From contig JBILDU010000025.1 in the NCBI GenBank assembly GCA_044352465.1, positions 1 to 34,449 on the forward strand: DNA of 34,449 bases, in the 5' to 3' direction. The notes under the pieces are model-generated. The model did not search any database and was not told where the DNA came from. It saw nothing but the letters and a program-made list of their open reading frames with translations. The translations under genes were made by a program, and so were the position numbers. Each line of letters begins with the position of its first letter. The first letter of the stretch is position 1. Positions 1 to 34,449 of this stretch are shown piece by piece. Origin of the DNA: Bdellovibrionota bacterium (lineage in GTDB: Bacteria; Bdellovibrionota_C; UBA2361).

Positions 1-126
1 GTAATTAATTGTTTCGGGTTTAAGAACTTCACCATGGCTCTGTTCGAGAATGTCCTCGGGAGAAGCCAGTGATACGATGATTTTCTTGAAGTTACTTTTG
101 AGTTTTACGTCTTTGCGCAAAGCCAT
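1..126 (-). CDS. rpoC: RNA polymerase beta' subunit, 5' end only (runs off window)
   Basis: Manual translation from ATG at 126: [42 protein letters not shown], with the RpoC LASPE..I...S.GEV.KPETINY motif; directly after rpoB. Confidence 0.95.
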
Positions 127-145
127 AGTTTTTATTTTTCGTTAA

Positions 146-178
146 TTAAAAATCCTCCCGGAACGATTGTCCGGGAGG
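146..178 (-). terminator. GC-rich hairpin plus T-rich tail between rpoB and rpoC
   Basis: CCTCCCGGA (154-162) / TCCGGGAGG (170-178), 9-bp stem; followed on minus by ATTTTTAA. Confidence 0.5.
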
Positions 179-186
179 CAGAAAAA

Positions 187-3100
187 TCATTCAAGGGTAA
201 TTTTGAGACCCAAGCCGCGTAACTCGTGCAACAATACGTTGAACGATTCAGGAATTCCCGGCACAGGCATGTTATCGCCTTTCACGATTGCTTCGTACGC
301 TTTCGCGCGACCAACAACGTCGTCGGATTTAACAGTAAGGATTTCCTGAAGGATATTCGCAGCACCAAATGCTTCGAGTGCCCAAACCTCCATCTCACCA
401 AAACGCTGTCCACCGAACTGCGCCTTACCACCAAGCGGCTGCTGGGTGACGAGCGAGTAGGGTCCGATTGAACGCGCGTGGATCTTGTCGTCGACAAGGT
501 GGTCGAGCTTCAACATGTACATGATGCCGACCGTGACCTTCTCTGCGAACGGCTCGCCGGAGCGTCCATCGTAGAGCTGCACTTGGCCAGTATGGTCAAG
601 GCCGATCTCCTGAAGCAGGTTACGAATTTCAGCCTCAGTTGCCGCATCGAACACCGGGGTCGCAACGTGGATTCCCTTCAGCTCCCGTCGGGCGAGCTTC
701 TGGACATCATCGTCGGATAGGGCTGAGATAAACTTCTTGTTCGCCTCATCCCCGAGCCCACGCACCATGACGTCGCGAAGTTGAGCCACCAGGTCCTTCT
801 TGGTCCCCGATGCTACACCCGACTTCTCGGCGCCGGTCTGAGCATCCATAAACTGATCGACCAACGCTTGGATCTTCCGCCCGATACCGTAGGCAGCCAT
901 CCCGAGGTGGGTCTCGAGGATCTGCCCGACGTTCATACGCGAAGGAACACCGAGAGGGTTCAAAACGACATCCACCGGGGTCCCGTCTGCCATGTACGGC
1001 ATATCTTCCGCCGGAACCACCCGGGAAAGAACACCCTTATTTCCATGGCGGCCGGCGAGTTTGTCACCTACCTGGATCTTTCGCTTAATCGCGACGAAGA
1101 CCTTGACCATCTTAATGACGCCCGGGGCAAGCTCATCCCCTTCCTTCAAGCGCTTAATCTTCTCCGTGAGGAAATTGCGCTTGTTATTGATGAGCTGACC
1201 GGTTCGGACAACCACCCGATTGAGGGTCTCCTGAATCGCCTCGTCACCGATCTGAATATCACGGAGATACTCAAACGGGATCTGCTCAAGCATCTCTGCC
1301 GTGATGGTTTCACCCTTCGCGATTAACTGGCTGCGCTTCTCATCGACCAAACGAGCCGACGTCGTCTTACCGACGAGCAGCTCCTTGACCTCACGCAGCG
1401 TCGTATCACGAATGATGTTGATCTCATCCCGCTGATCTTGCTCGATACGGGCGATCTCTCGCTTTTCAATTGCGAGCGTACGCTCATCCTTATCGGTGCC
1501 CTTACGGGAGAAGACCTGAGCAGAGATAATCGTGCCCTCAACCCCCGGCGGGAGCTTCAAGCTCGTATCGCGAACCTCACCGGCTTTCTCTCCGAAGATC
1601 GCGCGAAGAAGCTTCTCCTCTGGGGAAAGCTGCGTCTCACTCTTCGGGGTGATCTTGCCGACCAAGATATCGCCCGGCTTTACCTCAGCACCGATTCGGA
1701 TAATTCCGGATTCATCGAGGTTCTTCAGAGCCTCTTCTCCGACGTTCGGAATGTCCCGGGTAATCTCTTCCTTACCGAGCTTTGTGTCTCGCGCGACGCA
1801 TTCAAACTCCTCGATATGTACCGAGGTGAAGATATCGTCTTTGACGAGGTTCTCGTTGATGAGGATGGAGTCCTCAAAGTTATACCCGTTCCACGGCATG
1901 AACGCGACCAAGCAGTTCTGCCCCAAGGCGAGCTCCGCCATCTCGGTCGATGGACCGTCGGCAATCACCTCACCCGCAGCAACCTTCTCACCCGGCTTTA
2001 CGATCGGGCGTTGGTTCAAGCAGGTATTTTGGTTCGAGCGGCGGTACTTCACGAGGTTATAGATGTCCACCCCAGTGTCGAGCGTATCGTCCGTGGTCGA
2101 GTCAGACTTGATCACGATTCGATCCGCATCAACCGACACGATACGACCAGCGCGTTTCGACGAAACAGCCGCACCTGAATCCCGCGCAACGATGTGCTCC
2201 ATTCCGGTTCCAACAAGCGGAGCCTGCGCGCGAATACACGGCACCGCTTGCCGTTGCATGTTCGAGCCCATGAGCGCACGGTTTGCGTCGTCGTTCTCAA
2301 GGAACGGGATGAGCGCTGCCGCTACCGACACGGTCTGTTTCGGGCTCACGTCCATCTTTGTCACGTCAGCGGGGGGTACGAGCACGTACTCTCCATTCTT
2401 CCGGGACGGAATGGCTGCTTCCTTAAACGCACCCTTCGGATCGAGCGAAGCGCTCGCCTGGGCGATCGTCTCACGCTCCTCTTCAAGAGCGGAGAGATAG
2501 ACGATGTCGTCGGTGACCTTGTTACCTGTATCGATCACCCGATAGGGCGTCTCGATAAAACCGAACTCGTTCACCCGAGCGTAGACCGACAACGAAGCGA
2601 TAAGGCCGATGTTTGGACCCTCAGGGGTCTCAATCGGGCAGATGCGTCCGTAGTGGGTCGGGTTCACGTCGCGGACCTCGAAGCCAGCTCTATCGCGGGT
2701 GAGACCACCTGGTCCAAGGGCGGAGAGTCTCCGCTTGTGGGTGACCTCGGACAGCGGATTGGTCTGGTCCATGAACTGGGAGAGCTGAGACGAACCAAAA
2801 AACTCCTTCACTACCGCCGCGACAGGCTTATAGTTGATGAGATCTTGAGGCACGAGAGTATCGATATCCTGCATCCCCATCCGCTCCTTGACCGCGCGCT
2901 CCATGCGCACGAGTCCGATGCGGTATTGGTTCTCGATGAGCTCACCGACAGCGCGGATACGGCGGTTGCCCAGGTGGTCGATATCGTCCACCGAGTAACG
3001 AACCGGATCGTTCGAGTTCTTGAGCTCTAAGAGGTATCGAACCGTCTCTTTGATGTCTTCGACGGTCAAGGTCCCGAGATCGAGCGGCGGAGCCTCTCTC

Positions 3101-4575
3101 CCCTGCGAGATGTAAAGTTTGTGATTAAGTTTATATCGACCGATGTCCGAGAGGTCATAACGGTCCGCGTTGAAGAATAGATTCTTAAACGCAGCATTCG
3201 CCGTTTCAGGCCGTGGCGGATCGCCCGGCCGGAGGCGACGATAGATCTCGATAAGGCTATCGGTCGTCGACTTGCCAGCAAGCAGCGCATAGAGCTCGTC
3301 CCGATCCGGCGACATCTTATCGGTGAGAACGGTCTTCCAGAGCGATTCACCAATATGGTGGTCGTCGACGTACAACGTCCGAATCGTCTCGATCTTGAGA
3401 TCGCGGAGCATCGACACGGTACCTTGGTCGACTACCTCGCCCTTGGCGTTGACTTTGTCGGCGGTGAGCTGCTCACCTGCCGCAACGACCACTTTGAACT
3501 TCGCGCAGAGAGCTTTCCCGTTATTCTCGTTGATATCCTTGAGGACCGCACCGACACGCTCCTTCATCGCTTCCATGCCGACGATGACCTCGCCTTTCTC
3601 CGCGATGACCTCACCGGTTGAAGGATGAACGACGTCCTCGGTGGCACAGAGAACGGTATCAGCCGTGACCATCCCCGGTACAGAGTCGGGGTTGATCTCG
3701 ATGCTGTCCACTCCAGCCTCTTTCATGCGACGAATGACGGCGCGATTGAAACGGCCACCCTGCTTGACGAGGACCTTCCCAGCGCCCTTGATCTCACGGA
3801 AAGCTTTCTGGCCTTCGAGTTGGTCGGCAACAAAAGCTTTCGTGACTAGGCCACGCTTACCGAAGGTAACGGTATCGCTCTTGTAGTAGGTCGAGAGGAT
3901 CTCATCCGCAGACATGCCAAGCGCCCGGAGGAGCACCGAAGCATTCAATTTGCGACGACGGTCGATGCGGACGTGGAGGATATCTTTGATATCGAACTCA
4001 AAGTCGATCCATGAACCGCGGTAGGGAATGATGCGAGCGGAGTAAAGCAGCTTGCCGGAGATGTGACCCTTACCATCGTCGTGGTCGAAGAATACACCCG
4101 GCGAGCGATGGAGCTGGCTCACGATAACCCGCTCGGTCCCGTTCACCATAAAGGTGCCCTTATCCGTCATCAACGGGATCTCACCGAAATAGACGACGTC
4201 CTCTTTGAGGGCGCTCAAATTGCGCGCACCCGTCTCTGCATCAACATCCCAAAGAACGAGCTGAATGGTTACCCGCAGCGGCGCTGCCCAAGTCATCCCG
4301 CGATCGCGACACTCATCAACGTCGTACTTCGGGGTTCCGAGGGTGTAAGAGACAAATTCAAGCGAGGCGGTGTTGTTGTAGTCTTTTATCGGGAAGATGG
4401 ACTTAAACACCTTCTGAAGCCCGATGTCTTCTCTCTTCTCAGAGTCGACGTCGGCTTGGAGGAAACGCTCGTAAGACCGCTTTTGGATCGCCACGAGATT
4501 CGGGATCTCAGCGACCTCTCGAATCTTCGAGTAGGAGCGCCGGAGACGAAGGTTTGTTTTGATTTTTGAGGCCAT
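187..4575 (-). CDS. rpoB: RNA polymerase beta subunit
   Basis: 1462 aa with [68 protein letters not shown]. Confidence 0.99.
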
Positions 4576-4932
4576 GTTCTCGCCAGTCCAAGGATTTTCG
4601 TTAACTAAAAATCTTTTCGGGCGACATCTCTCTTTCGAGAAACATCAGGGGTTCGGTCAGCAGATCCCAACGGGCGACCACTTCGAGATACCGAAGGCCT
4701 CAAAAACACCAAGAGCGCAAATACACCTCAACGCCCCCTCACCGAAACCTTGCCGCGCTACGCTGCAAGCTCGGGAGAGCCGTGAAGTGAATTTACGAAT
4801 ACCTCGAGACGAAATTGAACAAGCCGTCGCACCCTGTGTGGTGAGTCACCGTATGTGTGGCACTGCTCGGATGTACACCGCCCGAGCAATCCAAACTTTA
4901 ACCTAGCACCGCCAGACCTTTAGAGCCTCGGG

Positions 4933-4962
4933 ATTATAACCCCGTGAAACCAAAAGGTGCAA
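4933..4962 (-). promoter_or_regulatory. sigma70-type promoter for rpoB
   Basis: Minus strand TTGCAC (4962-4957) - 18 nt - TATAAT (4938-4933). Confidence 0.65.
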
Positions 4963-5071
4963 GCAAAGCCAAGCTCCGATACTGCTGAAGCCGTTTTTGC
5001 CTTACCCAACGAATTATCTTCAAAAAACTGAAAATAAAACGACGTGTAAGCAAATAAGGTGAGGGGTCTCT

Positions 5072-5129
5072 ACGACATCTCCGGGGTCGAGTCGGAACTA
5101 ATCGTCCCGCCCCGCCCCGGAGATGTCGT
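5072..5129. repeat. 15-bp perfect inverted repeat downstream of rplL
   Basis: ACGACATCTCCGGGG (5072-5086) / CCCCGGAGATGTCGT (5115-5129). Confidence 0.8.
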
Positions 5130-5180
5130 TACACTGTCGCTTCCCGGGAGACCCACTCAACCCGTGGAAGCGAAGTCAGG

Positions 5181-5561
5181 CTACTTGAGGCTGGCTTTCG
5201 CGCCGGCTTCCTCAAGCTTCTTCTTCCAGTCTTCAGCGGAGGCCTTCGGGAGACCGTCCTTGACCGGCTTCGGAGCAGCATCAACGAGGTCCTTCGCCTC
5301 TTTGAGGCCAAGGCCGGTGATCTCGCGCACAACCTTGATGACCTTAACGCGCTCGGCGCCAGCATCATCGAGGTGGAGCAAGAACTCGGTCTTCTCCTCA
5401 ACCGGAGCAGCAGCGGCGGCGCCACCAGCAGCAACCATCGCAACAGGAGCAGCCGCGCTCACGCCGAGCTCTTCCTCGAGCTCCTTAACGAGCTTCGCCG
5501 CATCCATGAGCGACATGTTCTTGATGAAAGTCTTCACCTGTTCCATGCTCACGTTTTCCAT
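5181..5561 (-). CDS. rplL: 50S ribosomal protein L7/L12
   Basis: [43 protein letters not shown] at 5561 preceded by AGGGAG. Confidence 0.98.
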
Positions 5562-5615
5562 TTCACGCACTCCCTATCTTTCTAATTAATCAAATAAAAC
5601 TAAACAGTTAAGGAA

Positions 5616-6161
5616 CTACCCCTTCTTCTCGAGGTTGCTCCGGTGGCCTTCAAGTACTTGCGCCATCTGCTGGGCCGGGGCCTTCATCAGACGTACAAGC
5701 TGGGTAGCAGGTGCTGCAAGCAACCCAAGCAGTTTGCCCAGTGTCTCCTCTCTGCTCGGCATCTTCGAGAGAGTCTCCACCCCTGCTTGGTCAACGAACG
5801 CTCCGTCGAGCCAACCACCCTTTATCTTGAACTTGTCATTTTTCTTCGCAAAGTCGGACAGGACCTTCGCGGGCGATACCGGGTCCTGATCCGAAAACAC
5901 TACGAAGCTCGGCCCCTTGAGTAGGCTCACGAACTTCTCCAGCTGCGCTTTATCCGCATTCGGGAAAGATCCATTCGCTGACAAGCGAGCGAGCGTGTTC
6001 TTAACCACAACCCCTTGCGCACCCTTGCTCCGCAAGTCGCGGCGAAGCTTCGTGATAGCCGCAACAGAGAGACCCCGGTAGTCGCCACAAAGCGTTACCT
6101 GGGTTGTCGCGAACATTTTATTTAAAAGCTCTACTTCTACCTGCTTTTCAGCCCGTTCCAT
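5616..6161 (-). CDS. rplJ: 50S ribosomal protein L10
   Basis: DYRGLSV..LRRDLR, VVKNTLA, LSKMPSREETLGKL; synteny. Confidence 0.97.
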   Translation of the reverse strand: MERAEKQVEVELLNKMFATTQVTLCGDYRGLSVAAITKLRRDLRSKGAQGVVVKNTLARLSANGSFPNADKAQLEKFVSLLKGPSFVVFSDQDPVSPAKVLSDFAKKNDKFKIKGGWLDGAFVDQAGVETLSKMPSREETLGKLLGLLAAPATQLVRLMKAPAQQMAQVLEGHRSNLEKKG

Positions 6162-6204
6162 CGCTCAAAACTCCCAATCTGAAATTCAAATATCCGCTGA
6201 CAGA

Positions 6205-6900
6205 CTATGCCCGAAGCGGTGCCACATCGACGTTGACCCCTGGCCCCATCGTGCACGCAATCGTCGCACGCTTGAGGTACACACCCTTACTCGTCGACGG
6301 CTTCGCTTTATTTACCGCAGCAAGGAGCGCTTGGATGTTCTCAGCGATCTTCTTACCGCCGAACGAAGCCTTCCCTACCGGAGCCTGGAGAATACCAGCC
6401 TTCTCCACGCGAAACTCAGCCCGCCCAGCCTTGATCGACTTTACCGTTGCGCCGATATCAGCGGTTACGGTACCGACCTTCGGCGAGGGCATGAGGCCAC
6501 GGGGTCCCAAGATCTTACCGACCTTACCCACCTGAGCCATCATGTCGGGGCTAGCGACCACACTGTCAAAGTCGGTAAAGCCGCCTTTAATCTTCTCGAC
6601 TAAGTCTTCAGCTCCGACAAACTCAGCGCCAGCCGCCTCGGCATCCTTGGCCTTCTCGCCCTTAGCGAAAACAACCACGCGCACGTTTTTGCCGAGACCG
6701 TGAGGAAGCGCGACGCTCCCCCGCACACTCTGCTCAGCTTTTCGGGCATCAACACCGAGGTTGAGCGCTATCTCGACCGTCTCGTCAAACTTCGCCGACG
6801 CGGTAGAGACAACAAGATCACACGCCGACTGAAGATCATAAACCTTCAGTGCGTCTACCTTCTCCCGCTGCGCCTTAATTCTCTTTCCTGCATTCGCCAT
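6205..6900 (-). CDS. rplA: 50S ribosomal protein L1
   Basis: [33 protein letters not shown]; start taken at MANAGKR. Confidence 0.98.
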
Positions 6901-6934
6901 ACAAACCGTCCTCAATGAAACTAGAGATCCTTAT

Positions 6935-7360
6935 TTAGTCAACCACGTCGACGCCCATACTCCGGGCGGTGCCCGCCACAGTACGGAAAGCTGCCTCGTC
7001 GGAGTTAACATTGAGGTCGACCATCTTTGTCTTGGCGATCTCAGCGACTTGGGCCTTGGTTATCTTGCCAACCTTCTGCTTGTTGGGGACGCCCGAGCCA
7101 CTCTCAATTTTGCACGCCTTCTTAATGAGGTACGAAACCGGAGGGGTCTTGAGTTCAAAAGTGAAGGAGCGATCTTTGTAAACCGTGAGAACCACCGGAG
7201 TGATCTCACCAGCTTGCTTTTGGGTCTTCGCATTAAACTGCTTACAAAACTCCATGATGTTGACGCCGTGTTGACCGAGCACGGGTCCGATCGGCGGAGC
7301 GGGGTTCGCCTGGCCGGCCGGAATCTGAAGTTTAATTTGCGCTGTAATTTCCTTTGCCAT
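6935..7360 (-). CDS. rplK: 50S ribosomal protein L11
   Basis: [42 protein letters not shown]. Confidence 0.99.
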
Positions 7361-7449
7361 GATTCACTCTACTGCTGCTCAAATCTTTTGTTGTCACTCG
7401 AAGTCCCCGCGCGCCCTTTCTTAGCCACGCGAGCACCCCTTTCAAACTC

Positions 7450-8043
7450 TTAACACTTCTCCACTTGAATGAAGTCGAGCTCCACCGGAGTCGCTCGCCC
7501 AAAGATGCTGATGAGCACCTTAACCTTCCCTTTCTCAGGCTTAACCTCTTCAACGGTGCCGTTAAATTCCGCGAAAGGCCCATCGATAACCTTGACGGCC
7601 TCCCCCTGCTCAAAGGTCGCCCGGGAGCGCGGCGACGCGGTACCCTCTTCAACTTGATTACGGATCCGCGCCACCTCGTCCTCCGAAAGAGGCTCGGGGC
7701 TCGTCGCATCACCAAGGAATCCCGAAATTTTCGGGGTGTCCTTCACCAAGTGCCACGTGTCCTGGTTCAGCTCCATCTGAACGAGCACGTACCCGGGGAA
7801 GAATTTCCGGTTCGACGTCTTCTTCTGACCCCGAACGAGCTCCACCACGGTTTCCTGAGGCACGTGGATGTCGCCAAACATGTCCGTAAAGTTGTACTGA
7901 CGAATGCGCTCTTCAAGCACCTGCTTCGCCTTCATCTCGAAGCCGGAGTGCGCCTGAACGACGTACCACTTCATCTTTGAAGTGTCCTTACTGAGCGGTG
8001 CTTCCGCCTTCACGCCTTCAGATGTCATATCCTCAGTTGCCAT
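7450..8043 (-). CDS. nusG: transcription termination/antitermination factor NusG
   Basis: [23 protein letters not shown] motif [26 protein letters not shown]. Confidence 0.99.
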
Positions 8044-8089
8044 AGGAATTGGCCCTTACGAGACCACAAATCCAAAAATTCGCTCGCAT

Positions 8090-8305
8090 CTACACGATCG
8101 CCTGCATCAACTTCCCGAAAATCACATCGAGAATGAACAGACAGAGAGACACGAAAACGACGATCACAAGGGTCACCAGCGTTGCCTGAACCGTCTGCTG
8201 CCGCGTCGGGTGGCTGATCTTTTTCAGCTCAGCGATGCTCTCAGAGACGTAACTACGTCCCTTCGCTACGACCGATCCGGTTGACTCAGCGTGTTCAGCA
8301 CTCAT
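8090..8305 (-). CDS. secE: preprotein translocase subunit SecE
   Basis: ELKKISHPTRQQT followed by one TM helix ending LFILD; immediately upstream of nusG; start uncertain (8305 or 8323). Confidence 0.92.
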   Translation of the reverse strand: MSAEHAESTGSVVAKGRSYVSESIAELKKISHPTRQQTVQATLVTLVIVVFVSLCLFILDVIFGKLMQAIV

Positions 8306-8476
8306 AGCGCCCGACTTCGACACAAATAAACCGCCGCCACTCCTAAACTTTGCTCCAAAGAGCAAGATTCCCCGCCCGCACCAAGGTGAAAGTTCTCTCA
8401 CTTGGACACGCTTGCAAACTTCAAAAACGACCTAAGTTCTTGAAAACGTAAGCAATGGCAGAAAATTAGAGCTGGA

Positions 8477-8505
8477 ACACTAGCAAATAACGTTCGCTAG
8501 AGCAA
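8477..8505 (-). promoter_or_regulatory. sigma70-type promoter for secE-nusG
   Basis: TTGCTC - 17 nt - TAGTGT with extended TGn. Confidence 0.5.
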
Positions 8506-8858
8506 ACGGTGGGGGCAAGTTTTTTTGAGATAACTCAACCTAGCAGGTTTATCAAAAGTTACCTCGATAAACTTTGCACAGGCGGCTCGCCGTCACCTCA
8601 GGCAGCAAACCGAAGCGCAACTCATCGAAACAACAAGGCGCCTCTGCTGAGGCTCGCTCGCGTCGGGCCTTACGGAACGCGAAAAAGCCGCGCCGACTGT
8701 CTTTTAGGGGCCTTTCCGTTCGACTCTCCGAGGCTTAGCCAGCATGACCTGGCACCTCCCGACGAGACAACGCGAGTCGACACCGCAGAGAGTTCAAAAA
8801 GAGCCGCACGACATGAAATAAGAATTTTTGGGCCACATGAACATCACCGCACTCACCT

Positions 8859-9043
8859 TCCCGCCTCCGGCGGGAACTGGGTTCGCTTCCCTCCGGGAGG
8901 TGACTCGCAACTTTGAGGGTAATTGGCACGCCCGGAGGGAATCGCCGCGCTAGCCTCTCCCGCCTCCGGCGGGAACTGGGTTCGCTTCCCTCCGGGAGGT
9001 GACTCGCAACTTTGAGGGTAATTGGCACGCCCGGAGGGAATCG
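8859..9043 (-). repeat. two identical 86-bp direct repeats (99-bp period) overlapping the tRNA-Trp 3' end
   Basis: 8859-8944 = 8958-9043; each includes the last 21 nt of tRNA-Trp plus 65 nt of trailer. Confidence 0.95.
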
Positions 9044-9098
9044 AACCCCCAACCAACGGATTTGGAATCCGCTACTCTACCAATTGAGCTACGGGCGT
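9023..9098 (-). tRNA. tRNA-Trp(CCA)
   Basis: Cloverleaf; anticodon arm GCGGA-TTCCAAA-TCCGT; GTTCGA T-loop; encoded CCA. Confidence 0.97.
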
Positions 9099-9113
9099 AG
9101 CTTTGAGAAGAAG

Positions 9114-9189
<76 letters not shown>

Positions 9190-9211
9190 GTATACTCACG
9201 ACCGAGTGGGC

Positions 9212-9240
9212 ATTATGTAGAGAAGCAGATCAATTGTAAA
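9212..9240 (-). promoter_or_regulatory. sigma70-type promoter for tRNA-Thr/tRNA-Trp
   Basis: TTTACA - 17 nt - CATAAT, about 22 nt before tRNA-Thr(GGT). Confidence 0.7.
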
Positions 9241-9261
9241 TATTCCGAACGCGCTTGACGC

Positions 9262-9290
9262 TTTACATCCCCAAAAAAAGAAATCATTCT
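9262..9290 (+). promoter_or_regulatory. sigma70-type promoter for tRNA-Thr/Gly/Tyr
   Basis: TTTACA - 17 nt - CATTCT, back-to-back with the minus-strand promoter. Confidence 0.55.
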
Positions 9291-9321
9291 GGGATGGGGT
9301 GGGTCTAAATCCGCGCGATAC

Positions 9322-9394
9322 GCTGGCATAGCTCAACTGGTAGAGCAGCTGATTTGTAATCAGCAGGTTATGGGTTCAAGTCCCGTTGCCAGCT
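9322..9394 (+). tRNA. tRNA-Thr(TGT)
   Basis: Anticodon arm GCTGA-TTTGTAA-TCAGC; GTTCAA T-loop; CCA not encoded. Confidence 0.96.
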
Positions 9395-9430
9395 TTGATT
9401 TTAACTGATACTCCTTACCGCTCCTCGATT

Positions 9431-9678
9431 CTCGAATCGCTAGCGCGATTCGAGGGGTGCATCAGCCTCGTCAAGCTTGCAGCTTGAACGGCTGATGGAC
9501 CGAAGAGGTAACTCTTGAGTTCACCGGATGCGGGAGTAGCTCAGTTGGCCCCTTTTATGCTCGAATCGCTGGCGCAATTCGAGGGGTGCATCAGCCTCGT
9601 CAAGCTTGCAGCTTGAACGGCTGATGGACCGAAGAGGTAACTCTGAAGTTCACCGGATGCGGGAGTAGCTCAGTTGGC
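9431..9678 (+). repeat. two 119-bp direct repeats (129-bp period) overlapping the tRNA-Gly 5' end
   Basis: 9431-9549 vs 9560-9678, 4 mismatches; each ends with the first 20 nt of tRNA-Gly. Confidence 0.95.
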
Positions 9679-9735
9679 TAGAGCATCAGCCTTCCAAGCT
9701 GAGGGTCGCGAGTTCGAGTCTCGTCTCCCGCTCCA
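9659..9735 (+). tRNA. tRNA-Gly(TCC)
   Basis: Anticodon arm TCAGC-CTTCCAA-GCTGA; encoded CCA. Confidence 0.97.
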
Positions 9736-9847
9736 TTTTCTCCCTCGATATTTGGATTTGAGGGCGGTTTTGGAGTAGCATCCGAAGCGTTCAAAGATCC
9801 TCGCGCTAGCCACGCGAGGGAAGCGCACATTCTTACGGTATTCTTGC

Positions 9848-9930
9848 GGTGAGGTGCCCGAGTGGCTAAAGGGGGCAGACTGTAAATCTGCTGGCTTACG
9901 CCTACGGGGGTTCGAATCCCTCCCTCACCA
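9848..9930 (+). tRNA. tRNA-Tyr(GTA)
   Basis: Anticodon arm GCAGA-CTGTAAA-TCTGC, long variable arm, acceptor stem GGTGAGG/CCTCACC; CCA not encoded. Confidence 0.96.
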
Positions 9931-10026
9931 ATTCTTTCCTTTCGCTTCTCTACTCTATTTATTTTTTTCTCTCTCTCTTTTTCTCTCTCTTTGCACCCTC
10001 CTGTTTCTTTTTTCATTTTTTCTCTC
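9931..10026 (+). repeat. low-complexity polypyrimidine tract
   Basis: About 95 nt of mostly T/C, with (CT)n and T runs. Confidence 0.8.
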
Positions 10027-10327
10027 GTATCAATCGTATCCGTCCCTCAATACCCAGCTGTTCCGCTGCAGCTGGAAATGAAGATTGGCGAAATCTCGCA
10101 ACCTACAATTTTTGCCTGCGTTTTATGTTAACTTGATGAGCGTGATCCGAGCGGCGAAGTACTAGCTTTTTTCTCTTCGGCTCCGAGCTCCGTTCGACTT
10201 ACTTAGGCGAACGCTCGACTCGACTGATGTCCGAAAGAGCCTCTCTTTCGGGAATATCCATACGGTCTTGCCCAAGGCGCTTAGCTGACACACGGCCGCC
10301 CCCTCTCGTCCTGACCGGATCGGCAAA

Positions 10328-11869
10328 TCAAGACGCGGCGTGCCGCTCCTGGCGAGCCGCCGCGCGTCGGCGGGGGGTTGCTCGTGAGCCGGGTCCAGGA
10401 GCTTTTGCCGCATCTCGGATCTCGTGGGGGAGATAATCGACCTGCCCGACCCGGGCAAAATCGACGTAAAACGATTGCGCCACCTCGCTCGCCCGAAATT
10501 CTCGCGTTGTCGTGAGATGTCGCCACAGCTCGAGGGTGAGATTTTGCAACGCGATGCCGTGACGACGGCCCACCCGGGAAAATAGCTCATCGCTGAACGC
10601 CATAAACGCGGCAAACGGGGAGCTACCACCTCGCCAGAGGAGCCGAACCGTCTCAGTAAAACGCCCGCTATTGGCGATGAGGTCCCAATACTTGGCGAAT
10701 CGGCGCATCCGCTGCAGCTCCTCAAACGAGATGTGCGCGGTCGAAAGCACCTCGTACGGCGCGTGCGCAGCGTAGACCATCTGGAAAGCCTCATCATGCC
10801 GGCTGATCGGTGTGCCGCGCAGCCGCTTCAGTATCCCGACCTGAATCTCGTGTGGCTCGAGTGCGACGAGGCGATCGAACCCCGCAGCGAAACTCGCTAC
10901 GTTTTCTCCAGGCAGTCCCACGATGAGATCCGCGTGGATATACACCCCGGTTTCCTTCCTGAGAAACGTCAGGTTCTCTTCGATCTTCGCGTAATCCTGC
11001 CGTCGACTGATGTGACCACTCACTTCGGGGTTGAAGGTCTGAATACCGACCTCAAACTGGAGCGCCCCCGGCGGGAAACGCTTAATCGAATCGCGGAGCG
11101 CCGCCGGGAGTCTATCGGGCACCATCTCGAAATGGACGAAAAGCTCCGGGGTATATCGCTCCCAAAAGAAGTCGAGGATCGCTTTCGCGGTCCGGATATT
11201 GAGATTAAAGGTCCGGTCGACGAACTTAAAGGTGCGCGCTCCACGTCGATACAACCCGTCCATATGGGCCAAAAACGGTTCGAGCGGGAAGGCCCGGACG
11301 GGAATATCTAAGGACGATAAGCAGAACTCGCACGTAAAGGGACATCCCCGCGAAGCCTCAACGTAAATGATTCGTTTCGCGACATCATCGGCGGCATAGA
11401 GATCGTACGGCAGCGCCACCTCCTCGAGCTTCGGCACCGGACTACGAATTACTCTTTCGCTCGGCGGATGACCGGAGAGGATCGCGGCGCAGAGAGTTGG
11501 CAGGGTGAGGTCTGCTTCGCCCGTCACAACGAAGTCCGCGAGGTGCGTAATGCGCTGCGCTTCGATCTCGAAGCTAACTTCGGGCCCACCCAGGACGATG
11601 ACGGTGTCAGGTAAAATTCGCTTCAGGAGGAGCACCAGTTCCTCCGTCTCGGTAACGTTCCAGATATAAACACCGAGCCCGATAATCCGCGGGGAGAGCT
11701 GTCGCAGTTCATCCGCGATATCGAGGACATCTTGGTTGGTATTAAATTCACGAACGACCGCACGCGACTGGAGCTCACCCAGGTTAGCGTAGAGATAGCG
11801 TAACCCAAATGCAGCGTGGATGTACTTGGCGTTCAACGTAGCGAGTACGATGTCGGTCGACACGGGCAC
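10328..11869 (-). CDS. B12-binding radical SAM protein (DUF4080-type)
   Basis: LNAKYIH, GVYIWN, VLGGPEVS, EASRGCPFTCEFCLSS (CxxxCxxC), KFVDRTFN, HADLIVGLPGE. Confidence 0.92.
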   Translation of the reverse strand: MPVSTDIVLATLNAKYIHAAFGLRYLYANLGELQSRAVVREFNTNQDVLDIADELRQLSPRIIGLGVYIWNVTETEELVLLLKRILPDTVIVLGGPEVSFEIEAQRITHLADFVVTGEADLTLPTLCAAILSGHPPSERVIRSPVPKLEEVALPYDLYAADDVAKRIIYVEASRGCPFTCEFCLSSLDIPVRAFPLEPFLAHMDGLYRRGARTFKFVDRTFNLNIRTAKAILDFFWERYTPELFVHFEMVPDRLPAALRDSIKRFPPGALQFEVGIQTFNPEVSGHISRRQDYAKIEENLTFLRKETGVYIHADLIVGLPGENVASFAAGFDRLVALEPHEIQVGILKRLRGTPISRHDEAFQMVYAAHAPYEVLSTAHISFEELQRMRRFAKYWDLIANSGRFTETVRLLWRGGSSPFAAFMAFSDELFSRVGRRHGIALQNLTLELWRHLTTTREFRASEVAQSFYVDFARVGQVDYLPHEIRDAAKAPGPGSRATPRRRAAARQERHAAS

Positions 11870-12063
11870 GTGGCACCTTATCCGGTTTTAATTGGTAACC
11901 GAGCAGCCAAAGATTTAGCCTCCGACCCCGCTCTCACGTGAAAAAACTTTCCGGACGGAGTTCAAGTGTAGGATAAGAGGGTCCTGATAACAACTCTTTG
12001 GACCCGTTGCGGGAAACTCCTCACACCACCGGTCTATCGCCCAGACTTTTCCCCTTTCCCCCG

Positions 12064-12100
12064 TGTACCGGGGCTACTTCCCCCTGTACCGGGGCTACTT
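12064..12100. repeat. 16-bp direct repeat x2, 21-bp period
   Basis: TGTACCGGGGCTACTT at 12064-12079 and 12085-12100. Confidence 0.85.
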
Positions 12101-12170
12101 TTTGAGGGCTTCTCAATGAGCGATATAGACCGGATCACGGATCCCCAGGCTTAGCGAAGCGGACGGTCGG

Positions 12171-13019
12171 TCACCTTACCGGCTCAAAGTCGAGATATCG
12201 GCTCTCCCCCGATGGGCCACTGGATACAAGTCCATAGAGTCGTAAATTACCCGAGTGATCCTGGGAGACTTCGGTTGAAATTTCACACCAGCCGACCTTG
12301 AATCGAAGTCTCTCCCGGCCACTCGGGGGCCCCTTCTGCGAGGATTCCGGAACGAGGACGAAGTCACTGAAATCGTTTTTCAATTGAGACCTCTCACGGT
12401 ACCGGCCAAGTTCCCGTATGGAGCCGACAGCGATCCAATCGGCAGCATCCCAACATCGAACCTCGTCGAACTTACCCGGAAGAGGTACCACACGGATCGC
12501 CGGCGCACGGTTTCGTAGTTCAACAGATGCTGGGCACTCCACCCACCACGAGAAAGATGAGTGAACGCGCAAAAGTCATAGTTTTGCCAGATACGATCGG
12601 CAAGGGCGCGGTTGTTACCCCACAGCAGTCTCACGGCCAGCTGAAGAGGGACAAGGAGCCCAACACCCGAGTGCTCGCCGGGATCTCACGGTGCCTTAGC
12701 TTCACACTCCCTGTATGCGCTGGGACCTCTATCGTCGATGCGGCTTCCTCTGCTGACTCCGTCTCGAGCTTCTCCAGGGGGTACAGCGAGGGTGAGGATT
12801 CGGAAGAGAGCGCTTCCGATTAATTCATAGTACTGAGCCTCACCCATAGGTAGTGAGTTACCGATTTACGGCGCACTATACATGGATTGTGGGACGTTTT
12901 TAGGGAGAATCACCCGCCAAAGAACGCTCCCGGAGAGGAGTTTTTCGAAATCGATGTCGAGGATGTCTTCTATGTCATCAACGACACTGCTCAGCCACGA
13001 GCCGTTCGATATCTTTCAT
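12171..13019 (-). pseudogene. probable fragmented gene of unknown function
   Basis: AAGGAGG then ATG at 13019; protein-like segments join across frameshifts and an in-frame TAA, ending in the 12171-12572 ORF. Confidence 0.3.
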
Positions 13020-13393
13020 ACTCTGTATGACGCCTCCTTTCAAAAACGATGGGGCGGTTCTGGGGGCTACAAATAGCAGGCGCTACCTGGGGGTGGTGGG
13101 ACGGGTACGACGTACCCTACATCTCCCCCCGACGATTCCTTCGCGGCGCAGGTCTCGGTATCGCCCACTCCGCGTTCCGGCAAACACCTTTCGCCACCCC
13201 ATTATGAGGCGGGCTCCCGATCGGTGATTTTCGTAGCGGGAATACTCACCGATGGGAATAGTTTTTCTCACTCCGCGCGTATTTTTCACACCGATCCAGT
13301 TCCCAACCGGTATTTATCCTCGTTTTTCAGATACCTTTCCTTGGAACGCCCCTTGCTTGTCTTCGCAGAGATCGGGCAATTGAGGTTACGATT

Positions 13394-16180
13394 TTGAGGC
13401 ATTTCACAGCGATTTTGATTTTTTTCCTCGTGCACTGGGGCACGACAAGCACCGCCGCGATAGCCGCTCCTCAGACCCACATCGAGATTTGGAACGAGTC
13501 TCCTCCGGACCTTCGGTTCGGCTGTCTCGCGCGCCCCAACTCGAATCGTCGTGACGTCGTCGCCCTGAGCCGGGGGGGAGCGATCCGCGCCGTTCTGTCG
13601 AACTCCTATGAGCGTCGTGCAGCCCTTCGTTCGCTCCTGCGGAAGCGGTTGAGTCTCATCAAACAAAACGCGCGACGCCAAGACATTCGCGCGATTGACG
13701 CACTGATTAGGCGATTTAAACGGGGGTGCGCCAGCATCACCCCGCCGCCTCTCCCAACATCCACGGTCGCACCTCCGCCACTCGTGACTCCGCTACCAAC
13801 TGCTCAACCCACGAGCGCCCCATCGCCCACACCAACGAGCGAGCCGGTACAAACACCGCTGCCCCTCAGTACCTCGACACCACCACCAATGAATACTGCA
13901 ACCCCCACACCAACACGATCACCGACGCCCACGCTCACGCCTTCGCCGACAACAACGCCGACCCCGACGCGGACCCCAACCCGAACACCAACCGTACTCC
14001 CAACACCGTCCGGAACTCCCAGCACAGCGACACCCGACGCCCAACTTACCGGAAACTGCGTTGCTATTATGAACGTGGATTCGTTCGGCTCCGCTACCGT
14101 GCCGATTCAGCTCGGCCGGGGCTTCATACCGGGCGAGATAGCCAACTACCCCACAGCGCTCCTTGGTGGCGCGATCGTCCCAACACAGGCCCACGTCCAA
14201 AGCCGTTGGAGCGACGGAACAGTCAAGCACGCTATCCTCGTCTTCTATCTCGCGCTCCAGCCCCAAGAAACGAAGGTAGTATGCTTCGGCGACCAGAATA
14301 CCAACTACAACGCCGGAGGACTCGGCGCGGCTGACATCCTTAACTCCGCCTGGAACTTCGACGCTACCGTGCGCATCACCGAAGCAGGCTCCGAATCGCT
14401 GGCCTCCGCCCGGCAAGCTCTTGCAGCCGGCCGTTATGAGACGTGGTTTAGCGGGCTCGGCGCAACCTCTCTGATTATCGGGGACCGCCTCAGCGCAACT
14501 CTGGATCTCGGCTCAAACCCGCGAACGGTGCGGCCGATGTTCTACGCCACGTTTTTCCCATTCGCCAACGCGGTGCGGATTCGCTTCTCAGCCGAGACAA
14601 CGAACAGCGAAGCGTTGGGAGACAAAACGTACGGGGTGAACCTGCAAGTTGGGGCCGTCAACCCCACCACAGTCTACGCGCGCTCTCCATTCACCCACCA
14701 TGCTCAAACCGTCTGGTCCCGCGAATTTTGGCTCGGTCAACGTCCACCGCGGATAACGATAAAACACAATCTAGCCTATCTGGCCGCGACGCACCTCCTG
14801 CCGAACTACGACCCGTCGATTCAAGTAGCGGCAACTGCGGTCAATTCGGAGTGCTCACGGTGGCTCAATGCGCCGCGTGAGATCGGCCAACGCGGACTCT
14901 TCGTGTCGGATATGGGCTCGTCGGGAGGTCGCGGTGAGCTCGGACTCCTTCCCCGCTGGGTCGTCATGTACCTCTACACTGGAAATGCGTGCCTCCAAGA
15001 CTCATTTTTCGGTCATGCCGACCTCGCCGGCGCATGGCCGATGTTTCTCCGCGAAGGGCGCGCGGGAACGTCGTTCAACCGCGCACTCACCGTGCCGGGC
15101 CAAGGCCGTTTTCTCTCTTTCTACTCACGCCCAAGTTTTTGGATAAATGGACAAACCTTCAGCGGTACCCCGAACGATCGGATTACCCCGGTTACCCCAC
15201 TTGCGCCCAACCCGTTCAGGGTGGATTGGGCTCACATGCCCGATCTGTTCTCGACCCAATACCTCCTGTCCGGCGATCGACATTACCTTGAGATGCTGCA
15301 GGGCCAAGCACTCTCCGCTCTTCTCGGTCGACAACCGGGGAATTCGTGGCTCACCCGCGGGCCGTACGGATGTTTCGACCTGGGAACCACCGGGCAGACT
15401 CGCGCTGACGCTTGGCTCATTCGCACGCTCGCCTCAGCGCTCGCCTACTCTCCTGATGGCACGCCGGAGACGAACGAATTACGCTATCGGGCCGAATGCC
15501 TCGTGGCAGCATGGCACGGAGCTCACAACCTCACGAATCCACTTCCGAGTCACGAAGGCTCGTGGCAGTGGGCCCGCACAAGCGTTCGCACCGGCACCGG
15601 GGGAACCGATTGCGGCATGTACGGGTCGTACCCCTATCCCACCTGCACTTTTCCCTTCGCTCCGCCGGTCAACAGCACCGTTCCATTTTGGGCTGAACCG
15701 GCACCGACGATCGTGGCCGGTCAGGTCAACTCCCCTGCCGTTGTCATGCCGTGGCAATATAACTATCTCATCGCGGCGCTCACTCGAGCACAGGAACTGG
15801 GATTACCGACGAACTCATTGCTCGATTGGGTCGGAAGATTTACGACCGATCTCCTTCTTGCTCCCGGATACAATCGCTGGCTCGCCGCGGAATATTATTT
15901 TCCAGCCCGAGATCCCCTCACCGGCCGCTACCTTGCGTCGGTCAACGCAGCGTTACCGCTCTACACGCCCGCACGACTCAGCGAGGCCCAGAGTGGCTTT
16001 ATCGCAGGTCTCTCCGGGGTTGAGCACAGCTATTCGATTATTCTTCGGATGGCGCTCGAGATGATGGCCGACTCAGGCGATGCTCCCGCGGCGCGACAGG
16101 TCTACGCTGAAATGATAGGCACGCATGCGATACCGTTTGAGCTAAATCCGCAGTGGGGTGTGATCAAGCGAATACCGTAA
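13394..16180 (+). CDS. large secreted protein with Pro/Thr linker and uncharacterised catalytic-like C-terminal region
   Basis: 928-aa ORF; signal-peptide-like N-terminus, about 90-aa PT linker, RWSDGTVKHA motif, aromatic-rich helical C-terminus; TTG start uncertain. Confidence 0.85.
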   Translation: MRHFTAILIFFLVHWGTTSTAAIAAPQTHIEIWNESPPDLRFGCLARPNSNRRDVVALSRGGAIRAVLSNSYERRAALRSLLRKRLSLIKQNARRQDIRAIDALIRRFKRGCASITPPPLPTSTVAPPPLVTPLPTAQPTSAPSPTPTSEPVQTPLPLSTSTPPPMNTATPTPTRSPTPTLTPSPTTTPTPTRTPTRTPTVLPTPSGTPSTATPDAQLTGNCVAIMNVDSFGSATVPIQLGRGFIPGEIANYPTALLGGAIVPTQAHVQSRWSDGTVKHAILVFYLALQPQETKVVCFGDQNTNYNAGGLGAADILNSAWNFDATVRITEAGSESLASARQALAAGRYETWFSGLGATSLIIGDRLSATLDLGSNPRTVRPMFYATFFPFANAVRIRFSAETTNSEALGDKTYGVNLQVGAVNPTTVYARSPFTHHAQTVWSREFWLGQRPPRITIKHNLAYLAATHLLPNYDPSIQVAATAVNSECSRWLNAPREIGQRGLFVSDMGSSGGRGELGLLPRWVVMYLYTGNACLQDSFFGHADLAGAWPMFLREGRAGTSFNRALTVPGQGRFLSFYSRPSFWINGQTFSGTPNDRITPVTPLAPNPFRVDWAHMPDLFSTQYLLSGDRHYLEMLQGQALSALLGRQPGNSWLTRGPYGCFDLGTTGQTRADAWLIRTLASALAYSPDGTPETNELRYRAECLVAAWHGAHNLTNPLPSHEGSWQWARTSVRTGTGGTDCGMYGSYPYPTCTFPFAPPVNSTVPFWAEPAPTIVAGQVNSPAVVMPWQYNYLIAALTRAQELGLPTNSLLDWVGRFTTDLLLAPGYNRWLAAEYYFPARDPLTGRYLASVNAALPLYTPARLSEAQSGFIAGLSGVEHSYSIILRMALEMMADSGDAPAARQVYAEMIGTHAIPFELNPQWGVIKRIP

Positions 16181-16306
16181 CACCCCAGAGCTCTTCGGTG
16201 GGAGGGCACCAGAGGCGACTACCCGGCTCGACGCTCAGCAGCGTCCCCAATCCCAAGCGTCAGTTGAGCTTCGTTATTGGAGGAGTTGGAGTGTAGGCAC
16301 CTTGCT

Positions 16307-17572
16307 TTAGATCTGCGCTTTATTGAGCCGAAAACACCGCAACTCATACGCCGCACGTTCAACCAACTCACCCTGGTGCTGTAGCGCGGGCAGGACACCG
16401 AACGGTTTAAGTTTCTCAAGGGTTGCGCGTCTAGAATTAAGCCGCTGGGTGAGAAGCTCTTCGACCGTTTGCTTGAACTCTGCCCGACCAGTGGGTGTAG
16501 ACTTTTCGTAATCACGGGGGTCCACATGTTCGAAGAGAACCAGCTCCGCTACCCGACGCTGTACCCCAACATCATGGGTCATTCGCTCCTCGCGCGCGCG
16601 CTCGATAGTTTCCTTCGTCGAAGGCAACCGCCCCGCATAGGGGTCGGTTTTACTCTGTAGATCCGCCCGGTGTGCCCGCTCGAGGACATCGAGCGCACCC
16701 TCAACATGCACCACCAAAGCTCCGAGTTCGATAACGGCGCTTTTCATCTCAGTCGATAGCGAATTCGGGTCGACCAGTGTACCGAAGAGCCCTGCGATGC
16801 GGAGCTCCGGCGGTACCTTTTCGGCGAGCTCCTGCGCAAATCGGGAATCGCCCCGCTGAGCGATCCTGCGGCTCAACTGAAGGATCTCGGGTACTCGGTC
16901 GAGCGGTGACTCAAGGACTCCGAATACGTCCTCGACAAAGTCATCCGATCTTTTAAAGCCCTCACATTCGGCGACTTGGTGGGCGAACTGACGCACCGAA
17001 ATCGGGGTCGAATTGCGCGCCTCCACAAGTGGAGTATCGAGGAGATCGGTCACACTCAGGCTAAGACGCTTAAGGGGCGCATCGCTCGGGAGGCTCACCC
17101 CCTCCAAAATACCCAACTGCTCGATCATCTTGGCGCACAAGGGTGCGACATCGAGCCTGATCTGCTTTGTCTCCGAAACTACGTGTCCCTTTGATGGGTC
17201 CCGCTCCACCCGCTCCTTGCGCGCCTCGGCGATCCCCTGAAAGGGTGTACACGGATCGAAAATATTTTGGTCTTCGTGGATACCTTGCAGGGTGAATCCG
17301 AGGTGGAAAATAGCTCTGCCTATCTGGTCAGCCAAACGACCGAGATTGAGCACTAACTCGGGCGAAAGCTTGGCGCGCACCGACGCCGGTGTGAGGTCCA
17401 GTGTGCTGGCAAATCGTTGCACAAGATGGTCCGTAAGATCGACACCAGCTTGCTCGAGCCGCCACGAGGCAGCGATATCGGCTGGGAGCACTCCGGCATT
17501 CCTCAGCGAGATGTATTCGTCGTAACGGGGTCTCTGCGGGGTAGGCTCAGGACTTGGCTTCGGATCAACCAT
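16307..17572 (-). CDS. hypothetical protein (helical, charged)
   Basis: 421-aa ORF with GGAGG upstream of ATG; no recognised motif. Confidence 0.75.
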   Translation of the reverse strand: MVDPKPSPEPTPQRPRYDEYISLRNAGVLPADIAASWRLEQAGVDLTDHLVQRFASTLDLTPASVRAKLSPELVLNLGRLADQIGRAIFHLGFTLQGIHEDQNIFDPCTPFQGIAEARKERVERDPSKGHVVSETKQIRLDVAPLCAKMIEQLGILEGVSLPSDAPLKRLSLSVTDLLDTPLVEARNSTPISVRQFAHQVAECEGFKRSDDFVEDVFGVLESPLDRVPEILQLSRRIAQRGDSRFAQELAEKVPPELRIAGLFGTLVDPNSLSTEMKSAVIELGALVVHVEGALDVLERAHRADLQSKTDPYAGRLPSTKETIERAREERMTHDVGVQRRVAELVLFEHVDPRDYEKSTPTGRAEFKQTVEELLTQRLNSRRATLEKLKPFGVLPALQHQGELVERAAYELRCFRLNKAQI

Positions 17573-17655
17573 CGGGGCACCTCCACGAAAGTTATGGTGC
17601 TTCTATCCCCCGACGATCGGTCCCGCCCTGCCTCATAAAAGTGGGGAGACAAGGC

Positions 17656-18399
17656 CTATTTTGTATGAAGATCCGAATGCTCGATTGACCGCTGGAGCGC
17701 CTCAAAAAATTCATACTCCTTCACTCCGAGGGGTTCGATCCCAGCGATGCAATCAAAAGAAAGTCCCTGGGGGACAAAGATCTTTTGATCGTCTCCCGGA
17801 ATATCGCCGTGAGAAACAGGGTGCCGCTCAACCGCTGCGTTCGAGAGCGCCACTAAAAACCCCTTGCGCTCGAATAGTTCGCTCAAGACCGACTCCACAC
17901 GATCGGGCTGAATCCCAAGGCCAAGGGCCTCCTGGGTAGCCCCCGATGTGCGCCGTCTCTCGCTAATCCGCCGCACCGCCTCAAAGCCACGCAGGCGCGC
18001 CGCTGAGTCGGCGACATCAAGCCCAACCTCCCGCATCAAAAAGTGAAACTGTGCATTACTCTCTGCATAAAGACATGCTCCCGATCGTCCATCGGGGCGC
18101 AGTTCTCGCTGCACCGTAGTTTCGAAATCCTCGGGTTTCGCGGCGTAAAAGAAAAGGTGACCGGGCGCCGCTTTTACATGCTGAACCGGGGACGCGGCGA
18201 GACTCCCCCGGCGAAGCAGAAGCTCCATCGACTCAAGGCTCGTCCCGTGCCACCCCGCAATCGCCGACCGATTATCGAGACCCCGTTCGCACAAGGCGAC
18301 AAATGCGCGGACATGCGCCTCGAGGAGTGGCAGTGCTCCGGCGGGCTCGGGCGCAATCAGGGCTGGCTCTACCGGTCGATTTTCGGGGCAGGTGCTCAT
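17656..18399 (-). CDS. hypothetical protein, possible ADP-ribosyltransferase-like fold
   Basis: 247-aa ORF with WHGTS....LL..GSL, HLFFY, ACLYA. Confidence 0.7.
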   Translation of the reverse strand: MSTCPENRPVEPALIAPEPAGALPLLEAHVRAFVALCERGLDNRSAIAGWHGTSLESMELLLRRGSLAASPVQHVKAAPGHLFFYAAKPEDFETTVQRELRPDGRSGACLYAESNAQFHFLMREVGLDVADSAARLRGFEAVRRISERRRTSGATQEALGLGIQPDRVESVLSELFERKGFLVALSNAAVERHPVSHGDIPGDDQKIFVPQGLSFDCIAGIEPLGVKEYEFFEALQRSIEHSDLHTK

Positions 18400-18530
18400 G
18401 AGGATGTTATACTACTCAGCCGATTTTACGTTGCCTCTCCCAAGCGACCGCACGGGAAGTCCCCAAACCCGCCTGTCGGGATACGACGGCCCCTGGCGGT
18501 TCGAGTGTCACTTCGGGTAAATTATCGATT

Positions 18531-19622
18531 ATGATCAAACCATTAGATGAAACTCGCGCGATTGAACGACTCCGCTGGCTTCTTGGAATTACCGGACTGA
18601 CCCTCGTCGCGGTCGGTGTGTTTACCGTTCTGCGACCGTTCCTTGTTCCCCTGGCCTGGGCGATCGTCATCGTCACCTCGCTCTGGCCCCTGTACGCCCG
18701 TCTCGCTCGACGTTTTCCCGAGCGCCCGACCTTGACGGCGGCGCTGATGACCGGGTTCATCGGCCTCGTCATCATCGGCTTGGTAGTACCGCTGCTGGGA
18801 ACACTCAGCGCGGAGATAGCAGGTGGTGCCAAAGGAGCCTCGGCGTGGTTTGAGCAAAATCGGACAGGGATTGGCCCCGCAATTGAGCGGCTTCCCCTTC
18901 TGAGCTCTGAGAGCAAAGCCTCACTCGCTGAAACGGTCAGCCACCTACTCGACGCCCAGGGTGCGATAGCAAGTCTCATCGGTGAGTACCACGGGGAGAT
19001 CGCTCGGGTACTAGGGATCGCCGCAAAAGGGCTCCTCGTATTTACAGGGAAGATGCTCATCTGCCTCGTCAGCGCTTTTTTTCTCTTTCGTCACGGAGAG
19101 ACTTTAGGGCGAGACCTCGCCCGGGCCCTGCACCGCATCGGTGGAGAGCGTTTCGACCGAGTGCTCGGAGCGATTCAAGGGTCGATCCGGGGAGGTGTGT
19201 ATGGGATCCTTGCGACCGCTTTCGCGCAGGGGGTCCTCGCCGGTCTCGGATTCCTAGTTGCTGGCGCTCCCGCACCGGTTCTCCTCGGACTCGCCACGAT
19301 GGTCATCTCTCCGGTACCGTTCGGATCGCCCTTGGTTTATCTGCCCACGGCGTTGCTCGTCATCGCGAAGTCAGGCGAGATTCTCCCCGGGCTCCTCTTG
19401 GCGCTTTGGGGTATCGGTGTGGTGAGCACCATCGACAACGTGCTCCGTCCACTTTTTATCAGCCAAGCAACAAGTATGAACCTGCTCCTCGTCTTCTTTG
19501 GAGTCATCGGGGGAATAATCTCCTTCGGTTTCATCGGGATCTTCGTCGGTCCGGCGCTCCTCGCGATAGCGCAGGTGTTGTGGACTGAATGGATTCGCAC
19601 GGACCCAACCGCAACGACTTAA
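18531..19622 (+). CDS. AI-2E family transporter
   Basis: LRPFLVPLAWA, AFFLFRHG, TAFAQGVLAGLGF, IDNVLRP, FGFIGIFVGP. Confidence 0.95.
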   Translation: MIKPLDETRAIERLRWLLGITGLTLVAVGVFTVLRPFLVPLAWAIVIVTSLWPLYARLARRFPERPTLTAALMTGFIGLVIIGLVVPLLGTLSAEIAGGAKGASAWFEQNRTGIGPAIERLPLLSSESKASLAETVSHLLDAQGAIASLIGEYHGEIARVLGIAAKGLLVFTGKMLICLVSAFFLFRHGETLGRDLARALHRIGGERFDRVLGAIQGSIRGGVYGILATAFAQGVLAGLGFLVAGAPAPVLLGLATMVISPVPFGSPLVYLPTALLVIAKSGEILPGLLLALWGIGVVSTIDNVLRPLFISQATSMNLLLVFFGVIGGIISFGFIGIFVGPALLAIAQVLWTEWIRTDPTATT

Positions 19623-19737
19623 CTCACTGTTCTGGCTGCCTTTTTGGGCTCGACTGCGTCGATTGCAGCCGAGCCTCTCTTGGCAGTATCATCCCCGCGG
19701 CGAATCGGTCGCCCAGTCACAAAGAAGCGAAGGGATT

Positions 19738-20853
19738 ATGTTCAAAGTTGCGTTGTTCGGCGCGGGGAAAATCGGTACGGCGATGACGAGCCTTTTCGGG
19801 AGCTCGGGGCGGTATCAGATAAAGGTTTGCGATAGCGATATCGCCCGCGCTCGGGCGGTGGCAGCGGGATGGGCGTGTGCCGAGGCGGTTGAGTTAAATC
19901 TCGCAGACAAAACGGGGGCAGCAAAAATCCTGGCGGGATGCGACGCAGTGCTCTCAGCGCTTCCATATTACTGCAACGTTGAGGTAGCTCACCTCGCCGC
20001 AAACGCCGGGGTCCACTACTTCGATCTCACCGAGGATGTGGCAACAACCAAAGCGGTTTCGGAGATCGCCGCTGCTGGCAAGGTCTTTATGATGCCCCAG
20101 TGCGGACTCGCGCCGGGCTTTATCTCGATTGCCGCTGCGCATCTCTTTAAATCGTTTGATACCGTCGATTCAGTAAAGATGCGGGTCGGCGCACTCCCGA
20201 TATTTCCAAGTAACCTTTTGAAGTACAACCTGACCTGGTCGACCGACGGCCTTATCAACGAGTACGGAAACATGTGCGAACTCGTCGAGGGCGGTGTCCT
20301 GAAGCAGGCCTTCCCCCTCGAAGGGCTCGAACGGTTCTCGCTCGATGGGTGCGAGTACGAAGCGTTTAACACCTCGGGTGGCCTCGGCACACTGTGCGAA
20401 ACGCTCACGGGCAAGGTGCGTTGCCTTGACTACAAGACGATCCGGTATCCGGGACACCGAGACCTCGTCGCTTTTCTCATGAACGACCTCGGCTTTAACC
20501 ACGATCGGGCAACGTTGAAGAAGGTATTTGAGCGAAGCATCCCAACGACCCCTCAAGATAAATGCATCATCTTTGTAGAGGTACGGGGTCATATCGGAGG
20601 TCGGTATGTGCAAAAGACATACGCGAGCACGATCTACAACACGACGGTCGGCCACGAGCACCTCACCGCGATTCAACTGACAACGGCTGCGGGGATCTGC
20701 GCACCGGTGGACCTTATCCTGACCGGGAAGGTGAATGTCCAAAAAGGCTTCGTGCGGTGCGAAGAGATCGCACTCACCGACTTTCTTGAGAACGAGTTCG
20801 GACGATACTACCGCGACGAGAAGGCACTCTCCGGAATTTCCTCAGGCTCCTAG
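19738..20853 (+). CDS. saccharopine dehydrogenase family protein (lysine 6-dehydrogenase-like)
   Basis: Rossmann GAGKIG, HYFDLTEDV, PQCGLAPG, YNLTWSTDGLINEY, YKTIRYPGH; start at MFKVALF. Confidence 0.92.
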   Translation: MFKVALFGAGKIGTAMTSLFGSSGRYQIKVCDSDIARARAVAAGWACAEAVELNLADKTGAAKILAGCDAVLSALPYYCNVEVAHLAANAGVHYFDLTEDVATTKAVSEIAAAGKVFMMPQCGLAPGFISIAAAHLFKSFDTVDSVKMRVGALPIFPSNLLKYNLTWSTDGLINEYGNMCELVEGGVLKQAFPLEGLERFSLDGCEYEAFNTSGGLGTLCETLTGKVRCLDYKTIRYPGHRDLVAFLMNDLGFNHDRATLKKVFERSIPTTPQDKCIIFVEVRGHIGGRYVQKTYASTIYNTTVGHEHLTAIQLTTAAGICAPVDLILTGKVNVQKGFVRCEEIALTDFLENEFGRYYRDEKALSGISSGS

Positions 20854-21452
20854 TGTTGGCGCCTGAGGTCGAGGTCGCACTCATCCTCGTGAGCCTTGCG
20901 TTGAGTATCTTCGGCGTGTGGGCGTGTATCCGCGACACCCTCACCGGCCGGATGAAACCGAACCGCGTTTCGTGGTTCCTCTGGGCTCTGGCACCGATGA
21001 TCGGAGCAGCTGCGGCTGCGAGCTCAGGCGCGGAGCTTTCCTCCTACAGCCGCACACTTCTCGCCGGAATCATGCCGGCGCTCGTCTTTGCCGCGTCTTT
21101 TTACAACACTCAAAGTTACTGGAAGACGAGTCGGTTTGATATCGCCTGCGGGGTCACCGCTCTCGCCGCGATTGTCGCCTGGGGCCTCGCCGAGTCCCCC
21201 CGTGCGGCGATAATTCTCTCCGCTACCGCTGATGGGCTCGCCGCTATTCCAACGGTCGTCAAGGCATGGCGCCATCCTGAGACCGAAACAGGCGCAATCT
21301 ACATAACAGGGTTTCTGAGTGTCGCGCTCATCTTCCCCACCGTGACGGTGTGGAGCGTGGAGAATTACCTGTTCCCACTCTACCTCGTGGTGATCAACCT
21401 CGTGCTCATCGCCGCTGTTTATCGGCCCCGATGGGCAAAAGAGCGCTCATAA
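20853..21452 (+). CDS. multi-pass membrane protein, possibly PQ-loop-like
   Basis: 199 aa, about 7 hydrophobic segments; KPNRVSWFLW and IPTVVKAWRHPETE; start overlaps upstream stop. Confidence 0.8.
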   Translation: MLAPEVEVALILVSLALSIFGVWACIRDTLTGRMKPNRVSWFLWALAPMIGAAAAASSGAELSSYSRTLLAGIMPALVFAASFYNTQSYWKTSRFDIACGVTALAAIVAWGLAESPRAAIILSATADGLAAIPTVVKAWRHPETETGAIYITGFLSVALIFPTVTVWSVENYLFPLYLVVINLVLIAAVYRPRWAKERS

Positions 21453-21603
21453 CGGGGGCCTCCTCAAATCTTAACGAGCGTGTGACTTTCGAGCGAACCG
21501 CGAGAAGCACTTCGAATAGACATCTATCGACCGAGCGGGGGGAAATACTGCCATACCAGAGTGTGGCGTTATCTTCCTGACGGGCTCGAGCCCCGGGAGC
21601 AGC

Positions 21604-22803
21604 TCAGCCGCAGAGTACCTGCGCAAGCCGCTCAATCGCCCAATCGATCTCACTCCTCTCGATGTTCAGCGGCGGCGCGAGCCGCAGCGTTTGCACCCGG
21701 GTGTCCTTACAGAGCAGTCCGACATCCATCAGGTCGTGACACACCTTTTTAGCTGGCCCGTACTCCGGCTTGATATCGATGCCGATAAAAAGTCCCTTTC
21801 CTCGCACCGCTGAGACCAGCGGGCTCTGGAGCTGTCTCAAAGCCTGTAGAAGATACGCTCCGAGCTCAGCCGCTCTCTCATGGGGGCGCTCCTCCTCAAT
21901 GATGTTTAAAACCTCGAGCGCCACCGCACACGCGAACGGGTTTCCACCGAAGGTGCTGCCGTGAGTTCCCGGGGTCAAGACATCCATCACCTCTTGACGG
22001 CCGATCACCGCGGAAATCGGGACGATTCCGCCCCCGAGCGATTTCGCAATGGTATAGATATCGGGGACTACATCCTCATGCTCACACGCGAAGATTCTCC
22101 CGGTTCGACACATCCCTGTCTGAATTTCATCGGCGATGAACAAGACGTTATGGGCTCGACAGATTGCGACGACCTCCCGCAGATACCCGTCGGGCGGTAC
22201 GATAATGCCCGCCTCCCCTTGAATCGGTTCGACCAGAACAGCCACGGTGTTTGGCGTAATCGCCGCCTCGACCGCAGCCGCATCACCGAACGGCACAATG
22301 GTGAATCCGGGGGTAAACGGACCAAAGTGCTCCTTGGCAGACGGGGAGGAGCTGAAACTAATAATCGTTGTCGTCCGCCCCGCAAAATTTTGTCCGAGGC
22401 AGATAATCTCGGCGTGATTATCGGGGACCCCTTTTTTCTCGTAGCCCCATTTGCGGGCGATCTTGATGGCGCTCTCCACCGCTTCAGCACCGGAGTTCAT
22501 GAGTAGGACGGCATCAAGCTTGCTGAGCCGCGCGAGCCGCTCACACAAGGGGCCGAGCTGGTCGTTGTAAAAAGCTCGGCTTGTGAGGGTCAGTTTGTCG
22601 AGCTGCGCGTGAGCCACTTTCAAAATTCGAGGATTTGAGTGGCCAAAATTGAGCGCGCCATAGGCACTCAACATATCGAGGTATCGCCTACCCTCGACGT
22701 CCCATACCCAGGCACCCGCACCGCGTGAAATGACGACCTCGAGGGGAGAGTAGTTGTGGGTGCTATAGGCCTCGGTAAGCCGTATGTGCTCGCGGGAATC
22801 CAT
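21604..22803 (-). CDS. rocD: ornithine--oxo-acid aminotransferase
   Basis: HNYSPLEVV, YLDMLSAY, LTLTSRAFYND, MNSGAEAVE, EPIQGEAG, DEIQTG, PGTHGSTFGGNP. Confidence 0.95.
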   Translation of the reverse strand: MDSREHIRLTEAYSTHNYSPLEVVISRGAGAWVWDVEGRRYLDMLSAYGALNFGHSNPRILKVAHAQLDKLTLTSRAFYNDQLGPLCERLARLSKLDAVLLMNSGAEAVESAIKIARKWGYEKKGVPDNHAEIICLGQNFAGRTTTIISFSSSPSAKEHFGPFTPGFTIVPFGDAAAVEAAITPNTVAVLVEPIQGEAGIIVPPDGYLREVVAICRAHNVLFIADEIQTGMCRTGRIFACEHEDVVPDIYTIAKSLGGGIVPISAVIGRQEVMDVLTPGTHGSTFGGNPFACAVALEVLNIIEEERPHERAAELGAYLLQALRQLQSPLVSAVRGKGLFIGIDIKPEYGPAKKVCHDLMDVGLLCKDTRVQTLRLAPPLNIERSEIDWAIERLAQVLCG

Positions 22804-22864
22804 AACCGCTATTTTAGCCCACCATCAAGGAACGGGCCAGAAAAAGCGGAGAAGGGCTCTCCCG

Positions 22865-24259
22865 TTAGAATTTCGCGTATCCAGGGAAGCGGGGGAACGG
22901 AATCACATCGCGGATGTTCTTCATCCCGGTCACGTACATGAGCAGACGCTCGAATCCAAGCCCAAACCCGGCATGCGGAACGGTGCCGAATTTTCGAAGC
23001 TCCAGATACCACCAATAGTTCTCCTCGGGGAGCTTCATCTCCCGGATCCGGCTCAACAGAACATCGTGACGCTCCTCGCGTTGGGAGCCTCCGATGATTT
23101 CGCCGAGGCCCGGAACGAGCATATCCATCGCCCGGACCGTTTTACCGTCCTCGTTCACCTTCATGTAGAACGCTTTGATGTCTTTCGGGTAATTCACCAC
23201 GATGACAGGACCCTTCACATACTCCTCGGTGAGATATCTTTCGTGTTCGGACTGGAGATCGATCCCCCACGCCACCGGGAACTCGAACTTCCGCCCACAC
23301 CCCTCGAGGACTTTGATTGCATCGGTGTAATCGAGATGGGCGAACTTCGATTCAGCCACCGATTGGAGCATCGCGATGAGTCCTTTGTCAGTCCACTCGC
23401 GCGCCTCAAAGAACTCGAGCTCCTCACCGCACTTCTCCAGAATCTCCTTGATCACGGTTTGGATGAAGTCTTGGGCGAGCGCCATATTGTCCTGGAGATC
23501 AAAAAACGCCATCTCCGGTTCGATCATCCAGAACTCGGCCAGATGTCGCGTCGTATTGGAGTTCTCCGCGCGAAACGTCGGCCCGAAGGTGTAAATATTC
23601 GAGAGCGCTGTCGCAAAGATCTCGCCCTCTAATTGGCCCGAAACGGTGAGGCTCGCCTCCCCTTTAAAAAAATCCTGGCTGTAGTCGACTTTCCCATCCA
23701 CTTTTGGTGGATTCGCCATATCAAGCGTGGTCACCCGAAACATCTCCCCGGCCCCCTCGCAATCCGAAGTCGTAATGATGGGCGAAGTGAGGTAGTAGAA
23801 TCCGCGCTCTTGGAAAAACTTATGGATCGCCATCGCCGCCACCGAGCGGACGCGAAACACCGCGCCAAAGGTATTCGACCGGGGGCGAAGGTGCAGAATC
23901 TCACGCAGAAACTCGAGGGTGTGGCCCTTCTTCTGCAGGGGGTAGGTCTCGGGGTCAGCTTCCCCGAGAAGCTCAATCGAGCTCACCTGAAACTCGTATT
24001 TTTGAGCCCGACCTGCGGTCTCGATAAGCTCGCCGTTAACCCGTATGGCCGCACCGGTTCCGATTCGGGGGGCTATGGGAGCGTAGCTCTCAAGGGTTGG
24101 ATTCAAAACGAGCTGGAGGCCTTTCACGGCCGTACCGTCGGTAAGCTCGATAAACGAGACGTTCTTCGATTGGCGATGGGTTCTAACCCACCCCGAAAAC
24201 TCGTAACGCCCAACGCTAACCTTGTCTTGGTGAATATCGCGGATAGAAAATTTGTTCAT
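22865..24259 (-). CDS. asnS: asparagine--tRNA ligase
   Basis: [52 protein letters not shown]. Confidence 0.98.
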
Positions 24260-24355
24260 AGCGGCTAAAATCTATTAAAACCCCCAAAAAAAATCAAAAG
24301 AATGTGGAGTCTTTCAAATGCTGTAGGGGTATACTAGACTACCGGCCTATCATAT

Positions 24356-24430
24356 CGGGGTGTAGCTCAGCCTGGCTAGAGCACTAGTTTTGGGAACTAG
24401 GGGTCGCTGGTTCAAATCCAGTCACCCCGA
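24356..24430 (+). tRNA. tRNA-Pro(TGG)
   Basis: Acceptor stem CGGGGTG/CACCCCG; anticodon arm CTAGT-TTTGGGA-ACTAG; CCA not encoded. Confidence 0.96.
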
Positions 24431-24479
24431 TATATCTTCGTCTGAAGGATTCGGCGCATAGGTCCCCGCGGGTTCGAGG

Positions 24480-24512
24480 CAATCTGCTCTCATCCAATCT
24501 GCTCTCATCCAA
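24480..24512. repeat. 15-bp tandem repeat
   Basis: CAATCTGCTCTCATC x2 followed by CAA. Confidence 0.85.
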
Positions 24513-24582
24513 AGTGGCCCGCCTGAAGAGCCGCCGAGATCTCTGCGCGCTTATTGTTTGATTTTCTCTCTGCGCTGGTTGC

Positions 24583-25287
24583 TCAGCCGCTTCGCTGGTT
24601 CGCCGCTTGAGCGGCGAGTCGGTAGAGCTCCTCCCGGAATGCTCGCACCTCTCGACGAATATCCTCGGCCGGATAGGCCACCCCTATGGGAAGGACACGG
24701 GTGGACCCAGCATCTTCACGAAGAACGCCCGCGGTGACTTTGTCGGAGCACAGAAGCTCCTGAGCTTTGTAGGAGAGCTCGTCCGGCATTAAAATCGCCG
24801 AGTATGCCCCGGGCGGGGGCCGGCCACTTCGACGGAGCACCCAATCGATCGACCACGGCTCAGAGTCGTCCGGCACTAAGAAACCGCTCAGAGATGCGAT
24901 CGTGGGAGTTTTACCGACTCGATTTATCGCTCGAACGATGCTCCCCGTCGCCTCACCGGAGTGAATCACCTCCGTGACGATCAGCGGATGCTCCCCGAGA
25001 GCACTGACACCATGAGGATTCAGGGTCGCTTCTGTCCTTTTCCCTGAGGCATCCGGTCCCGGGGGGCACACAAATAGTATCGGCAGCGAATGCCCCAGAC
25101 GATCGAGAGCCCGGTGGAGAAACAGCCCGATGGCACGTCCGCTTGTATCATCAACAACAAGCGAGCTCACCCGACCGCACTCAACTTCGGGGAGTATCTT
25201 ATCAAGAAGCCCAAGTAGGCTTCGTTCGATAACCTCTAACCTCTGGGCAGCAGCACCGCTTTGACGAGATGGCTCTTGCATATTCAT
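24583..25287 (-). CDS. hypothetical protein, phosphoribosyltransferase-like
   Basis: PLIVTEVIHSGEAT resembles the PRPP loop hhhDDhhxTGxT; start taken at MNMQEP. Confidence 0.65.
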   Translation of the reverse strand: MNMQEPSRQSGAAAQRLEVIERSLLGLLDKILPEVECGRVSSLVVDDTSGRAIGLFLHRALDRLGHSLPILFVCPPGPDASGKRTEATLNPHGVSALGEHPLIVTEVIHSGEATGSIVRAINRVGKTPTIASLSGFLVPDDSEPWSIDWVLRRSGRPPPGAYSAILMPDELSYKAQELLCSDKVTAGVLREDAGSTRVLPIGVAYPAEDIRREVRAFREELYRLAAQAANQRSG

Positions 25288-25460
25288 GCCCCAGCGTATC
25301 AAAAAGCCCCCTCCCCACTCAAAAGCAGGGCTCCTCATTATTCCGCCCTCAGCAGGAACCAATCGATTTCCCCGTGCACTCCACCGTCAAAGGGACTAGA
25401 ATTCAGAGCTAACTGGGTGAAGTCCCCCTTATTGAAGGCGAGCCTTAGAGCAGAGTTGGG

Positions 25461-25487
25461 GAAACAAATTCAGCCCCCAACCGATAA
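25461..25487 (+). promoter_or_regulatory. candidate sigma28-type promoter upstream of pilP
   Basis: GAAA-N15-ACCGATAA vs consensus TAAA-N15-GCCGATAA. Confidence 0.3.
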
Positions 25488-25529
25488 CAGGTGGTGCGTA
25501 GGGTCGATCTTTACCCCTCGTCAAAAAAA

Positions 25530-26135
25530 ATGAATCAACTGTCGTTCAATAGCCGCACCGTCAAAATAGGTGCACTTGTCGTCGGTATCGTGCTCATTGC
25601 ACAACTCCTCTTTATTGGCCTGTTCTCGGGCGGGGCGGAGCCTGAAGGGGCCGGATCGACTGAGATTTCAAGCGGAGGAACACCCCCTGCTCCGGTCGCA
25701 TCGCCCACACCCGCGCGGGGTTCGTCAGGGCGACTGACGGCGGATGCTGTGGCCGCGCTCCCTGAGGAGGAGACGCCAACCGGCTTTGTCTACAACGCGG
25801 CGGGCAAACGCGACCCGTTCCGGCCATTCGACTTCTCTCCAAAGGATGCCGAACGCGACGATCTCTCACCCCTAGAGCGGTACGAGATCGGGCAGTTAAA
25901 GTTAACAGCCGTGCTCGATGGGTTCGAGGAACCAACCGCGATCGTTGAGAACGCGGCGGGCCGCGGCTTCACCGTCCGCCGGGGAACAAAGATCGGTCCT
26001 CACGGGGGCACGATTACCGAGGTCTTAAAGGACAAATTACTAATCGTCGAAACGACAACCGATTTCGCGGGCGTCTCAAAAACCCGCACGATCGAACTAC
26101 CGATTCGAACCAAAGACCAAAAGGAAAACTTATGA
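25530..26135 (+). CDS. pilP: type IV pilus assembly protein PilP
   Basis: YNAAGKRDPFRP, LSPLERYEIGQLKLTAV, AIVE...GRGFTVRRGTKIG..GG.I; N-terminal TM anchor. Confidence 0.9.
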   Translation: MNQLSFNSRTVKIGALVVGIVLIAQLLFIGLFSGGAEPEGAGSTEISSGGTPPAPVASPTPARGSSGRLTADAVAALPEEETPTGFVYNAAGKRDPFRPFDFSPKDAERDDLSPLERYEIGQLKLTAVLDGFEEPTAIVENAAGRGFTVRRGTKIGPHGGTITEVLKDKLLIVETTTDFAGVSKTRTIELPIRTKDQKENL

Positions 26136-26566
26136 AATCTGGCAGCTTTTCGACCATCGTCCGGGCGAGCTTAACTATCGCTTTCACCCTTATGGCGCTC
26201 GGCTGCGAGAGCTCCCAGAGCCCGGATAATCCGGAGACCCGTCGACTCGCGGCGCTCCGGTACCATCAAGCTCTGCCGATGGAGCAGATGATGGACGAGC
26301 TCACCTCACAACTGGCGATGCAAGCGCCCGCTGAGGCGCGCGAGGAGATGAAGAAGATGATGTTTGATGGGCTTGATTTCAAGCGCCTCCGCGACGTCTC
26401 GGTAGAGCTGATGGTGAAGCATTTCTCCGCCGGCGAGATCGACTCCCTGACCAACTTTTACAGCTCGGCTGAGGGCCGTTCAGTAATGCAGAAGATGCCG
26501 ACCTACACGGCGGAACTGATGCCGGTCATCCAACAAGAGGTGATGCGGAACCTTCCCACGCCGTAA
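26132..26566 (+). CDS. DUF2059-type lipoprotein
   Basis: Lipobox-like ALGC; KHFSAGEIDSLTNFYSSAEGRSVMQKMP; ATGA overlap with pilP. Confidence 0.85.
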   Translation: MKSGSFSTIVRASLTIAFTLMALGCESSQSPDNPETRRLAALRYHQALPMEQMMDELTSQLAMQAPAEAREEMKKMMFDGLDFKRLRDVSVELMVKHFSAGEIDSLTNFYSSAEGRSVMQKMPTYTAELMPVIQQEVMRNLPTP

Positions 26567-26589
26567 CAAGGATGACGGGAATCAGACAA

Positions 26590-27561
26590 CTACCGCTGCT
26601 TACGAACCTCAGATGCCGTCGTGACAGGGGTAAATAAAGAGCGGGTACCCGTCGGAACGCCAAGCTCTGTCCGCAAGATATTAAGAAGCGCGCTATCCCC
26701 GTTCCCGTGGATTAGGACTGAACGAAGAGTAGCAAGAGCTGACTGCTTGAGGCGCGAAACGCGCACCTCCGACACCCCAAGCTCCCTCGCGATGTCTCCT
26801 GGCATCACACCGTGTCTCACAATAAGTTCGAAGACGCGCCCTTCTTGAGGTGAGAGACACCGTCGAACGGTTCGCCACATATCCTCCACCACACTGCGGT
26901 GGTCAACGGCGACCTCGCGAAGATCCGGTACCGCCTCCGCCGAGCTTCGCGCTCTCTCCCCCCGCAAGTCGGTGTTCGGCCCCTGCGATCCCACTCGTAA
27001 ACCCTCGAGGTGACGGACCCGCGGTGCCGCGACGAGTGTGGAGCCGACCCGAACCTCCTCCTTGCTCAGACCGGTCCGTGCCTCTATCTCCTCGAGCGAC
27101 GGGCGCAATACCCCCTCACTTTTAAGCTCTTCATTAGCACGGTAAAATTTTCGAACAATCGTTCGCTCGCGTCGACTGAGCGGGTCTTGAGCCCGTAAAC
27201 CATCGAGCATGGCTCCTTGAATTCGCATCCCGGCGAACGTCGCAAATTTAGCGCCGAGACTCGGCTTGAAGGAGTTCACTGCTCCAAGCAAACCGATCGA
27301 GCCGAGCTGCACTAAATCATCGCGATCAACAAAATTGGGGAACCCGGCCCGCGCATGGATGCGACGGGCGACATCCCGGATTGTCGGGAGCATCGCGTGA
27401 GCTATCTCACTATAAAGGTCGGGAGAGCGATTATACTGAAAGCGCACAACGAGGTCCCCCACCCGATCCACGGTCACACCGCTCGCAGAATTCGGCTTCG
27501 GTTCGATGAGGGTAGCGACCCCCGACGATAAGGAGGAAGGCTGAAAAGCTTGTTGCATCAT
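26590..27561 (-). CDS. FliA/WhiG-family (sigma28-like) RNA polymerase sigma factor
   Basis: DDLVQLGSIGLLGAVNSFKPSLGAKFATFAGMRIQGAMLDGLRAQD; region 4 IARELGVSEVRVSRL; start uncertain. Confidence 0.88.
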   Translation of the reverse strand: MMQQAFQPSSLSSGVATLIEPKPNSASGVTVDRVGDLVVRFQYNRSPDLYSEIAHAMLPTIRDVARRIHARAGFPNFVDRDDLVQLGSIGLLGAVNSFKPSLGAKFATFAGMRIQGAMLDGLRAQDPLSRRERTIVRKFYRANEELKSEGVLRPSLEEIEARTGLSKEEVRVGSTLVAAPRVRHLEGLRVGSQGPNTDLRGERARSSAEAVPDLREVAVDHRSVVEDMWRTVRRCLSPQEGRVFELIVRHGVMPGDIARELGVSEVRVSRLKQSALATLRSVLIHGNGDSALLNILRTELGVPTGTRSLFTPVTTASEVRKQR

Positions 27562-27763
27562 CGTAGCTGTTTCAAATGATTCTCCGCGACAAATATCTCC
27601 TCGACATGAAAGGGCGGAGACTTTCACCAAGGCGACACCGAGCAATTCCCCAGCTGGAAAGTTGTTCAGCGCTCCCTCAAGGTACCGCTCCCATCTGGGC
27701 TAATCAAATATCGACAACCCTGCGGAAAATCGAGAAACGCCTCCGGCTCGCTATTCCGATGGG

Positions 27764-29335
27764 TTACACCGTACGATGGTGAATTTCGACCGCCGGTCCC
27801 AGCGCGCCACCACGGCAATACCGCTCAAGCCGCTCCAACGACCGGAATTGAGCCGCCTCAGCCACATGAGCAGCGCTCACTCGGGCCTCGCCTGCGAGAT
27901 CAGCGATCGTTCGGGCAACCCGTAGTATTCGAAGGTATCCCCGCGCGCTAAGTCCGATCTTGGCTGCGACGGTCTCAAGAAGGTTAAGGGCAGCTGCATC
28001 TGCCTGCAAAACATCCTTTATCTGGATCGCAGAGAGCGTCGAGTTGAGATGGCGAGAGCGGTATAATTGGCGATCACGGGCCTGTGCAACCGCAGCACGT
28101 AAGCGGAGTTCTTCACTTAACCGATCGGTCGTCGGACCGGTGGTGATCCGGCTGAGCGGTACGGCTGAGAGTTCAACATGAAGATCGATTCGATCGAGTA
28201 TCGGTTGGGAGATCTTAGCGATGTAATTATGAATCGCGTTTCGGGAGCAGAGACAGCCTCCCCCAGGGGCACCGAGGCGCCCACACGGGCACGGGTTCAT
28301 CGCGGCAATAAGCTGAAAGGAGGCGGGAAACGTTACCGCCGCCTTTGCCCGAACGATGTTTACGGCGCCGGACTCAAGGGGTGCGCGCATCGACTCAAGC
28401 GCGGAACGGCGAAACTCGGGGAACTCATCGAGAAAGAGGACACCGCGATGAGCCAGACTTATCTCACCTGGGCGGGGGGCGCTCCCTCCACCGATGAGAC
28501 CAACGTCGGAAATGATATGGTGTGGCGAGCGAAACGGCCGTGCCCCGAGGAGGATATCTTTGATGGGGAGCCCCGCGACCGAGTGGATCTTCACAACTTC
28601 GAGGGTCTCTTCCTTCGTTAATGCAGGGGTCAGAGAACCGAAGGCGCTCGCCAGCATGCTCTTACCACACCCGGGAGGGCCGATGAGAAGGATATTGTGT
28701 CCCCCTGCGGCGGCGATGATAAGGCCACGCTTGGCCGAATCCTGCCCCCAGACATCGCTGATGAGGCGTTCCTCCCCGCGGACGGCCGGTGCCAGCGCGG
28801 AGTGACGCGCCCCACCCCGAGGTTCGACACCATCGCGTAGATACTCAATAAGCTCAGCCAGTGAGGTGACACCCACCGTTTGAACCCCGGTGATGAGTCT
28901 TGCTTCAGCCTCGTTCTCAACAGGGACGACCGCTTCGCGCACTCCCTTCTCGAGCGCCTCGATAGTCAGCGCGAGGATCCCCCGCACGGGCCGGATAGCG
29001 CCATCGAGCGATAGTTCACCGTGGAAAGATCGCCCCACGGCGACCTCGCTCGCGAGCTGTCCTGAGGCGAGCAGAATCCCGAGAGCGATTGAGAGGTCAA
29101 GACCTGCCCCCTCCTTCTTTATCTCAGCAGGTGCGAGACTCACTAAGATCTGATCGGGTAACCCGAACCCGGTTTGCCGCAGCGCCGACATGACTCGCTC
29201 CCGCGACTCCCGCACCGCCCCATCTCCGAGGCCGATAATAGTGAAGGCCGGGGCCCCATCACGCACGCGAACCTCGACGTCGATACTAAGGGCATCCAGT
29301 CCGGTGAGAACTCCGGTCCTTACTTTGGCTAACAT
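27764..29335 (-). CDS. comM: YifB/ComM family Mg-chelatase-like AAA+ ATPase
   Basis: VRESRERV, GELSLDG, GPPGCGKSMLA, RPFRSPHH, PGEISLAHRGVLFLDE, AAMNPCPCG, LSARGY.RILRVARTIADL. Confidence 0.95.
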   Translation of the reverse strand: MLAKVRTGVLTGLDALSIDVEVRVRDGAPAFTIIGLGDGAVRESRERVMSALRQTGFGLPDQILVSLAPAEIKKEGAGLDLSIALGILLASGQLASEVAVGRSFHGELSLDGAIRPVRGILALTIEALEKGVREAVVPVENEAEARLITGVQTVGVTSLAELIEYLRDGVEPRGGARHSALAPAVRGEERLISDVWGQDSAKRGLIIAAAGGHNILLIGPPGCGKSMLASAFGSLTPALTKEETLEVVKIHSVAGLPIKDILLGARPFRSPHHIISDVGLIGGGSAPRPGEISLAHRGVLFLDEFPEFRRSALESMRAPLESGAVNIVRAKAAVTFPASFQLIAAMNPCPCGRLGAPGGGCLCSRNAIHNYIAKISQPILDRIDLHVELSAVPLSRITTGPTTDRLSEELRLRAAVAQARDRQLYRSRHLNSTLSAIQIKDVLQADAAALNLLETVAAKIGLSARGYLRILRVARTIADLAGEARVSAAHVAEAAQFRSLERLERYCRGGALGPAVEIHHRTV

Positions 29336-29805
29336 AACTTCTCTCCCGTAGATACTCGCCTCGCGTGCTTTAAGCACCAAGAGCGTGTCGCAAAATGTCC
29401 CGCCTGCCCTGTGCTATCTGGGCGAAATGATGGCGCCGAGGCTCACACTGGGGTCTTCGCGGTAGCTCTGCTACCGCTCCGCGCCCGGAGTCTTTTCACC
29501 CCGGCGGGAAGCCGCGCATTTCGGTAGAACCGAAACTCCCCGGCGGGATGTCAATGAATGCTCATAGATCGTCACACCCAATACATTTCGGAGGTGAACA
29601 AACTTATCGGCCGGGATACTAGGTTTTCGGAAAATCGGCCGAAAAGTTGCCAAAAACTGGGGGCTTTTGATGGCCCACTTTATGCAATTACTGGAGAAGA
29701 GCTGTATAGACCCTCCCAGAAGCTCGATAAGCGACTGGAGAGGGTCGATTTTTCCACTGACCTCGGCACATTTTGCCGATGCGATCACTACGGGATTCCC
29801 GTTTT

Positions 29806-30567
29806 ATGGCGCTCGATATCTCGGACATATGGCGAAACGTCCCTCCCGAGGAAAAATTCGAGATGATGGCGCATGCCCAATCACGCGGTATTTTTGCCGC
29901 TTTCATCGTCATCCTCATCGCATCGACGATGGCGGTCTGCTTCCAAGCACCGTGGCTCATGTGGGGCTCGTTTATACTCGCGCCGTTTATCTTCCAATTC
30001 GCGACCGGTAAAGCGTGGCGGGACCATCGCCCTAAGGTGCTGCTTGAATACCTCGCAGCCCGGGCGGTGACGCGCCGATATGCTTTCGCTGTTGCGGCAA
30101 AAGATCTGGGTCTCAAACTCATCTTCAAAGGGAGTCTCGAAGAGGAATTCACAGACTCTAATATTCAAAATGCCATGGCGAGCGGATTCTCGCAGCAAAC
30201 CCGGATTGATGTATGGGTGACGCTCTTTAATGATGCGGTTGTGATTATTTCGGAGCGCCTCGGGGGAGCGCGGTGTGAGCTTGCAACACCTTTTAACGAT
30301 AAACTCGTCGTCGAATCATTAAATGAGTCCAAAAACGAATATTCATCGGGCAAAACTGTCATCTTGACGCTGACCGACCGCACGCTAGTCAAAAGACGCT
30401 TCCGCCTCACCAGCCGATATCCCGCCGCCCTGTTAGTCTTCGAAAAGGAGCTCCAACAACTGCTTCACTCCGCGGCCGACCAACGTGCTCGACTCCTTGA
30501 AGCTCCAGCGAGGACTGACGGGTCGACCGATGACGATGATGACTTCGGGGCAATGACAACATTCTAG
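29806..30567 (+). CDS. hypothetical membrane-anchored protein
   Basis: Two N-terminal TM helices, beta-rich soluble domain, acidic tail; start at MALDIS. Confidence 0.8.
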   Translation: MALDISDIWRNVPPEEKFEMMAHAQSRGIFAAFIVILIASTMAVCFQAPWLMWGSFILAPFIFQFATGKAWRDHRPKVLLEYLAARAVTRRYAFAVAAKDLGLKLIFKGSLEEEFTDSNIQNAMASGFSQQTRIDVWVTLFNDAVVIISERLGGARCELATPFNDKLVVESLNESKNEYSSGKTVILTLTDRTLVKRRFRLTSRYPAALLVFEKELQQLLHSAADQRARLLEAPARTDGSTDDDDDFGAMTTF

Positions 30568-30619
30568 TGGTTCGACCATTAAATTCTTTCACCTGCAAGG
30601 TAATAGAATTTATGCTCAC

Positions 30620-30684
30620 CACTAGTCCTGAGTTAGTTTTTCACCCCGCGGGAGTGAAAAAACTTATTGGTCGAAGGACTAGTG
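30620..30684. other. long nested hairpin
   Basis: CACTAGTCCT/AGGACTAGTG enclosing AGTTTTTCAC/GTGAAAAAACT. Confidence 0.7.
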
Positions 30685-30880
30685 TCCCGTCCAATGATTT
30701 CTTCATCTGCCGGAGATTCTGCGGGTGGGATATGAGCGCGGCTATCCTGGCCGTGCAGATACCCGAGCGGAGCGCGAACCAAGGTCTTTTTGCTCAGACC
30801 GGGACAAGGTGAAACCGCAGCCTCGATGGCGATATCGAAGACCTTTTGACAACGCACGCGCGCTATTCGAGACTGCACCT

Positions 30881-31714
30881 ATGGTGCGTCCTGCGTCTTT
30901 CTGGCTTTGGTTTCTTCTCGGCAGCCTCTTTTTTACAGGGGGAGAGGACGGCTATGCCCAGAAGCCGACGAGTAATCTTGTCATTCGAGTCGAGGATATG
31001 GGGGAGGCGGTTCGAATTGTGGCAGCACCAGCCGATTCGATAACTGCGCGCCTTTTTGTTCTCGGCGAACCGAACCGGATTGTCATTGATTTACCGGTTG
31101 TCCCCCCCCCTCACCTCAAGGAGTTTATCCCGAAGGCGAATCCTCTTATTCACCGCCTGAGGTTCGGAGTTCATCCAGACAAGATCCGGATCGTCGCTGA
31201 TGTTAAAACTCCAAATATTCCGCCACCGTTACTGTCGGAGGCTGAGGGCGGTATCGCTATCAGCGTGCCAGTTTCAGCAGAGGCCCGTGCTGCGTTTATC
31301 TCGGCAAGTGCTCAAACAACGGAGCTAGGCACCACGAGAGAGTCGGCAGCAGTTGCCGTTGGGGAAGCGGTCTTTCCCGCACGGACAGGACAAAATCTTG
31401 AGACAATTCTCTTTGAGCGAGGTGCTGAAGATGGCGCACCGGTAGTAAGAATAGGGCTGACCGAGCGGCCGACTTTTTCATTCCAGAAGGCGGATGCAAA
31501 GACATATCGACTAAGCCTCGCAAACTGCAAGGTAGCTGGCGCTCACCTGGCGTTACACCACTATCCACCCGATGATTTCGTCGGATTTTCAATCGTCGAG
31601 ATCCGCCAAGTGGGAGATGATACGGAGATATTAGTTGGGGTAGACCACAATTTTAAAATTGTTCCGACGACGACTGAACGGGCGATACTCATCCGCTCAT
31701 TACCGCGAGGATGA
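30881..31714 (+). CDS. secreted AMIN-domain protein
   Basis: Signal peptide; LFVLGEPNRIVIDLP and LIHRLRFGVHPDKIRIVAD (AMIN); second AMIN-like module at C-terminus. Confidence 0.8.
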   Translation: MVRPASFWLWFLLGSLFFTGGEDGYAQKPTSNLVIRVEDMGEAVRIVAAPADSITARLFVLGEPNRIVIDLPVVPPPHLKEFIPKANPLIHRLRFGVHPDKIRIVADVKTPNIPPPLLSEAEGGIAISVPVSAEARAAFISASAQTTELGTTRESAAVAVGEAVFPARTGQNLETILFERGAEDGAPVVRIGLTERPTFSFQKADAKTYRLSLANCKVAGAHLALHHYPPDDFVGFSIVEIRQVGDDTEILVGVDHNFKIVPTTTERAILIRSLPRG

Positions 31715-31743
31715 GGCTTGGCGAGTAATCACAGGCTCGCCGT

Positions 31744-32004
31744 TTACCTTGCGCTGTCCTCGGCGAGCCTCTTCAGGGCGGAGCGCAGGGCGATCTTCGC
31801 AGACATCACTCCACATGCGGCACCGTGTTCAAACATAAACTCAGGGGCCTCTAGCAATTGGGGATAATCGTCAGGATTCAGGAGATCCTCCGGCGTCAAT
31901 TCGGGAATCAGTCGATGCGCAAGCTTACTCGCCCGCTCGCTTTGCTGCCGGAACAGGCTATCGAGCTCCCGCTCGATAAGTTCGAGTACCTCCCCATGGT
32001 TCAT
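31744..32004 (-). CDS. small hypothetical protein
   Basis: 86 aa, PELTPEDLLNPDDYPQL..PEF.FEHG; ATGA-coupled to the upstream TPR gene. Confidence 0.75.
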   Translation of the reverse strand: MNHGEVLELIERELDSLFRQQSERASKLAHRLIPELTPEDLLNPDDYPQLLEAPEFMFEHGAACGVMSAKIALRSALKRLAEDSAR

Positions 32005-32606
32005 ATCGACTCCGTTTGAGTTTGTTTTCGCGCGTAGGCGAGTGCTGCAAGCGCCTCTGCCGAACGGCGCTCGAGGGGGATAGCCTCCAACGCTTCAAGC
32101 GCAGCTACAGCATTACCGACTAAAAGGTAGGCAGCAGCGAGGTCCTCGCGGAGGCCGACATCACCAGGGGCATGCGGAACGCACCGCTCAAACATCTCAA
32201 CTGCGCGTTCGCCCTCCCCCCTTCGTAGATAGGCACGGCCAAGCACAGCGGACGCACGCACGGCGCCGCGCCCTACCGGAGCGAGTTTCAACACCGCTAC
32301 CGCTGATGCATAAGCTGTTGCAACATCATCGTCCTGCAATGCAGCACTCCCAAGCTCGAGATGCCCCTTCACCCAGAACGGAAAGCTCCGCAACTTCTCA
32401 CGAAGCCAACGCTGGCGCTCCGCGAGAGCACTCGATTGAATTAGAAATTGGCGGTCGAAATCGGACCGCTGGAACGTATCTAAAGACTCCCGCCGAATCA
32501 CCTGCTCGCTTGAAACCCCAAAGCGATGGCCCCGCTCAAGAAGAGACAGTGCTACACAAATAAGTCGGTTTAGGACTGATGCCGAGGAACGGACGAACAG
32601 TGGCAC
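32001..32606 (-). CDS. tetratricopeptide repeat protein
   Basis: LGRAYLRRGEGERAVEMFER, LAAAYLLVGNAVAALEAL. Confidence 0.8.
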   Translation of the reverse strand: MPLFVRSSASVLNRLICVALSLLERGHRFGVSSEQVIRRESLDTFQRSDFDRQFLIQSSALAERQRWLREKLRSFPFWVKGHLELGSAALQDDDVATAYASAVAVLKLAPVGRGAVRASAVLGRAYLRRGEGERAVEMFERCVPHAPGDVGLREDLAAAYLLVGNAVAALEALEAIPLERRSAEALAALAYARKQTQTESI

Positions 32607-32637
32607 CCCTCGTCTTGTGTAAGTAAGACCTTAATTC

Positions 32638-32898
32638 TTAATGCCCGGCGATTTCAGCAGACGCAGGAGCAGCGAAACCGGCGGCGCCACTGCCTTGGCG
32701 GGGGTCAGTAACCCGCGAGGGCAAGCTAGATTGAGCTGTACGAAGCTCCTTGAGAGTCTGACCGAGCACTTTCTCACGATCCGAATGCGACAAACGATAA
32801 TCGGTCACCGCAAGGAAGAGACTGAGAAGTACCGCTGCCAGACCAGCGCCAAAGAACCACCGCCGGGCATCGCTTGCTATTTGAGGATCAAGATTCAT
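32638..32898 (-). CDS. small single-TM hypothetical protein
   Basis: GAGG upstream; one hydrophobic helix; co-oriented with the TPR gene. Confidence 0.65.
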   Translation of the reverse strand: MNLDPQIASDARRWFFGAGLAAVLLSLFLAVTDYRLSHSDREKVLGQTLKELRTAQSSLPSRVTDPRQGSGAAGFAAPASAEIAGH

Positions 32899-33337
32899 GC
32901 TGCATACCTCTCTTTATCGAACCGTTGGGGCATCTTAATCGGACCGCAGATGAGAATCAAGCCGCTAAAATCGCTCCTATTTTCCCGTCCGGTTGATGGA
33001 GACCTCAACTCGAGGTACACTGGTGGACCGGTGAAAAGAGGACTTCCTATCCTTTTTTAGGATTGCAATCGCTTATTCGCGTGCGAAAAGAAACGCAATC
33101 CCAAACTGAGCGAAAATGTCCTGAGTGGTCATTGTCTCTCAGATTAGCGGGCCATCCCTGGCCCGCAGGAGAAGGGCCCGTTCAAAAGTCCCCACGAGAG
33201 TGGCGAATTTTGAGCGCACCCTGCTAGACAAAAGTAGTGCCCTGCTAAGCTGGAACCCGCAGGAAAAAACTTATTGAAGGTGGCACCAGTTCACAACCCG
33301 GCGAGGCGACCCGAAAAACCACCAGACAGTAAAATCT

Positions 33338-33895
33338 ATGATGCTTTCAAACGAAGATATAAAATCAGCCATCAACTCCGGAGAGCTTAAGGTGGATCCG
33401 TTGAAGCCGGAGTTCATAAGAGCATCGGGAATAACGATGCACCTTGGAGAACGGCTCCTTAAGCCCTTACCCGGGAAGGTGGTTGACGTAAAGAACAAGG
33501 TGGCACCAGACTATCGTCAGATCACCCTAACCCCGGAGACACCGTACCAACTCGAGCCCGGAGAATTTCTCCTCGGCCACACCCTTCAAACGGTTACCGT
33601 TGGACCGAATCTCGGGTTTTTTATCGAAGGTCGAAGCACCCTAGCTCGCGTGGGACTCACCATCGTGCAGACAGCTATGCTAGTCTATCCTGGACACGCG
33701 GATCGCACCGTGACCTTAGAGCTCGCAAACCACGGCCCGAATCCGATCCTCCTCTACCCAAAAATGAAAATCGCTCGGGTCGCGCTCTTTCAGATGAAAA
33801 CACCCAGCTCCGAGCGATACGACGACGAAGGCAAATACCGCAATCAAATCTGGGTCGGAGAACCCATCTTTGGCAACGAAATCCTCGAAGACTGA
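33338..33895 (+). CDS. dcd: dCTP deaminase family protein (divergent)
   Basis: MLSNEDI, LEPGEFLLGHT, EGRSTLARVGL, TLELAN, GKYRNQ. Confidence 0.9.
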   Translation: MMLSNEDIKSAINSGELKVDPLKPEFIRASGITMHLGERLLKPLPGKVVDVKNKVAPDYRQITLTPETPYQLEPGEFLLGHTLQTVTVGPNLGFFIEGRSTLARVGLTIVQTAMLVYPGHADRTVTLELANHGPNPILLYPKMKIARVALFQMKTPSSERYDDEGKYRNQIWVGEPIFGNEILED

Positions 33896-33908
33896 CCCCC
33901 CCAACTCC

Positions 33909-34379
33909 AATTCTCAGAGACCTGGAGGCTACGCCTCCCATCGAAAGCTCGGGGATTCTGCTAGATTAGGATGAAAAGGCAACACACCGGTATAGTCTAT
34001 TCAACTGACCACGGGGAGATGTGTCCCTCTTGTACGCACCCGCGGCCCCGATGCAGCTGCAAAACCTCGAACGAGCTTCCGCCAGGCGACGGCATTGTTC
34101 GAATTCGTTTGGAGACCAAAGGCCGAAATGGCAAAGCAGTGACTGTGATCACTGGGTTGCCCCTCCCCGGCCAAGAGCTGCGAGAGCTAGGAAGAAAACT
34201 TAAACAACGATGTAGCACCGGCGGCACCGTTAAAGATTTTACTATTGAGCTCCAGGGGGATCGATGCGATCTCGTTGAGCAAGAGCTTACCGCTCAAGGA
34301 TTTGTAATAAAAAAGAGCCGTTAGCGGGGCCCTCGATTTGATATTCCGAGCTCTCGTTCCCCCTAATTCTCAGAGACCT
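33909..34379. repeat. 15-bp direct repeat flanking yciH
   Basis: AATTCTCAGAGACCT at 33909-33923 and 34365-34379. Confidence 0.8.
33971..34324 (+). CDS. yciH: translation initiation factor SUI1/YciH
   Basis: IVYSTD, GDGIVRIRLETKGRNGKAVTVITGL, LKQRCSTGGTVKD, IELQGD. Confidence 0.95.
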   Translation: MKRQHTGIVYSTDHGEMCPSCTHPRPRCSCKTSNELPPGDGIVRIRLETKGRNGKAVTVITGLPLPGQELRELGRKLKQRCSTGGTVKDFTIELQGDRCDLVEQELTAQGFVIKKSR

Positions 34380-34429
34380 TGCGGTTAGATATTTGGCAAC
34401 GGTGAGGGGAAGAGAGCGAATACGGAGGC

Positions 34430-34449
34430 ATGGCATATCATCCCCGTAT
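34430..34449 (+). CDS. start of an ORF running off the window (MAYHPR...)
   Basis: GGAGG immediately upstream of ATG at 34430; only 6 full codons visible. Confidence 0.35.

Follow-up and report, generated by a model that had tools for sequence, protein, structure and literature searches.

A tandem array of a tRNA-linked repeat with inverted T-arm copies behind tRNA-Trp in a Bdellovibrionota bacterium

The tRNA-Trp gene of a Bdellovibrionota bacterium (contig JBILDU010000025.1 of assembly GCA_044352465.1, analysed over a stretch of 34,449 nt that is denoted the window here) is followed by exact repeats that combine a copy of the 3' end of the tRNA with a segment antisense to the T arm of the same tRNA. 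The question that this locus raises is whether such an arrangement is a device that acts on the tRNA or the product of events that occur in the DNA next to a tRNA gene. The initial annotation, made from the sequence alone, left both possibilities standing, namely a folding switch controlling the maturation of tRNA-Trp or the footprint of a tiny element that targets tRNA genes. The second of these is close to the interpretation favoured here, that is, a short tandem array of a tRNA-linked repeat cassette of the kind found at tyrT (RtT) in E. coli, acting at the DNA level, to which we assign a probability of roughly 0.55; the dedicated tRNA-Trp switch is unsupported and represents the least supported part of the earlier reading.

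Organization of the array behind tRNA-Trp

The locus contains a single direct-repeat family, in which 8859-8944 is identical to 8958-9043 over 86 nt (100%, spacing 99), in full agreement with the exact duplication that had been described initially; Tandem Repeats Finder (TRF) reports a period of 99 with 1.9 copies and 100% matches. The repeat consists of the last 21 nt of tRNA-Trp and 65 nt of trailer, and the first 21 nt of the proximal copy are nt 56-76 of the tRNA gene itself (9023-9043). On the transcript, the parts of the unit follow each other in the order of a 26-nt trailer, a 19-nt anti-arm, 3 bases, a 17-nt hairpin, a 13-nt spacer and the 21-nt direct copy, or decoy (Table 1). Both anti-arms are 95% complementary over 19 nt to 9030-9048, and the 18/19 inverted match noted previously is far beyond chance: allowing up to 2 mismatches, the window contains three occurrences of the 19-mer against an expected 0.01, and none of 100 dinucleotide-preserving shuffles of the window reaches three. 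The anti-arm spans the point at which the direct copy starts, as it includes nt 51-55 of the tRNA which are missing from the direct copy. The hairpin after the anti-arm, likewise recognized in the initial annotation, is present in both units, and the position of the proximal one equals that of a covarying hairpin in relatives. The spacer contains the word CTAGCGCG which is common to the leader module of tRNA-Gly in the window.

Only 78 nt separate the end of the tRNA from the decoy, with overlapping chance ORFs as the only reading frames and no integrase or cargo between the two; no terminator was found in the window between tRNA-Trp and the array. In our reading, the first ~40 nt after the second unit look like a decayed spacer and decoy. 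In the Rfam search, tRNA was the only model above the gathering score; the borderline matches of the tRNA model on the upstream partial copies are pseudo-tRNAs.

Table 1. Features of the tRNA-Trp locus, in window coordinates
Feature	Position	Strand	Basis or remark
tRNA-Thr(GGT), first gene of the Thr-Trp unit	9114..9189	-	ARAGORN; Rfam tRNA 70.6 bits
tRNA-Trp(CCA), CCA encoded	9023..9098	-	ARAGORN, Rfam
Trailer copy 1, 26 nt	8997..9022	-	anti-arm starts at +27
Anti-arm 1, antisense to tRNA-Trp nt 51-69 (T arm and start of acceptor 3' strand), 18/19	8978..8996	-	
Hairpin 1, 7 bp, GGA loop	8958..8974	-	
Spacer, 13 nt	8945..8957	-	only unique sequence separating the two 86-nt copies
Direct copy (decoy) of tRNA-Trp nt 56-76, T-loop start to CCA end	8924..8944	-	
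Trailer copy 2	8898..8923	-	repeat comparison
Anti-arm 2	8879..8897	-	repeat comparison
Hairpin 2	8859..8875	-	repeat comparison
Remainder of the ~480-nt block from tRNA-Trp to the conserved secE leader, missing in the sister species	8541..8858	-	pairwise alignment
secE, next gene downstream	8090..8401	-	Pfam SecE 63.6 bits
nusG after secE, then rplK	7450-8043 (nusG)		Pfam NusG 94.3 bits; L11 domains

The window is drawn from a metagenome bin of 170 contigs, and a sister array in the same genome, behind tRNA-Ser(CGA), breaks a contig, both of which would be compatible with a repeat that was collapsed or falsely duplicated during assembly. The region 8600-9300 was compared with the contigs of four lake-water metagenome runs (X1-X4) from four separate studies. 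The only sequence that proves the tandem arrangement is the junction at 8915-8987, which joins the end of one unit, the 13-nt spacer and the start of the next unit. This junction is a separate 73-nt contig in X1, X2 and X3, and in X4 it is part of a 129-nt contig that covers 8859-8987. As all four runs, each from a different study, contain the junction, the duplication is not an artefact of assembly, an explanation that is now exceedingly improbable, and the possibility of an artefact raised with the initial annotation is resolved in favour of a genuine duplication. In X1, X2 and X3, the junction (depths of 52, 30 and 35, respectively) and the unit (65, 45 and 47) exceed the unique flank (10.9, 8.1 and 11.9) in depth by a factor of three to six, and in X4 the depths of 6.4 versus 7.2 fit two units; all these depths are per-contig means that may include close relatives, which makes the ratios only indicative. 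Given the excess depth of junction and unit over the unique flank in X1-X3, the two units of the assembly represent a minimum. The natural arrays in these three populations probably hold more than two units, with a copy number that differs between populations.

Modules at other tRNA genes, in relatives and across the order

The sister species from the same genus (G001) encodes a tRNA-Trp that is identical in all 76 positions (76/76) and lacks the downstream cassette. Only ~35 nt lie between tRNA-Trp and the conserved secE leader in that genome and, in our reading, contain a weak terminator-like stem with a run of T. The same interval in the genome of the window (G000) comprises ~480 nt, of which the array accounts for 198 nt and other sequence for ~280 nt; in both species, the next genes are secE and nusG. 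Instead of the downstream array, the sister species has a module of the 5' type in front of tRNA-Trp, which indicates that modules are gained and lost within a genus. The pairwise alignment of the two genomes yielded no clean pair of an empty and a filled site, the difference of ~480 nt having no shared edges; E. coli 536, considered as a candidate for an empty site, carries a truncated unit and is not empty.

The genome of the window encodes several further arrays. All 44 of its tRNAs were scored by the best inverted match of their last 32 nt within 300 nt downstream, and five of these (Trp, Ser-GGA, Ser-GCT, Ser-CGA and Pro-GGG) reach scores of 28-33, with the other 39 at 20 or below; the score of Ser-GCT stems from the array of a neighbouring gene. 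Downstream of tRNA-Ser(GGA), there are three units of 77 nt, and tRNA-Ser(CGA) is followed by at least three units of 78 nt that run off the contig. In each Ser unit, the trailer leads to an inverted T arm and a short loop, after which comes a 3'-end copy that matches the tRNA in question; the words CCCGCCG and GAGGCGG occur in the Trp hairpin as well as at the centre of the Ser palindrome. In addition, there is a mirror-image form at the 5' side of tRNA genes. An exact copy of nt 1-46 of tRNA-Val(TAC) is located ~180 nt upstream of this gene, and after it come hairpins and a stretch that is antisense to nt 40-51; tRNA-Gly(TCC), in the window, is preceded by two 129-nt units with a copy of its nt 1-20 along with sense and antisense copies of its anticodon arm.

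Small hairpins that alternate in orientation within a tandem array are also typical of BIMEs, and the genome has three Y1 transposase genes, which raises the possibility that the units belong to the REP/BIME type and owe their spread to a REP-associated tyrosine transposase (RAYT) that takes the T arm for its own hairpin. However, the repeats that flank the RAYT genes do not resemble the modules: a GTAG-type repeat, which with 41 copies is the most frequent 13-mer in the genome, is found on both sides of two of these genes, and a different repeat on both sides of the third. The Trp unit was found nowhere else in its own 3.13-Mb genome, and none of the 404 perfect hairpins genome-wide has a GGAG loop. 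The link to RAYTs was rejected on account of the dissimilarity of the RAYT-flanking repeats and the lack of dispersal of the unit, and appears very improbable.

Across the order to which the window belongs, 30 tRNA-Trp loci from 30 genomes, the one in the window included, were compared. An anti-T arm, that is, an inverted match to the T arm, is found downstream in 7 of the 30 loci and a direct copy of the 3' end in 6; a 46-nt copy of the 5' part of the tRNA is located upstream in 3 loci, with partial copies in one more. Searches with sequence patterns extended this survey to other tRNAs. The pattern of the TTCGATT type was detected in 8 of 91 genomes of the order (reversed control pattern, 0/91) and in 9 of 124 genomes of the phylum, the sole match outside the order being presumably rRNA; one of these matches (G052) has no tRNA in its locus, and another, in G008, lies behind tRNA-Leu(TAA) with the full layout. 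The TTCGAAT type is far more common, with matches in 33 of the 91 genomes (reversed control, 0/91). Examination of 30 TTCGAAT loci assigned 19 to positions 21-81 nt behind a sense tRNA and 4 to chance matches in antisense tRNA genes; the remaining 7 have no called tRNA, and 5 of these show a tRNA-like 3' end at the contig edge. Ten further places all turned out to be modules behind tRNAs. After subtraction of three genomes with a chance match only and addition of three in which only the TTCGATT-type pattern was seen, ~33 of the 91 genomes carry at least one module, two of them unclear. The order is one of uncultured freshwater bacteria in which the element is common.

Thirteen isoacceptors are involved (Trp, Leu-TAA, Ser-CGA, Ser-GCT, Ser-GGA, Ser-TGA, Arg-ACG, Arg-CCG, Arg-TCT, Cys, Met, Tyr and Asp), and there is a Gly-like case at a contig start. 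The units are 77-150 nt long and form arrays of up to at least 7 units (locus L100). At the Ser loci of the four genomes G001-G004, a match was obtained in only two. The arrays break assemblies at tRNA genes and yield partial tRNA calls. Beyond the order, a scan of one genome per species (185,579 species) for the version with a GGAG loop returned 26 loci. Only four of these adjoin a tRNA, and their titles name Bdellovibrionota, Oligoflexia, Bdellovibrionales and 'Candidatus Dadabacteria', all of this lineage; for the remaining loci, no tRNA was called within 600 nt. Seven matches from Paenibacillaceae share a conserved stretch that we take to be coding.

All modules follow the same order of parts, namely trailer, anti-arm, an optional hairpin, an A-rich spacer of 11-15 nt, the 3' half of the T-loop, an optional second hairpin inserted in the 3' strand of the T-stem, the rest of the tRNA 3' end, and again the trailer. 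The anti-arm ends in GAACC and reaches into the acceptor strand to a variable extent. The first hairpin, 7-9 bp long, has a stem that is different in every lineage and a position that is kept; its loop is GGA, GAA, GTA or a tetraloop starting with G. These stem differences were read from the pattern-match tables and the hairpin list because the hairpin register was shifted by MAFFT in 3 of the 7 rows of the respective alignment (A1), for which formal pair counting was dropped. The orientation of the modules is always sense, and they always lie within the tRNA unit. Two specific models of the junctions were discarded: a restriction-like cut at TT^CGAA, given that one subfamily keeps the whole T-loop in the decoy, and an integron attC site, given that no GTT/AAC boxes are present at the right places.

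The arms of the modules correspond to the local tRNA. For 75 tRNAs in module loci, exact inverted matches to the last 34 nt of the tRNA itself were sought within 250 nt, and their length was 11-23 nt in 43 cases and at most 8 nt in 32; in this comparison, the 11-nt floor is set by the search pattern and the groups are partly defined by it, so that the informative part is the extension into tRNA-specific stems. In locus L036, lineage-specific acceptor sequence is copied over 20 nt, and locus L016 follows a variant of the T-loop. A co-variation of the anti-arm with the tRNA in relatives, which the initial annotation proposed to test, is supported by these observations. The cores of the modules, in turn, are alike within one genome across different tRNAs (Trp, Ser and the Gly-like locus in G005; Trp and Ser in the genome of the window). 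At Ser-CGA and at Cys, modules are found repeatedly in different families, and decayed copies are found in two genomes (G002 and G020).

The extent of the decoys, from the T-loop to CCA, resembles that of the identity blocks of att sites at tRNA genes, and integration of genetic elements is, according to a passage in PMC9897764, a common source of partial tRNA genes. The modules might accordingly be seen as relics of islands or prophages driven by integrases, with the decoy as the displaced 3' end of the tRNA (the attR core), a crossover in the T-loop, and the rest as att arms left over after deletion of the interior. However, tRNA and decoy are only 78 nt apart here, with neither cargo nor integrase gene, and the same compact layout, with the anti-arm followed directly by the hairpin, recurs in dozens of loci, an outcome that would not result from independent deletions. 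Furthermore, the units within an array are identical and are therefore tandem duplications rather than serial integrations of different elements. An origin from such relics is unlikely.

Folding, strand and the level of action

The initial annotation proposed that the precursor can form a duplex of ~19 bp that is incompatible with the cloverleaf. In a nearest-neighbour model, the anti-arm duplex is indeed predicted to be more stable than the enforced cloverleaf, with an advantage of 15 kcal/mol for a length of 121 nt, 10.6 for 175 nt and 16 for the complete array (11-16 when decoys are included); the model takes no account of co-transcriptional folding, tertiary contacts or modifications, each of which works in favour of the cloverleaf. 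The folding z-score of the whole region is -4.4. A comparison of the two strands of 46 units, five of which are real tRNA genes read antisense, gave no difference between them, the sense strand folding more stably in 20 (Wilcoxon p = 0.17). G-U pairs amount to 74 of 1336 on the sense strand versus 137 of 1447 on the antisense strand; these 46 units show no sign of selection for a sense RNA via wobble pairs. The loops are biased: among 34 distinct perfect module hairpins, there are 8 triloops of the cGNAg type and none of the reverse cTNCg type, against 40 and 39 of 4442 in the genome background, several of the eight being related by descent and hence not independent. This bias indicates that the tRNA-sense strand matters in single-stranded form, which would fit either RNA or the non-template strand of DNA.

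These data bear on the possibility that the trailer functions at the RNA level, as a switch for folding or processing, as an obstacle to 3' exonucleases, as a stem used in processing, or as a source of small RNAs similar to RtT in which one arm is antisense to the tRNA. Such a function would agree with the predicted stability of the alternative duplex and of the region, with the invariant sense orientation inside the tRNA unit, and with hairpins that keep their position, differ in their stems and have G-first loops on the sense strand. The lack of a terminator between the tRNA and the array points in the same direction; as no terminator was seen in the trailers of the order, the arrays are probably transcribed together with the tRNA. 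There is also a precedent, in that one repeat unit of E. coli tyrT, rttR, yields RtT RNA (Bosl and Kersten 1991, as cited in a passage of PMC3318445). The metagenome runs that contain the stretch are DNA only, and RNA matches are limited to two soil runs with a 0.06 share of words.

Nevertheless, several observations are difficult to reconcile with an RNA-level function. The module is missing in the sister species, despite the identical tRNA, and in 23 of the 30 tRNA-Trp loci; the number of copies seems to differ and decayed copies occur; G-U pairs give no advantage to the sense strand; and the computed preference for the duplex comes from a model that ignores factors favouring the cloverleaf. 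Moreover, several E. coli units lie behind strong terminators: the duplicated trailer at proK, serX, lysQ and lysV of strain K-12 includes the intrinsic terminator of the tRNA, which is evidence against a need for transcription there. We consider a function at the RNA level possible and rather doubtful. The narrower proposal of a switch dedicated to the maturation of tRNA-Trp fares worse, given a sister tRNA that has no such trailer, the presence at few Trp loci, the involvement of 13 isoacceptors and the changes of copy number between populations.

Taken together, the evidence favours an origin and dynamics at the DNA level because the arms copy the neighbouring gene, the units are identical within arrays and vary in number, the distribution is patchy within a genus, the cores are alike within a genome, and E. 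coli units are found behind terminators; a DNA-level rather than an RNA-level cause is what we infer from this combination. The module would then be a foldback cassette, both arms of which are copies of the neighbouring tRNA gene, and which is gained and lost at tRNA genes. Expansion and contraction could proceed by slippage or unequal recombination between the 3' end of the tRNA itself and the decoy copies, and the arms would stay matched to the tRNA because they are re-copied from it repeatedly. Under this scenario, the anti-arm would be one arm of the cassette palindrome rather than a device that evolved to regulate tRNA-Trp. Recombination in the T-loop and template switching at the hairpin of the T arm are two candidate routes for the arrival of the first cassette. 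Several points run counter to the DNA-level scenario: no recombinase, transposase or autonomous copy of the cassette was found, the kept hairpin position with differing stems could reflect selection on structure, the recurrence of the Ser-CGA and Cys modules across families could mean long retention, and the single strand that matters could be RNA.

A much broader generalization would be that tRNA-linked repeats are pan-bacterial, protein-less, self-programming cassettes that copy the T arm of their target in both orientations on arrival, probably via a single-stranded foldback on the tRNA-sense strand, with E. coli RtT and the modules of this order as members; alternatively, the transcripts could be dedicated antisense partners of individual tRNAs. 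We regard this extension as speculative and improbable at present. If it held, self-programming cassettes would constitute an unrecognized mode of site-specific mobility.

Comparison with known systems

The modules are distinct from folding switches, REP clusters and integrative elements in different respects. Membership in a class of folding switches is at odds with the lack of conservation alongside tRNA-Trp across relatives (7/30 loci, and absence from the sister species). With REP/BIME clusters, the modules have in common that they are small, non-coding hairpins of alternating orientation in tandem and with a variable copy number, whereas they differ in being built from the neighbouring tRNA, in not being dispersed, and in being unrelated to the REPs that bracket the RAYTs of the genome. 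Elements with attL and attR sites at tRNA genes use crossover sublocations in the T-loop or the anticodon loop. The window displays the arrangement expected of these elements, a regenerated tRNA and a displaced 3' fragment from the T-loop as direct repeats, and the mirror-image 5' form, in which tRNA nt 1-46 or 1-20 are copied upstream, is another likeness. In contrast to integrative elements, the units are only 77-150 nt long, have neither integrase nor cargo, and include, in every unit, an inverted copy across the break point.

The closest parallel is the set of repeats at tyrT of E. coli, which have been known since the 1970s and for which the term 'TLR' is in use. To our knowledge, there is no agreed origin or role for these repeats. 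When the tyrT-tyrV-rttR region of strain K-12 was compared by the same procedure as the window, the units of 178 nt were each found to end in a 19-nt copy of the 3' end of tRNA-Tyr and to contain a 22-nt segment, ~60 nt downstream of the tRNA, that is antisense to the T arm, with matching stems and the loop TGAGAA. The initial annotation knew of no built-in anti-T arm in 3'-end repeats such as those at tyrT; such an arm is present there and also at proK, serX and the lysine tRNAs. Related K-12 units are located behind proK, serX, the lysT operon, valU-lysV and the argV operon. The stems of the anti-arm match Pro and Ser, and the Lys match is exact over 13 nt; in the arg operon, no anti-T arm was detected at the threshold used. 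The constant core of the K-12 units is rich in hairpins with GNA loops. RefSeq labels such units 'RtT sRNA', with up to four at serX, and this locus extends over ~238 to 924 nt depending on the E. coli strain. The Rfam RtT model (RF00391) gave no match at E up to 1 on 8000-10500 of the window or on eight module loci.

In the literature searched, bacterial tRNA-linked repeats were described only in passages of PMC3318445 and of the preprint 10.1101/2024.07.17.603846, and no paper on an antisense arm within such repeats was found; according to the preprint passage, stress increases the coverage of the tyrT-rttR region in DNA that is resistant to exonuclease. The phrase 'tRNA-linked', among the matches listed, otherwise concerned Entamoeba, nascent chains or code evolution.

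The modules of the window and those of E. coli thus have the same plan. In both, tandem units lie directly 3' of a tRNA gene on the same strand, and the last part of each unit is a copy of the tRNA 3' end beginning in the T-loop (21 nt in the window, 18-19 nt in K-12). A segment antisense to the local T arm is located near the start of the unit (18/19 in the window; Tyr, Pro, Ser and Lys in K-12), and a hairpin-rich core with GNA-type loops comes after it. The span of the E. coli serX locus varies between strains, as does the copy depth of the window array between metagenomes. The differences are that there is no detectable homology of sequence or structure between the two; that the E. coli units have a constant core of ~70 nt, compared to the minimal core of one hairpin and an 11-13-nt spacer in the 77-150-nt units of the order; that the E. 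coli anti-arm has a constant, altered loop (TGAGAA), whereas that of the window is a near-exact copy; that the duplicated trailer of several E. coli units includes a terminator, with none seen in the window; and that the host phyla are different. The layout of the E. coli tyrT type is now recognized in a distant, uncultured lineage and in a far smaller form. This small size, together with the 13 isoacceptors, the presence in about one third of the genomes of the order, the matched arms and the apparent variation in copy number, makes the class easier to dissect. The minimal unit indicates which parts are essential, namely an inverted T arm, a short A-rich or hairpin core and a copy of the 3' end, and the many independent loci provide material for locating the junctions of recent gains.

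Modules upstream of tRNA genes

The mirror-image form of the tRNA-linked repeat cassette, the 5'-type module, precedes tRNA-Gly(TCC) in the window and is also present at tRNA-Val(TAC) on another contig of the same genome (see the table) and at tRNA-Trp of four relatives (loci L011, L015, L025 and L028). In the tRNA-Gly(TCC) module, nucleotides 1-20 of the tRNA are duplicated at 9530-9549, the anticodon arm is represented in both sense and antisense (9459-9497 and 9588-9626), and T-loop-like words make up a perfect hairpin of 10 bp whose loop is TAGC. The modules at tRNA-Val and at the four tRNA-Trp genes share a layout in which an exact copy of tRNA nucleotides 1-46 is followed by two hairpins and an antisense copy of nucleotides 40-51; the loop of the second hairpin, GAGCNRGCGA, is conserved. 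The copy upstream of the tRNA in L025 amounts to an almost complete pseudo-tRNA, whose variable region carries an insertion of about 87 nucleotides.

Modules, arrays and transposase genes in the genome of the window
Feature	Location	Strand	Description
5'-type module before tRNA-Gly(TCC)	window 9431-9678	+	two tandem units of 129 nt, 96% matches
5'-type module at tRNA-Val(TAC)	contig C80, 7611-7790 (locus L043)		
Array behind tRNA-Ser(GGA) / tRNA-Ser(CGA)	contig C127, 8600-8850 and 10238-10458 (locus L044)		units of 77-78 nt
RAYT-like Y1 transposase genes (three)	contigs C3, C109 and C164 (loci L040-L042)		about 325-331 aa

Surroundings of the tRNA-Trp and tRNA-Ser arrays

Genomes of the order differ widely in how the Thr, Gly, Tyr, Thr and Trp genes near tRNA-Trp are ordered and oriented (loci L010-L039), and the tRNA cluster is therefore a rearrangement hot spot. 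In the window, about 320 nucleotides (8541-8858) separate the tRNA-Trp array from the conserved secE leader; this segment contains GCGAGC-type words resembling those of the module hairpins and has no counterpart in the sister species. The second tRNA-Ser array of C127 extends to the end of its contig, and the start of contig C16 (position 45) carries 18 nt copied from the tRNA-Ser(CGA) 3' end; the array is the probable cause of an assembly break at this point.

A recurrent hairpin and the RAYT genes

Two of the three genes for RAYT-like transposases (REP-associated tyrosine transposases) have numerous copies of a GTAG-tagged repeat on both sides; with 41 copies, this repeat is the most frequent 13-mer of the genome. 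A small hairpin whose centre resembles GAAGCTTTAGCGAAG or CTAGCGAAG recurs at L090, L146, L013, L028, L141 and L142; it occupies trailers and module cores, and it also interrupts pseudo-tRNA copies at several positions. This hairpin may be a REP-like element of the order itself.

Possible counterparts in other lineages

In a metagenome-assembled genome titled Rickettsiales (locus L066, 601-650), antisense and sense T-arm words flank a hairpin and form a palindrome. No tRNA was called up to 600 nt away from it, and the palindrome may represent this type of element in a different lineage. At the serX locus of E. coli, units annotated as RtT, the tRNA-linked repeat RNA, lie behind tRNA-Ser and range from one truncated unit in strain 536 to four annotated units among E. 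coli genomes, and the comparison based on this locus yielded 1 to 18 query-matching places per E. coli genome.

Follow-up and report, generated by a model that had tools for sequence, protein, structure and literature searches.

A tandem leader repeat carrying a copy of the tRNA 5' end upstream of tRNA-Gly(UCC) in a Bdellovibrionota bacterium, and similar partial tRNA self-copies in its order

The flanks of tRNA genes are usually seen as featureless leaders that are discarded by RNase P. In the Bdellovibrionota genome studied here, the leader of tRNA-Gly(UCC) is a tandem repeat that includes a copy of the 5' end of the tRNA itself, which raises the question of how such a leader came about and whether it is kept by selection. 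The window is the 34,449-nt stretch of DNA that was analysed (contig JBILDU010000025.1 of assembly GCA_044352465.1), and all coordinates refer to it. It belongs to a genome of 3.13 Mb with 57% G+C and 44 tRNA genes, termed G000 below; G001 is its sole same-genus relative among the species genomes compared.

The tRNA cluster of the window adjoins secE-nusG-rplKAJ-rpoB. ARAGORN placed tRNA-Trp (9023-9098) and tRNA-Thr(GGU) (9114-9189) on the minus strand and three tRNA genes on the plus strand, namely tRNA-Thr(UGU) (9322-9394; Rfam tRNA model, 72.4 bits), an intact tRNA-Gly(UCC) with an encoded CCA (9659-9735; Rfam, 71.1 bits) and tRNA-Tyr(GUA) (9848-9930), the downstream member of a presumed Thr-Gly-Tyr transcription unit. 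The leader is the 264-nt spacer delimited by the ends of the tRNA genes, from its 5' neighbour tRNA-Thr(UGU) to tRNA-Gly(UCC) (9395-9658), and it is described here on the plus strand. Near its start lies a segment (AACTGATACTCC ... CGCTCC; 9402-9424) that is complementary to GGAU and nt 1-17 of the stump or the real tRNA and may act as a clamp. A direct repeat of 122 nt follows (9428-9549 and 9557-9678), with a period of 129; the two copies are 96% identical, and their alignment gives five differences where the sequence-only reading had counted four. In each unit H1, a hairpin whose stem has 10 bp, is followed by a long arm, a GTAA-loop hairpin and then TTCACCGGAT before the tRNA or the stump. 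Copy 1 consists of H1 (9431-9454), the relic arm (9456-9477), a loop, the inverted arm (9481-9501), the GNRA hairpin (9503-9516), TTCACCGGAT and the stump (9530-9549), which is identical at 20 of 20 positions to nt 1-20 of tRNA-Gly and covers the acceptor 5' strand and the D-arm up to the D-loop. The junction and the variable linker CCCTTTTATG (9550-9559) form the stretch of the unit that changes fastest in the alignments. Copy 2, with H1 at 9560-9583, the relic arm at 9585-9606, the inverted arm at 9610-9630 and the GNRA hairpin at 9633-9644, runs into nt 1-20 of the real tRNA.

All sequence elements that had been named from the letters alone were found where they had been placed, including the exact tRNA-Gly 5' end that opens a unit at 9530 and the inserted hairpins (TCAAGCT-TGC-AGCTTGA, GGTGCATCAGCC/GGCTGATGGACC and AGAG-GTAA-CTCT). 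In each unit the long arm GGTGCATCAGCC...GGCTGATGGACC encloses TCAAGCT-TGC-AGCTTGA, and the unit also holds the small hairpin AGAG-GTAA-CTCT. In copy 1, CTCGAATCGC/GCGATTCGAG forms a hairpin of 10 pairs, of which copy 2 keeps 9. The 10-mer GCATCAGCCT, already noticed as common to the unit (9588-9597) and the tRNA (9683-9692, which is tRNA nt 25-34), has a further copy at 9459-9468.

The junction of the stump and copy 2 was spanned with 0 differences by DNA contigs of three lake-water or freshwater metagenome runs from different studies, X1, X2 (9520-9606) and X10 (9520-9589). The repeat is therefore genuine and no assembly artefact. Run X2 also carries a T>G polymorphism at 9553. Among the listed contigs of four runs, which as contigs drop rare variants, there was no junction that skips one unit.

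The age of the repeat was assessed by comparison with G001. This species has the same gene order and one 134-nt leader with the same four hairpins and the relic of tRNA nt 24-41, and the 20-nt stump is absent from it. A single leader without a stump in the sister species shows that the stump arose with a 129-bp tandem duplication after the species split. The ends of the duplication lie at tRNA nt 20, in the D-loop, and in the linker before H1 (CCCTTTTATG vs TCTCTGATG in G001); since one end falls in the D-loop, the 20-nt stump was created as a by-product. The sequence-only reading had taken the two copies for a real, aged duplication, and real it is, as the contigs across the junction testify, but the state of G001 points to a recent and species-specific event.

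The core of the leader is itself derived from the tRNA. The unit is collinear with tRNA-Gly over nt 1-20, followed by a hairpin in place of nt 21-23 and then by nt 24-41. In an alignment allowing long insertions, leader GCATCAGCCT-CG-T-CAAGCT aligns to tRNA nt 24-41 (GCATCAGCCTTCCAAGCT), with TCAAGCT, the 5' arm of the inner hairpin, matching tRNA TCCAAGCT. Of 1000 shuffled sequences in each case, 10 scored as high in the alignment to nt 24-41 for the G001 leader, 39 for copy 1 and 17 for copy 2. Dinucleotide shuffling of the G001 leader, which has no stump, produced a sense 10-mer of the tRNA in only 25 of 5000 trials. The two checks that had been proposed, aligning the unit to the tRNA and setting the internal match against shuffles, both came out in favour of a tRNA origin. 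The stretch AGCTTGA-AC-GGCTGATGG is an inverted copy of the preceding relic stretch, and its antisense score was reached by 1-2 of 1000 shuffles. Taken together, the match to nt 24-41 and the inverted copy indicate that the inner hairpin is tRNA sequence folded back on itself. It had been described as a hairpin that replaces the anticodon loop; it is not foreign, its 5' arm continuing the tRNA match and its 3' arm being the inverted copy. The leader core is accordingly an old tRNA-Gly relic, made of nt 24-41 and their own inverted copy and flanked by two further hairpins. The picture of a tRNA-Gly 5' half with hairpins inserted in its loops holds as far as the unit is collinear with the tRNA, but its two tRNA-like parts differ in age.

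The unit was examined as a tRNA or tRNA-like gene, and this was ruled out: the Rfam tRNA model (RF00005) gave no match in 9395-9658 even at E up to 10, ARAGORN found no tRNA within the same interval, and the unit is without a T-arm and without an acceptor 3' strand. A small peptide was rejected as well, the only frames being TTG-start frames of 20-33 aa, one of which starts inside tRNA-Thr.

The fold and the possible clamp were then compared with shuffled sequences. For the 264-nt leader the fold energy is -117.4 kcal/mol, whereas shuffles give -87.0 (z -6.0; 0 of 200 as good), and the G001 leader gives a fold z of -5.1. It had also been noted that the upstream AACTGATACTCC (9403-9414) can pair with the 5' sequence of the tRNA. 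It can, but alone it does no better than chance: 79 of 1000 shuffles do as well when tRNA nt 1-25 is the target, and 711 of 1000 when the target is the whole tRNA. CGCTCC (9419-9424) in addition pairs with GGAU+GCG, and the whole segment 9402-9424 with the leader end and tRNA nt 1-17 gives -22.4 kcal/mol, reached by 20-28 of 2000 shuffles. The same duplex in G001 gives -20.6 kcal/mol and is reached by 84 of 2000 shuffles; there, two base changes remove one of the 12 AACTGATACTCC pairs and make another G-U. The predicted clamp pairing thus exceeds chance only modestly, with p about 0.01 for G000 and about 0.04 for G001. In folds of the G000 leader alone, 9402-9424 pairs with the stump in both the MFE and the centroid structure, and in the minimum-energy fold of G001 the clamp replaces the acceptor and D stems. 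Downstream of the new G000 stump there is no antisense partner, 299 of 300 shuffles pairing as well.

Conservation was assessed between G000 and G001, whose flanking tRNA-Thr and tRNA-Gly are identical. Leader copy 1 matches G001 at 114 of 134 positions (85%), with one unaligned base, and copy 2 at 95 of 109 (87%); there are no indels in the leader over 134 nt. Between the same two species, 52% of 423 four-fold degenerate sites in rplJ, rplA, rplK, nusG and secE are identical, the coding DNA of the region is 83% identical overall, and the spacers between the two tRNA-Thr genes and after tRNA-Gly are 53% and 43% identical, gaps counted. The differences between the leaders fall in the H1 loop, the linker, the inner-hairpin loop and the outer GTAA-hairpin stem. 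Of 33 pairs, one, in the GTAA hairpin, is altered on both sides as a compensatory change, three are each broken in one sequence and the remaining pairs are invariant, all of this across two species only; covariation is almost nil because the leader occurs in only two species. Copy 2 and G001 each have a C-A mismatch in H1. With one sister species compared, the leader appears to be conserved above the neutral rate: its identity far exceeds that of the four-fold sites and of the other tRNA spacers, which argues that it has been constrained, or else exchanged later. A comparison of two species does not distinguish selection from a short tract of recombination, later in date, for which the identical tRNAs served as anchors. 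The leader and stump module of tRNA-Val(UAC) is about 90% identical between G000 and G001 outside the tRNA, the Gly and Val leaders together spanning 85-93%.

Homologues of the leader were sought at several levels. When 9395-9740 was compared by BLAST with 60 relatives, G001 alone had a match to the leader, and covariance model R1, run on 91 genomes of the order, recovered only its three training sequences (2 of 91 genomes), its next best match being a single hairpin at E 0.02. The proposed search with a model of the unit therefore did find the leader in the sister species, but nothing further in the 91 genomes. Within the 3.13-Mb genome the unit pair (231 nt) matches only itself, and neither the 17-nt nor the 12-nt hairpin word is present outside the two units. 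There are 40 occurrences of the 10-mer CTCGAATCGC in the genome, but their contexts are unrelated and, judged without gene calls, look mostly coding. An interspersed family of the REP or MITE kind was rejected, the unit being unique and the enriched 10-mers lying in unrelated contexts. Phage and plasmid collections gave no match, and no integrase or nuclease family was present in the nine ORFs scanned between 5616 and 17572, five of which have no Pfam family. The neighbouring ORFs are secE, nusG, rplK, rplA, rplJ, rpoB, a B12/radical SAM protein and ORFs without a family match. A pattern scan of metagenomes gave 0 matches. The same kind of scan on genome contigs returned 15 loci, of which one (L042) is that of G039, a genome of the order treated below, six belong to Chitinophagaceae and relatives with tRNA-Arg copies, and the remainder are ordinary tRNAs, chance matches and tRNA-tRNA fusions. 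The Chitinophagaceae copies of tRNA-Arg are interrupted by hairpins and stand beside a GIY-YIG-like ORF.

Partial copies of a tRNA next to its own gene are not confined to tRNA-Gly(UCC). A census of self-copies within 3 kb of a tRNA gene (blastn-short, E up to 0.05) found them at 5 of the 44 tRNA genes of G000. Besides the leader repeat with its stump described here, these are tRNA-Val(UAC), with 5' nt 1-46 followed by a double-hairpin insert of ~134 nt; tRNA-Trp, whose 3' 21 nt lie inside a perfect 86-nt repeat with a period of 99 (8859-8944 and 8958-9043); tRNA-Ser(GGA), with three 77-nt units that each end in the tRNA's own 3' end with CCA; and tRNA-Ser(CGA), with 78-nt units of this kind, at least two in number. 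Several of these loci are different in G001. Its tRNA-Trp has a 5' stump of nt 1-46 and an insert of ~150 nt with antisense nt 32-51, a stump that G000 is without, and the tRNA-Trp 3' repeat of G000 is absent from it; its tRNA-Val stump holds two copies of the double-hairpin module, one following nt 26 and the other following nt 46. Such rapid gain and loss between sister species suggests that many of these modules are dispensable. The tRNA-Val leader is conserved like that of tRNA-Gly, and the neighbouring spacers of the Gly cluster are not.

Across the order, a 5' stump upstream of tRNA-Gly(UCC) was present in 6 of 49 genomes, or in seven genomes when the locus of G008 on a second contig is counted. 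The 49 include G000 and are those with the gene in the fetched locus; one further locus ended at a contig end, and stumps were taken to start at nt 1-5. The stump of nt 1-20 in G000 is joined by nt 1-21, a hairpin, nt 23-34 and an inverted copy in G039; nt 5-19, two hairpins and antisense nt 11-21 in G050; three units of nt 1-36, a hairpin, antisense nt 27-38 and a GNRA hairpin in G016; nt 1-13, a hairpin, nt 13-22, a hairpin, nt 23-47, an insert and antisense nt 46-66 in G014; nt 1-51, an insert of ~85 nt and nt 59-74 in G013, where the insert recurs in a downstream 3' copy; and nt 1-47, twice, in G008. Shuffles put the chance expectation for matches of at least 9 nt to the genome's own tRNA at 0.0-0.4 per locus. 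Each stump matches the tRNA variant of its own genome in all cases. The breakpoints of the tRNA-Gly(UCC) stumps lie at nt 13, 19-21, 36, 47 and 51, mostly in or beside the D-loop, anticodon loop and variable loop of the tRNA.

G039 and G014 show the design of the G000 unit in one piece. Homology of the G039 and G000 units was considered: their layout is alike and MAFFT aligns the tRNA-derived parts, but R1 misses G039, and the other four genomes of the family of G039 are without the unit, so that the two were treated as independent. That R1 finds no further unit in the order likewise argues that the modules are not one family by descent; they appear instead to have been generated again and again by a similar process. 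Pairing of the stump end with the insert behind it beat at least 97% of shuffles in 5 of 10 scored stump copies (4 of 7 genomes after leaving out both Val loci and G014, where the script had misplaced the stump end). An antisense cap as a general rule was rejected, since it fails for the new G000 stump and for G039; it is only frequent.

The reading that we consider probable, drawn from sequence comparison, is that these structures are products of template switching or duplication that may now be constrained parts of the tRNA operon transcript, removed by RNase P. An older event would have left a partial copy of tRNA-Gly in the leader, of which the core of nt 24-41 and its inverted copy survives. 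The palindromic layout suggests a template-switch origin, and snap-back template switching at the anticodon hairpin would yield such a core; the palindromic relics of three lineages have different centres, as would be expected of that process. Later, a 129-bp tandem duplication from the linker to the D-loop added the second leader copy and the stump. The spacer is presumably transcribed within a Thr-Gly-Tyr tRNA precursor, and no promoter-like or terminator-like site was found on the plus strand of 9395-9847. It is predicted to fold alone, with four hairpins per unit. The genome encodes a type A RNase P RNA (226.7 bits), and RNase P would cut at 9658/9659, with U at position -1. The stump probably escapes cutting because it has no acceptor 3' strand or T-arm. 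The 5' segment of the leader could clamp the first 17 nt of the tRNA, and in G000 the stump would be an identical clamp partner that is transcribed earlier than the tRNA. Selection may keep the spacer because it aids ordered folding and processing of the precursor; alternatively, broken helices would free tRNA-like strands that could misfold the real tRNA.

Could the units instead act beyond the precursor? On this account they would be released as a stable putative small RNA, a regulatory mimic of the tRNA acting in trans, whose tRNA-Gly-like helix and stump would bind a factor that normally recognises tRNA-Gly or would sponge another RNA, with copy number tuning the activity. Conservation far above that of four-fold sites, a very stable autonomous fold and the defined ends expected from tRNA processing on both sides would all suit such an RNA, and there are precedents in E. 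coli, where tRNA operon spacers are known to act as RNA sponges; 3'ETS-leuZ and the metZWV spacers are examples of RNAs derived from such spacers. The G000 spacer could resemble them as a structured piece of a tRNA precursor whose ends are set by processing, and in this sense might have a life of its own. As a mimic, however, the unit is poorly equipped, since anticodon loop, T-arm and acceptor 3' strand are all missing and the tRNA model gives it no score; it occurs in only 2 of 91 genomes of the order, and no target or partner is identifiable. We regard this account as rather unlikely.

The opposite view, that the units are decaying local duplicates without a role and owe their conserved look to a recombination tract through the identical tRNA-Thr and tRNA-Gly, would account for the fast turnover of modules between sister species and between families and for the mismatches within H1 in copy 2 and G001, and the identical flanking tRNAs could indeed anchor recombination. 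Neutral debris would not be expected to leave two independent leaders, those of Gly and Val, both 85-93% identical when the neighbouring spacers of the cluster, which also have tRNAs on either side, reach only 43-53%, nor to be free of indels over 134 nt with substitutions that avoid helices, and we judge this view unlikely. Partial tRNA copies are classically the work of integrating elements (PMC9897764), and the tRNA-Arg copies with hairpins in Chitinophagaceae adjoin a GIY-YIG-like ORF. The repeat might by analogy be the scar of att-type duplications after integration and loss of an island, a phage or a small hairpin element that targets tRNA-Gly. At this locus it is the 5' end of the tRNA that is duplicated, not the 3' end, only 109 nt separate the copies and these are the gene's own leader copy, and hairpin words that form no repeat family, a unit unique in the genome, the nine ORFs scanned with no integrase or nuclease family and the lack of phage or plasmid matches all weigh against a mobile origin, which appears very improbable.

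Likeness to known systems is partial. Duplications at att sites as a rule copy the 3' part of a tRNA. The G000 repeat shares with attL/attR a direct repeat of part of a tRNA gene beside the intact gene, but differs in copying the 5' part, in its spacing of 129 nt, in having its own leader between the copies and in having no integrase nearby. The tRNA repeats of integrating elements flank kilobases of foreign DNA with an integrase, 9-23 kb in the cases of PMC9897764. An att-site duplication was rejected on these grounds, with 5' nt 1-20 copied and no kb-scale insert, and the earlier remark that the repeat is unlike ordinary att sites is borne out. In the tyrT-tyrV operon of E. coli, RtT repeats (rttR, RF00391) are tandem, co-transcribed with the tRNAs and each furnished with a short exact copy of a tRNA end; they are located downstream and copy the tRNA 3' end. 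Like RtT, the G000 leader consists of tandem units, two of 129 nt, in a presumed tRNA operon, and a 20-nt exact copy of a tRNA end closes unit 1. Unlike RtT, it lies upstream, copies the 5' end and has as its core a palindromised anticodon arm. The repeats on the 3' side of tRNA-Trp and tRNA-Ser in G000 are closer to RtT in layout. A cmscan of 8800-10300 at E up to 10 gave no RtT match, nor any meaningful Rfam family other than tRNA. In one preprint (10.1101/2024.07.17.603846), rtT RNA is linked to processing of the tyrT transcript.

No paper describing tandem leader repeats with 5' tRNA stumps came up in a search of full-text literature, and the nearest one (PMC9897764) concerns tRNA fragments from integration and CRISPR. 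As far as these searches show, the pattern that recurs around tRNA genes here is undescribed. The type of mutation is ordinary, a tandem duplication; its substrate, a conserved, tRNA-derived and genus-specific leader, is unusual. A bolder proposal, which we hold to be doubtful, is that half-tRNA cassettes, each combining a stump from the 5' or 3' part of the tRNA itself with inserted hairpins and an antisense piece, form a selected and so far undescribed class of cis-regulators of tRNA maturation in several bacterial phyla. The leader would clamp the nascent 5' half of the tRNA, the stump, serving as a decoy, would release it, and tandem copy number would set the yield of mature tRNA; the position of the breakpoints would then point to a specific process that generates the cassettes at tRNA genes and not to random duplication.

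Partial tRNA copies are usually taken as scars of integrating elements, and here one appears to have arisen without a mobile element, inside an old relic. In two species with silent sites close to saturation, the spacer that holds it has been preserved roughly as well as a functional RNA would be. Considering the other stump modules of the genome and the order, this may be a recurrent way in which leader and trailer RNAs that are structured and constrained arise from tRNA genes. Should the modules influence how tRNAs fold or are processed, they would constitute a new layer of control over tRNA supply; if they do not, they would be a clean natural record of template-switch mutagenesis at structured genes and a reason for caution with island finders based on tRNAs.

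The tRNA genes of the window that lie beside secE-nusG are arranged in two groups, tRNA-Thr(GGU)/Trp and tRNA-Thr(UGU)/Gly/Tyr, which diverge from a 132-nt spacer (window 9114-9394). A promoter-like site, TTTACA-17-CATAAT, was found on the minus strand of this spacer and is kept in the sister species of the same genus (G001). The tufB gene is a frequent member of this tRNA/secE-nusG cluster and is not present in that of the window.

The flanks of tRNA-Trp were compared between the source genome (G000) and G001. In G000, the 3' side of tRNA-Trp carries a perfect 86-nt direct repeat with a period of 99 (window 8859-8944 and 8958-9043, minus strand). Both copies contain the last 21 nt of tRNA-Trp, including CCA, with an antisense piece of the T-arm (GGAGGGAAGCGAACC) and a GC hairpin ahead of this 3'-end piece. 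In G001, the 86-nt repeat is not present, and tRNA-Trp instead has a 5' stump, a partial copy beside the intact gene, which spans nt 1-46 and is accompanied by an insert of about 150 nt (locus L003 980-1150, minus strand). Within this insert, nt 32-51 of the tRNA are repeated in antisense orientation. The stump and its insert sit between tRNA-Thr(GGU) and tRNA-Trp, two genes that are separated by only 15 nt in G000.

Stumps were also observed for tRNA-Val(UAC) in both species. Upstream of this gene in G000, nt 1-46 are copied and a double-hairpin module of about 134 nt is present (contig C80 7611-7863; L069). The counterpart in G001 (contig C146; L075 560-1480, minus strand) has a module with about 90% identity to that of G000, and here it interrupts the stump at two points, following nt 26 and nt 46; a third, partial copy of the module lies further upstream.

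Arrays of 3'-side units follow two tRNA-Ser genes on contig C127 of G000 (8560-8940, minus strand, and 10140-10458, plus strand; L070). Three units of 77 nt lie downstream of tRNA-Ser(GGA), while tRNA-Ser(CGA) has at least two, of 78 nt each; the two sets have almost identical spacers, and each unit terminates in the 3' end of its own tRNA. The array extends to the end of C127, and a further piece was found at the start of contig C16.

Interrupted copies of tRNA-Arg(UCU) were found in six loci from Chitinophagaceae and related Bacteroidota records (L033, L035, L036, L038, L045, and L047). In all six, the D-loop is interrupted by the 20-nt palindrome CCTGCCTGCCGGCAGGCAGG, which additionally occupies the anticodon loop of some copies. 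A putative GIY-YIG nuclease-like ORF, judged from its translation, directly adjoins the copies in every locus except L045, and an intact tRNA-Arg lies close by in five of the six, none being found in L036. In an Alistipes scaffold (L039), part of a tRNA-Gly is duplicated in tandem within the gene, nt 1-47 running into nt 14-77, and a Saprospiraceae MAG (L046) has a tRNA-Thr 5' part joined to a tRNA-Gly 3' part; these two forms may be true rearrangements or assembly errors.

The relative G043 carries a module of about 240 nt, in roughly two copies, on the 3' side of tRNA-Gly(UCC) (L004 1579-2040). It comprises three 49-nt hairpin repeats, the antisense of tRNA nt 54-73, and then the sense 3' end CGTCTCCCGCTCCA; the second copy has a different end sequence and is without the closing sense piece. 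The pieces of the module together could form a candidate acceptor-stem-like helix with a UCCA end.
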